Shown piece after piece: positions 1-64,000 of a stretch of DNA of 64,000 nt. Made by a program: the position numbers and the translations under genes. This DNA is from Pelagibacteraceae bacterium AG-422-B15. Lineage in GTDB: Bacteria; Pseudomonadota; Alphaproteobacteria; Pelagibacterales; AG-422-B15. The stretch's first letter is position 1, and every line of letters starts with the position of its first letter. The DNA lies in assembly GCA_905182345.1 (NCBI GenBank), contig CAJJBG010000015.1:36532-100531 (forward strand), in the 5' to 3' direction. Below the pieces are notes generated by a model. That model was not told where the DNA came from and did no database searches. It saw only the letters and a list, made by a program, of their open reading frames with translations.

Positions 1-607
1 CAATATCACTTTCAAAGTATTCTTCTAAATAATCTCTGATACTCATTGTATAAAAACGTATGGTATCATAAATTTCTTTTTCACCTAAACCACCTAATTC
101 ATCTTTTGCAGCAAAGTATTTTGCAAATTCTAATGCACCAAATATATCTTTAGGCTTAAAAGAAGTTAAGTCTGGTGGAGTCATTTTTAATAATGGTTTA
201 ATGATTTTACACTGACGCATAACATCCCGGCTATAACGATCATAAGCCTCAGCATCATGAACAGAGTGTCGTGATATAGCTTTAACCGTCATATCATGAT
301 CATGATAATTAGCATAATAATCGCCATTCTTCATCATCGTTGCACTTCCTTCATAAGGAATAATTTGCAACCCATATTTGTATAATTCTAAATCTCTCAT
401 AATCTCGGGACGTAAAAGGCTGCAAACATAAGAACAGTTAGAATATTTCCATCCTGGATACAATTCTCTACTTACTGCAGCTCCCCCAATATATTCATTC
501 TTTTCTAGAACAAGAACTTTAAGGCCAGCTTTTGCCATATAGGACGCTGCTGTGAGACCATTGTGGCCAGCACCGACAACTATTGCATCATAAGTATCTT
601 TAGACAT
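1..607 (-). CDS. NAD(P)/FAD-dependent oxidoreductase, phytoene-dehydrogenase-like (COG1233); runs off window start
   Basis: Hand translation from ATG at 607: MSKDTYDAIVVGAGHNGLTAASYMAKAGLKVLVLEKNEYIGGAAVSRELYPGWKYSNCSYVCSLLRPEI...; Rossmann GAGHNGL and IGGA motifs. Absent from ORF track because truncated. Confidence 0.85.
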   Translation of the reverse strand, partial: MSKDTYDAIVVGAGHNGLTAASYMAKAGLKVLVLEKNEYIGGAAVSRELYPGWKYSNCSYVCSLLRPEIMRDLELYKYGLQIIPYEGSATMMKNGDYYANYHDHDMTVKAISRHSVHDAEAYDRYSRDVMRQCKIIKPLLKMTPPDLTSFKPKDIFGALEFAKYFAAKDELGGLGEKEIYDTIRFYTMSIRDYLEEYFESDI

Positions 608-625
608 ATAATGGTTATTTTACAT

Positions 626-651
626 ATATTGAATGAATATTCAATCAATAT
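626..651. promoter_or_regulatory. BetI-like TetR operator palindrome
   Basis: ATATTGAATGAATATTCAATCAATAT is a 26-bp palindrome with one mismatched pair, lying between divergent oxidoreductase and TetR genes; resembles BetI-type boxes (TTGA.TGAA..TTCAATCAA). Confidence 0.7.
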
Positions 652-708
652 TGTATATTTTTTACTGAAATTGTTATACTAATTGATAATAATTAGGTTT
701 TTAAAAAA

Positions 709-1341
709 GTGAAAAAAGCTTTAAATACAGATAGCGATAATCTCTCTGCTAACCATCAAAAATTGGTAGATGCAACAATTGAAAGTATATCCCAAAGAGG
801 ACTAAGTGAGACTACGATTGCACATGTATCTACTTTAGCTGGCGTTTCGCAGGGCTATGCACATTTTAGATTTAAGTCTAAAGAAAATCTTTTGATAAGC
901 TCGCTTCAATATTTATCAAATGAATATATGGATTCATGGAGCAGAATTTTTGAAGAAGAAAATCTACCTGCTTTAGACCGTCTCATCAAAATTATAGAAA
1001 ATGATTTTCATAGTCGGATTGCAAGTAGAAAGAAAATAGCGGTATGGTTTTCATTCTATAGTGAGGTTAAATTTATTCCAGCTTATCAATCAATATGTCA
1101 GGATCAAGATAAGGTATATTTTGATCAATTAAAAAAAGTTCTTGAAGGAGTCATTGGTGATAATAGCTATAAAGATTTAGATGCCTCTGAAATTAGTGAA
1201 ACCTATTTAGCTTTAGTTGATGGATTGTGGCAAAAAATACTTTTTGATCGAAAAAACTATTCAAATGAATTCTGCAAAGGTTTAGTTTACAAATATTTCA
1301 GAAGTATTTTTCCCAACGAAAATATCCTTGATATTAAATAA
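709..1341 (+). CDS. TetR family regulator, BetI-like
   Basis: N-terminal HTH (LVDATIESISQRGLSETTIAHVSTLAGVSQGYAHFRFKSKENL); C-terminal ALVDGLW motif typical of BetI-type TetR_C domains. Confidence 0.85.
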   Translation: MKKALNTDSDNLSANHQKLVDATIESISQRGLSETTIAHVSTLAGVSQGYAHFRFKSKENLLISSLQYLSNEYMDSWSRIFEEENLPALDRLIKIIENDFHSRIASRKKIAVWFSFYSEVKFIPAYQSICQDQDKVYFDQLKKVLEGVIGDNSYKDLDASEISETYLALVDGLWQKILFDRKNYSNEFCKGLVYKYFRSIFPNENILDIK

Positions 1342-2493
1342 ATGATTTTAGAAAAGTACATCGGTAAAAATTATAAGACATACCTAATTCTTTTTTTATG
1401 CTCTCTTATTATTGGAATTAAGCTTGGTACATTATTTCCATTACTGTCATTAATCTTAGAATCTCAGGGATACAGCAATACGCAAATTGGTCTTAATACT
1501 ATTGCTCAGCCTATTGCTATAATTTTATTTGTTCGAGTAACTCCTATTATAATCCACAAAATTGGGTTAGCGCGTTCAATAATTATTGCGCAATTTTTTA
1601 CAATCGCACTTTATTTTTCCTTTCCTCTCTTTGAAGGGCTTACGGCGTGGTTTATTATTAGATTTGTAATTGGCTTTGCAGGAGCCCTGGCTTGGAATGC
1701 TTTCGATACATGGATGTTGTCTATGGCCGATGATTCAAATCGAGGTAAAATAGTAACAATTTATAATACAATTTTTGTTTTAGGGTTTGCCATTGGCCCA
1801 ATTGTTTTATCCTTTACTGGTATTGAGGGATGGCTACCATTTATAGTTATTGGTAGTCTATCATTTGTAGCAACACTGCCACTCATTTTACTTAAAGTAG
1901 AAAAAATTCAACTTCCAAAACATAGATCTTTACCGGTTTTTTCAGCGATAATTGCTGCGCCTACAATATTTGGTGCTGCAATTTTATGTGGCTTGGAAGA
2001 TGTTATGTTTGTTACTTTTTTCCCTATTTTCTTAATAAAAAATAACCTTACACAAGAACTTGCTCTTCAATACGTTTTTATTGCGTTGTTAGGAGGGATT
2101 TTATTTACCCCAATAATTGGTATATTGTTAGACAAATATAATAAAAGACTCATTCTAAATATTACAGTTCTATTAATTTTAGTTGCTCCTATTATTGTTT
2201 GTTTCAATTTAGATAAATTTTATTTGTGTGTACTTTTTTTAGTACTTTGGGGCGGAGCATCAAGTGGCCTGTTTGTAATATCTTTAACAATGCTTGGAGA
2301 ACGCTACTCTTCATCTCAAGTAGCAGGTGCAACAGCAATTTTAGTGATGGTTTTTGAAGTTGGTTCTGCAACCGGTCCTATCATTGGAGGGAAGGTAATG
2401 GATACAGTTGGACCAGATGGCTTTATTTACACATTATCAGCTTTAGCATTTATATTTTTACTGGTATCAATCTATAGAACCATTAGGCGATAA
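1342..2493 (+). CDS. MFS transporter (YcaD-like)
   Basis: About 12 hydrophobic segments; IIRFVIGFAG, NRGKIVTIY and GILLDKYNKR motifs. Confidence 0.85.
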   Translation: MILEKYIGKNYKTYLILFLCSLIIGIKLGTLFPLLSLILESQGYSNTQIGLNTIAQPIAIILFVRVTPIIIHKIGLARSIIIAQFFTIALYFSFPLFEGLTAWFIIRFVIGFAGALAWNAFDTWMLSMADDSNRGKIVTIYNTIFVLGFAIGPIVLSFTGIEGWLPFIVIGSLSFVATLPLILLKVEKIQLPKHRSLPVFSAIIAAPTIFGAAILCGLEDVMFVTFFPIFLIKNNLTQELALQYVFIALLGGILFTPIIGILLDKYNKRLILNITVLLILVAPIIVCFNLDKFYLCVLFLVLWGGASSGLFVISLTMLGERYSSSQVAGATAILVMVFEVGSATGPIIGGKVMDTVGPDGFIYTLSALAFIFLLVSIYRTIRR

Positions 2494-2495
2494 TT

Positions 2496-2942
2496 ATGCA
2501 ATATGAACTACATCAAGCTAATTTAAATGATTATAAAATAATAAGTTCAACTTTTGACCAGTATAGATTATTTTATAAACAAGAGTCAGACATTGAAGGT
2601 GCTGGAAAATATATCAAAGAAAGATTAAAGAATAATGAAGCTGTAATTTTTTTTATCAATATTAATAATAAATGTGCTGGCTTTACACAACTATATCCTA
2701 CATTCGACTCTGTAAGACTTAGAAAAAAAATTGTTTTATATGATTTATTTGTCTGTGAAGAGTTTAGACGCCAAGGGTTTGGGAAAGTATTGATGAATGC
2801 AGCAAAGGGATATGCAGAATTAAATAGTTTTGGATCTATTGAGCTGTCTACGGCAAAGAAAAATTTAGCCGGACAATCTCTTTATGAGTCTCTTGGCTAT
2901 ATTCAAGATCAAGAATTTTACAGTTATGATTTAGAAATATGA
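2496..2942 (+). CDS. GNAT N-acetyltransferase
   Basis: Motif A LYDLFVCEEFRRQGFGKVLM and C-terminal AGQSLYESLGY. Confidence 0.9.
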   Translation: MQYELHQANLNDYKIISSTFDQYRLFYKQESDIEGAGKYIKERLKNNEAVIFFININNKCAGFTQLYPTFDSVRLRKKIVLYDLFVCEEFRRQGFGKVLMNAAKGYAELNSFGSIELSTAKKNLAGQSLYESLGYIQDQEFYSYDLEI

Positions 2943-4291
2943 TCCTGTGTTTGATCTAAGGATTTTTTTAACTTTTCAACAAGCTCATCAATATGATTAT
3001 TGTTAAAAATTAAAGGTGGGCAAAATATCATACCATCTCTAACTGCACGCATTACTAAGCCATTCTCAGTACAATAATCTCTACAAATTCCACCTACAAC
3101 TCCTGTCTCTGCAAACATTTCTTTTTTTTCTTTATTTTTTACAAGCTCCACGGCACCTATAAAACTTTTCATTCTAACCTCTCCCACAAGAGAGTGTTCT
3201 GCAATTTCTTTCATGCGCTTTTCTAAATAAACTGAAGTTTTGCTAGAGTTTTCTATAAGGTTTTCTTCCCGAATAATCTTTAAATTTTCAATAGCTACTG
3301 CACAAGCAACTGGGTGTCCTGAGTATGTGTAGCCATGATTAAAGTCTCCACCTTTTTCAATAAGGATATCAGTAACCCTTTTTCCTACCATGATGCCAGA
3401 AAGTGGTATGTATCCTGAGCTTATACCTTTGGCCATCGTAATAATGTCGGGCTTTATATTATAAGTATCACTGCCAAACCAATTTCCAGTACGTCCAAAT
3501 CCACAAATCACCTCATCAACAACTAATAAAATATCATATTCTTTACAAATCTCTTGAACTCTAGGCCAATAAGTTTCTGGTGGAATTATAACTCCTCCTG
3601 CACCTTGAATTGGCTCGCCTATAAATGCTGCTATATTTTCAGCTCCAATTTCATTGATTTTTTCTTCTATTTTATTGGCTGTAAAAATTCCAAATTCTGC
3701 TGGAGTCATTTCTGCTCCATATTTATACCAATATGGTGGCATAACATGTTCAAAGCCAGGCATCAATCCGCCCTGTTCATGCATCCCCGTCATACCACCC
3801 AAGCTAACTCCAGCCATCGTACTTCCATGGTAGGCATATTCACGGCTTATAAATGTCTTTTTTTTAGGCTGCTCTTTTAAGTCCCAATAACGTCTGACCA
3901 TTCTGACAACAGTATCATTTGCTTCGGATCCACTAGATGAAAAGAATGCATGATTTAAATCATTCGGAGCAATTTCTGCAAGTTGTTGTGCAAGCTCAAT
4001 AGATGGTGTTGTTGCTGTTTTAAAAAAAGAATTATAATAGGGTAATTCTTGCATTTGTTTATAAGCAACTTCAGCTAAATTTTTTCTACCATAACCGACA
4101 TTAACACACCAAAGGCCGGACATAGCATCTAAGAACTGCTTATTATCACTATTTGTTAAATAAACTCCATCGGCCTTAACAATAATATTACTACCTTCTT
4201 TTGCTAGTGCTTTATAATTAGTAAATGGATGAAGGTGATGTGCAGTATCCATATCTTGCCATTGTTTTGTTGTTCTATTTAGATATGCCAT
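2924..4291 (-). CDS. spuC: Class III omega-amine aminotransferase, putrescine-pyruvate (SpuC-like)
   Basis: HHLHPFT, DAMSGLWCVNVGYGR, SSGSEANDT, EPIQGAGGVIIPP, DEVICGFGRTG, AKG (PLP lysine), HGYTYSGHP. Confidence 0.85.
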   Translation of the reverse strand: MAYLNRTTKQWQDMDTAHHLHPFTNYKALAKEGSNIIVKADGVYLTNSDNKQFLDAMSGLWCVNVGYGRKNLAEVAYKQMQELPYYNSFFKTATTPSIELAQQLAEIAPNDLNHAFFSSSGSEANDTVVRMVRRYWDLKEQPKKKTFISREYAYHGSTMAGVSLGGMTGMHEQGGLMPGFEHVMPPYWYKYGAEMTPAEFGIFTANKIEEKINEIGAENIAAFIGEPIQGAGGVIIPPETYWPRVQEICKEYDILLVVDEVICGFGRTGNWFGSDTYNIKPDIITMAKGISSGYIPLSGIMVGKRVTDILIEKGGDFNHGYTYSGHPVACAVAIENLKIIREENLIENSSKTSVYLEKRMKEIAEHSLVGEVRMKSFIGAVELVKNKEKKEMFAETGVVGGICRDYCTENGLVMRAVRDGMIFCPPLIFNNNHIDELVEKLKKSLDQTQDHISKS

Positions 4292-4293
4292 GA

Positions 4294-5499
4294 TTATTTA
4301 AATGCCTGTATTCCTGTTATTGATTTACCCAATATTAAAGTGTGGATATCATGAGTTCCTTCGTAAGTTTTTACTGTTTCAAGATTCATCATATGTCTCA
4401 TAACATGATACTCATCTGATATTCCATTGCCACCTAAAATATCTCTCGAATTTCTGGCAATGTCTAGAGCTTTTGAACAATTATTTCTCTTAATCAAGCT
4501 TACCATATCACTATTATTATTACCCGATTCTATCAATCTACCCACTTTAATTGCAGCCTGCAGCCCAAGAGCAATTTCAGTTTGCATATCTACTAACTTA
4601 GTTTGCACAAGTTGAGTTGCTGCAATAGGTTTTTCAAACATTATTCGATCTAGTGCATACTGCCTTGCAGTTGCATAACAGAATTCTGCAGCGCCAAGAA
4701 CACCCCAAGCAATTCCATATCGAGCACTGTTTAAGCAACTAAATGGTCCTTTTAATCCAATAACATTTGGAAGGACTTTGTCATGTGGACATAAGACATC
4801 TTCTAACACAATCTGACCTGTAATAGATGCTCTCAATGAAAGTTTGCCTTCTATCTTTGGCGTAGAAAGTCCCTTGATTCCCTTATCAACAATAAATCCT
4901 AAAATTTTTCCTTCTTCATTTTTAGCCCAAACAATTAAAACATCGGCTACTGGTGAATTGCTTATCCACGTTTTAGTTCCATTTAAGATATAACCATCCG
5001 TTGTTTTTTTAGCTGTAGTTCTCATTGAATTTGGATCACTGCCTGCATCTGGTTCTGTTAAGCCAAAGCTTCCTATCATTTCACCTTTAGCTAGTTTTGG
5101 TAAATAAAAATTTTTCTGTTCTTCGGAGCCATATTTATAGATAGGAAACATAACTAAACTAGACTGTACAGACATCATAGAGCGATAGCCGCTATCCACT
5201 CTTTCTATCTCTCTTGTGATCAGGCCATATGTAATATAATTAGTTCCAGCACACCCATAGCCTTCTATCATTGGCCCTAGAATTCCTAGGGCACCCATCT
5301 CTTTAATTATATCTGGATTAAAATGCTCATGCCTATTTTCCTTAATAATCCTAGGCATAAGCTTATCTTGACAGTAATTTTTTACAGAAGTTTGAACTAA
5401 TTTTTCCTCTGAAGTTAATTGACCCTCGCTTATAAGCGGATCATCCCAAGATAACTCTTGTTTTGCATTTTCAGATTTATTTTTTATACTAAAGACCAT
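4294..5499 (-). CDS. gcdH: Glutaryl-CoA dehydrogenase (start moved to ATG 5499)
   Basis: [61 protein letters not shown]. The track's longer N-terminus overlaps puuD. Confidence 0.9.
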
Positions 5500-5555
5500 A
5501 TCTATAAGAAATAAATGATATATATAATATATAAGAAGTAAATTTAAATTAAGAC

Positions 5556-6317
5556 ATGTATTCACCAACAAAACCAATAGTAGCTTTATTTGCTGATATT
5601 ATTACAAAACCTGATGATAAAAGAATTTATCATGGGTCTGGTGCTAATTATATAAAGGCTCTGGCAACAGCTACTAATTGTGCTCCTATTATTTTGCCTG
5701 CTCTTCCTGGTATAAATAATTATAGAAAAATTCTTGATAGAGTTGATGGAGTTATGCTTACTGGAAGCTTATCAAATGTTCATCCTGGTTTTTATAATAA
5801 AGATAAATTAGTAGAACCGTCTGACCTGGATAGAGATAAAACAGTCCTGCCATTAATTGACCACATCTTTAATAAGGAGATCCCAATGCTTGCAATATGT
5901 AGAGGGTTTCAAGAAGTTAATGTTGCAATGGGTGGATCGCTTCATGCAGATATTCATGATGTCCCTGGTCGAATGGATCATCGCGCTCCAAAAAAAGGTA
6001 GTTTGGAAAGTCAGTATGACAAGCAACATGAAATTTTTCTAACTGAAAATGGTAAGCTTGAAAAATTAGCTGGCTCTCCTACGCTTGAAGTAAATTCACT
6101 TCACACACAAGGAATTGATCAACTAGGAAAATCTTTAGTTATTGAAGCCGTAGCCAAAGATGAAACTATTGAAGCTATAAGCTTAGATAATTATAGTGGA
6201 TTTTTCTATGGTGTACAATGGCATCCAGAGACTAGCGTCGAAACAGATGATTTTTCTAAAAAACTCTTTTCTCAGTTTAATGATGCTGTTGAGTCTAGAA
6301 ACTTAAATGGAAAATAA
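5556..6317 (+). CDS. puuD: Gamma-glutamyl-gamma-aminobutyrate hydrolase family (PuuD/SpuA, peptidase C26)
   Basis: [27 protein letters not shown] (catalytic Cys), [15 protein letters not shown]. Confidence 0.85.
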
Positions 6318-6318
6318 C

Positions 6319-7320
6319 TTATCTTTTATTAATTCGGCTTTTAGATATTCTTGCCGCTTCATTAATCGCAGCAATTAAGCTGCTTTCATTAGCAATAAAC
6401 TTTTTGGCAATATCAAACCCTGTTCCATGATCTGGGCTTGTTCTTACTAGGTTTAATCCAACTGTAAAATTTATTGTATTATAAAAATCAATTGTTTTTA
6501 CTGGAATTAAAGCTTGATCATGATACATGCATAAAACCGCATCATAGTTTTTAAGATTCTCCGGAGTAAAGGCTGTATCTGCAGCAACAGGTCCTTCAAC
6601 TTTTATTATTTTTTTTAATGCATTAATAGCTGGTTTAATAACTTTATTTTCCTCATTACCCAACAAGCCATTATCACTAGCATGTGGGTTTAATCCTGTA
6701 ACTATAATTTTTGGCGATTTAATATTAAAATCATTTTTTAAAGATCGATTCATTAATATAAGGGTGTCTTTAATGGTCTTTTTTGTTATTAATTTACTTA
6801 CTTTTTTAAGCGGTACGTGAACAGTTAATGGGACTACTTTAAGAGTTTTATTAATTAACATCATACAAAAATTTTTTGATTTACTTTTTTTTGCTAAATA
6901 CTCTGTGTGTCCCCTGAAGCTCTTTAAGGCGTAGCTAATAATTTCTTTAGAAACTGGATTAGTAACTATTGCCGACACTTTTTTAGTTTTTATAAATCCT
7001 AAAGCTAAATCAATTGCCTTTAAAATTATTCTTGCATTTTTTTTACTTGGTTTTCCCAATTGGGTATTTTTGCATACATCTAGATGGTAAATAGGCAAAA
7101 AACTCTTAAACACCCTATTGACATCTTCTATTGAATCTATCTTTTTTAAAGGCACATTAATCTTCATTGCTTTTGTAATAGCTAAAACATACTCATAATC
7201 ATGGATTAAAAAGAAAGGATTTTTCCCATTATTTTTTTTCCATGCTTTTAATGTTATTTCAATTCCAATACCAGATGGATCTCCCATAGTCACTGCAATT
7301 GGTTTATTTAGATCACTCAT
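6319..7320 (-). CDS. pdxA: 4-hydroxythreonine-4-phosphate dehydrogenase
   Basis: TMGDPSGIGIE, GHTEYLA, GLNPHA, MYHDQALIP, RTSPDHGT. Confidence 0.95.
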   Translation of the reverse strand: MSDLNKPIAVTMGDPSGIGIEITLKAWKKNNGKNPFFLIHDYEYVLAITKAMKINVPLKKIDSIEDVNRVFKSFLPIYHLDVCKNTQLGKPSKKNARIILKAIDLALGFIKTKKVSAIVTNPVSKEIISYALKSFRGHTEYLAKKSKSKNFCMMLINKTLKVVPLTVHVPLKKVSKLITKKTIKDTLILMNRSLKNDFNIKSPKIIVTGLNPHASDNGLLGNEENKVIKPAINALKKIIKVEGPVAADTAFTPENLKNYDAVLCMYHDQALIPVKTIDFYNTINFTVGLNLVRTSPDHGTGFDIAKKFIANESSLIAAINEAARISKSRINKR

Positions 7321-7326
7321 TTTGTT

Positions 7327-7929
7327 TTAAAAAATTCCAAAAATTTTCTTTTTGAATTGATTTTTACATTTATCAAGTTGTTGTTTATATTTCTTTGATC
7401 GTTTATCTACTATCTTTGCAGTATTAATCAGCCATTGTTGATTTTTATAAGTCTTATTCTTATAACCACCATGGCCTTCATGGTATGCGAGGTATTGATT
7501 GTATGCATCATTTTTTTTAATACCGTTTATTTTATAAGTTTTATTAATATACCAGCCTGTAAAATCAACTGCATCTGCAAAATTAACTCTTGATGCTAGC
7601 GGTCTATTTTCCTCTTTCTTGTACCAGTTCCAAGTTGAGTCAATTGCTTGTGAATAGCCAAACGCACTAGATTTTCTTTTCCACGGAATAAGGCCCAGTA
7701 ATTTTGTTCTTTCTGGCTTAACTCTATTTTGAAATGAAGACTCTTGTCGCAAAATAGACATTTGAACATGAATAGGTGCTCCCCATTGTTCTTCTGATCT
7801 ATTAACCAAGCGATACCACGATGATTTATCTTTAAATATTTGACAAATATTCTCTTGCTGTTGTGGGGGTTTGCTCGCACAGCCAGATAAAATAAGTCCT
7901 ATTAGTAAAAAAGAAGTGATGAATTTCAT
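7327..7929 (-). CDS. Lipoprotein with lytic transglycosylase (SLT)-like domain
   Basis: Lipobox LSGC; QESSF catalytic Glu; SSAFGYSQA; YLAYHEG. Confidence 0.8.
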   Translation of the reverse strand: MKFITSFLLIGLILSGCASKPPQQQENICQIFKDKSSWYRLVNRSEEQWGAPIHVQMSILRQESSFQNRVKPERTKLLGLIPWKRKSSAFGYSQAIDSTWNWYKKEENRPLASRVNFADAVDFTGWYINKTYKINGIKKNDAYNQYLAYHEGHGGYKNKTYKNQQWLINTAKIVDKRSKKYKQQLDKCKNQFKKKIFGIF

Positions 7930-7979
7930 AATTTATATTTACTTAAAGTTATATAAATAATACCTTTCGCAAGTCTTAA

Positions 7980-8894
7980 ATGAAACCTCTATTTAAACCA
8001 GAATTATTAAGTTGGCTATGCCTAGTTACACTGGCCATAGTTTGGGGCTTAAACTTTATCTTTATTAAGATAAGTGTGGAAGATGTTGGACCTACAGTTA
8101 ATGTTTTTTTAAGGCTTCTTTTAGGCTCAGCTATTCTTTCCATATATTTAAAAAGCTCTAAGCGCTCACTTCCTCTAAAAAATAAAAATATAATATTTTA
8201 TTTAATCGTTGGACTACTTGGAATGGCACTACCATTCTTTTTGATTTCTTCTGCAGAAGTTCATATTGATTCTGGTATTGCTGGATTGCTAATGTCGCCA
8301 ATGCCACTACTTACTTTAGGCCTATCTGCACTTTTTCTTAAAGATGAAATTATTAATAAAACAAAAATTTTATCTTTCATTGTGGCTTTTTGTGGATTGA
8401 TTGTCTTATTTGGTCCTGAGAATATATTATCCTTGGGAGGTGAAAATAGAATCCAATTTTATAGTCAAATTATAGTTTTTATAGCAGCATGTAGCTATGG
8501 CACTAATGCTATTATATCTAAACTTGCTCCCAAAATAGATGTTGTTGCAATGGCAACTGGTGCCTGTGTCGGTGGTTTAATTTTTATTACACCTTTGGCT
8601 GTTTTCTATGATCCCATATTTGCAGCAACCTTCACTAATGAATCTATTGTTGCAATAATTATTCAAGGTGTATTTGGTACTGCTATAGCCAACATTCTAT
8701 TTTTTAAGATCATTGAACTTAGGGGGCCGGTCTTTTTATCTCTAATTAATTTTATGATACCTCCAATCGCTTTCTTTTCTGGTGTTCTATTTTTGAATGA
8801 AACAATTAAGATTAATGCCTTATTAGCATTGTTAATGATATTATTGGCTTTGTTTATAAATTATAGATCCTCAAAAACTAACTCAACAAATTGA
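7980..8894 (+). CDS. DMT/EamA family transporter
   Basis: WGLNF start, ten-TM pattern, FLNE before the last helix. Confidence 0.85.
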   Translation: MKPLFKPELLSWLCLVTLAIVWGLNFIFIKISVEDVGPTVNVFLRLLLGSAILSIYLKSSKRSLPLKNKNIIFYLIVGLLGMALPFFLISSAEVHIDSGIAGLLMSPMPLLTLGLSALFLKDEIINKTKILSFIVAFCGLIVLFGPENILSLGGENRIQFYSQIIVFIAACSYGTNAIISKLAPKIDVVAMATGACVGGLIFITPLAVFYDPIFAATFTNESIVAIIIQGVFGTAIANILFFKIIELRGPVFLSLINFMIPPIAFFSGVLFLNETIKINALLALLMILLALFINYRSSKTNSTN

Positions 8895-8934
8895 TTGCTC
8901 ACTTATATCTGGTGAAATATATTTAAAGCAACTT

Positions 8935-9696
8935 ATGCTCTCAATTCAAAATCTTTCGAAAAACTTTGGCGGAATAAAAGCTGTTAATAATGTTTCACTG
9001 AATATAAAAAAAGGCTCAATCACTGGTCTCATAGGGCCAAATGGAGCTGGAAAAACAACACTATTTAATATCATTGCTGGAAATATTAAAAATAATTCTG
9101 GTCAAATCTTTCTTGAGAATGATGATATTACACATCTGCCATCACATGAATTATTTGATAAAGGTTTATTAAGAACTTTTCAAATAGCACATGAGTTTTC
9201 AAGACTTACTGTGCTGGAAAATTTAATGGTAGTTCCAGGGGCACAAACTGGTGAAAAATTAATTGGTACTTGGTTTAATTATTCAAAAGTAAAGACTGAA
9301 GAAATTGCTATTCGTGAGAAAGCTGAAGAAGTAATTGAATTTTTAAAACTTACTCACTTAACACACGAGTTGGCTGGAAATCTTTCTGGAGGACAAAAAA
9401 AACTTTTAGAGCTTGGAAGAACCATGATGGTTGATGCAAAACTAGTACTCTTAGATGAAGTGGGTGCAGGAGTAAATAGAACTTTACTAAAAGATATAGC
9501 ATCAACTATTTTAAGATTAAACCAGGAACGGGGCTATACATTCTGCATGATTGAACATGATATAGATTTTATTAGTGAACTTTGTGACTGGGTGATTGTT
9601 ATGGCTGAAGGAAGCATATTGACTCAAGGAAAAATAGAAGAAATTAAAAATAATGAATCTGTTATTGAGGCCTACCTAGGAAAGACAAAATTATAA
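8935..9696 (+). CDS. livG: Liv-type ABC transporter ATPase (LivG-like)
   Basis: GPNGAGKTT, LSGGQKKLLEL, IEHD, EAYLG. Confidence 0.85.
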   Translation: MLSIQNLSKNFGGIKAVNNVSLNIKKGSITGLIGPNGAGKTTLFNIIAGNIKNNSGQIFLENDDITHLPSHELFDKGLLRTFQIAHEFSRLTVLENLMVVPGAQTGEKLIGTWFNYSKVKTEEIAIREKAEEVIEFLKLTHLTHELAGNLSGGQKKLLELGRTMMVDAKLVLLDEVGAGVNRTLLKDIASTILRLNQERGYTFCMIEHDIDFISELCDWVIVMAEGSILTQGKIEEIKNNESVIEAYLGKTKL

Positions 9697-10406
9697 TGCA
9701 AAATAAATACTTTGAATGTCATAATTTAATAGGTGGATATGGTGGTGCTGATATTCTTCATGGTTGTAGTATTGCAATTGATAAAAATGAAATTGTAGTA
9801 ATTGTTGGTCCTAATGGTGCTGGTAAATCTACGGCTATGAAAGCTATGCTTGGGATGATTCAAATAAAATCTGGAACAATCTCTTTTAATGGTAATGATA
9901 TTTCAAAGCTTTCTCCTCAAGATAGAATTAATCAGGGTCTTAGCTTTGTACCGCAAACAAATAATGTCTTTACAGAGCTTACTGTTAGAGAAAATTTAGA
10001 AATTGGAGCTTATATTAGAAAAGATAATTTTGAGGAAACAATAGAACAGATTTATGATTTATTTCCTGTGTTAAAAGATAAGCGTTCCCAGTTAGCTGGA
10101 GAATTGTCAGGTGGACAAAGACAGCAGGTCGCCGTAGGCCGAGCTTTAATGACCAAGCCTTCAGTTCTAATGCTTGATGAGCCTACAGCTGGTGTTTCAC
10201 CAATTGTTATGGATGAATTATTTGAGCGCATAATTGAAATAAAAAAAACTGGTATGGCTATATTGATTGTTGAACAAAATGCTAAACAAGCTCTCAATAT
10301 TGCAGACTATGGCTATGTTTTGGTAAATGGAGAAAATAAACATTTTGGCACAGGTGCTGAGCTGTTAGACAACAAAGAAGTAAGACAATCTTTTTTAGGG
10401 GGTTAA
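9696..10406 (+). CDS. livF: Liv-type ABC transporter ATPase (LivF-like)
   Basis: GPNGAGKST, LSGGQRQQ, DEPTAG, VEQN, FLGG end. Confidence 0.85.
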   Translation: MQNKYFECHNLIGGYGGADILHGCSIAIDKNEIVVIVGPNGAGKSTAMKAMLGMIQIKSGTISFNGNDISKLSPQDRINQGLSFVPQTNNVFTELTVRENLEIGAYIRKDNFEETIEQIYDLFPVLKDKRSQLAGELSGGQRQQVAVGRALMTKPSVLMLDEPTAGVSPIVMDELFERIIEIKKTGMAILIVEQNAKQALNIADYGYVLVNGENKHFGTGAELLDNKEVRQSFLGG

Positions 10407-10413
10407 TTTTAAA

Positions 10414-11433
10414 TTGGAATATATAGATATAATAAACGCAATTGTTTTGCTTTCTAATTTTGTTTTATTGCCTGCAATTACTTATGGCTCGCAACTAGCT
10501 TTAGCTGCATTGGGTGTTACTTTAATCTATGCAGTTTTAAGATTTTCAAATTTTGCACATGGTGATTTAATGTCATTTGGTACGATGGCAACTATTTTAA
10601 TTACATGGTGGCTACAAAGCATAGGAATAACTGGAGGCATATTGCCAACAGCCCTAATTGCTTTACCATTTGGAATTTTAGCAACAATCATCTTATGTTT
10701 ATTTATTGATCGAAGTGTTTATAAATTTTATAGAAAACAAAAAAGTGTTCCTGTGGTTTTTATGATTGTCTCAGTTGGTGTTATGTTTACTTTAAATGCA
10801 CTTGTTAGATTTATTATTGGGCCTAATGATCGTAAATTTTTTGATGGTGAAAAATTTATCATTAAAGCGATTGAGTTTAAAAATTTAACTGGACTTGATG
10901 AGGGTCTTGCAATCAGATCAACCCAAGTAATTACAATTGTTGTTGCTATAGTAACAATGGTATTATTATTTTGGTTTTTGCAAAAATCTAAAACTGGAAA
11001 ATCTATGCGTGCATTTTCTAACAATGAAGACTTAGCCTTGCTTTCAGGTATTAATCCAGATCGAGTAGTCTTATACACTTGGATTATTGTAGGTGCGTTA
11101 GCAACTATTGCTGGTGTTTTATATGGATTAGATAAAAGCTTTAAACCTTATACATATTTTTCACTCGTACTGCCTATGTTTGCTGCAGCAATTATTGGTG
11201 GAGTTGGTAGTCCGATAGGTGCAATTGTTGGCGGCTATATTATTGGATTTTCAGAAGTAATGCTTACATATGCTTATAAAAAATTCTTAATGTATATTTT
11301 ACCAACTAACCTGGAGCCATCTGGTCTAGTGCAATTTCTATCTACTGATTATAAATTTGCTATATCTTTTATCATACTTGTCATTGTTCTAATAATTAGG
11401 CCAACTGGAATATTTAAAGGAAAAACATTATGA
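10414..11433 (+). CDS. livH: Liv-type ABC permease (LivH-like)
   Basis: LRFSNFAHGD, GKSMRA..N.DLA.LSGIN, RPTGIF. Confidence 0.85.
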   Translation: MEYIDIINAIVLLSNFVLLPAITYGSQLALAALGVTLIYAVLRFSNFAHGDLMSFGTMATILITWWLQSIGITGGILPTALIALPFGILATIILCLFIDRSVYKFYRKQKSVPVVFMIVSVGVMFTLNALVRFIIGPNDRKFFDGEKFIIKAIEFKNLTGLDEGLAIRSTQVITIVVAIVTMVLLFWFLQKSKTGKSMRAFSNNEDLALLSGINPDRVVLYTWIIVGALATIAGVLYGLDKSFKPYTYFSLVLPMFAAAIIGGVGSPIGAIVGGYIIGFSEVMLTYAYKKFLMYILPTNLEPSGLVQFLSTDYKFAISFIILVIVLIIRPTGIFKGKTL

Positions 11434-12800
11434 TTGAAAAGTTAAGAGCCCCTATTGCCTTCTTATTTATGGGGCTCTTATTGTTATCAGTTGGGTTTGG
11501 ACAATCTTGGTCAGTTGCATTAGGAATTATTAACCTATGTTTAATTTCAGCGATTATGTCACTTGGGGTCAATATTCAGTGGGGATATGCTGGATTATTT
11601 AATGCAGGCATTATGGGTTTTGTTGCAATAGGTGGTGTCTCGGCAGTACTGGTGTCACATGAGCCGGTCCAGGAGGCGTGGTCTTTAGGTGGTTTCGGAT
11701 TATTAACAAGTTTGTTAGTTATAGTATCAGGTTATATTTTAGTTTTACTTATACGAAAAAATTTAAGTTCTCTTTTATTAAGAAGAATAATGATCACCAC
11801 AATATCATTACTAGGCTTATTTATCGTTTTATACTTTTATAAACCCGCTGTAAGTTCAATTGAATCAATTAATCCAGCTAAAACTGGATTTCTTGGTGGG
11901 CTTGGTTTGCCTATTATTTATTCTTGGTTAGTAGGTGGAATTTTTGCTGGCATAGTTGCCTTCTTTATAGGGAAAATTACCCTTGGCCTAAGATCTGATT
12001 ATTTAGCAATAGCAACATTGGGTATTTCTGAGATTGTTATTGCAATATTAAAGCATGAGGATTGGCTGTCACGAGGTGTAAAAAATGTTACTGGACTCAG
12101 TAGGCCTGTGCCATACGAAGTTGATTTACAACAAGCCGATTGGTTTATTACTTTAGTATCATGGATTAATCATCAAAAGATATCAGCTATTTTAAATTTA
12201 ACAGATCAACAAATTTATATTAATCAACTAATAATTGATTCATCTGGTTTATATGTAAAAATTTGTTATGCGCTTTTATTTACAGTTGTTTTATTGATAA
12301 TTCTTGCTTTTAGCAATCGTGCGTTAAATTCTCCCTGGGGTAGAATGATGAGAGCAATTAGAGACAATGAGGATGCAGCAAGCGCTATCGGTAAAAATAT
12401 TTTTAAACAACATCTCCAAGTATTTATAATTGGATCGGCTGTTGTGGGAATTGCTGGTGCAATGCTTACTACTTTAGATGGTCAATTCACTCCTGGCAGC
12501 TATCAGCCTCTTAGATTCACATTTATTGTTTGGATTATGGTAATTGTAGGTGGAAGTGGAAACAATCTTGGTTCAATTTTTGGAGGTTTTTTTGTATGGT
12601 TTATGTGGATAGAGGCGGAACCCTTATCAATATTTATAGTTCATGCGTTAACAGGTGGCCTGGATTTTGACAATGTAATTAGATTGCATCTAATTAAAAG
12701 TGCACCACATTTAAGGTTATTCTTGATGGGAATGATATTACTGCTGACAATGCGATTTATGCCACAAGGTGTAATACCAGAAACTATAAAGCGGACATAA
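11430..12800 (+). CDS. livM: Liv-type ABC permease (LivM-like)
   Basis: NIQWGYAGLFN, LRSDYLAIATL, SPWGRMMRAIRDNE, GGSGNN. Confidence 0.85.
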   Translation: MIEKLRAPIAFLFMGLLLLSVGFGQSWSVALGIINLCLISAIMSLGVNIQWGYAGLFNAGIMGFVAIGGVSAVLVSHEPVQEAWSLGGFGLLTSLLVIVSGYILVLLIRKNLSSLLLRRIMITTISLLGLFIVLYFYKPAVSSIESINPAKTGFLGGLGLPIIYSWLVGGIFAGIVAFFIGKITLGLRSDYLAIATLGISEIVIAILKHEDWLSRGVKNVTGLSRPVPYEVDLQQADWFITLVSWINHQKISAILNLTDQQIYINQLIIDSSGLYVKICYALLFTVVLLIILAFSNRALNSPWGRMMRAIRDNEDAASAIGKNIFKQHLQVFIIGSAVVGIAGAMLTTLDGQFTPGSYQPLRFTFIVWIMVIVGGSGNNLGSIFGGFFVWFMWIEAEPLSIFIVHALTGGLDFDNVIRLHLIKSAPHLRLFLMGMILLLTMRFMPQGVIPETIKRT

Positions 12801-12836
12801 AAAAACTCGACAGCCCTTTTTAAGACTGCCGAGTTT
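12799..12836 (-). terminator. Intrinsic terminator between convergent permease and binding-protein genes
   Basis: Minus strand AAACTCGGCAGTC-TTAAAAAG-GGCTGTCGAGTTT followed by a T run; the two G-U pairs favour the minus strand. Confidence 0.75.
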
Positions 12837-12849
12837 GAAAGTTAGCTTA

Positions 12850-14037
12850 TTATCTAAATTTAATTGTATTAAATTTACCACCACCAATTTCTAGTTCTTT
12901 AAATGAACCTGTAGATTCACCAACTTCAGTAAACTCTACATTAGTAGCTCCTTGATAGTTTACTTGGCCGCCATTGCTTAAAATATCTAAAGCTTTAGCT
13001 AGTTCTCCTGGCAATATTATTTCACCCGGTGCATTAGCTACGTTCATAATATTTGCCGCAATTGAAGCGCGATCAGAAGAGTTGCCTGCTTGCATTGCTA
13101 AGATCATTAGCGCCGCTGCGTCGTAAGACTCTGGTTCGTATGGTCCGTCACCTGGAATTCCATTTGCGCTTGCAACTGCTTTGAAGACATTCGCTCCTTC
13201 AGAATCAGATCCTGCAATTGTTCCGAATGTTCCACTTAAGTCACCGTCAACATTATCTATTAAGCTTTGTCCAATCATACCATCACTTAAAATAAATCTT
13301 GAAAATGCCCCTGAATCAATTGAGCTTTGAATAATTCCTCTTCCACCTTGATCAAGATATCCAATTACCAAAAGTTCTTGCGCACCAGAGGCAGACAAGG
13401 CAGCAACTTCAGCTGAATAATCTCCCTTACCATCTTCATGTGCAGCATCCATTGTAACTGTTCCACCTAGTGTTTTAAATGCAGAACTAAAGCTATCCGC
13501 CAAACCTTTGCCATAGTCATTGTTTGTATAGGTAACTGCAACTTCTGAAATACCTCTTTCAATTACAACCTGTGCTAAAATTTCTCCACCTCTTGCATCA
13601 GATGGCGCAGTTCTAAAAAAATAACCATTGTCATCTATGTCTGTTAAAGCTGGTGATGTTGCTGATGGTGAAATCATTGTTACACCATTTGGTATTGCAA
13701 CATTATTAGCTATTGCAGTTGTTACACCTGAACAGTCAGCGCCCATTATGCCTGCCACCCTATCTGATGTTACTAATCTATCTGCTGCTGAAGTAGCTGC
13801 AGCTGCATCAATACATGTGGAATCTGCTCTCACAACTTCTATAGTAGATCCACCCAATAGCTTGCCTGAATCAGAGGCTTCTTTAAAAGCTAGTTCTGCT
13901 GAAGCTGCCATAGTTGGTGTTAGTGATTCAATTGGTCCTGTAAAACCAAGAATGACTCCCATTTTAATATTTTCTGCCACTACTGACGTAGTTAGCATTG
14001 CTACACTTAATATTGCAGCTATCATTACTTTTTTCAT
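12850..14037 (-). CDS. Liv-type ABC substrate-binding protein
   Basis: Signal peptide; GFTGPIESL, GADCSGVT, ISPSATSPALT, FFRTAPSD, NNDYGKGL, YDAAAL. Confidence 0.9.
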   Translation of the reverse strand: MKKVMIAAILSVAMLTTSVVAENIKMGVILGFTGPIESLTPTMAASAELAFKEASDSGKLLGGSTIEVVRADSTCIDAAAATSAADRLVTSDRVAGIMGADCSGVTTAIANNVAIPNGVTMISPSATSPALTDIDDNGYFFRTAPSDARGGEILAQVVIERGISEVAVTYTNNDYGKGLADSFSSAFKTLGGTVTMDAAHEDGKGDYSAEVAALSASGAQELLVIGYLDQGGRGIIQSSIDSGAFSRFILSDGMIGQSLIDNVDGDLSGTFGTIAGSDSEGANVFKAVASANGIPGDGPYEPESYDAAALMILAMQAGNSSDRASIAANIMNVANAPGEIILPGELAKALDILSNGGQVNYQGATNVEFTEVGESTGSFKELEIGGGKFNTIKFR

Positions 14038-14110
14038 CTTCTTTTGTACTCCAAATTAATAAACTGTTTTTATGCTAGCAAATACTTTTAGTTCAAGCAA
14101 TGCTTCATTT

Positions 14111-15376
14111 TTAGTCAACATTTAGTACTGCATCGATGTTTGTGGTATAGTTTGGAGAACAATTTTCCTTCTTTTGAGCCCATACTCCTGAGAGCTGCTC
14201 TGAAGCAATTTTAATGGTATTCCCTCCATGTCTTAAATTAATCTTGTCTATGGCTACCATTAACTCATCTCTTATTGTAGAATTTTTTGAGAATAGGTCT
14301 ACAGGTTCCTCACCTTCAGGATAAAATCCAGAAAGCAACACACCCGCTTTTTGATAAGCATAGCCTGTCTTAAATATTTTTCTTGTTAAATTTGATGCAA
14401 CTTTGACAACCTCAATTGTATCGTTTGAAGGTTTAGATAAATGAATAGATGTTGTATTAAAATAATATTTATTTTTCTTATCAAATGGATTAGTTCTTAA
14501 AAAAACTGTAACTGAAGATGTTAACAGTTGTTCTTTTCTAATGCGCTCTACAGCTCTACGTGCAAATATTGAAACTGCCTGTTGAATATCAGCTAATTCT
14601 TTTAGACTTTGTCCAAAAGATCTTGAGGTGCAACAACTTTTTCTAGTTGTACGAACTTCCTCTAATGGCAAGCATGACGTCCCTCTTAATTCAAAGACAG
14701 TTTTTAACCCATTAATACTCATTAATTTTCTAATCCTTGAATCTTCAGCATCCTTTAGTTGTTTAATATTATAAATGCCATGCATATTTAATTTTTTTGA
14801 AAGTTGTCTTCCAATACCCCAAACTTCACCTACTTCTATGCAAGATAGAACTGCATCAATATTTTTTAGATTTAATAGAGAGCATACTCCATTAAAAGAC
14901 TCATCATCTTTTGCTAAATGATTTGCAGTCTTTGCTAAAGTTTTTGTATTTGCAATTCCAATACTGACTGGGATGCCTGTATATTGTAGTATCACTTTTC
15001 TTATCTTATGCGCGTACTTTAAGAGATCTCCTGGAATTCCTGTTAATCCTATAAAAGCCTCATCTATAGAATATACTTCTATGTCATTAGTGAACTCAGC
15101 AATAGTATTCATTACTCTTCGAGACATGTCTCCGTACAAGGTATAATTAGATGAAAACACATGAACTTTTTCTCTTCTAATAATGTCTTTGACTTTAAAT
15201 AACGGCACACCCATTTTTATGCCAAGTGCTTTTGCTTCTTTAGATCTAGCAATTATACATCCGTCATTATTTGATAATGCAACAACAGGCTTATTATTTA
15301 ATTTTGGATTAAAAACTCGTTCACATGATACATAGAAAGCATTACAATCAATTAGTGCAAAAACTTCATTTGTCAT
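14111..15376 (-). CDS. umuC: Y-family DNA polymerase V subunit UmuC (start ATG 15376)
   Basis: ALIDCNAFYVSCERVF, LSNNDGC, SSNYTLYGDMSRR, YSIDEAF, C-terminal SPNYTT. Confidence 0.9.
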   Translation of the reverse strand: MTNEVFALIDCNAFYVSCERVFNPKLNNKPVVALSNNDGCIIARSKEAKALGIKMGVPLFKVKDIIRREKVHVFSSNYTLYGDMSRRVMNTIAEFTNDIEVYSIDEAFIGLTGIPGDLLKYAHKIRKVILQYTGIPVSIGIANTKTLAKTANHLAKDDESFNGVCSLLNLKNIDAVLSCIEVGEVWGIGRQLSKKLNMHGIYNIKQLKDAEDSRIRKLMSINGLKTVFELRGTSCLPLEEVRTTRKSCCTSRSFGQSLKELADIQQAVSIFARRAVERIRKEQLLTSSVTVFLRTNPFDKKNKYYFNTTSIHLSKPSNDTIEVVKVASNLTRKIFKTGYAYQKAGVLLSGFYPEGEEPVDLFSKNSTIRDELMVAIDKINLRHGGNTIKIASEQLSGVWAQKKENCSPNYTTNIDAVLNVD

Positions 15377-15377
15377 T

Positions 15378-15770
15378 TTATTTTTTATACAACTTATGAA
15401 TTGAGTGAATGCAGACACCCCAAATAATTAAATCCATTTCCTCTGAAACATGGGCACTAGAATAATCATTGTTTGCTGAAAGTAATGTAACTTCATTTTT
15501 TTTTATTTGTAAAATCTTAATACTGAGCTCACCATCTAGTACTGCAACAACTATTGTTCCATTGGTTGGCTTAATGCTTCGATCCACTATAATTAAGTCA
15601 CCTGGATAAATACCAACACCTGTCATTGATTTACCACGAGCTTTTACAATGAATGTTGCATTGGGATTAAGGATTAGTTTTTTATTTAGATCAATGGATC
15701 CTTCAGTGTAATCTCTTGCTGGAGAAGGGAATCCACATTCAACTCCCTCATTATAAAAGGTTAATTTCAT
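15378..15770 (-). CDS. umuD: UmuD, S24 autopeptidase (start ATG 15770)
   Basis: VECG/FPSPARDY cleavage site, GKSM Ser, LSIK Lys. The track's N-terminal extension runs through the promoter. Confidence 0.9.
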   Translation of the reverse strand: MKLTFYNEGVECGFPSPARDYTEGSIDLNKKLILNPNATFIVKARGKSMTGVGIYPGDLIIVDRSIKPTNGTIVVAVLDGELSIKILQIKKNEVTLLSANNDYSSAHVSEEMDLIIWGVCIHSIHKLYKK

Positions 15771-15787
15771 TATATAAATAAGATATT

Positions 15788-15802
15788 GTTCTTGTTTTGT
15801 TC
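15788..15802. promoter_or_regulatory. Alphaproteobacterial LexA (SOS) box
   Basis: GTTC-TTGTTTT-GTTC is an exact GTTC-N7-GTTC, 17 bp upstream of the umuD ATG. Confidence 0.9.
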
Positions 15803-15846
15803 TATTATTGCACCGCCAAAGAACAGAGTCAACTACATATAAAATA

Positions 15847-16791
15847 TTAAGATAAAAACTGTTTCTTAAAAAAAGAAACGACATCTAAATGGGATTGTCT
15901 TCGTGCATCCCAATTGCCGCCTGCGTGAGCACCTAATATATCTGGTGTTTCTTTAATCAGTCTAATGCGGCCTTCTTTTTCGTCACAATTAATAATATTA
16001 TCATTAATCGTGAAAGTTAGGTGGCCTTTCTTATCAATAATAGCAAACTTTTCCGTAAGTTTTACTGCATAAGGCATAAACTCTATAGGATCTATAGAGT
16101 CGAATGAATGATGTGCATTCGGATAAACAATTAAACTAACATTAGGCTTTGATGGTTTTATATACTCAATAATGTTTTGTACCAAACTTGTCGGAGTATA
16201 GTCATCATCATTACCACATAGTATATGCATTGGTGCATCAGACCACTCATTAATATTTGGTTTAATGTGCGTACCAGGATACAAAGGTAGATGTGCTGAG
16301 AATTTTTCATCTCCAGTAGTTAGGGAATCAATAATAGGTTTCCACGCTGAATAAAAAGCTGCACTACCACCAAGACTCCATCCCATAATACCAATTTTAT
16401 TGGAATCAATATCTGGATGCTGTGACATAAAAGATAATCCACGAAAGGCATCTGTAATCATTGTAGCTAATGTAACAGCTATTTGATCTTCAATAATTGA
16501 CATCAAGCCTCTTGCTTCAAAACTATGAATTCTAAAAACAGCTATGCCTGCCTCTAATAAATTAACCATATGATCATGATGATTTCCTCTTAAGCCTGCA
16601 CTACCATGAATTGCGATTACTAATGGACAAGGTAATTTGGCATTTTCTGGAAATATTAATGTGCCGTATATTTGTTCTTTTGGCTCCAGATCAATATTAT
16701 TTAAGATGTGATAAAATTCGAATGGACTTGATGATTTAAAAAAGAAAACACCTGCTTTTTTTTTATCAAATTTATTATTTATATCATCCAT
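15847..16791 (-). CDS. Dienelactone hydrolase-family alpha/beta hydrolase
   Basis: HGSAG, GWSLGG nucleophile elbow (Ser), DDYTP, YPNAHHSFD. Confidence 0.8.
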   Translation of the reverse strand: MDDINNKFDKKKAGVFFFKSSSPFEFYHILNNIDLEPKEQIYGTLIFPENAKLPCPLVIAIHGSAGLRGNHHDHMVNLLEAGIAVFRIHSFEARGLMSIIEDQIAVTLATMITDAFRGLSFMSQHPDIDSNKIGIMGWSLGGSAAFYSAWKPIIDSLTTGDEKFSAHLPLYPGTHIKPNINEWSDAPMHILCGNDDDYTPTSLVQNIIEYIKPSKPNVSLIVYPNAHHSFDSIDPIEFMPYAVKLTEKFAIIDKKGHLTFTINDNIINCDEKEGRIRLIKETPDILGAHAGGNWDARRQSHLDVVSFFKKQFLS

Positions 16792-16831
16792 TAAAAAATG
16801 ACTCTAATAGAAATATATATATTATCCATAT

Positions 16832-16871
16832 AAAAATTGGGCCTAAGCAAAACTGCAAAGGTCCAATTTTT
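16832..16871 (-). terminator. Intrinsic terminator after the amt pair
   Basis: Minus strand AAAAATTGGACCTTTGCA-GTTT-TGCTTAGGCCCAATTTTT, just downstream of the amt stop. Confidence 0.75.
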
Positions 16872-16887
16872 TATTTAGAGCTTTGAC

Positions 16888-18168
16888 TTAGTCTCTAATA
16901 GAGTAAGCAACAACACCAACTTCAGATTTATCAGTTCCAATTTTTTCTGCTTCAGCACTAATTCTTAACCCGATAGTTTGCTTAATCAGTAAAAGTATTA
17001 TGTATGAAATTACAAACACAAAGATAGATACAGAAAATAAACCAATAAACTGGGTTCCATATGAAGTACCAGGAGTTGTCCACGGAACAATTAAAGTGCC
17101 CCAAATACCAGCAAATAAATGCACTGGTATAGCTCCAACCACATCATCAATTTTTAATGAGTTTAAAATACCTGTACCCACATACATAATTGCACCACCA
17201 ACAGCGCCAATTAAAATTGCTTCTATTGGGCTTGCGTATAATGGCGCTGCAGTAATTGAAACCAACCCTGCAAGAGCTCCGTTTAACATCATAATGATAT
17301 CTGTCTTGCCACCAATTACACGAGTTATCAAGGCGCCAATTACACAGCCACCACAACCAGCAAGCTGAGTGTTCATAAATATTGTAGACATTGCATTTGC
17401 ATCCTCAAATGACCCAAGAGCTAATTGAGAGCCACCATTAAAGCCATACCAACCCATCCATAAAATAAATGTTCCAAGTGTAACAAGTGGTATTGATGAT
17501 GCAGCAAAAGGTTCCATAGATTGAATCTCACCTTTATTACTAAAACGTCCTAAGCGTGGCCCTAATAAAAGCACCCCTGCTAGAGCTGCCGAGCCGCCAA
17601 CCGCATGTACAAGTGTTGAACCTGCAAAATCATAAAAACCAAGAGTAGCTAACCAACCACCGCCCCACTGCCAACCCATAGTAATAGGATAAATAAATCC
17701 ACCTATTGCTGCTGCAAATAAAAAGAATGGCCAAATTTTAATTCGCTCCGCTACTGCACCAGAAACAATTGATGCTGTCGCACAAACAAATAAAGTTTGG
17801 AAAAACCAAAATGATGCGGGTGCCCAGTTACCTTGTGGTGCAGACGTATCACTCCAGATAGCTAGTGTGCCTATGTAGCCACCTTCTGGGATTCCAAAAC
17901 CAAGATTATAGCCAACTAAATAAAACATTACTGAAACGATTGCAAATTTTCCAATATTCTTGGCAGCAATTGTTGTAACACTTTTTGTTGTTACCAAGCC
18001 TGACTCTAACATGCAAAATCCTGCTGCCATCCACATGACTAAAAAACCACAAACTAAAAATGAAAAAGTGTTAAAAATATATGCCACTTCTGTGTCAATT
18101 TCAGCAAAAGCTGATGGCATAAATAATGACGATAAAATAATTGTTAAAATAATAATGCGATTAATCAT
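16888..18168 (-). CDS. amt: Ammonium transporter, downstream paralog
   Basis: GFCMLESG, SIVSGAVAER, DFAGSTLVH, GWYGFNGGS, DDVVGAIPVH (twin His retained). Confidence 0.95.
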   Translation of the reverse strand: MINRIIILTIILSSLFMPSAFAEIDTEVAYIFNTFSFLVCGFLVMWMAAGFCMLESGLVTTKSVTTIAAKNIGKFAIVSVMFYLVGYNLGFGIPEGGYIGTLAIWSDTSAPQGNWAPASFWFFQTLFVCATASIVSGAVAERIKIWPFFLFAAAIGGFIYPITMGWQWGGGWLATLGFYDFAGSTLVHAVGGSAALAGVLLLGPRLGRFSNKGEIQSMEPFAASSIPLVTLGTFILWMGWYGFNGGSQLALGSFEDANAMSTIFMNTQLAGCGGCVIGALITRVIGGKTDIIMMLNGALAGLVSITAAPLYASPIEAILIGAVGGAIMYVGTGILNSLKIDDVVGAIPVHLFAGIWGTLIVPWTTPGTSYGTQFIGLFSVSIFVFVISYIILLLIKQTIGLRISAEAEKIGTDKSEVGVVAYSIRD

Positions 18169-18337
18169 AGTGAGTCCCTTATTTAATTTCTAGACCTACA
18201 AGAAAATAAAAACTAAGTAGTGACCACTATGAACTGCTGCCAGAATGGCACTAAAGATAAAATTTACTAGTTTTAGGTAGAAGCAGACTCTCATGAAATA
18301 AGGGATGGAGAGTCTACTTCTTAACTAACAGAAAGAG
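18169..18337 (-). promoter_or_regulatory. Structured inter-amt RNA segment (hairpin with anti-SD loop plus multi-stem domain)
   Basis: 14-bp hairpin at 18279-18321 with no U-tract. Its loop carries UCCCUUAUUU, complementary to AAAUAAGGGA at the downstream amt SD (plus 18175-18184). Further short stems at 18194-18278. Confidence 0.5.
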
Positions 18338-19606
18338 TTAGTCTCTTATTGAGTAAGCTATCACGCCTGTCTCAACAATATCTGTACCTTCTTTTTGGGC
18401 TTCATCACTTAGTCGTATTCCAATTGTTGCATTCATAATCATCCAAATTATATATGAAACAACAAACACGGCAGCTACAACTGAAGCTGTGCCAAGCAAC
18501 TGGGTACCAAAGTTTGTATCACTATTTGATAATGGTACAGCCAATGTTCCAAATATACCTGCTAATAAATGTACAGGTATAGCTCCAACTACATCATCAA
18601 TTTTTAACTTTGTTAAAACCTCTGTACCTATGATTACAACCAAACCACCCACAGCACCAATTGCAATTGCTAGTCCTGGTGTTGGCATTAAAGGTTCAGC
18701 AGTAATTGCAACCAAGCCTCCCAAGGCCCCGTTTAACATCATAACTACATCTGTTTTACCTTTCCACAATCTAGTAACAACAGCACAAGCCATTACACCG
18801 GCACAAGCTGCAAGATTAGTGTTTATATAAATTGTACCAATAGCATTGATATCATCAAAAGTGCCCATTGCTAGTTGAGATCCACCATTAAAGCCAAACC
18901 AACCAAACCATAGTATAAAAGTACCAGCAGTTGCTAGTGGAATAGATGAGCTTGCAAATGGAATGAGTTTACCACCGTCAAACCTACCTAATCTTGGTCC
19001 AAGAATAATTGCACCAGCTAAGGCCGCAGCACCGCCAGCAGCATGCACTAAAGTTGAGCCAGCAAAGTCAGAAAATCCTGCTACAGATAACCATCCGCCG
19101 CCCCACTGCCAACCCATAGTAATAGGATAAATAATTCCAGTTAAAATTGCAGTGAATAAAAAGAAGGGCCAGATTTTAATTCTTTCAGCTAAAGTTCCTG
19201 AAACAATTGAGGCTGTTGTTGCACAAAATACCATCTGGAAAAACCAGTCAGAACTAGCTGAATAACCATCCGCTAATGCAGAGCCATCAGTCCAAATTGA
19301 GAAGGAGCCAATATAACCACCTTCTGGAATGCCATATGCAAGATTATAGCCTACAAGCCAGAACATCATTCCAGCAATTGAGTATAAGCCGATATTTTTA
19401 GCAGCAATGGCTGATACACTTTTAGATGTAACAAGTCCTGATTCTAGCATACAGAATCCTAGTGCCATCAACATCACTAAGAATCCAGATACTAGAAATA
19501 GGAAACTATTTAAAATATAAGCTGTTTCTTCTGCAACTTCAGCAAAAGCTGTAGATACAAATAGTGATAAGAAAACTATTGTTAAAGATAAGGTTCGTTT
19601 AAACAT
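18338..19606 (-). CDS. amt: Ammonium transporter, upstream paralog
   Basis: SDWFFQMVF, DFAGSTLVH, WFGWFGFNGGS, ITAEP, AIPVH; signal peptide. Confidence 0.95.
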   Translation of the reverse strand: MFKRTLSLTIVFLSLFVSTAFAEVAEETAYILNSFLFLVSGFLVMLMALGFCMLESGLVTSKSVSAIAAKNIGLYSIAGMMFWLVGYNLAYGIPEGGYIGSFSIWTDGSALADGYSASSDWFFQMVFCATTASIVSGTLAERIKIWPFFLFTAILTGIIYPITMGWQWGGGWLSVAGFSDFAGSTLVHAAGGAAALAGAIILGPRLGRFDGGKLIPFASSSIPLATAGTFILWFGWFGFNGGSQLAMGTFDDINAIGTIYINTNLAACAGVMACAVVTRLWKGKTDVVMMLNGALGGLVAITAEPLMPTPGLAIAIGAVGGLVVIIGTEVLTKLKIDDVVGAIPVHLLAGIFGTLAVPLSNSDTNFGTQLLGTASVVAAVFVVSYIIWMIMNATIGIRLSDEAQKEGTDIVETGVIAYSIRD

Positions 19607-19946
19607 TTTTTTTTCTCCATTGATTAATTTAATAAATTAAATATCACTTAAAAATGTTGCTTCTCAATTATCTTTGTATGCCAAACTGTCAGAAAGAAAT
19701 GCATAAGCAGCTAAAAAATAAGTATAGATTTTATTTACTTGCTCTGAATTCCATCGTTTGGTGAGTAGTTTCATGGCCTGATTTTTGTTATGGCTCCTGC
19801 TTTATATAATTCTATTTCTGGGTGCTGAGGTATTTGAGTTATAAACAACTATTTTATTTTCAGTAACAACTGAATTTTAAATAACGACCATCTAATTCAA
19901 AAATAATTTTCTTAGTATTGTTAACAGTTATAAAAGCTGCCGAGTA

Positions 19947-22328
19947 TTATTTATAGTCAATATATATCGGTGAAGACCAAGCTCTTGGTTCATCTAACTC
20001 TGAGCAAGCATCGACATCTGCTGGCATTCTCCAATCTCGGGTACATAGATTGATGCTAATACAGTTGCCTTCAGAGTCCCGTTCGCATCTAGCGCCTTTA
20101 GTATTAATTTGCAGCGATGGTTCTTCAATTGCTCTTACGTAATAACTCGTATCGATTTTAGATGATGCAAACTCATTGTCTGTAAAGTTAAATTCACAAC
20201 CCACTTGGTTTTCAGGGCAATTATGAACAAGCCAAGGATCTTGTATACGATCTACAACTGGTTGATTTTCATATTCTTGTGGCATAACACGAACTACTTC
20301 TATTCGAGTTATTGCTTTCCTTATGTCGCTTGGATTGTAACATTCGTTATAACAAAGTTGTTCAATACGCTCTGCACCAAGTGCTGTATAAGCATCTTCA
20401 GGGCAGCCTTCTTTTTGCTCAAATGAGCCCATAGCCTTTACTTCGAAAGTTGGATTATTGTTTTGTTCGCTTACTGCACCCATGGGAATTTTTTCGTTTC
20501 CTTTCAGCATATTAAACCAAAGTAATATTCTAGGTCCACTAGTTGCATATGTCTCATGGCGTTTAAAAGCATTCCAAATTTGTTCTTTTGAGCGACCTTC
20601 TGAATGAACAGCTGCTAATCCACCAGTTTGCAGAAAACCTCTTTGTCTTTCAAACTCAATTGTATTAAAGCCCAATTTAAGATCTGATGTTTCATATTCA
20701 ATCGGTCTATCATCTGATATATAATTTTCTGTTACTGGATCAACAAAATCTCTATCTTGTAAATCATAAGTTGGACCATGAAGAAGTTTATCTACAAGTT
20801 CTGATGTAGGACCTGTAAAGTCTATGTTGTTTCCAAAAAGTTCCTTGTAGCCTGAGCCAGGTGAGGCTTGGTGATTATCACTTGAAGAAATAAAACCATA
20901 TCGAAAACGATGCTTAGTTCCATCTTCATTGAATTTAGTCAGCGCCATACCATATTGAGCACTTCCTCCGGGAACATAGTTAAAAGCAGGGGCAAAGCAA
21001 TCGGTGCACTGACCTGAGTCTTGTCTTTCTAACAAACTAAAATGTGGCACAACTTGAAATCCATTGCGGCCTTTATTTGCTACCTCTTTTTCAGTATACT
21101 TTCTTCTCTTATCACACTCAATTATACCTGCCCCTGTTTCAATACAGCGATCATAAATTACTTGGCCTGCTCTTGCACAAATTGGTGTAAATGTTAGTGA
21201 TGGTGATGGGCAGGTCTGTGTACCAATGTCAAAAGCTTTGCCATCATCATCTGTAAAAATACCCTTTTCTGTATCGGCATAACCATCTTGCAGACCAAAA
21301 TACCTATCTAATATTAATTCGCCTTCTCTAACTATATTAGCAGCTCGCCAAGGCCTATACTCTTCTGAATTTCCATGCCCTGAATGCATTTCAAGCAAAT
21401 CAAATTGTTGAGGGTATTGTTTTGAAAGTTCTAACCCCTTATCAAGCGTGTATGCTTTAGGAGTATAAAAACCCCAAGTTTGTCCGTGTGGAATAATTAA
21501 ATAATCTTTTGTATGTTCTTCAATTTTATTAGCTAGTGATAGCGGTGTAATTGCTTCTTCATGACAATTGAGTGGCAAGTCTTTTGATAAAACATCCGCT
21601 GAGCAAATTGGAACCTTTTTTGTCTCAGAAATATATCTTCTAAAATCATTATAATTTTTAAAATTTTCTATATCTATAAATGGAAATGCTAATGCTGGCC
21701 ATATAGGCGCATTATCAAGCAATGCATCACGTGCTACACTTTGAGATGCAATTGCTCTAGGTGGCAGTAATTCATCTGCCTCATCTTTAAGAATAACATT
21801 GTGATGACCCCAGTGTGTATTTCTAGTAGCACCTACTTGAGTCCACTCCCAACCAATAAAAGCGACACAATCTGGGTTTGTTTTGTCTGCAGATAGTGCA
21901 TTACATTTCCTAACAGTCTCTTTTGTTTCTTGCCAACGTTTTGGAGTAGTAGCTTCCGCATGGTCTGTTATTGCCCAGAAATCAATTGCTGAACAGTGGC
22001 GAGCAAAATCACAAGCATCAGCAACTGGATGGACTCCTGTGCCACCGACTATAGGTAAATTACCTTGGTGAGCATCAGCAGAAAATGTTGAGTGCACATG
22101 TAAATCTCCAAATAAGATTTGTTTATTCGATGGCACATCTAAATCATTTTTTGCATTATTTTGTTTATCTATTTTATTCTCAACAAACTGAGCTGTATTT
22201 GAAATTCCGGTTATTTCACCGGGCCCAAGATCTTCGCTAAATAATGTGAAGTTAATAATCACTATCATTGAAAATAAAAACAACAGGACTAGTGATATAA
22301 AATATATAATGATACGCTTAATAGTCAT
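19947..22328 (-). CDS. DUF3604 domain protein (PHP-like putative metallohydrolase, membrane-anchored, Cys-rich)
   Basis: FGDLHVHSTFSADA, AITDHAE, GWEWT, IPHG, SGHGNSE, SSDNH, ETYATSGPRI, YYVRAIE, RAWSSPIY; N-terminal TM; about 20 Cys. Confidence 0.85.
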   Translation of the reverse strand: MTIKRIIIYFISLVLLFLFSMIVIINFTLFSEDLGPGEITGISNTAQFVENKIDKQNNAKNDLDVPSNKQILFGDLHVHSTFSADAHQGNLPIVGGTGVHPVADACDFARHCSAIDFWAITDHAEATTPKRWQETKETVRKCNALSADKTNPDCVAFIGWEWTQVGATRNTHWGHHNVILKDEADELLPPRAIASQSVARDALLDNAPIWPALAFPFIDIENFKNYNDFRRYISETKKVPICSADVLSKDLPLNCHEEAITPLSLANKIEEHTKDYLIIPHGQTWGFYTPKAYTLDKGLELSKQYPQQFDLLEMHSGHGNSEEYRPWRAANIVREGELILDRYFGLQDGYADTEKGIFTDDDGKAFDIGTQTCPSPSLTFTPICARAGQVIYDRCIETGAGIIECDKRRKYTEKEVANKGRNGFQVVPHFSLLERQDSGQCTDCFAPAFNYVPGGSAQYGMALTKFNEDGTKHRFRYGFISSSDNHQASPGSGYKELFGNNIDFTGPTSELVDKLLHGPTYDLQDRDFVDPVTENYISDDRPIEYETSDLKLGFNTIEFERQRGFLQTGGLAAVHSEGRSKEQIWNAFKRHETYATSGPRILLWFNMLKGNEKIPMGAVSEQNNNPTFEVKAMGSFEQKEGCPEDAYTALGAERIEQLCYNECYNPSDIRKAITRIEVVRVMPQEYENQPVVDRIQDPWLVHNCPENQVGCEFNFTDNEFASSKIDTSYYVRAIEEPSLQINTKGARCERDSEGNCISINLCTRDWRMPADVDACSELDEPRAWSSPIYIDYK

Positions 22329-22399
22329 AAAACCTAAATCTAAAAGTTAATTAAGAAGAGACTAGACTATTGACTCTTACTACGTCAATTTATAAAAAA

Positions 22400-23296
22400 A
22401 TGCTAAAAAATAAAAATATATTTCTATTTATCCTGTCTTTATTTATAGGTTTATTGCTCTTAGGGATTGATATTTTTACCCTTCAATCAACTAAGCAGCC
22501 TTTAAACAGTAAGGCGATTGCTAAAGTAAATAATCAATATATCAATGAAGACCAATTCTTGAAATATGCAGTTTCTTTAGGGGCAGATTTTAGAGCTGAA
22601 GAAGATCAAGAATTAATAGATCTTGTTTTAGAAAGAATGATAGAAGAAGAACTTCTTGTACAGCGGGCAATAGAATTAAAATTACATCATCAGGATATTC
22701 AAGTTCGAAAAGTATTAATAGAACAAATTATAGAATTTATTTTACAGCTAGACAATTCAAATCCTAGTGATTTAGAGTTAGAAAAATTTTTTACTGATAA
22801 TATTAATAGGTACAACTCTAATTCAGATATCAAAATAGAAACTATTTTTATTAAGTCGATGAATCAAGACTCTGCAATGCTAGGGAGCAAGTATGATTTT
22901 CAATTTCATCAGAGTAAATTTGATATCATTTATGATCATATTGAGAAAAATGATTTCGCAACTGCGCAAACATTATTTTCAGATCCTCAATTTATGTCTA
23001 TTCCTAAACAATTTATAAAATTAAAAGATTGTATTAAATATGTTGGCCCAAGCATTTGTAAAGAAATAAAAAGCATGCAAGTTAATTCTATAAGCTCGCC
23101 AACATTTTATAATAATGGTTTTTATATTTTTAAAATGATTGATATTAAAAAACAAGAAGTGACTCTAGCTGACTTTTTAAAATTTAAAGAGCAAGTATCA
23201 TTTGATTATAAAAATTCTAAAGATGATCAGTCTTTTATTGACTATATTGAATTTTTAAAATCTAGAGCAATAATTACTAGATATGATGAACAATGA
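22400..23296 (+). CDS. SurA-N/PpiC-like periplasmic chaperone (PPIase-like), membrane-anchored
   Basis: N-terminal TM; AIAKVNNQYI, VLERMIEEELLVQRAIELKL; degenerate rotamase region (ISSPTFYNNGFYIF). Start probably ATG 22400 (track TTG 22370). Confidence 0.7.
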   Translation: MLKNKNIFLFILSLFIGLLLLGIDIFTLQSTKQPLNSKAIAKVNNQYINEDQFLKYAVSLGADFRAEEDQELIDLVLERMIEEELLVQRAIELKLHHQDIQVRKVLIEQIIEFILQLDNSNPSDLELEKFFTDNINRYNSNSDIKIETIFIKSMNQDSAMLGSKYDFQFHQSKFDIIYDHIEKNDFATAQTLFSDPQFMSIPKQFIKLKDCIKYVGPSICKEIKSMQVNSISSPTFYNNGFYIFKMIDIKKQEVTLADFLKFKEQVSFDYKNSKDDQSFIDYIEFLKSRAIITRYDEQ

Positions 23297-24516
23297 GAAA
23301 CATAATTTTTTCATTATTAGTGCTATTTATAAGTAGCCAAACTGCTTCTGCTCACTATTTCAGCGAGTCCTATTCAAATTGGATTATAAACAAGCATAAG
23401 ATTTCAGCAAATTTCTCAATTTTAAAACTTGAGGCTACACGAATACTACAAATAGATAGCTATCAGGAATTAGGCAAAGAAGGCAATTTGTCAGAAGGCG
23501 AGGTATTTTTAGAATATTTTAAAGAAAGAATAGCTGTATTTAGCACTGGTGTTAAATGCAAGTCTGATAAGCAAGCTACATTAGTTAATGGAAAAGAAGA
23601 ATACCTTAATATTGAAATTTCATTTCTATGCAGTAGTTCCAATCAAATAAAGATTATTAACAATGTGCTTTTTGATATAGCACAAAGCCACGTACATTTG
23701 AGTAGAATTAAAATGAATGATGATATTCTTGAAAAAGCTTTGTTTTATAATGATCAGACTATTGAAGTTGATGATTTAATTGATACTAACGATATAACTT
23801 TTTTTTCAAAAATTACTAAGTTTATTTATTCTGGTGTAATTCATATTTTATCTGGATTTGATCACTTGATATTTTTATTAGGCTTACTAATCCTGATACA
23901 GAATATACGCCATATATTTATTGCAATTACTGGATTTACTATTGGTCACAGTATAACTTTGGCCTTAGCAGCACTGGATATTGTAGTGCCGAATACCTTC
24001 GTAATTGAAGCTCTAATTGGTTTTACTATTTTATTTATTTCTACTGAATATATGCTGAAGGAAGCACGATCATATATACCTATATTAAGCATACTATTAT
24101 TAATACTATTTTTTGTTGGATTAAGTACTCTCTTCTTAGAAATATCTATTTCTTTAATTAGCGTCATTGGGCTAATTTTATTAACTATAGGATATTTTGG
24201 TATTACCAGTTCTTTGACAAATAATGCTAACTTTAGAATAATTATAACCAGTTTATTTGGTCTAATTCATGGTTTTGGATTTGGAGCTTTCTTGCTAAAT
24301 TCAGATTTTGATAAATCTAATGCTATAGCTGCACTGTTTGGGTTTAATTTAGGAGTTGAGCTAGGTCAAATTATATTTGTTTTAGTTTTTTTAATAATTT
24401 CAGGAATAGCGATAAGGTTTTTAACAGCCAACTCCTATATATATCTCATGAATACGTTAATGATAATGGTATCAAGCTTAGGATTTTACTGGTTTATTCA
24501 AAGGTTATACTTTTAG
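23293..24516 (+). CDS. HupE/UreJ family protein with N-terminal periplasmic domain
   Basis: Signal ASA|H; GVIHILSGFDHLIFL, GFTIGHSITL, FGLIHGFGF, FNLGVELGQ; ATGA overlap with the upstream gene. Confidence 0.85.
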   Translation: MRNIIFSLLVLFISSQTASAHYFSESYSNWIINKHKISANFSILKLEATRILQIDSYQELGKEGNLSEGEVFLEYFKERIAVFSTGVKCKSDKQATLVNGKEEYLNIEISFLCSSSNQIKIINNVLFDIAQSHVHLSRIKMNDDILEKALFYNDQTIEVDDLIDTNDITFFSKITKFIYSGVIHILSGFDHLIFLLGLLILIQNIRHIFIAITGFTIGHSITLALAALDIVVPNTFVIEALIGFTILFISTEYMLKEARSYIPILSILLLILFFVGLSTLFLEISISLISVIGLILLTIGYFGITSSLTNNANFRIIITSLFGLIHGFGFGAFLLNSDFDKSNAIAALFGFNLGVELGQIIFVLVFLIISGIAIRFLTANSYIYLMNTLMIMVSSLGFYWFIQRLYF

Positions 24517-24962
24517 TTTATCTCTCGAATTAAAAGTATAAAAGTCATCACAATAACTATAGCTGACAATGGAACTCGAATATTCAAAAACCAATATGGA
24601 GTGGCTTTCTTATTATATAAATAAAAATCATGCATTGACGCTACGAAAAAAGATATAATAATTAATGTTAGTGAGAAGACTAATGAATGAAGAACTAGCA
24701 ATGCTGACCAAGCAATTAATGCAGGAGCCACTGATATAGTTAAGGGAAAGCTAATATTAAATAATTGATCTGCTTTTGTTATAATCATACCCCATTGAAT
24801 ACCTCCAAGAAATGATGCAATAATTGCACCATAGGCCACAAAAAGATAAATTAAGAAATTATAAATTTGTTCTTCAGGTGGTGAAATAAAGTATGCTGCA
24901 AAAATTAAAATAAAAGGTAACAAACCTAAGGTAGCCAAGACTAATGATGCTCGTTGTCCCAT
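24513..24962 (-). CDS. DUF3429 family membrane protein
   Basis: LGLLPF, YGAIIASFLGGIQWG, PYWFLNIR. Confidence 0.8.
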   Translation of the reverse strand: MGQRASLVLATLGLLPFILIFAAYFISPPEEQIYNFLIYLFVAYGAIIASFLGGIQWGMIITKADQLFNISFPLTISVAPALIAWSALLVLHSLVFSLTLIIISFFVASMHDFYLYNKKATPYWFLNIRVPLSAIVIVMTFILLIREIN

Positions 24963-24965
24963 AAG

Positions 24966-26687
24966 TTAATCTGTAAAATAGCTTAAAGTTTTTAAAAATT
25001 CAAGACGACCGCCTTCTACAATGATTGTGCCATCGGTAAGGGCAAGTGAAATTTGTGCAATGTTTTTTAGACCTGCTAAAATTTCTTTAATATCATGTTG
25101 CTTTGAAGTAATAATTAAATCAGAATCTGTAATTTCACTAAAACCTAATTCAAGAATACCACGTCGAATATTTAATACAAATACTTCTTCAGAATCTAAA
25201 AATTTAAACATTACTTTTTTATTAGTATCTAAAGTTTTGTCCGCATTTAAATTCACTGGTAATGATTTCATAATCGATTTAATTGGAATTGCTTTGAGTT
25301 GATTAGATGTTGCTTTGATATCTCTAAAATAAACCTCAAAATCACCCCTTAGTTCACCTGCGACTGTTTTATAAAAGTAGTAATCATTAGATGCTGTTTG
25401 TGTTAATGCAAATTTATCTGCTGCTTTAGCTTTTATATTCTTTGCCTGTTGATCATTTTGATCAATAGCAATAAGTGAATCTGCTAATTCCATTGCCCAC
25501 TGGTATTCACCATTTTCTACTGCTTGCTCAGCTGCTACTTTTAAATCAGTTTGCTTACTAGCTAATTCCATCATTTTTACAGCTTTCTCTTTTGCATTTA
25601 ATGGATGAAGGGTTGTAATATTACCATTAAACCAGCCAATATAACCAACAAAAATTGATCTTACGTAAGAGCTAATAGAACCATAAAACTCTTGTAAGTA
25701 AGGAGATTTTCTTAAGTGTTGCGGTAGATTTATTTTTGCAACAATTTCATCTGGCAATAATCCATTATTCATATGCCTTACAGTTTGATCATGTACAAAT
25801 TGAATTGCATCTCGATAATCTGTTAATGCATTATAGATATTTTCTTTACCAGATATTGGCCTGCTGTGGCTAGGTATTAAATATTTGGCATTTAATGCTC
25901 TAATTTTATCTAAACTATGAACCCACTCCATTGGATTACGATATTTAGTTCCTCTGATTGCATATAGGTTTGCAAATGATCGGTAGAAATTATCGCCAAC
26001 CATTACTGCTTCTTGCTTAGGTAACCAAACATATAAGTGGTCATCTGTCTCTCCTGGAACATGCTGTAGCTTGACCTCAATATTATCAATATTTAAATCT
26101 AAATTCTGATCAAAAGTAACTGTAGGTCGAAGTAGACCTGTGGTTGTTTGTGCAGAAATTTCTAAAAAACCTCCTATACCCTGATGAATAATTTCATCTT
26201 TGTTTAATGGAATGCCAAATTGCCTTGCTGATCTCTCATATATTATAGGCCTAATAATTGTAGAAATATTATCGATGTTATAAAGTATATTTTCCTGCCC
26301 ATAAATATTAGCATCTGTGCTATTAGCAAATATTGTTGCCCCACCTATGTGATCAGGGTGATTGTGCGTATAAAAAATATTATTAACTGGTTTGTTAGAA
26401 ATTTTATCAAACTCCTTTTTAACTATCTTCGCTGCTTCCTCACTTCCTGTAGTGTCAATAATTAATGACTCATTTTCACCAGTTACCATAATTACATTAG
26501 CTAGAGCAAAACCAACCGCTACATATATATTGTCTGCTATTTTAATTATATCTTCTTTAAACTCATTAGCATGTTCCAAGCTCAAACCTTTTTCACTAAT
26601 TTTACTACCGCTTGAAGATTGCTGCTCACTACATGAGATAGTGGTGAATATAAAAATTAGGATAACCAGGTACTTATTCATAATCAT
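24966..26687 (-). CDS. Alkyl sulfatase (SdsA1/BDS1 family, MBL fold with C-terminal SCP2-like domain), probable lipoprotein
   Basis: YTHNHPDHIGG, PGETDDH, NLYAIRGTKYR, PSHSRP, YRDAIQFVHDQT, YIGWFNGN; lipobox-like TISC. Confidence 0.85.
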   Translation of the reverse strand: MIMNKYLVILIFIFTTISCSEQQSSSGSKISEKGLSLEHANEFKEDIIKIADNIYVAVGFALANVIMVTGENESLIIDTTGSEEAAKIVKKEFDKISNKPVNNIFYTHNHPDHIGGATIFANSTDANIYGQENILYNIDNISTIIRPIIYERSARQFGIPLNKDEIIHQGIGGFLEISAQTTTGLLRPTVTFDQNLDLNIDNIEVKLQHVPGETDDHLYVWLPKQEAVMVGDNFYRSFANLYAIRGTKYRNPMEWVHSLDKIRALNAKYLIPSHSRPISGKENIYNALTDYRDAIQFVHDQTVRHMNNGLLPDEIVAKINLPQHLRKSPYLQEFYGSISSYVRSIFVGYIGWFNGNITTLHPLNAKEKAVKMMELASKQTDLKVAAEQAVENGEYQWAMELADSLIAIDQNDQQAKNIKAKAADKFALTQTASNDYYFYKTVAGELRGDFEVYFRDIKATSNQLKAIPIKSIMKSLPVNLNADKTLDTNKKVMFKFLDSEEVFVLNIRRGILELGFSEITDSDLIITSKQHDIKEILAGLKNIAQISLALTDGTIIVEGGRLEFLKTLSYFTD

Positions 26688-26762
26688 GGTCTTTCATTGC
26701 TAAAATAGCTAATATATATAAGTTTTTATTAGATTTTAGAGGCTACAATATAAATTCTTGAA

Positions 26763-27638
26763 ATGAAATATAATAATCAAACATTAGGTACGCTTGCACT
26801 GCTGTTTGCTGGGGTCTTCTTAAGTTTTGGTGGCACATTAATTCAATATATGGATTCTGCTACTGCAATTGAAATCACTACATTTAGATCAATCACTTTT
26901 TCTTTAATCATGCTTCTCTATATTTTAGTAAAGTTTAAAAGAAAAACACCACAAGCTTTTAAAGCCATTGGAAAAAGTGGAATATTAATAGGTTTTATTA
27001 TTGGGATTAGTAATATTTGTTATGTATTTGGAATGAGCAATACTTCAGTTGCTAACGGTGGTTTTATTTTAAGTACAGGACCATTGTTTGCAGCGCTGGC
27101 AAGCTACTTCTTCCTGAAAAAAAAAATAAGTTTAAAAACATTAATCGCAATAGGTGGATCAATGTTCGGTGTCGGTGTTATGTTCTCAGGAGGAATTCAA
27201 GCATCACATGCAATCGGGAATTTAATCATGCTATTGGTTCCAATATGTTTTGCATTCCAATTAACACTAATCAATCGCTCACCTGAAATCGACTTTATGC
27301 CAGCAACATTTCTTGGTGGAATTGTCGCTTTTCTTATAGGATTCTCATTCATCGGTGAATATACAATTAACAATCATGACCTAATGATTGCATTGTTTAT
27401 AGGAGCATTTCAAGTTGGGATAGGTTTTATATTAATTACAATTGGTTCAAGATATATTCCACCTCATCGAGCGGCACTATTTATTTTAACTGAACCAATA
27501 TTAACTCCAATCTGGGCCTGGGTATTTCTAGGACATCAGCCTCCTGCTATTGAATTGATAGGCGGTTTAATAATATTTTTATTTGTAGTTTTTCGACTTA
27601 TTGATCAATTCTTTGAGGTCGAAAATAAAACTCAGTGA
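26763..27638 (+). CDS. DMT/EamA family transporter
   Basis: Ten-TM pattern; TSVAN, EPILTPIWAW. Confidence 0.85.
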   Translation: MKYNNQTLGTLALLFAGVFLSFGGTLIQYMDSATAIEITTFRSITFSLIMLLYILVKFKRKTPQAFKAIGKSGILIGFIIGISNICYVFGMSNTSVANGGFILSTGPLFAALASYFFLKKKISLKTLIAIGGSMFGVGVMFSGGIQASHAIGNLIMLLVPICFAFQLTLINRSPEIDFMPATFLGGIVAFLIGFSFIGEYTINNHDLMIALFIGAFQVGIGFILITIGSRYIPPHRAALFILTEPILTPIWAWVFLGHQPPAIELIGGLIIFLFVVFRLIDQFFEVENKTQ

Positions 27639-27669
27639 CAAACTATTTTAAAGTAATTAAATTTTCTAT

Positions 27670-28500
27670 ATGAAGATTAATATTTTATCTGGTGCATTGG
27701 GAGCTGAAATTATTGGACTAAATCTAGATTCAGTCAATCAAAATAATATTCAAGCTCTAAATAATCTTCTTTTAGAACATAAGGTTATTTTTTTTAGGGA
27801 TCAAAATATTGATTCTGAAAAACTCATTTATCTTGGTTCTATGTTTGGTTTAATTGAAGAGCATGCTTATGTTAAGGGGTTAGATAATTTTCCACAAATA
27901 ACTAGAATTATAAAAGCACCTGATGAAAAAAATCAATGGGGCGAGGGTTGGCATAGCGACGTTAGTTATGACATAACACCAAGTAAGATTGTTATTCTCA
28001 AATCAGTTAAAATTCCCCCTATAGGTGGAGACACAGTTTTTGCAAATATGGAGCTAGCTTGGGAAACTCTAGATGAAGAAATAAAAAATATTGTTAAAGA
28101 TAAAAAAGCTTTACATAGTTCCAATGGCTCTAGTTTTTTTGTAGAAAACTATGCCCAAATGGAAAGTAATGGAAATATTGGAGAGAGGTATTCTAATGAA
28201 CACCCAATAGTAAGAACTCATCCAGAAACAGGCAATAAAATCTTATATGTAAATTGCACATATACAAAAAAAATTATTGGCCTATCAGATGAAGAGGGCG
28301 CTGTACTGCTTGAAAAAATTTTTAGGCACCAAGAACGGTTGGATTTATCATGTCGGTTTAAGTGGACTGAAAATGCTATAGCAATCCTAGACAATAGAAG
28401 TATCCAACATTATGCAATAGCAGATTTTTATCCCAATCGAGGTCTTGGTCATGAACGCATTATGGATAGGATAGCGATTGTGGGTGATCAGCCTTTTTAA
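27670..28500 (+). CDS. TauD/TfdA Fe(II)/2-oxoglutarate dioxygenase
   Basis: LGAEI, HKVIFFRDQ, WHSDVS, GGDTVFANM, HPIVRTHPETG, DNRSIQHYA. Confidence 0.9.
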   Translation: MKINILSGALGAEIIGLNLDSVNQNNIQALNNLLLEHKVIFFRDQNIDSEKLIYLGSMFGLIEEHAYVKGLDNFPQITRIIKAPDEKNQWGEGWHSDVSYDITPSKIVILKSVKIPPIGGDTVFANMELAWETLDEEIKNIVKDKKALHSSNGSSFFVENYAQMESNGNIGERYSNEHPIVRTHPETGNKILYVNCTYTKKIIGLSDEEGAVLLEKIFRHQERLDLSCRFKWTENAIAILDNRSIQHYAIADFYPNRGLGHERIMDRIAIVGDQPF

Positions 28501-28506
28501 AATCAA

Positions 28507-29046
28507 TTATTCTTTAGTGTTTTTCTGTATAAAGAAAACTTGAGAAAAAATAAAAATAAAAGTAAGTCCCATAATTCCAAATAGTTTAAATTTAACCCAT
28601 GTTGCAGGATCATAGTTTCTATAAACATATTCGTTGCATGCGGCTAGAAATAGAAAAAATATAGCCCATCTAAATGTTAGCTTAAGCCACGCACTATCAT
28701 TTAACTTTAATGACGAGCCCATTAAATTTTTTAATAATGGCTTTTTAAAGTACAAACCTATTAATAGTACAATTCCAAAAATTAAGTTTACTAACGTAAC
28801 TTTAAACTGAATAAATCTAGGGTCATCAAAATAAACTGTTAATGCTCCAAATACTAAAATTAGTATAGAACTAAACAATAACATTGGAGAAACTTTTCGT
28901 AAAAAAACCAAAGAAATTGCTACTGCAACAATAGCCGCAATCATAAGTGGTATAATTGCACCTTCTATTTTTCCAGTTTTAATAAAGAAAATAAAAAATA
29001 CTACTATAGGAATATACTCAACTAGGGGTTTAACAAAATTTTTCAT
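28507..29046 (-). CDS. yciB: Inner membrane protein YciB/IspZ
   Basis: FGALTVYFDDPRFIQFKVT, WVKFKLFG. Confidence 0.9.
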   Translation of the reverse strand: MKNFVKPLVEYIPIVVFFIFFIKTGKIEGAIIPLMIAAIVAVAISLVFLRKVSPMLLFSSILILVFGALTVYFDDPRFIQFKVTLVNLIFGIVLLIGLYFKKPLLKNLMGSSLKLNDSAWLKLTFRWAIFFLFLAACNEYVYRNYDPATWVKFKLFGIMGLTFIFIFSQVFFIQKNTKE

Positions 29047-29073
29047 ATATGAGATTATAAAATAAAGTTTTTA

Positions 29074-29409
29074 TTAATTAGTTTTAGCGCGAGAAATATA
29101 TTTTCCATTCTTAATTCCAGTAAATATTTCTTCAACTAATGGGTGTTCGATAGGTTCAACAACATCTTCTGTTAAGAGATTTTGTTGTGATACATATGCT
29201 ATGTAAGATGGTTGACTTGGGGACTCTGCAAGTAAATGGTAAAAAGGCTGATCTTTTTTAGGTCGGACTTGCATAGGAATTGATTGATACCACTCTTCAG
29301 TATTATCAAACTCAGGATCAACATCAAAAATAACACCTCTGAAATCAAAGTACCTATGTTTTACAATTTGGCCTATTTCAAATTTAGCTTTATCCATACT
29401 TATGAACAT
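29074..29409 (-). CDS. hspQ: Heat shock protein HspQ
   Basis: AKFEIGQIVKH, RGVIFDVDPEF, QPFYHLLAE, YVSQQNL. Confidence 0.9.
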   Translation of the reverse strand: MFISMDKAKFEIGQIVKHRYFDFRGVIFDVDPEFDNTEEWYQSIPMQVRPKKDQPFYHLLAESPSQPSYIAYVSQQNLLTEDVVEPIEHPLVEEIFTGIKNGKYISRAKTN

Positions 29410-29448
29410 AGTAATTATTTGTTACTTTTTCAAGATGGTATAAATGGC

Positions 29449-30057
29449 CTAAGTTGGCGCATTTGTTTCATTAATTATCTTAAGGACATTTTCTTCTGAA
29501 ATATAACCTGGAATCATCGTGTCATTAATAATTGACGCAGGAGTTCCTCTTAAGCCTAAATCTTTCGCTAATTTTTTATTTATTTCTATTGTATCTGCAT
29601 ATGGTTGGCTTTCAGCAAGCTGATATAATTTAGCACCCTCAAACCCATTTTCATTCAGTAGACTAATTATAGTATTTTTATTCATCGCTGATCCAAGCTT
29701 CATTAATCCATTGTGAATGGAAAAGTATGAGTTGGGTTTATCAATCCATACCTTTATAGCAATATTAGCAGCTATATCAGAGATGCCTCCAAAGATAGGG
29801 TATTCTAAGTATATTATTCTAACGTCATTTTTATCATTAATTATTTTTGCAAAATCTTTTGCTTGTTTGGCACAATATCCACAACGATAGTCAAAAAATT
29901 CAACAATTGTATAGCTGGCATTTAAATTGCCAACTGATGGAGTTTGACTTGCCTCAAGATTGCGAACTACAAAGTTAGCCAAATTGACTTCTGCATACAA
30001 TATGTTGGGAAGTATGATAAAAATTCCTATAACAATAATTTTTTTTAAATGATTCAT
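29449..30057 (-). CDS. DsbA-family thiol-disulfide oxidoreductase
   Basis: Signal peptide; EFFDYRCGYC, EYPIFG, GTP cis-Pro. Confidence 0.85.
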   Translation of the reverse strand: MNHLKKIIVIGIFIILPNILYAEVNLANFVVRNLEASQTPSVGNLNASYTIVEFFDYRCGYCAKQAKDFAKIINDKNDVRIIYLEYPIFGGISDIAANIAIKVWIDKPNSYFSIHNGLMKLGSAMNKNTIISLLNENGFEGAKLYQLAESQPYADTIEINKKLAKDLGLRGTPASIINDTMIPGYISEENVLKIINETNAPT

Positions 30058-30758
30058 TTGTTCAACCTTACCACTGAATCTTTTGTTCCAACATGATTAA
30101 ATTTTTTAGTTGTTACAACTGTAAATAGTCTTTTTTTAGCAATATTTTGATCCCAAATTTTATTGGCTGAAAATACGTCGCTATTATATTTTTCATATTG
30201 TTTTCTATTTATAATTTGCATTCCACAATAAACAAGCGGCTCAGTTAATTGGTCATGACTATATCTCTTTAGTAAATTTTTGCTATCTTTAGTAAAGTCT
30301 CCCTTACCTGAATAGCCATCTGCATTTTCTAATTTTGTTGTAAGCAATAAAGAATCCATATTTTTATCATCAAATTTAGCAATTAAAGAATTGATAGATC
30401 TGCTTGCATAGTTATTCCATAGTACATCACTATTCATAACTAAAATATTTTTTGCAATCACTAAAGACAACGCTTTTTTTATACCACCACCAGTATCTAA
30501 TAATTTTTTACTTTCATTTGAAATAGTTATTTCTGGATTATTTTTTTTAAGATAATGAATTATTTGTTCAGATTGATAATGCACATTAACTATAATTTTT
30601 TTAATGCCAGACTTCTTTAAGCTATTAATACAATAATCAATCAAAGCCCTATTATTAACTTCAATTAATGGCTTAGGTTTATTTTTAGTCAACGGCAACA
30701 TGCGCCTACCAAATCCAGCGGCTAATACTAAGGCTGTATCAATATTATTATTTTTCAT
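30054..30758 (-). CDS. murU: Nucleotidyltransferase, MurU-like
   Basis: LAAGFGRRMLPLT..KPKPL, LDTGGG, NSD; adjacent to amgK. Confidence 0.8.
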   Translation of the reverse strand: MKNNNIDTALVLAAGFGRRMLPLTKNKPKPLIEVNNRALIDYCINSLKKSGIKKIIVNVHYQSEQIIHYLKKNNPEITISNESKKLLDTGGGIKKALSLVIAKNILVMNSDVLWNNYASRSINSLIAKFDDKNMDSLLLTTKLENADGYSGKGDFTKDSKNLLKRYSHDQLTEPLVYCGMQIINRKQYEKYNSDVFSANKIWDQNIAKKRLFTVVTTKKFNHVGTKDSVVRLNK

Positions 30759-31719
30759 TAGGTATAATGCTATGCATCCAATCTTTAAGTTCTGCCATCA
30801 TCAAATTCTCAAGGTGAAAATTAATATACACCCAAGCATTGCTATTTAGAGACATGTATTTTGTTTTGTTATCTCGATAATTTAGTCTACAAAAAATTCC
30901 TAATATTTTAAGATTTCTTTGCAAAGAATAGAAAGGTATCTCTTTTGCTAATAACTCTGGATTATAGTTTGTTTGATCGATAAATGAGGCAACAAGCTTA
31001 TTCTTTAACTCATGAGAAATTGGCCTTCTTACATCTTCTATAATTGAGGCTAAATCATAGCTAGAACTTCCTCTAGCAGCATCTTGGAAATCTAAAATTC
31101 CAACTTGCATCAAAGTATCTTTTGATTTTTGTAATATTAAATTATCAACATGGTAGTCTCTTAAGACAAGCTTATCATACTTACAATCAAGTTGTACAAA
31201 AATTGCTGACAATATTTTTTTAAATTCATTGATTTTTTTTGAGTCTAAATTAATTTTTAAATGTATTTTTAAGTACCAATCAATAAATAATAGGCTTTCT
31301 TTAATTAGGCTATCTATAGAATAGTTATCAATATAATTGCTTTGAGGGAAATTATTAAGATCCTGCTGATGGATAACAGATAATATTTTAATTGCTTTCA
31401 AATATAATTCTTCTTCATTTTTATTATCTAATATTTTTGAAAATATCTCTTCACCTAAATCCTCTAATAATATAAATCCATTTATAGAATCTTTTACAAA
31501 TATTGTAGGGGCATTAAGTTTAAAATCTTTTAATAATGAATTGATATTTATGAATAGTTTTATATTTTCACCAAGCGCTGGATCTGCATCCATTAAAATT
31601 TTATCATTTATTCTAAAATATTGTCTAAAGGATGCATCATTTTGAATGGGCTTTAAATCATTAAATTGTAGATTATTTTCTTCTAAGAAAATTTTAATCT
31701 GGTCTAGTCTAGGCACCAA
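30748..31719 (-). CDS. amgK: Anomeric MurNAc/GlcNAc kinase AmgK
   Basis: DASFRQYFR, LLEDLG, RDYHVDNL, LDFQDA, QRNLKILGIF. Confidence 0.85.
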   Translation of the reverse strand: MVPRLDQIKIFLEENNLQFNDLKPIQNDASFRQYFRINDKILMDADPALGENIKLFININSLLKDFKLNAPTIFVKDSINGFILLEDLGEEIFSKILDNKNEEELYLKAIKILSVIHQQDLNNFPQSNYIDNYSIDSLIKESLLFIDWYLKIHLKINLDSKKINEFKKILSAIFVQLDCKYDKLVLRDYHVDNLILQKSKDTLMQVGILDFQDAARGSSSYDLASIIEDVRRPISHELKNKLVASFIDQTNYNPELLAKEIPFYSLQRNLKILGIFCRLNYRDNKTKYMSLNSNAWVYINFHLENLMMAELKDWMHSIIPNEK

Positions 31720-32162
31720 TCTAATCCTTTTATTTTTTTACTGCCAAAAAAATTAAAATTAATTTCTCTTTTAATTTTATCAATCAAATGAAAATTAATC
31801 TCAATTCTATTTTGAGGTAGAGCTTCTGAAAATTTATTAGCCCATTCAATTATACAGATACCTTTGGCTATAGAATTGCCATAATCTATTTCAATTAATT
31901 CGTTAATATTTTCAAGCCTATAGAAATCATAATGATTAATTAAATATGATTTATCTTTGTAGGTTTGCAATAAAGAAAAAGTGGGGCTAGGTATTTCCTG
32001 GGTAAGCTTCTTATCTTTTATAATAGACTGAATTAAATATCTTGCAAAAGTAGTTTTACCAGCACCAAGATCGCCATTAAGACAAATTACACAATCAGCC
32101 GGAACTGATTTTGCAAGTTTTTTTGCAATTTTAGCTGTATCTTCTTCTTTTGCAGCAATCAT
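31704..32162 (-). CDS. tsaE: t6A biosynthesis ATPase TsaE
   Basis: GDLGAGKTTFAR, SPTF, HYDFYRL, IEW. Confidence 0.95.
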   Translation of the reverse strand: MIAAKEEDTAKIAKKLAKSVPADCVICLNGDLGAGKTTFARYLIQSIIKDKKLTQEIPSPTFSLLQTYKDKSYLINHYDFYRLENINELIEIDYGNSIAKGICIIEWANKFSEALPQNRIEINFHLIDKIKREINFNFFGSKKIKGLDWCLD

Positions 32163-32191
32163 AAAATGATCGTAACACTTAATATCTCAAA

Positions 32192-33499
32192 CTAATAACG
32201 ATATGCGTCTGGCTTAAATGGTCCTGCCTGATCAACATTAATATAGTCAGCCTGCTCTTTAGATAGTTTAGTTAGCTTAACACCAAGCTTGTCTAAGTGT
32301 AAAATAGCTACTTTCTCATCTAAGTGTTTTGGCAATACGTATATTTCATTTTTATATTGATCTGTATTTTCCCATAATTCTATTTGAGCCAATACTTGAT
32401 TTGTAAATGAGGCACTCATAACAAAACTAGGATGACCAGTTGCACAGCCCAGATTAACAAGACGGCCTTCGGCTAATACGATAACACGTTTTCCATCGGG
32501 AAATTCAACTTCATCAACTTGAGGCTTAACATTATGCCACTTATGATTTCTCAAGGCATCAATTTGTATCTCTGAATCAAAGTGTCCAATATTACAAAGA
32601 ATGGATCTATCTTTCATTTCTCTAATATGATCAATTGTTACAATATCTTTATTTCCTGTTGCGGTTACAACTATATCAACTTCACTAACAACATCATCCA
32701 TGTTTACAACTTGATAGCCTTCCATTGCAGCTTGCAATGCACAAATAGGGTCAACTTCTGTAATTAATACTCTTGCACCTTGTCCTCTAAGTGCTGCCGC
32801 ACTACCTTTGCCGACATCACCAAATCCTGCTACTACACAAGTTTTTCCTGCTAACATTACATCTGTTGCTCTTTTAATGGCATCAATCAAACTTTCACGA
32901 CAACCATATAGGTTATCAAATTTTGATTTGGTTACAGAGTCATTAACATTAATTGCAGGTATTAAAAGTTCACCCTTTGCAAGCATTTCTTTTAATGATT
33001 TAACTCCAGTAGTTGTTTCTTCAGAAACACCCTTAATATTTTTTAACATTTCAGGATATTTTTTATGCATTAATGCCGTTAGGTCACCACCATCATCTAG
33101 TAGTAAATTAGGAACCCAACCATCTTTACCAACGATTGTTTTCTCTATGCACTCCCAATATTCTTCTTCACTTTCACCTTTCCAGGCAAAAACAGGTATT
33201 CCTTTTCTTGCTATTGCTGCTGCCGCTTGGTCTTGCGTAGAAAAAATATTACAAGATGACCATCTAACTTCTGCACCTAGTGCAATTAAAGTCTCAATCA
33301 ACACTGCTGTCTGGATTGTCATATGAAGACATCCGATAATTCGAGCACCCTTTAAAGGCTTGTCATGCCCATAGGCTGAGCGAAGTGCCATTAGTCCTGG
33401 CATTTCAGTTTCTGCAATAGCTATTTCTTTGTCACCCCAGTCAGCTAGTGACATATCTGCTACTTTATAATCATGATTATCAGTCATTAAATGCTCCAT
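32192..33499 (-). CDS. ahcY: Adenosylhomocysteinase (start may be ATG 33487)
   Basis: [49 protein letters not shown]. Confidence 0.97.
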
Positions 33500-33548
33500 A
33501 TTTGTTAGAATAACTTGTTTATAATAGTGATCTTAGTTATTTCAATAG

Positions 33549-35120
33549 TTATTTTTTTATAATTATAGGCAGATTAATTATAAATCTAGAACCACTTAAT
33601 AAGTTATTTTTACTAAGGTTTTCCGCTCTTATATTACCTTTATGAGTCTCAATTATCTGTCGTGCAATATGTAGTCCTAGTCCTGAGTGGGTTGAAGAAA
33701 ATTCATTACTTGCATTTCTATATGTGTAAAAGCGATTAAATATGTTTTCTATATTTAGTTCTGTTATACCAGGGCCATTATCACTAATGGCTAACGTTAC
33801 ATAGTTTGATGCAACACTTAATGTTGTTTCTATGGTTCCTTTATCTACTGAAAACGAAATTGCATTATCATATATATTGTGTATTGCTCGTTTGATAAAT
33901 TCTTCATGGCCTCTAACTACGATATTATTATTAATGTTATTATCTTGAATTAGCTTAAAATTTAATTGCTTATGATTAATATCTTTGTATTCGTTAATTA
34001 TATTTTTTAGCAAATCTTGAATATTAATTTTTTTATAACGTAGAGATGACATCAGTGCCTCATCTTTCATCATGATTGAATAGTCTGTTATAATTGTCTC
34101 TATTCTAGCAACATCATTTTGAATTGCAGATATGAATTTACTTTGATTATTTGTTGCCAAACTACTCATAACTTCAGTAGCCATTTTAATTGAAGTTAGA
34201 GGATTTCTAATCTCATGCATTAGATCAGCTGAATACTCTTCACTTTCAGCAATTTTATCTTTAAGGCTTTCAACTTTTTCACCCAATATTTTAGATAGAT
34301 CACCAATTTCATCTTTCCTTTTATTTAGATTAATAATTTTGTTGGTTGATTTTGACCGTGCTTGAATATTTTTAGCCGAATCTGCCAATTGTTTAATTGG
34401 TGAAATTACTACTGATAATAAAAATATAGAAAATAATAATAAAGAAAGCATGGAAGCAACAGCAACAAGTCCAATGTAGAATTTACGGCTTGTAATAATC
34501 TTACGTATTAATCTATTATCTTCATAAGCAATTATATAGATGCTTTTATCATGAATTAAATATGGATTTATAGATATTATTTCAATCTTATCTTCTTGAT
34601 AATTAATTTCCCTAGGGTGACTCTGAATAACAAAGTTTTGGCTAGGTCCTCTTTTCGCCTTTTCATATCTTGATACAAAAGATTTATTTTTAATAAATGT
34701 TCGTCCCAAGACTTCGCTATCTTGTGCATTATTTTCACCTAGGGAAATATAATTCTCATCATCAATTTTTCCAACGGCAACTGTACTTTTGGACCTAAAA
34801 GCACCCTTATTTAGATCATAGCCCTTTGAATCAAATAATATGTTACTTTTATTATCTAATATTAATATTGAGACGTTCTTAATTTCCAACAGTGAATTAA
34901 TTTCATTAATTCTCAAGTCTTCTAATATATCTGTAAGATCACCTTCTTCTTGATGAAGATTTAAATAATTATGAATTATTAATGCTTGGTTTTCTATTTG
35001 ATTTAGTCTTTGGCCAATTAAATTAGATTCTGCTAACTGTAGGATAAAAAATACAATTCCAACAAGCACAAGTAAGCCAAGGAGATTATATAATAAAAAT
35101 TTTCTAAAAAGAGTGTTCAA
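33549..35120 (-). CDS. chvG: Sensor histidine kinase, ChvG-like
   Basis: Two TMs, HAMP (KDEIGDLS), H-box ADLMHEIRNPLTSI, NAISFS, DNGPG, HSGLGL; position downstream of chvI. Confidence 0.8.
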   Translation of the reverse strand: MNTLFRKFLLYNLLGLLVLVGIVFFILQLAESNLIGQRLNQIENQALIIHNYLNLHQEEGDLTDILEDLRINEINSLLEIKNVSILILDNKSNILFDSKGYDLNKGAFRSKSTVAVGKIDDENYISLGENNAQDSEVLGRTFIKNKSFVSRYEKAKRGPSQNFVIQSHPREINYQEDKIEIISINPYLIHDKSIYIIAYEDNRLIRKIITSRKFYIGLVAVASMLSLLLFSIFLLSVVISPIKQLADSAKNIQARSKSTNKIINLNKRKDEIGDLSKILGEKVESLKDKIAESEEYSADLMHEIRNPLTSIKMATEVMSSLATNNQSKFISAIQNDVARIETIITDYSIMMKDEALMSSLRYKKINIQDLLKNIINEYKDINHKQLNFKLIQDNNINNNIVVRGHEEFIKRAIHNIYDNAISFSVDKGTIETTLSVASNYVTLAISDNGPGITELNIENIFNRFYTYRNASNEFSSTHSGLGLHIARQIIETHKGNIRAENLSKNNLLSGSRFIINLPIIIKK

Positions 35121-35148
35121 ATGACTTTATTCTAATAAGAAATTAGAA

Positions 35149-35859
35149 TTATTTCCATTGATATCCTGAGCCATATAATGTGTGAATTGAGTTAAATTCT
35201 GGGTCTATTCTCTTAAACTTCTTTCTAATTCTTTTAACATGGCTATCAATAGTCCTATCATCAACGTCAATTTCATCTTTATATGTTATATCAATTAATC
35301 TCTCTCTTGTTTTTACAATGCCTGGTCTTACAACTAATTCATGAATAATTTTAAATTCTGTAGTTGTTAGAGGGTCTGATAATAATATTTTCTTCCATTC
35401 ACACTCTTGTCTTTCAATATCAAGTCTTAAATTTCCATGTTCAATAACCTTGCTATTTTCTTGCTGTTCAGAAATAGTCTGAATTGTTTTTAATGTATTC
35501 TTAATAGTTTCAATTAAAATTTGTATTGTTAGATTGCCTCCTTTAGTTACATAATTATCAACGCCGTGCATTAAACCTTTTAGTCTATCCACCTCTTTAT
35601 CTTTGGATGTTAAAAAAATCACTGGAATTGATAGTTTTTCACGAATCTTTTTGAACAGTTCATACCCATCCATTCTTGGCATCTTGATATCTATTACAGC
35701 AATGTCCGGTGGATGCTTAAAAAAACTATTAAGTGCAGTTTGTCCGTCACTATATGTGTGAACATTAAAGTCTTCTTTTTTAAGAAGCTCTTCAATTGAC
35801 ATAAGAATGTTGCGATCATCATCAACCAGAGCTATGAGAGGTTTATTATTTGATTTCAT
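35149..35859 (-). CDS. chvI: Response regulator ChvI
   Basis: IALVDDDRNIL, DIKMPRMDG, FLTSKD, DDRTIDSHVKRIRKKF; divergent from pckA. Confidence 0.9.
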   Translation of the reverse strand: MKSNNKPLIALVDDDRNILMSIEELLKKEDFNVHTYSDGQTALNSFFKHPPDIAVIDIKMPRMDGYELFKKIREKLSIPVIFLTSKDKEVDRLKGLMHGVDNYVTKGGNLTIQILIETIKNTLKTIQTISEQQENSKVIEHGNLRLDIERQECEWKKILLSDPLTTTEFKIIHELVVRPGIVKTRERLIDITYKDEIDVDDRTIDSHVKRIRKKFKRIDPEFNSIHTLYGSGYQWK

Positions 35860-36017
35860 AAATATTACTATTTAATTAAATAATGTTTATTTTATGGCAT
35901 ATTTTCAGTCTAATTTAGCCACTTTTTAATCTAAATTATTATATCCACATTATTACTTATAAATAATATTTACCTTAACAAAATATTAATAATGTGTTTT
36001 ATTGACCTTTCAAAATT

Positions 36018-37595
36018 ATGGAAAATCCAATAAATAATAAAATTCTATCTACAGCCACAGTTAGCAGAAATTTAAGCTCAGATGAACTGTATGATGTTGC
36101 ATTAAATAAAGGTGAGGGTAAAGCATCTAAACATGGTGCGCTTGTTGTAAATACAGGAAAAAAAACTGGCCGCTCTGCTAATGACAAATTTTTTGTAAAA
36201 GAACCTAATCACCAAAATAATATTCATTGGGGTGAAACAAATGTTCCAATCAGTCCAGAGAATTTTGATAAAATTTTAAAAGCATTTGAAGCTTACGCTC
36301 AAGAAAAAGAGCTTTATGTTCACGATTTACTTGGTGGTGCAGATAGAAACTTTTCTCTGCCTGTAACAATAATCACTGAATTTGCCTGGCATGGATTATT
36401 TGCTCGACATTTATTAGTTCGACCAACTGCAGAAGAGCTAAAAGACTATTCAAGTGAATTTACAATTATTAACTTTCCAAACTTAAAATTAGACCCTTCT
36501 ACTTATGGAATTAATAGTGAAACTGTTATTGTAATCAATTTAGATAAAAAGCTTATTTTGATTGGTGGCACTGAATATGCAGGTGAAACAAAAAAATCTG
36601 TATTTACTCTCTTAAACTATTTTTTACCTGAAAGAAATACAATGCCCATGCACTGTTCTGTTAATACAGGTAAAGATGGTGATTCAGCTATATTTTTTGG
36701 CCTCTCTGGAACTGGAAAAACAACATTAAGTGCAGACCCAAATAGATCTCTTTTAGGAGATGATGAGCATGGATGGTCAGATGATGGATTATTTAATTTT
36801 GAGGGTGGTTGCTATGCAAAATTAATTAAACTATCTGAAGAGGCTGAACCAGAAATATTTGCTACTACACAAATGAAAACTACTGTGATTGAAAACGTTG
36901 TTATGTCTAGTGATGGTGATTTAGATTTTGATGATAGCTCCATTACCGAGAACACAAGAGGTGCTTATCCATTAGATTTTATTCCCGGAGTTACTATGTC
37001 TGGGAAAACAACTCATCCAAAAAATATTATAATGCTGACTGCCGATGCGTTTGGAATTTTACCTCCTATATCTAAGCTCACACCAGCTCAGGCGATGTAC
37101 CATTTCCTATCAGGGTATACGGCAAAAGTTGCTGGAACTGAAATGGGTTTAGGATCAGAGCCATCAGCTACATTTTCAACATGTTTTGGTGCGCCGTTTA
37201 TGCCCCGTAATCCAATTGAGTATGGAAACTTACTTAAGAAAAAGATCTCAGACTTTAAAGTTGATTGTTGGCTAGTAAATACTGGATGGTCAGGTGGAGT
37301 CTATGGAGTTGGCGAAAGAATATCTATAAAAAATACTCGTCGTTTACTAAATGAGGCACTCTCTGGAAATCTTTCAAATGTAGAGATGCGAAAAGATGAA
37401 AATTTTGGTTTTATAGTCCCCATGACAGTTGATGGTGTTGATTCTTCAATATTAAATCCAAGAAAAACGTGGTCTGATACTTCTGCTTATGATGCACAAG
37501 CACATAAACTTATTAATATGTTTATTGAAAACTTTAAAAAATTTGAGTCAGATGTTGATGATAATATTAAATTCTCTGGACCAATAGTTAACTAA
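36018..37595 (+). CDS. pckA: PEP carboxykinase (ATP)
   Basis: [45 protein letters not shown]. Confidence 0.97.
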
Positions 37596-38859
37596 TATCT
37601 TGATTAACTTTTAAGAGATCTTCTCTATACCAAATTCCAGCTAAATAATAGCAAATCATAGCTAATAGGCCAAAGCAACCCATTGTTATCATTGTCATTG
37701 TTAAAGGTTCCTGAAAATTGTTAAATACATTATCTGCAAAAAAACCCGTTAAAAACGCTCCTAATGCAATACCAAATATGTTCACACTTAATACCCATAG
37801 TCCAATTACTGTACCTCTTATTTTAGTAGAAGTTAAATTTTGAATAGTTGAAAATACAGCCCCATAAAAAAAAGAAATGTTGATAGATATAAAAAATAAA
37901 GAGGCATAAAACCAAATGCTATCTGGAGATACAAATCTGTATAAAATAACTATAGGTGTCATTAATAAATAAGAATAAAATAAAAAATGCATTGGACCAC
38001 CTTTAAGTTTATTACCTATTAAATCAGAAAGGTAGCCTCCAACTATAGTTCCAATAGCACCTCCAACTATAAAATATAATCCAAACATACTATTATATTG
38101 CTCAGCAGTGAAACCTCTTTCTTGTACGGCCCAGATTGTATCAAAGCTTCCTACGCCAATTGGTATGTTATTAAGTGTTCCAGCTAAAATAACAAAAAAT
38201 AGAGATTTAGACGACGTAACTGCCTTGTAAGTATCTTTCAAGCTATCTATGATTGAAGAGCTTTTTTCTTGATCTTGCTTTCCATCAATTTCACCTCGCT
38301 TTGGTTCTGTTAAAAAATAAATAAATATACTTGCTAGAGCTCCTATTACGCCAAGCCCAATAAATATCTTCCTCCAGCCAAGAATAGGTCCAAGGGTTGC
38401 TTGAATTAAAAACCCTAACCCAACCCCCAAAGGTATGCCAAGGTAATAAATGCCACCTGCCATGCCACGCTTCTCTTGGGGAAATACATCACTTAGCATC
38501 GATATTGAGCTTGGCGTTAGAGAGGATTCACCTACCCCTATAAATGCTCTAGATACAAATAATAAAACTGCACTTTTTGCCATTCCTGTTAATGCAGTCA
38601 TTGCACTCCATAAAAGTAATCCAATTGCTATTATTTTAGTTCTACTTAATCTGTCTCCTAATGCTCCAATAAAAATACTACACGTTGCATAAAAAAATAA
38701 AAATACAATACCACTGACTAAACCCCATTGAGTATTAGTTAAATTAAAATCTGCTTTTATTTCATTTCCGAATGCAAATAAAATATTTCTATCAATAAAA
38801 TTGAGTACATTTAAAAACAGAAATATGAATAAATAAAAGTAAGGTGATTTAGTTTTCAT
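37588..38859 (-). CDS. MFS transporter, spinster-like
   Basis: [34 protein letters not shown]. Confidence 0.85.
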
Positions 38860-38884
38860 AAATAATTTAATTTACTATTTTATA

Positions 38885-39658
38885 TTAACTTCTATTAAAA
38901 TCATCTTCATATCTTAGAATATCATCTTCACCAAAGTACGTGCCTGTTTGGATTTCAATAACTTTAAGTACATTGCTAGTATTGTTTTCTAAGCGATGTT
39001 TTGCACCTTGTGGAATATGAATAGTTTCATTTATTTTCTTTATAAAGACTTCTTCATTTAGACTAATAGTTGCCTCGCCCTCTAGTATCATCCAAGTTTC
39101 TTGTCTTTGTTTGTGAGATTGAAGACTTGTTCTTGAGTTTGGTTTAACCAATAGTTCCTTAATTTTATATATTTTTTTTTCATCAAGTATCTTATACGAA
39201 CCCCAAGGCCTTTCTTCAGAAGGTGACTTCCACTCTTCTAAGATCCAACTTGAAGAATTTTTCTTATAATCACCACCAACTCCAAAAGAAAATTCAACAT
39301 TTGCATGATCTTTAAATGCATCCATTTCCAATATGTTGCCTGAGTTTCTGTCTCCACCATTTGCAAATATAATTTTGTTTTCTGGATACTTTTTTAGTAC
39401 TTCTCTAATTGCCCCAGAAGCAGAGTTATCTAGGTCATCAAATGTTACTATTGCATCGACAACTTTAATATTTTTAATTATTTCAGATCTCTCTAATAAA
39501 GACATAAATGGCCGCCCCTTTTTATTGGTTAACCATTCATCTGAGTTAATGCCAACAATAAGCTTATCGCCTAATTTTTTAGCATCTTTAAAATAGGCAA
39601 TATGCCCTGAGTGCAAAGGATCGAACCCTCCAGTAACAATTACTATAATTTCAGACAT
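38885..39658 (-). CDS. Cytidylyltransferase-like domain fused to mannose-6-phosphate isomerase type II cupin
   Basis: GGFDPLHSGH (HxGH), NSDEWL..KKG, FANGGDR, NSSSWIL; then RPWGSY, SLQSH..RQETW, HRLEN, IEIQTGTYFGEDDI.R..DD. Confidence 0.85.
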   Translation of the reverse strand: MSEIIVIVTGGFDPLHSGHIAYFKDAKKLGDKLIVGINSDEWLTNKKGRPFMSLLERSEIIKNIKVVDAIVTFDDLDNSASGAIREVLKKYPENKIIFANGGDRNSGNILEMDAFKDHANVEFSFGVGGDYKKNSSSWILEEWKSPSEERPWGSYKILDEKKIYKIKELLVKPNSRTSLQSHKQRQETWMILEGEATISLNEEVFIKKINETIHIPQGAKHRLENNTSNVLKVIEIQTGTYFGEDDILRYEDDFNRS

Positions 39659-39699
39659 GAAATTATTTTAACCTATTTTTCTTAAATTAATATTAAATA

Positions 39700-42501
39700 T
39701 TAATGTGCTTCGTCCCAATTATCTCCAAAACTTGATTCAACTAATAAAGGAACATCAAGTTTTGCTAATGGATCTAGTGCATTTTCCATCTCCTGCGTGA
39801 TTAAAGCTAAATATTTATCTATTTTATCTTTTTTTATCTCAAAAATTAGCTCATCATGTACCTGAAGTAGCATTTTGCAGTCTGGGTTATTAGAAATTTT
39901 TTTCTCATTAATTTTAATCATTGCTCGCTTTATTATGTCTGCTGCTGTTCCTTGAATTGGTGCATTAATAGCAGCTCTTTCTTGAAATGATCTAAATGCA
40001 AAATTTTTATCTTTAATTCGAGGGAAAAAACTTTTTCGACCACAAAGTGTTTCTACGTAACCTTGCTCTCTGCATAAAGATTTAGTCTCTTCCATGTAAT
40101 CTTTAATCCCAGGAAATTTTTCAAAATACTTTTTTATAAAATTATTAGCATCATGATTCGAAATAGATAATTGTTTCGCAAGGCCAAATGCTGAAATGCC
40201 ATAAATTATTCCAAAGTTTACTTCTTTTGCTCTTCTTCTCAAATCTGGACTTATATCTTTTATTTTTTTACCAAATATTTCTGAAGCTGTTAGTGTGTGT
40301 ATATCCTCGCCATTTTTAAAGGCTTCCTTAAGTGGCTTTATGTCAGCAATGTGTGCAAGCACTCTTAACTCAACCTGACTGTAGTCTGCTGATAAAATCT
40401 TATAGCCTTTTTCAGCAATAAAAGCTTTTCTAATTAGCCTGCCTTCAGTTGAACGGATTGGTATATTTTGAAGGTTTGGATCACTAGAAGATAACCTGCC
40501 TGTGCTAGTTGATGCCATTGCATAGGAGGTATGAATTCTGCCAGTAGTTTTATTAATATGTGTTTGCAGAGCTTCGGTATATGTATTTTTTAATTTAGAA
40601 AGTTGGCGCCAAGTTATTAAATCTTTAGCAACTTGTTGGCCTTCGAATGCTAGGTCTTCTAAGACCTCAATGCCTGTTGAATATTCACCAGTTTTTGTTT
40701 TCTTAGGTGGTGTAAGTCCTAATTGATTGAACAATACTTCACCAAGTTGTTTAGGTGATGCAATATTAAACTCAGTTTTACAGGCTGTGAAAATTACTTT
40801 TTCTAAAATTTTTATTTTTTTTGAAAATTTATCTGAAAGTGTTTTTAAATAATTTGTATTAACTTTAATACCATTAATTTCCATCTCTAAAATAGACTCA
40901 ATTAAATTTCTTTCTAAGTAATTGTATGCACTTAAGTTTTTTTCAACTAACAACTTCTTTCTTAATTTCAAAAATAACTTTAATGTAATTTCAGCATCTT
41001 CAGCGGCATATTTTGTAGCAGTTTCAATGTCTACATAATCAAATGTTATTTGTGATTTACCAACACCAACTACATCTTTAAACTTAATAGTTTCACGGCT
41101 AAAATGTATTTTAGCTAAATCATCCATCCCATGTCTATGGTTGCCTGCATCATTGATGTAGGACATCAGCATTGTATCTTCATAAGAAATGACATTAATT
41201 TTATATTTTTTTAGCACCGCAATATCATATTTAATATTGTGCCCTATCTTAAGTAATGATTTATCATCTAGAATATTTGATAAGTATTTTAAAGCCTCTT
41301 TAAAGTCTATTTGCTCCTTAAGAATATTAGAGTCACTATCTTTGTGAGCTAATGGAATATAATAAGATTCTCTGGTTTCAAAACTTAGAGCAACGCCAAC
41401 TAAGTTTGCGTCAATGACATTTAGTGAGTCTGTCTCAAGATCAAAAACAAAATATCCTTTTTGATAAATATTTCTTATAAGCAATTCTAGAGATTTAATA
41501 TCATTAATGGTTTTATATACCGTATCTTCATTAAAATCTGATTCTAAAATTATAGCTGCATTAGGATTAATTGTACTTGGGACTTTGACTGCTTTTTTAG
41601 TAATTTTAATTTTTTCTAATTCTGGATTTTTTTTAATTAGTCTTTCTCTTAGTTTAAATAGTTCTAAATCATGTAAAAATGGTAATAACGTGTCATAATT
41701 AATATTCTTTATTCCAAGACTGTTTAAATCCTCAATCCCACTTACGTCATTTTTTAGAGTTACAAGCTGCTTGCTTATTTTTATTAATTCCACATTCTCA
41801 ATCAAACTCTCTCTTCTTTTTTGTTGTTTTATTTGTGACGCTGATTTGAGCAAATTCTCTAGATTATCATACTCATTAATTAGTAGGGCTGCAGTTTTCA
41901 CTCCTATACCTGGTGCACCAGGTATATTATCCGCACTGTCCCCGGCTAATGCTTGCACATCAATGACTCTATTTGGTGCAACTCCAAATTTTTCTTTAAC
42001 CTCATCTATTCCAATTAATTTATTCTTCATTGTATCAACCAGGTTGATGTTTTTAGAGACAACTTGCATAAGATCTTTATCAGATGAGACAATCGATACA
42101 TTCCAGTTCTTTTCAGAGGCTTGTTTTGCATAAGTTGCAATAATGTCATCGGCCTCATATCCAGCTAATTCAACTGAAGGAATCCCAAAAGCTTTTACTG
42201 AATCTTTAATTATTTTAAATTGCGGAATAAGGTCTTCAGGTGGTTCACCACGATTGGCCTTATAATCACTATAAATATCATTTCGAAAAGTTTTTCGAGC
42301 ACTGTCAAATATAACAGCTAGGTGTGTTGGCTTTGAATTTGCTTTGGTGTCTTCGATTAGTTTAAAAAGCATATTACAAAAACCATTAACAGCCCCTGTA
42401 GGCAATCCATCACTTTTTCTGTAAAGTGGAGGCAATGCATAATAAGCTCTAAAAATATAGCCTGAACCATCAATTAGAAATAAATGATTTTCTTTTGACA
42501 C
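39700..42501 (-). CDS. polA: DNA polymerase I
   Basis: LIDGSGYIFRAY 5'-exo; DLET 3'-exo; TGRLSSSDPNLQNIP, DYSQVELR, QVHDEL. Confidence 0.98.
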   Translation of the reverse strand: MSKENHLFLIDGSGYIFRAYYALPPLYRKSDGLPTGAVNGFCNMLFKLIEDTKANSKPTHLAVIFDSARKTFRNDIYSDYKANRGEPPEDLIPQFKIIKDSVKAFGIPSVELAGYEADDIIATYAKQASEKNWNVSIVSSDKDLMQVVSKNINLVDTMKNKLIGIDEVKEKFGVAPNRVIDVQALAGDSADNIPGAPGIGVKTAALLINEYDNLENLLKSASQIKQQKRRESLIENVELIKISKQLVTLKNDVSGIEDLNSLGIKNINYDTLLPFLHDLELFKLRERLIKKNPELEKIKITKKAVKVPSTINPNAAIILESDFNEDTVYKTINDIKSLELLIRNIYQKGYFVFDLETDSLNVIDANLVGVALSFETRESYYIPLAHKDSDSNILKEQIDFKEALKYLSNILDDKSLLKIGHNIKYDIAVLKKYKINVISYEDTMLMSYINDAGNHRHGMDDLAKIHFSRETIKFKDVVGVGKSQITFDYVDIETATKYAAEDAEITLKLFLKLRKKLLVEKNLSAYNYLERNLIESILEMEINGIKVNTNYLKTLSDKFSKKIKILEKVIFTACKTEFNIASPKQLGEVLFNQLGLTPPKKTKTGEYSTGIEVLEDLAFEGQQVAKDLITWRQLSKLKNTYTEALQTHINKTTGRIHTSYAMASTSTGRLSSSDPNLQNIPIRSTEGRLIRKAFIAEKGYKILSADYSQVELRVLAHIADIKPLKEAFKNGEDIHTLTASEIFGKKIKDISPDLRRRAKEVNFGIIYGISAFGLAKQLSISNHDANNFIKKYFEKFPGIKDYMEETKSLCREQGYVETLCGRKSFFPRIKDKNFAFRSFQERAAINAPIQGTAADIIKRAMIKINEKKISNNPDCKMLLQVHDELIFEIKKDKIDKYLALITQEMENALDPLAKLDVPLLVESSFGDNWDEAH

Positions 42502-42507
42502 CTTTAA

Positions 42508-42696
42508 TTAACTATTTTCTAAGGTAAAAAGTTTACTACAATAAGGGCATCTAATAGTTTTTTCATCGCCCATATCTAAATATACTTTTGGGTGACCTAA
42601 TGAGCCACCAATTCCTGAGCAACTTACTTTTGTTGTATCAACAATTTCATTATTGTCATTATCTTGGATGTTATTTGAAGTATTCATATTAATCAT
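42508..42696 (-). CDS. zf-CHCC zinc-finger protein
   Basis: VSCSG..GSLGHPKVYL...CPYCSKLF. Confidence 0.85.
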   Translation of the reverse strand: MINMNTSNNIQDNDNNEIVDTTKVSCSGIGGSLGHPKVYLDMGDEKTIRCPYCSKLFTLENS

Positions 42697-42776
42697 GATA
42701 CTAGAACTAGCCTTAAAAAACTATAAAGTATTTTTTTTGTAAGGCTTTATAACAGTAAATAATTCTTAAATATGTA

Positions 42777-45479
42777 TTAATTTAAAATTGAGTATTTTGA
42801 AGCTTTAGCTCCAGTTTTTCTAGGAAATAATTTGTCTAGCACAACAGCAAGTGCTGGTAAAATGATCATTGCACATAGCATATTTACGATAAACATGAAT
42901 GTTAAGAGTTTGCCCATATCAGCTTGAAATTTTAATTCTGAGAAGGACCAAGTTGCAACACCAATTGCAAGAGTTAGTGCTGTAAAAATTACTGCTGCTC
43001 CAGTATTTGAAAATGTATTTTGAAAAGCTTCTGTAATATCTAAGCCTTCTTTTAAATAAGTCTGTAGTCTATTATAGATATAAAAAGCATAGTCTACACC
43101 AATACCAACTGCTAATACCATTACAGGCAATGTAGATATTTTTAACCCAATCTCCATTACATCCATAAATGCATAACCTAGCATGGTTGCAAAGGTTAGT
43201 GGTACTGTACAACAAATCGTTGCTCGCCAATCTCGATAAGTAATAAACACTAAGAATATGATTACCGCATACACTATAAGCATCATTGGTAATTCTGAAG
43301 TTTCAATTACTTGGTTGGTTGCATGCATAATACCTACTGTGCCGCTTGCAAGCCTAAAATTTGTTTCATCCATCTGAGTTGCAATAGCGTCTACAGAGGG
43401 ATTATCATTAAAGTATTTTTTAAGAGCATTTGATGCGGCTAAGATATCTAAAAGATTTTTATTGTTACCGGCTAATTCTTCCAAATTTGGATCTTTTAAT
43501 AAAGCATCAAGTCTTGATGTATTAAGCATTCTAGTGTTAAAATTATTTTTATAGCCAAAATTTATCCATTCATCTTTTCCAAAAGTTTTGAGATTCTTTA
43601 CTCCAAATTCCTCTGGATTAATTGGTAGCCCATAAGTTACCGCAGTGGCTAAACTAGCAGTTTCTCCTGAAGGAGGAAAAAATGTATATTCAAAAGAAAT
43701 TGAGTTATCAAGTTGTTGATAATTTAATTGATAGTCTTTTGCAGCCTTAATTACATGCTCAATTGTTGTTGCCTTGTGGTCTTCGGTAAAAATATAGACT
43801 GGTAAAATTGTACAGTTCTCGTTAAGAAGTCCAGTTGATGGATCCGCTATACTTGTAACAAATCCCAGCGCTCTATCATGACGGGGAACATAATTCCATT
43901 TAGGATTTCCTTCTGCATAACCACTTGCCGCAGACCTTGCAACCCCAGATAATGATATAACTTCTGTTACGCCCTCTACATTTTCCATGTACCAATGAAA
44001 ATTATCTTGAACTGACATAACGTCATACATTCTGCAGGCTAGTTCAGGTACCTCCATAATAACAATTAAGACGTCTGAAGTTATGTTAAACCTTGAAGTA
44101 ATAGCTTTCATATCTTGGTTGTAAACCGCTTCAGGTCTTAATTCTGGTGCACCCGCATGAAGATCGCCTATGTGTCTGTCGGAAGCTAGTATTGTTGCAT
44201 ATACAAATATAACACTGCTAATAGCAAGGGTTATAACTGCAGTTTTAGGCTCAGCAAATTTATGAAAATACTTCATTGCATTTCTTCGTGCAAATATAGC
44301 TCGTTCAGCACGAATTTTAAAGTTATCACTATAGACTACGAATGAAGCAGCAAGTGGAAGCATAACTAAGTTTGTAACAATTTTCATTGCAACACCTATT
44401 GAGGCTGTGATTCCTAATTCCTGTATCATTCCAATTGGTAAGAAGACTAAGGTTCCAAATCCAACTAAATCTGTAACTAATGCCATAGTGCCTGGTACCA
44501 ATAATCTAGAAAAGCTTGATCTCGCGGCAACAACAGCTGAATTTCCATCAATCACTTCTTTTGTAATTTGATTTACCTGTTGAATTCCATGTGAAACTCC
44601 AATAGCAAAAACAAGGAATGGAACAAGAATAGCTAAAGGATCTAATCCAAATCCTAATAATTTTAACATTCCAAACTGCCAAATAAGGGAGGTTAGTGAA
44701 CAGACTAAAGGAAGGAAAGTTAATGTCCAAGATTTTGAATAAAAATAAACTGCTAGGACTGTTAAACCAAAAGCAAGTAGAAAAAACTTAAACACATTGC
44801 CTGCCTGTGCAGCAATATCAGAAATCATTTTAGCAAAACCAATTATGTGGATCTTGTATTTATCATCTTGAAATTTATCACGTACCTCAGCATCAATTAG
44901 TTTTCCTAATTCTAGATAGTCTAAAGCTTTTCCAGTTCTTGGATCAAATTCAGTTAGTTCAATTTTAATAAGTGCAGAGCTAAAGTCATTAGAAACAATT
45001 TTTCCAACATGCCCACCCGTTAAGATTCTTTCTTTAATTTTTTGAATTTCAATATCATTAAGTTTTTCAGCAGTAATATTTCCTGGAATCACTGGAGATG
45101 CTTCAAAACCTTCTTCAGTGACTCTTAAAACTCTAACATTAGGAGTCCATAAAGAAGTTAGTGAGGACTGATTTGCTCCAGGCAAATATCTGGCGGCTTC
45201 AGATACTTCTAATAGTTTTGTTAAAAATTCTTTATTGAAAATATCACCTTCAGTTGTTCTTACGGCGATCATTATGTTGTTGGATCCGAACAACGCATCT
45301 TCATACTGATAAAAAGTTTTAATAAACTCATGATTTTTTGGAAGTTGTTTGTAAAATCCTGCATCAATTGTTAATTGAGCTGCAAAGAATCCCATTATAA
45401 CGGTTAGAATTACAAATCCAGATAGGATTGCCATTCTAAATTTAAAAAATAAATTTTCTATTTTTTGGACCATGCGCAC
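42777..45479 (-). CDS. RND/MMPL-family transporter with an ~120-aa insertion in the second periplasmic loop
   Basis: LDPLAILVPFLVFAIGVSHG, GAPELRPEA.YN, GIGVDYAFY, FQADMG. Confidence 0.85.
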   Translation of the reverse strand: MRMVQKIENLFFKFRMAILSGFVILTVIMGFFAAQLTIDAGFYKQLPKNHEFIKTFYQYEDALFGSNNIMIAVRTTEGDIFNKEFLTKLLEVSEAARYLPGANQSSLTSLWTPNVRVLRVTEEGFEASPVIPGNITAEKLNDIEIQKIKERILTGGHVGKIVSNDFSSALIKIELTEFDPRTGKALDYLELGKLIDAEVRDKFQDDKYKIHIIGFAKMISDIAAQAGNVFKFFLLAFGLTVLAVYFYSKSWTLTFLPLVCSLTSLIWQFGMLKLLGFGLDPLAILVPFLVFAIGVSHGIQQVNQITKEVIDGNSAVVAARSSFSRLLVPGTMALVTDLVGFGTLVFLPIGMIQELGITASIGVAMKIVTNLVMLPLAASFVVYSDNFKIRAERAIFARRNAMKYFHKFAEPKTAVITLAISSVIFVYATILASDRHIGDLHAGAPELRPEAVYNQDMKAITSRFNITSDVLIVIMEVPELACRMYDVMSVQDNFHWYMENVEGVTEVISLSGVARSAASGYAEGNPKWNYVPRHDRALGFVTSIADPSTGLLNENCTILPVYIFTEDHKATTIEHVIKAAKDYQLNYQQLDNSISFEYTFFPPSGETASLATAVTYGLPINPEEFGVKNLKTFGKDEWINFGYKNNFNTRMLNTSRLDALLKDPNLEELAGNNKNLLDILAASNALKKYFNDNPSVDAIATQMDETNFRLASGTVGIMHATNQVIETSELPMMLIVYAVIIFLVFITYRDWRATICCTVPLTFATMLGYAFMDVMEIGLKISTLPVMVLAVGIGVDYAFYIYNRLQTYLKEGLDITEAFQNTFSNTGAAVIFTALTLAIGVATWSFSELKFQADMGKLLTFMFIVNMLCAMIILPALAVVLDKLFPRKTGAKASKYSILN

Positions 45480-45683
45480 TAAAGATAAACTAGTTCAGAT
45501 TCTCGGAAAGATAAGAGAAAAAAGAGATTATGTACACAGAAAATCCCCTTCATAGTCCTAATAATTACTAACATTAATTTATAAATAAAAAAAATGGTTG
45601 CCCCGTAAAAAAGAAAATACAGAAAATAAGCTAAAATAGATTTTATGTAATTTTAAAGTATTGAAATTACTTGTTTATTTATA

Positions 45684-45719
45684 ATATCAAGTTAATTTGA
45701 TATATATCATTATGATATA
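45684..45719. promoter_or_regulatory. Tandem palindromes, candidate operator
   Basis: ATATCAAGTTAATTTGATAT followed by TATATCATTATGATATA; both have ATATCA...TGATAT arms. Confidence 0.4.
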
Positions 45720-45761
45720 CATAATATTTGACCTGTTGCAGCATCTATATTATGATTTTAT

Positions 45762-46958
45762 ATGGTAGATAATTCTAGAAATATAAGGTTTGCAAAAGTG
45801 GCACTAAAAGACCAAGGTTTTAAAGTTAAAAAATCCTGGCAAATGTCACGTAATGGCAAAAATGCACTAACAAAAGATCCTGCATATAATGCGGTTAATC
45901 CAAATCACTTTATTCCTATGATTGATGAGGAAAGATATGGTGATCGATCAGATGCATTCGATAAAATTATTAGTGCAACGCATAAACACTTTTGGGATCC
46001 CAATGATAAAAAATATCTCGACTATGATCAGCCCTTTGATACCGAGAATGAACATATTGTTGATCCAGGAATTTTTTGCTTAGAGCTATCAGTCCCAAAC
46101 ATAGCAAACAAGCTTGATGAAAAACAAAAAATTAAATTGAATAATGAAAGTTTTAGATTTGTTTTATCTCAAATATTACATGGAGAACAGGGAGCACTTT
46201 CATTAAGTGCAAGCCTTTGTCATGTATTGAAAGATCCAGGTGCACAAGAATATGCTGCAAACCAAACTCGTGAAGAAGCTCGACATGTCACAGGATTTAC
46301 AAAGTATATTCAAGCTAGATGGGGTAAGCCGTATAAGGTTGGTCCAACATTAGGAAGAGTTTTAGAAAATATTGTTTCATCTGATGTTGTATACAAAAAG
46401 ATTGTAGGCATGCAGATGCTTATTGAAGGCCTTGCTATGGGAGCTTTTGCAATGGCACATGAAGACACTCGTGATCCATTATTACAAACTTTGCTTAAAT
46501 ATGTTATGAGTGATGAAGCTTTTCATCATAAATTTGGAAAAATTTGGGCAGATAGAACAATTCCAAAGTTATCTAAGTCAGAACATAATAAAGTAGAAGA
46601 CTGGGCAGAAACATTATTTGTTGATTTACTCTTTAACCTAATTAATCCTTGGGAAAAAAAAGAAATATACCAAAGCGTTGGGCTAGATCATAAATTTGTT
46701 ATGAAAGAAATGTTTGCATACATAGATGAGTCTGAAGTTGTAAAACAAGAAATGAAAAAAACAAATAATATTTTTAGAGTATTAGTTAAAACTTTATTGA
46801 AAGCTCATATTATTACTGACAGAACAAAAGCCACTTATGCTGAATTTGTGGATATGGAAGAACTAAACAATGAAGATGATACTGTTGCAGGCCAAGAATT
46901 AGCTGATGAAGGCGTTAGAAGACTATCGATTATTAATGCTGGCAAAAAAGTAGCTTAG
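45762..46958 (+). CDS. Ferritin-like diiron protein (AurF/desaturase-like); start may be ATG 45843
   Basis: HGEQGAL, REEARH, IEGLAMGAF, SDEAFHH diiron ligand pattern. Confidence 0.75.
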   Translation: MVDNSRNIRFAKVALKDQGFKVKKSWQMSRNGKNALTKDPAYNAVNPNHFIPMIDEERYGDRSDAFDKIISATHKHFWDPNDKKYLDYDQPFDTENEHIVDPGIFCLELSVPNIANKLDEKQKIKLNNESFRFVLSQILHGEQGALSLSASLCHVLKDPGAQEYAANQTREEARHVTGFTKYIQARWGKPYKVGPTLGRVLENIVSSDVVYKKIVGMQMLIEGLAMGAFAMAHEDTRDPLLQTLLKYVMSDEAFHHKFGKIWADRTIPKLSKSEHNKVEDWAETLFVDLLFNLINPWEKKEIYQSVGLDHKFVMKEMFAYIDESEVVKQEMKKTNNIFRVLVKTLLKAHIITDRTKATYAEFVDMEELNNEDDTVAGQELADEGVRRLSIINAGKKVA

Positions 46959-46962
46959 GTTT

Positions 46963-47298
46963 TTACTTAGGTGATCATTTAGCTAATATCCTTTATAGCG
47001 TTCTTCTGTGCATTTTTAATCTCCTAGCTGTCTCAGAAACATTTTGATTACACAATTCATAAACTCTTAATATATGTTACCACTTAACACGATCAGCGGA
47101 CATGGGGTCTATTGGTGGTTCTGGATTTTCCGAATATGTTGCTTTTAATGCAGTATCAATATCATCAACATTTGCAGGTTTTGCTAAATAATCACATGTG
47201 CCCTCTTTAATTGCAGCCACTGCTGTAAGAATATTTTCATAGCCTGTTAAAATAATAATTTTACAATCTTCTCTTATTTTTGATAACTCAGAAACTAA
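46963..47298 (-). pseudogene. regA: regA/prrA/actR response regulator, 5'-deleted with nonsense codons
   Basis: Hand translation: ...IIILTGYENILTAVAAIKEGTCDYLAKPANVDDI...PPIDPMSADRVKW*HILRVYELCNQNVSETARRLKMHRRTL*RILAK*SPK*. Stops at 47077-79, 46993-95, 46975-77. Confidence 0.92.
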
Positions 47299-47480
47299 AC
47301 GCTAATTGCTATAACTGTTAAAGCAAGTTGAATATTAAAGGATATTTGTAGATATAGCTATGCAGTTACTACTGCTAATATTTGCCCTAGTATTGCAACC
47401 CACCTAATTAAATTTAATGTTCTGAGTCTTAGCCCAACTAGGTTATTATTTGATAAATTTAATGTATTAAGAAATTTTTA
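47299..47480 (-). pseudogene. regB: regB/prrB sensor kinase N-terminal remnant
   Basis: Hand translation: GLRLRTLNLIRWVAILGQILAVVTA*LYLQISFNIQLALTVIAIS, matching the RegB TM1 motif RLRTL..LRW.A..GQ; stop at 47358-60; abuts the regA remnant. Confidence 0.8.
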
Positions 47481-47492
47481 TAACTACAGTCT

Positions 47493-50641
<3,149 letters not shown>

Positions 50642-50655
50642 TTATTATAGCTTAT

Positions 50656-51762
50656 TTAAGAATTTTTTACTTCAAAAAAAATCGTATCTTTATTTAAATG
50701 AGTGAATAATTCTTTTGATACTCCCGTGAACCAGCTTTGTGTGTTTAACTTACCTAATTCATCAATTAATGCTTCTCTGTGGTTCTGGTCTAAGTGAGCC
50801 ATAGCTTCATCAATCAATATTATTGGGGGCTTTCCAAAATCAGACCTAACTATAATTTGTGCAACTGATAAAATTATGGATATCAAAATAGATTTCTGCT
50901 CGCCAGTAGAACATTGCTTTGCTTCAATAGAAGAGTCATCTAACTTCCATATATTAACTTGAACCTTATTAGGACCCATGCTGGTTCTATTTAGCTCTTT
51001 ATCAATAAATCTATTGGTTTGTAAAATTCTCTTATAGTTGGTAATAAAATCTTCTTTATGATTAGAAGACTCAAGTGAACTTTCATAGATAAGTTCTATT
51101 GTGCATGAATTAAAGGGCTTAGATATAAGGGTTAGATTTTCATTAATTTGAATAATTGCATCATTTCGATACTTGATTACTTCAGAGGCTTTTTCTGCAA
51201 TATTAAACTCAATTTGATCCAACCAACTATCATCAGGTATATTAGATTTTAGCAAATGAAGTCTTTCTTTAGTAAACTTATTATATGCAGAGAAAGATTT
51301 TAAATATTTCTTATTTATATTAAAAATTAATCTATCAAAAAAATTCCTTCTTTCAGAATTTGATTGCAGCATAATTTTTTCCATTATAGGAGTAACCCAA
51401 ATAACTCTTAAAAAATTTAATAGATCAGAGGTTTTACATTTCTCATCATCCATAAAAAAATTAGATTTTTGTATGCTATTTTTTACAAAAGTTTTTTTAA
51501 TTTTTACTAAGCTTTCATCAAATTCTACATCTGCCAGTAAGCTGTAGTTAGTATTATGATTTTTATTTATTATTTCTTCATTCTTTGCGTTTCTTAGGCC
51601 TCTTCCAGGTGAAAGAAGTGAGAGAGATTCAAGAATATTAGTTTTGCCTGCACCATTCTCTCCATAAAGAACAATATTGTTACTACGAGAGTTTAAAGAA
51701 AATTCTTGGTGTGAACGGAAGTTATTAAGGGTGATTTTAGAAATAAGTATACTTGATCGCAT
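50656..51762 (-). CDS. recF: DNA replication/repair protein RecF
   Basis: NFRS, GENGAGKTN, CSTGEQK, DEAMAHLD. Confidence 0.92.
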   Translation of the reverse strand: MRSSILISKITLNNFRSHQEFSLNSRSNNIVLYGENGAGKTNILESLSLLSPGRGLRNAKNEEIINKNHNTNYSLLADVEFDESLVKIKKTFVKNSIQKSNFFMDDEKCKTSDLLNFLRVIWVTPIMEKIMLQSNSERRNFFDRLIFNINKKYLKSFSAYNKFTKERLHLLKSNIPDDSWLDQIEFNIAEKASEVIKYRNDAIIQINENLTLISKPFNSCTIELIYESSLESSNHKEDFITNYKRILQTNRFIDKELNRTSMGPNKVQVNIWKLDDSSIEAKQCSTGEQKSILISIILSVAQIIVRSDFGKPPIILIDEAMAHLDQNHREALIDELGKLNTQSWFTGVSKELFTHLNKDTIFFEVKNS

Positions 51763-51763
51763 T

Positions 51764-52900
51764 TTAGATGCGCATAGGCATTAAAACAAAAAATAGATGA
51801 TCATGAGCATCATCTTCAATTAAAACAGGTGCAGCAGGGTCAGAAAAACTTAGTGTTACATCGGACCCATCTATCTCTGAAATAATATCAAGCAAATATC
51901 TTGAATTAAAACCAATTTCTAATTTATCATTTGCAAATTTAACATCAATCTCTTCTACGGCAGAGCCTTTGCTCACACTATTAGCCAATAATTGTAGCTT
52001 ATCATTTTCAATAATGAGCTTTATTCCTCTAGATTTTGTGTCTTCACTGACAGCAATTGCTGAGACACGTTCAATTGCCCCTTTAAGATCATTAATATTA
52101 GTTTTAAGTTTTTTTTCATTATTTTGAGGAATTACTTTTGTATAATCTGGAAATGTACCATCTATAACTTTAGATACTAATTCAACTTCACTACATGCAA
52201 ATTTGATTTTGCTTGCTGATAAGGCTATGTGTACGTCTCCATTAACATCATCTAAAATCCTTCTTAATTCTAAGATAGTTTTTTTGGGTATAATGACGCC
52301 TGACATTTTTTCAGCACCTTGAGGTAGGGGCATATCATATTGTGCCAGTCTATGTCCGTCTGTAGCCACTGATCTTAGTATATCTATTCCATTTTTATGT
52401 GCCGCATGAAAGAATATACCATTTAAATAATATCGAGATTCTTCATTTGATATAGCAAACTTAGTTTTATCAATCATGTTTTTTAAATCATCAACATTCA
52501 TTATGAATTTAACTAACAAATCATCCTGGGATATGTCTGGAAAATCATCGGTAGGTAACGTTGATAGTTTAAATCTTGATCTACCTGATTTTATATTAAG
52601 ACTGTTTTCTGATTCATCCATCTCAAGATCAATATCAGATCCTTGAGGTAATTTTTTTACAATTTCATGTAATGTAATAGCTGGCACTGAAATTTCTCCA
52701 TCAACCTCAATACTTGCACCAATTTTTTCAGAGCAAAAAATATCTAGGTTTGTTGATGATAAGCGAAGATTATCTCCATCAGCTTTTATTATAACATTTG
52801 ATAAAATTGGTAGAGTATGGCGTAACTCAACAACTCCTTGAATATGAGATAAGGCTTTAGATAATTCGGCACTATTAACTTTTAGTTTCATAGTGGGCAT
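51764..52900 (-). CDS. dnaN: DNA polymerase III beta clamp
   Basis: LPILSNV, RYYLNG, VATDGHRL, GTFPDY, VLMPMRI. Confidence 0.97.
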   Translation of the reverse strand: MPTMKLKVNSAELSKALSHIQGVVELRHTLPILSNVIIKADGDNLRLSSTNLDIFCSEKIGASIEVDGEISVPAITLHEIVKKLPQGSDIDLEMDESENSLNIKSGRSRFKLSTLPTDDFPDISQDDLLVKFIMNVDDLKNMIDKTKFAISNEESRYYLNGIFFHAAHKNGIDILRSVATDGHRLAQYDMPLPQGAEKMSGVIIPKKTILELRRILDDVNGDVHIALSASKIKFACSEVELVSKVIDGTFPDYTKVIPQNNEKKLKTNINDLKGAIERVSAIAVSEDTKSRGIKLIIENDKLQLLANSVSKGSAVEEIDVKFANDKLEIGFNSRYLLDIISEIDGSDVTLSFSDPAAPVLIEDDAHDHLFFVLMPMRI

Positions 52901-52960
52901 TATACATAATTTAATGATGACTTGTTATTATTATTTATAATAATAGTTAAAAAATAGATA

Positions 52961-54373
52961 TTAAGATGAAGTAATAATTTGAGTTAAAACATTAATATCT
53001 TCATCAAATTTATTAGATTCCGACTTAAGTTGCTCAACTTTTTTTACAGCATGTATTACTGTTGTATGGTCTCTTCCACCAAACTTTCTTCCAATTTCAG
53101 GAAGAGATCTAGAAGTTAGCTTCTTAGAAAGATACATGGCGATTTGCCTTGGTCTAGCAAAAGATCTTATTCTTTTGGCTGACAGAATATCATCAATTTT
53201 TATATTAAAATAATTAGCAACTTTAGATTGAATTTCGTCAATATTAACTTTTCTGTTGCTAGATCTAAGTAAATCTTTAAGTACAGTTTGTGCCAGCTCT
53301 ATATCAATTTTTCTATTCATTAAATTTGCAAAAGTTACTACTTTATTTAAGGCGCCTTCAAGTTCCCTTACATTGTTAGCAATAGTTTTTGCTAAAAACA
53401 CTATTACTTCATCTGCTATAACTATTTTATTTTCATATTTAAAACTTAAATCGCGTGCTTTCTTTTTAAGAATTTCATATCTAAGCTCAAAATCAGCTGG
53501 TAGAATATCTGCCACTAATCCCCAGGAAAGTCTTGATTTAATTCTATCATCAAAGCTGTCTAAGTCACTTGGTGGTCTGTCTGAAGATATTATAATTTTT
53601 TTATTTAAATCTAATAATGAGTTAAAAGTATGGAAAAACTCTTCCTGTGTTGAAGATTTACCCATCATAAATTGGATATCATCAATAATTAAGACATCAA
53701 CTGATCGGAATTTTTGCTTAAAAGACATAGTGTCTTTCTGTCGTAAAGATTTAATAAACTGAAACATAAACCTCTCAGCTGAAAGGTATAGAACTTTAGC
53801 ATTGCTATTGTGTTGCTTAATTTCCCAAGCAATTGAGTGCATTAGATGGGTTTTACCTAAGCCTACGCCACCATAAATAAACAATGGATTAAAGTCAAAT
53901 TTCTCTGGTTGTGCCATTCTCTTTGCAGAGGCATAGGCAAGTTCATTGGGGTGACCAACAACAAATTTCTCAAATGTAAATCTTTCGTCAAGTGGCCAAT
54001 CGTCTGATTGTTGAGTATAAGAAATGTCTTTGTTTTTTCGATTTCTTTCTATGAATATTTCACTATTTACATCTGTTTCTTCTACTGCAAGCATTGCATC
54101 AACTATGATTTTGACTCTTTTAATCTCTGAGTTTTCCTCTTCAATATAAAAAATTATTTTATCAACGTAGTGCGCTGTAATCCAATCTCTAATAAATTTT
54201 GAAGGAACAGAAAAGACTAAGGTTTCCTGTTCTAGAGTCTTAACTTTTAAATTCTTTAACCAACTATTATAAATTTCATTACCATATTCTTTGTTAAGTT
54301 TTTTTAAAACTGAATGCCACGTCGTTTTGATATCTGAAACAAGAGCCTGTTGTGAATTTAAATCATGTATCAT
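52961..54373 (-). CDS. dnaA: Chromosomal replication initiator DnaA (start probably ATG 54373)
   Basis: NPLFIYGGVGLGKTHL, IDDIQF, QEEFFHTFN, NVRELEGAL, FGGRDHTTV. Confidence 0.97.
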   Translation of the reverse strand: MIHDLNSQQALVSDIKTTWHSVLKKLNKEYGNEIYNSWLKNLKVKTLEQETLVFSVPSKFIRDWITAHYVDKIIFYIEEENSEIKRVKIIVDAMLAVEETDVNSEIFIERNRKNKDISYTQQSDDWPLDERFTFEKFVVGHPNELAYASAKRMAQPEKFDFNPLFIYGGVGLGKTHLMHSIAWEIKQHNSNAKVLYLSAERFMFQFIKSLRQKDTMSFKQKFRSVDVLIIDDIQFMMGKSSTQEEFFHTFNSLLDLNKKIIISSDRPPSDLDSFDDRIKSRLSWGLVADILPADFELRYEILKKKARDLSFKYENKIVIADEVIVFLAKTIANNVRELEGALNKVVTFANLMNRKIDIELAQTVLKDLLRSSNRKVNIDEIQSKVANYFNIKIDDILSAKRIRSFARPRQIAMYLSKKLTSRSLPEIGRKFGGRDHTTVIHAVKKVEQLKSESNKFDEDINVLTQIITSS

Positions 54374-54724
54374 TAATTTTTTAGCCTTTATAAATATATT
54401 AAAAATTGTATCTAACTTTTGAATAAAATAACACAATTGTTTTTATTAATTTTTACAAAAAATATCTATACTAATTTAAAATAAATAATTTTAAAAAAAC
54501 TAAAATTTGAATTTTTTGAAAAATTAATAAAAAGAAATTTATTAATTTGAATTAACTTATCTTTAATAATTTTGAATCGCAATGAGAAAAATTAAAAATA
54601 TTTAATACCTAATTATTAGTAATATTTATCTATAGCTTTTTAATAAAAAAATAATGAGGTTAGGTTGTTATGTTTTGAATATGGATTGATTAATACTTTT
54701 AAGTATCAGAAAGAATGTAATTAA

Positions 54725-54988
54725 TTAATTTATAGCTTTAATTTTTTTTACAAGTCTTGATACTTTTCTTGCCGCTGTATTTTTATGAAGTATACCTTTG
54801 GCAACAGCACCCATAATTTCTGCTTCGGCCATTTTAACAGATGCTTGCGCTTCTGATTTTAGACCACTAACTATATCTAGTTCTGTTTTTTTGATGTAAG
54901 TACGATATCTATTTCTAACAGCCTTATTGATTGCTGTTTTTCTTTCAATTACTCGAACTTTAGTTTTAGCTGATTTTGTATTAGCCAT
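54725..54988 (-). CDS. rpsT: 30S ribosomal protein S20
   Basis: MANTKSAK, KGILHKNTAARKVSRL. Confidence 0.97.
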   Translation of the reverse strand: MANTKSAKTKVRVIERKTAINKAVRNRYRTYIKKTELDIVSGLKSEAQASVKMAEAEIMGAVAKGILHKNTAARKVSRLVKKIKAIN

Positions 54989-55019
54989 AATATACTTATA
55001 TTTTCTTTATTTAAGTTCA

Positions 55020-55853
55020 CTACTTCTGACATTTCTTACAGTAGAAGCTTGAACGCTGGGCTATAACTATTCGTAATATCTTAGATTGACAAGTTTTTTT
55101 TGAACAAAATTCTCCTTCTTTTCCATATACCTGAAACTCTCTTTGAAAAAAACCTAGATTACCGTCCACTAAAGAGTGGTCATTAATTGATGAGCCTCCC
55201 AGTTTAATTGAGCGTTTAAGTACTTTTTTAATAGATTTTACTAGCATGTCACAGTCTACTAAGCTTAAGAACCTTGCTTGACGACTTGGTCTAATTTGAG
55301 CAGTAAATAATGATTCTGAGGCATATATATTGCCTACACCAACTACTATAGATTGGTTCATAATTATTGACTTAATATCTGCTTTTCTGCCTTTCAGTCG
55401 ATCAAATAGATAGTTTTTTGTAAATAGTTTCGAAAGTGGCTCAGGTGCTAAATTCTTTATCAATTTATGATTGTTTAATTTTTTACTATCACACAATAAA
55501 ATTGAGCCAAACCTTCTTGGGTCTATAAATTTAAACTTTTTCTTATTGTTTGTAATAATTTGAAGATGCGTATGTTTAAATTCTATTTCATTAGAATTAA
55601 GATCTTCAATTGATACTCTACCTGACATTCCAAGGTGAATGATTACTGTTAAATTGTTGTCTAAATGAATTAATATATATTTAGCCCTCCTATCAACTGA
55701 AATTATTTTAGTATTAGTTATTTTTTTTTCTAAATTTGGATCCATTCTAAACCGCAAATCTCTTCGCTTAACTACAACATTAATAATTTTTTGATTTAGT
55801 AATTTTGACTTAATTCCTTGGGATACTGTTTCTACTTCAGGTAATTCAGGCAT
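55020..55853 (-). CDS. mutM: Formamidopyrimidine-DNA glycosylase
   Basis: MPELPEVE, HLGMSG, GVGNIYASE, C-terminal zinc finger. Confidence 0.97.
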   Translation of the reverse strand: MPELPEVETVSQGIKSKLLNQKIINVVVKRRDLRFRMDPNLEKKITNTKIISVDRRAKYILIHLDNNLTVIIHLGMSGRVSIEDLNSNEIEFKHTHLQIITNNKKKFKFIDPRRFGSILLCDSKKLNNHKLIKNLAPEPLSKLFTKNYLFDRLKGRKADIKSIIMNQSIVVGVGNIYASESLFTAQIRPSRQARFLSLVDCDMLVKSIKKVLKRSIKLGGSSINDHSLVDGNLGFFQREFQVYGKEGEFCSKKTCQSKILRIVIAQRSSFYCKKCQK

Positions 55854-55920
55854 AAAATAAGTATATATTTAAAAAATTTGAATTAGATAGTAAAAGTGAA
55901 CATTAATTCTAATATTATAT

Positions 55921-56601
55921 ATGGAAACAAAACAAGTCTTTGATGCAGTAGCAAATAAATATGATCTAATGAACGATATAATGTCCTTAGGTTCACATAG
56001 GTATTGGAAGGAATGTCTTATAGATTGGCTTGCTCCACAACCAAATATGAACATAGTAGATGTTGCAGGTGGTACAGGCGATATTTCTAAAAGGTTCTTA
56101 AAAAGAGTTAATGGAAATGGAATGGCCACAATATGTGATCCAAATGCAAACATGCTTGATAATGGTTCAAAAAAACGAGATGTTTTTGAAGATTGTATTA
56201 GCAGGTCCTGTGCGTTTGCTGAAGAACTTCCATTTAAAGATAACACTTATGATGCCTATATTGTTAGCTTTGGTATTAGAAACTTTGCTGATATTAGAAA
56301 AGGCCTAAGTGAGGCTAAAAGAGTTCTCAAGCCTAAAGGCAGATTTATGTGTTTAGAATTTTCTAAGTTAGAAAATAACCATTTAGCTAAACTATATGAA
56401 AAATATTCAATGCTTATTCCTAAAATAGGAAAGCTTGTTGTTGGAGATGAAGCGCCTTATCAGTATTTAGTGGATACTATTGAAAAATTTCCATCTCAAG
56501 AGAAGTTTGCAACAATGATAAAAGAAGCTGGTTTTAAAAATGTTGAATATCGCAACATATTTAATGGTGTTGTAGCCATTCACTCGGGTTGGAAAGAATA
56601 G
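55921..56601 (+). CDS. ubiE: Ubiquinone/menaquinone C-methyltransferase
   Basis: YDLMNDIMSLG.HR.WK, DVAGGTGD, FGIRN, CLEFS. Confidence 0.95.
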   Translation: METKQVFDAVANKYDLMNDIMSLGSHRYWKECLIDWLAPQPNMNIVDVAGGTGDISKRFLKRVNGNGMATICDPNANMLDNGSKKRDVFEDCISRSCAFAEELPFKDNTYDAYIVSFGIRNFADIRKGLSEAKRVLKPKGRFMCLEFSKLENNHLAKLYEKYSMLIPKIGKLVVGDEAPYQYLVDTIEKFPSQEKFATMIKEAGFKNVEYRNIFNGVVAIHSGWKE

Positions 56602-56605
56602 TATT

Positions 56606-58147
56606 ATGATTGCTAACTTACTATTTCTACTCAAAATTGTCAGAGTTTTTAAACGACATAATGTACTTATTCTTATTGAAAAAAATATTCGCTATAAAAT
56701 AATTTTTAGACTTTTTACTTTTCTTCTTGCCCCTACAACTTCAATTAAGTCTAAAGAAGGTATTCCAGATGGTATTAGGATTTCATCTGCTTTAAATGAC
56801 TTAGGTCCTTCATTTATTAAGTTAGGTCAACTTATATCAACCCGGCCTGATATCATTGGTAATAAAATTGCTGAAGATATGGCTATGTTAAGAGATAATC
56901 TTCCATCATTCCCAAAAGCAGAGGCAATATCAATAATAGAAGAGCAGTTTCAAGATAAAATTGAGAATATTTTTCAAAACTTTAGTGATCCAATTGCTGC
57001 AGCTTCTATTGCTCAAGTCCATTTTGCAGAAATAAAGGATGGTAATAAAACTATTCCCGTTGCTGTTAAAGTTTTAAGACCAAATATTATTGAAACAATC
57101 AGTGATGAAATGAGCCGCTTGGATTGGCTTACTAATTTTCTTGAGAATTTTAGAGAATTAAAACGGTTACAATTGAATTCAGTTATCAAAAAAACAAGGG
57201 AGATTATTAGGTTCGAATTGGACTTGAGGTATGAAGCTGCAGCAGCCTCAGAGTTGAAAGAAAATACAAAAAATGATCAAAGTTTTTATGTGCCAATAAT
57301 CTACTGGGAACATGTAGCTAAAAAAGTTCTTACAACCGAAAGAATTGATGGGATTCCTGCTGACAAAATAGATGATTTAAAACACAATAATATTGATTTA
57401 ATAAATGTTTCACATTTGTTAATTATTAATTTCTTAAGACAGGCTATTAGAGATGGTTATTTTCATGCTGATTTACACCAAGGTAATTTATTTATCAGTA
57501 AGACAGGGAATTTAAATGCCGTTGACTTTGGCATAATGGGAAGACTGGATAAAAAAAATAGAAGATTTCTAGCTGAAATTATTTTTGGCTTTATTAATCA
57601 AGACTATTATAAGATAGCAAAAATTCATAAAGAGGCTGGACTCATTGATAGTACTCAATCTATAGATGATTTCTCTCAAGCTTTACGATCAATAGGTGAA
57701 CCAATAATTAATCAAAAAGCAAAAGATATTTCTATGGGCAGAGTTCTTATGCAACTGTTTGATATAACCAAACAATTTAATATGTCATTACAGCCTCAGT
57801 TATTACTTTTGCAGAAAACTATGATTATAATAGAAGGTGTGGCAAGAAGGTTTAATCCTGAAATTAATTTTTGGGAAGTGTCTAAGCCTGAAATAGAGAA
57901 GTGGCTAAAAGATGAGTTGGGTCCATTAGCTAAGTTAAAAGAAACTGGAGAAGTTCTTCAGGCCTTAGCTAGGCGAGTACCTGATATACCTGACTTTCTG
58001 GACAGAGCAGAAAATGCTTTTGATATTATTATAGAAAATAAAGTTGCCTTAAAGAACAACAACAAAAAGATAAAATCGTCTAAAATCCTTTTAACATTAG
58101 CTTCTGGAGTAATAGCTCTAATTGTTACTTCTATCTTATTGATTTAA
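56606..58147 (+). CDS. ubiB: Ubiquinone biosynthesis protein kinase-like UbiB
   Basis: LGPSFIKLGQ, AAASIAQVH, VAVKV, FHADLHQGN, DFGIMGRL. Confidence 0.95.
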   Translation: MIANLLFLLKIVRVFKRHNVLILIEKNIRYKIIFRLFTFLLAPTTSIKSKEGIPDGIRISSALNDLGPSFIKLGQLISTRPDIIGNKIAEDMAMLRDNLPSFPKAEAISIIEEQFQDKIENIFQNFSDPIAAASIAQVHFAEIKDGNKTIPVAVKVLRPNIIETISDEMSRLDWLTNFLENFRELKRLQLNSVIKKTREIIRFELDLRYEAAAASELKENTKNDQSFYVPIIYWEHVAKKVLTTERIDGIPADKIDDLKHNNIDLINVSHLLIINFLRQAIRDGYFHADLHQGNLFISKTGNLNAVDFGIMGRLDKKNRRFLAEIIFGFINQDYYKIAKIHKEAGLIDSTQSIDDFSQALRSIGEPIINQKAKDISMGRVLMQLFDITKQFNMSLQPQLLLLQKTMIIIEGVARRFNPEINFWEVSKPEIEKWLKDELGPLAKLKETGEVLQALARRVPDIPDFLDRAENAFDIIIENKVALKNNNKKIKSSKILLTLASGVIALIVTSILLI

Positions 58148-58210
58148 ATAGAAATTAATAATCTTTTATTATTTTACATAGTTGAATGTTATCGTTAAAT
58201 AGCTTCTGAA

Positions 58211-59410
58211 ATGAATAAGCTTAAAAACATATTGTTAATAATAACTGGTGGAATTGCTGCTTATAAATCCTTGGAATTAATTAGGCGGCTTAAAGATCAA
58301 AATATTAACGTTACTTGTATTCTTACAAAATCAGGAAGTGAATTTATTACCCCTCTATCAGTTTCAAGCTTATCTGGTAATCATGTTTATTCCGATTTAT
58401 TTAATCTCACTGATGAAAACAAAATGGGCCACATTGAGCTCTCAAGGGCTGCAGATTTAATATTAATTGCGCCTGCAACTACAAATATAATTTCAAAAAT
58501 GGCATATGGCTCTTGTGATGATTTAGCCTCAACCGTTTTAATGGCAACTAATAAACCTGTTTATATTGTGCCAGCTATGAATGTTAGAATGTGGCATAAC
58601 CCTGCAACCCAAAGAAACATTCAAACACTAGTGGAAGATGGTGTAAAATTTATTGGACCAGATAAAGGGGATATGGCATGTGGTGAGTACGGACTAGGAA
58701 GAATGTCTGAAACACAAGAGATAATAGATACAATTCTTGAGCATGAAACTTCTTTGCTAAAACAACCTTTAAAAATGTTTTCTGCTTTAGTTACTGCGGG
58801 TCCAACCAGAGAATTAATTGATCCTGTAAGATATATTTCAAATAAATCTTCAGGCAAACAAGGCTATGCTATTGCTGAAAGTTTACATCATATGGGTGCA
58901 CGTACAACTTTGATTACTGGGCCTACCAACATCCCATTGCCAATAGGTCCGACAATAATAAAAGTTAATACAGCGGAAGAGATGTTAAATGCAACTGAGG
59001 CACTACTGCCTGTTGATATAGCAATATGCGCTGCTGCTGTCAGTGATTACAAAGCTAATCATGGGATCAACGAAAAAATTAAAAAAAATGGAGAGAATAT
59101 TACAATCGATCTAACAGAAAATCCTGATATTTTAAAAAGAATTGGAAAAAGAAACTCTAGTAGACCAAGTCTTGTAATTGGATTTGCAGCAGAAACAAGT
59201 GATTTGCTAAAGAATGCTAACTATAAACTTACAGCCAAGGGATGTGATTGGATTCTAGCAAATGATGTTTCAGACGGTAAGATTTTTGGAGATGATAATA
59301 ATAAGATTGAATTCATAACTAAACATAGTTCTCATTCATGGGAAAAAATGAGTAAAGAAAAAGTTGCTGAAAAATTATCTAAAAATATTATTAATTATTT
59401 TACATCTTAG
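58211..59410 (+). CDS. coaBC: Phosphopantothenoylcysteine decarboxylase/synthetase
   Basis: GGIAAYK, PAMNVRMW, ACGEYG.GRM, TAGPT.E.IDPVRYISN.SSGKQG. Confidence 0.97.
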   Translation: MNKLKNILLIITGGIAAYKSLELIRRLKDQNINVTCILTKSGSEFITPLSVSSLSGNHVYSDLFNLTDENKMGHIELSRAADLILIAPATTNIISKMAYGSCDDLASTVLMATNKPVYIVPAMNVRMWHNPATQRNIQTLVEDGVKFIGPDKGDMACGEYGLGRMSETQEIIDTILEHETSLLKQPLKMFSALVTAGPTRELIDPVRYISNKSSGKQGYAIAESLHHMGARTTLITGPTNIPLPIGPTIIKVNTAEEMLNATEALLPVDIAICAAAVSDYKANHGINEKIKKNGENITIDLTENPDILKRIGKRNSSRPSLVIGFAAETSDLLKNANYKLTAKGCDWILANDVSDGKIFGDDNNKIEFITKHSSHSWEKMSKEKVAEKLSKNIINYFTS

Positions 59411-59412
59411 TT

Positions 59413-59862
59413 ATGGTATCTAAAAAAATTTTTATTAAAGATGTATCAAATAATTCTGAATTTAAATTACCTAATTACGCATCAGCAGGTGCGGCTGGAA
59501 TGGACCTTTCTGCAAATATTCAAGAAGAGATAGTTATTGCACCTCTAGAGCGTAAGCTTATTCCTACTGGTATTGCTATTAGTTTGCCTAGTGATTTAGA
59601 GGCTCAAATTAGACCTAGGTCAGGACTGGCAGCAAAACATGGAATTACTGTCTTGAATACACCAGGGACAATTGACTCTGATTATAGGGGAGAAATTAAG
59701 GTAATATTAGTAAATTTAAGCAACGAGAAATATACAATTAATCCTAAAGACCGAATTGCACAAATAATATTTTCACAGTTTATTAGAGCAGACTTTAAAA
59801 TAGTTGATGACCTTGATCAGACCAACAGAGGTTTATCTGGGTTTGGATCTACTGGAAAATAA
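59413..59862 (+). CDS. dut: dUTPase
   Basis: AGMDL, RPRSG, GTIDSDYRGE, RIAQ, RG.SGFGSTG. Confidence 0.97.
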   Translation: MVSKKIFIKDVSNNSEFKLPNYASAGAAGMDLSANIQEEIVIAPLERKLIPTGIAISLPSDLEAQIRPRSGLAAKHGITVLNTPGTIDSDYRGEIKVILVNLSNEKYTINPKDRIAQIIFSQFIRADFKIVDDLDQTNRGLSGFGSTGK

Positions 59863-59878
59863 TTAAATTTTAGTTTAG

Positions 59879-61369
59879 ATGTCCAAAGAAGGTTTCATAG
59901 TTTTAGGTAATCACCTATTTCCACTAACTAATCTAAATAAATTTAAATCCTGTCATTTTTTTATGGCAGAAGATTATGAGCTTTGTTCTTATTTTAAGTT
60001 CCATAAACATAAACTTATTTTTTTTTTAGCATCAATGCGGAACTACAGAGATAACCTGCTCAAAAATGGATTTAAGTGCAATTATGAATTATTAGATAAA
60101 CAAAAGTTTAATGATAGTTATGAAAAAAAATTAAAGGGATTTACAGAAAAATTTAATATTACAAAAATTAAGATTTATGAAATACCTGACTCTTTTTTTA
60201 ATAAAAGAATTATAAAATTTTGTAAATTAAATAGCTTAAAATTAGAAATCATACAAAGTCCCATGTTTATGTCAGATAGAACTTTAATTAATGATTATTT
60301 TTCAAACAATAAAAAGCCTCTTCTAAATAATTTTTATAAATTACAAAGAATTAATAAAGATATTCTTATAAAAAATAAAAAACCTGTGGGTGACAAATGG
60401 TCATTTGACGATGAAAATAGAAAAAAATTACCTAAAGTTATAAATATTCCTAAAATACCTAAAATTAAAACAAATAAAAATACTGAAGACATTAAAATTT
60501 TAATAGCTAAAAAATTTAAAGTACATCCAGGATCTACAGAGAATTTTTTCCTCCCTACAGAAAGAAAATCAGCACTTGATTGGCTTAATAAATTTTTTGA
60601 AGAAAGGTTTAAAAATTTTGGTGACTACGAGGATGCCATGACTAAAGATTCAAATACAGTATTTCATAGCTGTCTTAGTCCATTACTAAATATTGGTTTA
60701 ATTACGCCAGAAGAAGTCATTGATACTGCATTAGAATTTGCCAAAATCAATAAAGTTTCTTTGAATAACTTAGAAGGATTTATTAGGCAGATAATTGGAT
60801 GGCGTGAATTTATAAAAGGCACTTATGATTACCATGAAGAAACGATGGTAAATACTAATTTTTGGAATCATAATCGTAAACTTACATCATCATGGTATGA
60901 TGGATCTACTGGGATAGAGCCCCTTGATCATATTATTAATGAAGTAAAAATAAGCGCATATACACATCATATTCCAAGATTAATGATCATAAGCAATATA
61001 ATGAATCTAAGTGGAATTAGTCCAAAAGAAATATATCGTTGGTTTATGGAAATGTTTGTAGATTCTAGTGACTGGGTTATGACACCTAATGTTTTTAGCA
61101 TGGGAACCTATAGTGATGGTGGAATATTTGCTACAAAACCTTACTTATGTGGGTCAAACTATATTTTAAAAATGAGTAATTTTAAAAAGGGTGAATGGTG
61201 TGATATTGTAGATGGTCTTTACTGGAATTTTATTGAACGTAACAGTGATATCATTAGAAAAAACTATAGAATGTCAATGATGGTTAATGCTTTGGGTAAA
61301 ATTTCTACTGAAAGAAAAAAACATATTTATAGCAAAGCAAATATTTTTATAAATCAAAATTCTCAATAA
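59879..61369 (+). CDS. Bacterial (6-4) photolyase/cryptochrome family (PhrB/CryB-like)
   Basis: LGNHLF, HKHKL, WSFDDENR, FGDYEDAM, EGFIRQIIGWREF, YTHHIPRLM, FVDSSDWV, TKPY. Confidence 0.88.
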   Translation: MSKEGFIVLGNHLFPLTNLNKFKSCHFFMAEDYELCSYFKFHKHKLIFFLASMRNYRDNLLKNGFKCNYELLDKQKFNDSYEKKLKGFTEKFNITKIKIYEIPDSFFNKRIIKFCKLNSLKLEIIQSPMFMSDRTLINDYFSNNKKPLLNNFYKLQRINKDILIKNKKPVGDKWSFDDENRKKLPKVINIPKIPKIKTNKNTEDIKILIAKKFKVHPGSTENFFLPTERKSALDWLNKFFEERFKNFGDYEDAMTKDSNTVFHSCLSPLLNIGLITPEEVIDTALEFAKINKVSLNNLEGFIRQIIGWREFIKGTYDYHEETMVNTNFWNHNRKLTSSWYDGSTGIEPLDHIINEVKISAYTHHIPRLMIISNIMNLSGISPKEIYRWFMEMFVDSSDWVMTPNVFSMGTYSDGGIFATKPYLCGSNYILKMSNFKKGEWCDIVDGLYWNFIERNSDIIRKNYRMSMMVNALGKISTERKKHIYSKANIFINQNSQ

Positions 61370-61418
61370 GAGAAATAAGCACTAATAATAATTCACTTAA
61401 GTTTTAATCTACTTCAAA

Positions 61419-62012
61419 TTAATCAAGATCTTCTGCAAGACTCTTCTTAACTTGATTTTCAACTAAAGCTTTATGTGCATATTTTGGATGATCCGTTCCA
61501 AGTTCTAAATTTATTTCTGAGTTCTTCAAATTTTGAGCATCTTCATCTTTTAATTTAAAGTGCAGAAAATGCACTGATGAAGTTTTTCCATCTTCGTCCG
61601 TTCTATCAACATCACCCTCAGGTATTGCATAGATTTTTGAATTACCAATTTGAATGTATATTTTATGTTCAACACCACCTAATTCACCTAATACTTTTTT
61701 TCTTATTATAGGATTATCAATTTCAAACATAAAGGTAGCAACAAGTTCATTGCCCTGTGGAATCATTGGATTATAAGCTGCTAATTCATCTTTTAATTGT
61801 TCATCTCCACCCTTTTCAATATACAACATTTCTTGTATTTGAGCTTTCATTGTAAAATAATTTTCAAAGTAAAAAGTCGCATGGGGGCCAAGGCTAATTC
61901 TTCTATCTTTTTTTACCTCTACAACATTTTTTCTTATTTCTTTTCTATCCAATGTGTATTGGTCTAACGACAATAAGTCTTCAGATGTAATTTGTTTTTT
62001 TGTATTAGTCAT
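61419..62012 (-). CDS. DUF3501 family protein
   Basis: KKDRRI.LG, FEN, QIQEML..E, ELAAYNP, KTSSVHFLHF; rubrerythrin operon context. Confidence 0.85.
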   Translation of the reverse strand: MTNTKKQITSEDLLSLDQYTLDRKEIRKNVVEVKKDRRISLGPHATFYFENYFTMKAQIQEMLYIEKGGDEQLKDELAAYNPMIPQGNELVATFMFEIDNPIIRKKVLGELGGVEHKIYIQIGNSKIYAIPEGDVDRTDEDGKTSSVHFLHFKLKDEDAQNLKNSEINLELGTDHPKYAHKALVENQVKKSLAEDLD

Positions 62013-62014
62013 AG

Positions 62015-63373
62015 TTATTTTCCTTCTTTTGTAAGTCCATAAGATTCTGCCATTAATTCTATTGGATGTTTTGGATTTATGTTTAATTCACCATCTGTAT
62101 TAGTGTCATTTATTAGTTGCCCTAAATGCTTACCAGCCAATGGACAGTCTGAAACAATATTTTTTTGCCCTTTGTTTTTTATTTGTCTTGCAGCCGTTTT
62201 CCCAAACTTAACTGCAACTTTATGCGTATCTTTCATGACACCGAATGTACCTCCATGACCTGCACATCTTTCGACAACCTCAACATTAGTTTCAGGCAAT
62301 AATTTTAGCATTTCTGCAGCCTTATTACCCATATTTTGCGCTCTTGCATGACATGCATTGTGTACTGTAATGCCTCCATCTATTGGATTTAGACCCTCTT
62401 TTAAGCCTTCTTTTTTTGCAAGTTCTACAACATACTGATCAATGTCAAACACATGTTGTGACAACTTAATAACTTTTTTATTATCAGGATTTATTAATGG
62501 CCACTCAGATTTTAGCATTAGGCCACAGCTCGCTGTCAAAGTTACTATGTCGTATCCTTCATCAATATATTTACATAATTCGTCTGAAACAATTTCTGAT
62601 TGTGATTTTACTTTATCTAATTCAGCTTGTTCTAAAAAGGGCATGCCACAGCATCCTGGATAAACAGGTTTAACTTCAATACCATTATTTAGTAATACTT
62701 TTTGAGCAGCTACGCCTACTTCTGTATTATTATAGTTTACATAACAAGTTGCAAACAGTGCTACTTTTTTTCCAAATCCTGGCGCCGTATTATTAGGGAG
62801 CATCTTTTCATCTTTTGATAGTCTAATAAAAGTTTTTTTAGCAAATTTAGGTAGTTCAACCTGCTTATCAATTCCAATAGTCTTCTCCATTAAAATTCTT
62901 GAAATTTTATTATTTCTTGATGAGCCCCAATTCGCAATTGATGGAGCAATACCAGCAACTTTTGCATTTCTATCAATTTTAGCTAGTTCTTTTGGAATTG
63001 CATTTAATTCATTTTTGCTGTTTTGAAGTTTTCTGTATCTAAGCATTAAATGTGGAAAATCTATATTAAGTTCATGCGGTGGAACGTAAGGACATTTAAC
63101 CATATAACACATATCACATAAGGTGCATTTATCTACGACCTTCGGAAATTCTTTACTATCAACTGAGGCAACATCCTCATCTTTTGATTCATCAATTAAA
63201 TCAAAAAGTGTAGGGAAAGAATCACATAAATTAAAACATCGTCTACAGCCATGACAAACATCAAACTGACGTCTCATTTCATCATCTACCGCTTTTTCAT
63301 CTAGATAATTTGGATTATTCCAGTCAATGATATGTCTTGTAGGTGCAGATAGACTGCCTTCTTTTTTATCCAT
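62015..63373 (-). CDS. Rubrerythrin-associated Fe-S oxidoreductase (GlpC/HdrD-like)
   Basis: CHGCRRCFNLC, CTLCDMCYMVKCP, CCGMP, CHAR, RCAGHGG, SDCP. Confidence 0.88.
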   Translation of the reverse strand: MDKKEGSLSAPTRHIIDWNNPNYLDEKAVDDEMRRQFDVCHGCRRCFNLCDSFPTLFDLIDESKDEDVASVDSKEFPKVVDKCTLCDMCYMVKCPYVPPHELNIDFPHLMLRYRKLQNSKNELNAIPKELAKIDRNAKVAGIAPSIANWGSSRNNKISRILMEKTIGIDKQVELPKFAKKTFIRLSKDEKMLPNNTAPGFGKKVALFATCYVNYNNTEVGVAAQKVLLNNGIEVKPVYPGCCGMPFLEQAELDKVKSQSEIVSDELCKYIDEGYDIVTLTASCGLMLKSEWPLINPDNKKVIKLSQHVFDIDQYVVELAKKEGLKEGLNPIDGGITVHNACHARAQNMGNKAAEMLKLLPETNVEVVERCAGHGGTFGVMKDTHKVAVKFGKTAARQIKNKGQKNIVSDCPLAGKHLGQLINDTNTDGELNINPKHPIELMAESYGLTKEGK

Positions 63374-63385
63374 AAAATAAGGTCC

Positions 63386-63419
63386 ATACCTTGAATCTAT
63401 TTTACTAGACTCAAGGTAT
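63386..63419 (-). other. Intergenic hairpin after rubrerythrin (no U-tract; possible mRNA stabiliser or partial terminator)
   Basis: Minus strand ATACCTTGAGTCTA-GTAAAA-TAGATTCAAGGTAT. Confidence 0.55.
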
Positions 63420-63441
63420 TAAGGGTTTCAAGTTAGTTTTA

Positions 63442-63870
63442 TTATTCTTGAGTTTCTAGAGTTTCTAGAGTTTTTTGAAATTTACCAGCATGTGATTTTT
63501 CAGCCTTAGCTAAAGTTTCAAACCAGTCAGCAATTTCATCGAAGCCTTCTTCTCTAGCAGTCTTAGCCATACCTGGATACATATCAGTATATTCATGTGT
63601 TTCTCCAGCTATTGACGCTTTCAAATTATCAAGTGTTAATCCAATTGGCTTACCAGTTGCTGGATCTCCAACTTCTTCCATAAATTCTAGGTGTCCATGC
63701 GCATGACCTGTTTCACCTTCTGCTGTAGAACGGAAAACTGCAGCTACATCATTGTGTCCTTCGATGTCAGCCTTTTGTGCAAAGTATAAGTATCTTCTGT
63801 TTGCTTGACTCTCGCCAGCAAAAGCTGCTTTCAAGTTATCAAGGGTTTTACTTTCTGATAATGTTGTCAT
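63442..63870 (-). CDS. rbr: Short rubrerythrin (no rubredoxin domain)
   Basis: [37 protein letters not shown]; no C-terminal CxxC. Confidence 0.92.
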
Positions 63871-63933
63871 AGTTAATCTCCTAATTTTAATATTAATTAA
63901 TTACAATATAGGTGCAGAATTAGATAAGTCAAT

Positions 63934-63954
63934 AGTTTAGAATTATTCTAAACT
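63934..63954. promoter_or_regulatory. Irr iron control element (ICE)
   Basis: AG-TTTAGAA-TTA-TTCTAAA-CT is an exact TTTAGAA-N3-TTCTAAA upstream of rbr. Confidence 0.85.
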
Positions 63955-63956
63955 GA

Positions 63957-63977
63957 TATTGATAATTATTATCAATA
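63957..63977. promoter_or_regulatory. Fur-type 7-1-7 box
   Basis: TAT-TGATAAT-T-ATTATCA-ATA, a perfect 10-1-10 palindrome. Confidence 0.7.
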
Positions 63978-64000
63978 ACTTAATCTTCCAGATGAATAAC

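Follow-up and report, generated by a model that had tools for sequence, protein, structure and literature searches.

A 3' tail with a candidate anti-RBS loop on a Pelagibacteraceae ammonium transporter gene and its relation to the orphan motif PBC-1

How the most abundant bacteria of the ocean control their ammonium transporters without PII has been an open question since Smith 2013 (PMC3870248), which, in the portion of the text available, invokes undefined riboswitches and cites riboswitch-like structures in amt leaders. The same portion reports that, in strain HTCC1062, the SAR11_1310 protein became undetected when amtB was induced, at constant mRNA. The accessible part of Meyer 2009 lists amt intergenic regions without a motif name and contains a table with the hupA/amtB gene order. 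Two motifs of these genes were described in Stav 2019 (PMC6429828, available sections). PBC-1, with 1418 examples in the SAR11 group, either follows TIGR03644 genes or stands between two of them; it presents alternating CUCUCU runs and a terminator named P4, and it was proposed to bind a protein. HRC-2 is located in amt leaders and consists of GUUGAU, a stem and AAAC just before the RBS, with a proposed role in cis. Those sections neither link PBC-1 to HRC-2 nor mention any pairing of PBC-1 with an RBS.

Several systems described elsewhere are comparable in part, each taken here from the available portions of the source. In Salmonella, the narK 3' UTR yields NarS, which represses nirC, depends on Hfq and is released by RNase E (PMC7038943). 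In the icaR mRNA of Staphylococcus aureus, a UCCCC-type motif of the 3' UTR pairs with the SD of the same mRNA and blocks initiation (PMC3868564). NfeR1 of Sinorhizobium meliloti is a free-standing, nitrogen-responsive small RNA with its own promoter, which pairs with the translation initiation region of its target ntrB (PMC10746234). Finally, amt genes elsewhere among the marine Alphaproteobacteria are under the control of the Glutamine-I riboswitch (RF01739).

The DNA analyzed here, hereafter the window, is a stretch of 64,000 nucleotides from a genome (G000) of 1.2 Mb with a GC-content of 32% and a completeness of 98.7%. The nearest named records carrying the same protein are labelled uncultured Pelagibacteraceae or Pelagibacterales. 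We placed the genome in a family (f1) distinct from a second family (f2) whose amt genes cluster with named Pelagibacter records in the tree. The window contains two tandem amt genes (amt1 and amt2; table 1), 64% identical in our search, which are the only two amt matches of the genome; an Amt class of 466 aa found in relatives is absent. In the tree, amt1 falls in the clade of the Pelagibacter amtB-type genes located downstream of hupA, and a hupA-type ORF lies upstream in all six family-f2 loci examined. Neither Hfq nor ProQ was found in this 98.7% complete genome. A single PII gene is present, upstream of glnA; the preliminary description had considered regulation of amt2 plausible where no glnK is linked. 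The amt1/amt2 spacer was described as long: its 169 bp do exceed the median of 19 bp, but 10% of 823 co-directional spacers reach or exceed this length, a comparison resting on crude gene calls that miss genes shorter than 90 aa. Downstream of the amt locus, we also recognized from translations a pair of umuD-like and umuC-like genes (window 14111-15884).

Table 1. Coordinates of the features of the amt locus within the window.
Feature	Position	Strand	Basis
amt1, marine-subtype ammonium transporter, 3' tail donor	18338..19606	-	ORF; TIGR03644 554.7 bits (cut-off 514); tree
amt2, paralogous ammonium transporter	16888..18168	-	ORF; TIGR03644 510.4 bits, 3.6 below cut-off 514
Main 14-bp hairpin with 15-nt loop, homologous to sister-genus amt1 terminators, without U-tract here	18279..18321	-	fold, covariation, model matches
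Anti-RBS sequence in loop	18296..18305	-	complementarity to amt2 SD
Target, amt2 SD region	18175..18184	-	complementarity to loop
Small post-stop hairpin, pyrimidine loop, PBC-1 P3-like	18324..18342	-	fold; model R2 match
Operator-like palindrome before amt2 (previously noted as a UGCCA-UUC-UGGCA hairpin)	18238..18250	.	top-scoring listed intergenic site, genome scan
Operator-like palindrome of amt1 promoter, TGHCA-N3-TGGCA type	19679..19691	.	motif scan
TTGAGA, -35-like hexamer, 11 nt downstream of amt1 operator; putative function	19662..19667	-	motif position
Expected -35 hexamer position of amt2, degenerate in genus	18221..18226	-	leader comparison

The spacer carries a hairpin, reported before and found again at the same place, whose stem is formed by 18308-18321 with 18279-18292 and encloses a loop at 18293-18307; no U-tract follows. 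As had also been reported, ten nucleotides of this loop are the exact complement of the amt2 SD region, 6 nt ahead of the amt2 ATG. The spacer region folds much better than expected (z = -4.27), with none of 200 shuffles being equally good. The 10-mer of the loop occurs five times in the 1.2-Mb genome when both strands are counted, two of these at this locus, and composition-preserving shuffles of the window's loop paired equally well in five of 1000 cases. Loops of this kind are scarce: only one of the 11 long-looped 3' hairpins of this genome carries an anti-SD sequence. A promoter and terminator scan, whose performance was at chance level, predicted no terminator in the spacer.

We then compared the spacers of the genus, from four genomes and five of seven metagenome contigs (the remaining two lacked or duplicated the spacer). 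These nine spacers present an almost constant length (169-173 nt). The main stem was paired in 97.7% of the cells, and four of 11 pairs showed double-sided changes across eight distinct genus-level sequences. The loop-SD pairing, whose conservation in orthologs the preliminary description had left to be checked, was likewise conserved with double-sided changes; the window's own pair differs from the genus by two of these (register positions -3 and +4). These results show that the hairpin and its 10-nt match to the SD are real and under selection.

The preliminary description had proposed that the hairpin belongs to a translational switch in the amt2 leader, with about 100 nt folding back as the scaffold of a pseudoknot. 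The outer and inner middle helices of this scaffold can be drawn but are missing from the minimum-energy fold; they are only 39-50% paired in nine orthologs, with covariation at the level of shuffles, and we found no conserved aptamer-like core. Among the middle helices, only the palindrome reaches 80% paired. In agreement with the earlier view that no known riboswitch is involved, no Rfam family matched the window at its gathering score, the seven sub-threshold matches in the spacer region being far below the cut-off. RF01739 is absent from the window, was not found in the genome, and resembles the window element neither in sequence nor in structure. Among 14 related loci, which include such tails, RF01739 gave five matches in two loci and no other Rfam family matched. 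Those matches correspond to tandem glutamine riboswitches before amt genes (L039:1961-2083 and L044:1986-2106); in L039, an anti-RBS loop also follows amt1, such that two layers of RNA coexist.

Given its distribution, the inner UGCCA-UUC-UGGCA element, previously drawn as an RNA hairpin, is more plausibly an operator in the DNA. In nearly all of the 43 amt leaders of the family, the motif TGHCA-N3-TGGCA precedes the start codon by 65-101 nt. Four of the five best intergenic sites of the genome are associated with amt2, an rpoH-like gene, glnB and amt1, the fifth being unassigned. We rejected an RNA stem formed by the palindrome, since 12 of the 43 leaders have A-G as the central pair (two rows being mis-picked sites). 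A TTG hexamer lies exactly 11 nt past the palindrome in 19 of 26 amt1 rows (of the others, six have two sites, of which the upstream one was scored, and one is truncated) and in all ten amt2 rows from outside the genus. The -35 position begins with TTG in none of seven amt2 leaders of the genus vs all ten other amt2 leaders of the family, which suggests that amt2 may depend partly on read-through in this genus; its palindrome is mostly retained although the hexamer was lost. The sites before glnB-glnA (G000:C22:12236) and between rpoH-like and photolyase-like genes (C8:3365) would outline a small regulon. Our literature search identified no protein for this operator. Our guess is NtrX, the best match of the only protein of the sigma54-activator family found in the genome. 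Related TGACA-N3-TGTC sites (G000:C37:5660, C17:8229 and C7:91703, one of them before a Rieske petA-like gene) may belong to another, perhaps RegA-like, regulator. A different palindrome of the ATGCA-N5-TGCAT type was found upstream of amtB in L127, L166, L104 and other family-f2 leaders, and one related to it precedes tandem amt2 genes.

The position of the hairpin in other genomes bears directly on whether it acts as a leader element of amt2. In the sister genus g4, the order is amt2, terminator, amt1, hairpin with U-tract, such that a hairpin with a C-rich loop closes the locus as a terminator; although amt2 is upstream here, its RBS pairs with these loops in stretches of 13, 12 and 9 bp. 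G009 carries amt1 and amt2 on separate contigs, and the hairpin that terminates its amt1 is of a similar kind and offers a 12-bp pairing with the amt2 RBS. When model R1, for which only genus spacers were used, was run on 60 genomes, its best non-training matches were the amt1 terminators of g4 (E from 3e-5 to 2e-3), and it did not reach the g3 versions; the U-tract is present in both g3 and g4 homologs. In the tandem loci of family f2, the pyrimidine module is followed by a terminator (pattern found in five of seven loci) and by another palindrome before amt2 (pattern found in seven of seven). A third loop sequence is present in the loci that have tandem glutamine riboswitches, where it matches the amt2 RBS with one mismatch; depending on the lineage, the loop is a C-run, a CU-repeat or CUCC. 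The element is encoded at the 3' UTR position of amt1, and it follows amt1 whatever lies downstream, which speaks against a cis switch confined to the amt2 leader. Judged from these gene orders, the hairpin is part of the amt1 3' tail and not a leader riboswitch. Separately, the Pelagibacter amt genes of L076, L079 and L122, some of them in the amt2 clade, present an amtB-type leader and a plain terminator and are possibly recombinant alleles that lost the tail.

Of the switch proposal, the conserved pairing and the energetic feasibility of its cis form (in this genus, a gain of -12.2 kcal/mol vs a cost of 4.8 to free the SD) were supported; a cis-acting switch or an aptamer restricted to the amt2 leader was not. 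A ligand- or signal-dependent pseudoknot acting in cis would fit the loss of the U-tract and -35 box in this genus, its constant spacer length and one RNA-library contig covering the whole spacer, a contig that does not establish a single transcript. We nevertheless consider it very unlikely: its middle helices are poorly paired without covariation above shuffles, there is neither an aptamer-like core nor an Rfam match, and the homologous loop is also found where a cis effect on amt2 is impossible.

We further compared the tail to the published motifs. A sequence model of 17 P3 modules of family f2 (R2) gave its best match in the window at 18312-18340 (E = 0.0017). The corresponding 7-bp hairpin forms there with an interrupted CUCUCU run, and R2 missed all four other genus members searched. 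This match suggests that the window element is a divergent relative of PBC-1, but the terminator feature failed. Like the examples in the available description of PBC-1, the element lies between TIGR03644 amt genes (amt2 falling slightly under the cut-off) and has hairpins with pyrimidine runs; it differs in having, instead of the terminator P4, a hairpin that lacks a U-tract and carries a 15-nt C-run loop. The published PBC-1 corresponds to the form that this tail takes in Pelagibacter, and part of the motif matches the spacer. The element is accordingly not as novel as first presented, although it still corresponds to no known Rfam riboswitch. The leaders of the 466-aa Amt class, which the tails of family f2 match, agree with the accessible text description of HRC-2; this motif would be the predicted target rather than the element, and its Amt class is absent from this genome. 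The protein-binding role proposed for PBC-1 (PMC6429828, supplementary text as available), with the RBS match being secondary, agrees with pyrimidine runs that are exposed and conserved, and with loops retained in genomes where no paralog was found. However, the C-run, CU-repeat and CUCC loops of the different lineages each follow the RBS of the local paralog, which would not be expected of a single protein site, and we regard this explanation as unlikely.

We quantified the pairing between tails and paralogs with 41 hand-picked donor-target pairs, leaving out near-identical loci (three of about 30 riboswitch-type loci were used). The first 110 nt past the stop were scored against positions -25 to +3 of the target, opening energy included, relative to a background of 390 RBS windows from G000, G007 or G060, which is the donor's own genome only for those three and a relative's otherwise. 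The paralog RBS was in the top 5% of the background for 35 of the 41 pairs, and for 33 when tails were cut at the terminator: 10/12 amt2 and 2/4 distant targets in f1, 2/3 riboswitch-type pairs, and 7/8 amt2 and 12/14 distant targets in f2, the latter being the 466-aa Amt class of the sox-glnT cluster. Of the two pairs lost by cutting, one is a true miss and the other a premature cut; one match that was counted, in L100, has only 5 bp. The reverse direction reached the top 5% in only 2/22 cases. Matched pairs had mean energies of -14.0 and -15.4 kcal/mol vs -10.1 and -7.8 across families; differences to pairs swapped within families were small (permutation values of 0.022 and 0.026), with kin that are not independent. 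Since kin are not independent, these counts reflect about three lineage-level solutions and several changes within families. In this genome, amt2 ranks 13 of 1168 predicted targets of the amt1 tail, and of 1162 tails scored in the reciprocal comparison for the amt2 RBS, the amt1 tail came 5th. When 17 donors were compared, the window's own tail gave the strongest binding to its amt2 RBS. The background tails never surpassed the amt1 tail in G007 (0/374) and G060 (0/389). The raw match to the loop that scored highest in the genome lies in the coding start of an RNase J-like gene and was treated as chance.

The tail could alternatively be an ordinary terminator or stabilizing hairpin, with the complementarity of its pyrimidine-rich loop to a strong, purine-rich SD being a coincidence. 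That amt2 ranks no better than about 1% in this genome points in this direction, as do three genomes (G042, G084 and G085) that keep the GA repeat of the target RBS but have just a plain terminator as amt tail. Among five additional genomes, two gave strong matches, one gave a weak match and two with terminator-only tails gave none, both keeping the GA repeat. G-rich SDs attract any pyrimidine-rich RNA, which counts against specific pairing, and other genes with strong SDs are among the best-scoring background targets, indicating that specificity is not absolute. In addition, the pair of G003 has a mismatch (percentile 0.10-0.11) and the distant target of G088 is weak (0.064). A coincidence is nonetheless highly improbable in our assessment: top-percentile matches recur in three lineages with different sequences, the two directions are asymmetric, such loops are rare, and shuffled loops paired as well in just 0-12 of 1000 cases for each of the 11 loops examined.

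Long-range pairing of the tail with the RBS of its own mRNA would also produce such matches, as icaR-like feedback or stability control, the matches to paralogs then stemming from the shared ancestry of amt leaders. Of 36 donors, 14 had their own RBS among the top 5%, the loops of g2 and of single-amt g3 genomes match the own RBS moderately, and the post-stop segment pairs with it over 9-16 bp in five of 11 family members examined; in the window this last pairing is weak (-7.7 kcal/mol). In contrast, the window's loop does not match the amt1 RBS (rank 795 of 1168), matches to paralogs are stronger and more frequent, and the 466-aa target class is only ~35% identical in protein. We thus judge self-pairing improbable as the main role of the tail. 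Observations in some relatives also count against an antisense role. The loop persists in g3 genomes with a single amt match such as G006 (100% complete), and pattern searches in ten such genomes found no convincing other target. In G005, the amt1 tail has no such loop; the hairpin with the C-rich loop is instead located 3' of amt2 and matches amt2's own RBS, and a local hairpin in the leader is predicted to sequester the amt2 SD (L214:1938-2107).

Taken together, we favor with moderate confidence the reading that the amt1 3' tail, through its anti-RBS loop, exerts an Hfq-independent antisense block on the translation of the paralog; the loop-SD pairing itself probably controls amt2 translation. 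We take amt1 as the nitrogen-induced copy given its clade, its hupA synteny with amtB and the data of Smith 2013. Nitrogen shortage would activate amt1 through the operator, and the stable hairpin would present a single-stranded loop able to nucleate pairing without a chaperone, which would block initiation on the amt2 mRNA. The active species would be the amt1 mRNA or a 3' fragment, generally acting in trans, as is necessary where amt2 lies upstream or is unlinked. In this genus, where the U-tract and the amt2 -35 box were lost, an added action in cis on read-through RNA may occur. RNA-library contigs from four of 21 listed runs were mixed: two mostly lack cover of the spacer, one covers it partially and one (17464-18470) spans it, which is compatible with read-through but is no proof of a single transcript. 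The short post-stop module might add feedback on amt1. In family f2, the main target would be the 466-aa Amt of the sox-glnT cluster, which we infer from gene order to be the SAR11_1310 class; the antisense reading would then explain why HTCC1062 loses this protein, at constant mRNA, upon amtB induction.

The antisense block proposed here shares with the described part of the NarS system a nitrogen-transporter mRNA whose 3' tail represses another transporter through base pairing, and the computations recover a conserved seed complementary to the RBS of another mRNA; it differs by a genome in which no Hfq or ProQ was found, a seed placed in a hairpin loop and a paralog as target. Compared with the pairing reported for icaR, the main loop matches the SD of a paralog, and the own-RBS module is separate and weaker. 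The likeness to NfeR1, as far as that source describes it, is limited to a nitrogen-related alphaproteobacterial RNA pairing with an initiation region. Control by 3'-UTR antisense pairing is already known, and what is new here is a candidate function for a published orphan motif. In the literature, thinly covered for subscription papers and bioRxiv supplements such that a prior mention is possible, we found no proposal that the tails of SAR11 amt genes pair in antisense with the leaders of paralogs.

We more tentatively suggest an Hfq-independent circuit of the SAR11 type, which is plausible but which we would not yet assert: the tails of nitrogen-induced amt mRNAs (PBC-1 and the window's variant) would carry anti-RBS loops co-evolved with the leaders of paralogs, including HRC-2, and would silence these in trans, as a partial stand-in for the PII/GlnK control missing from Pelagibacter. 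If true, this would account for the loss of the SAR11_1310 protein at constant mRNA in HTCC1062, and streamlined genomes without Hfq would still use mRNA-to-mRNA cross-regulation between paralogs. The antisense reading provides PBC-1 with a concrete partner and predicts specific base pairs in culturable strains. Finally, another site of the same genome (G000:C10:13983-14102), between mmsA-like and sdhB-like genes and containing no long ORF, presents an operator-like site followed by a hairpin with a C-run anti-SD loop. A DNA search of 59 family genomes returned no homolog of this hairpin, and the site is a possible free-standing sRNA.
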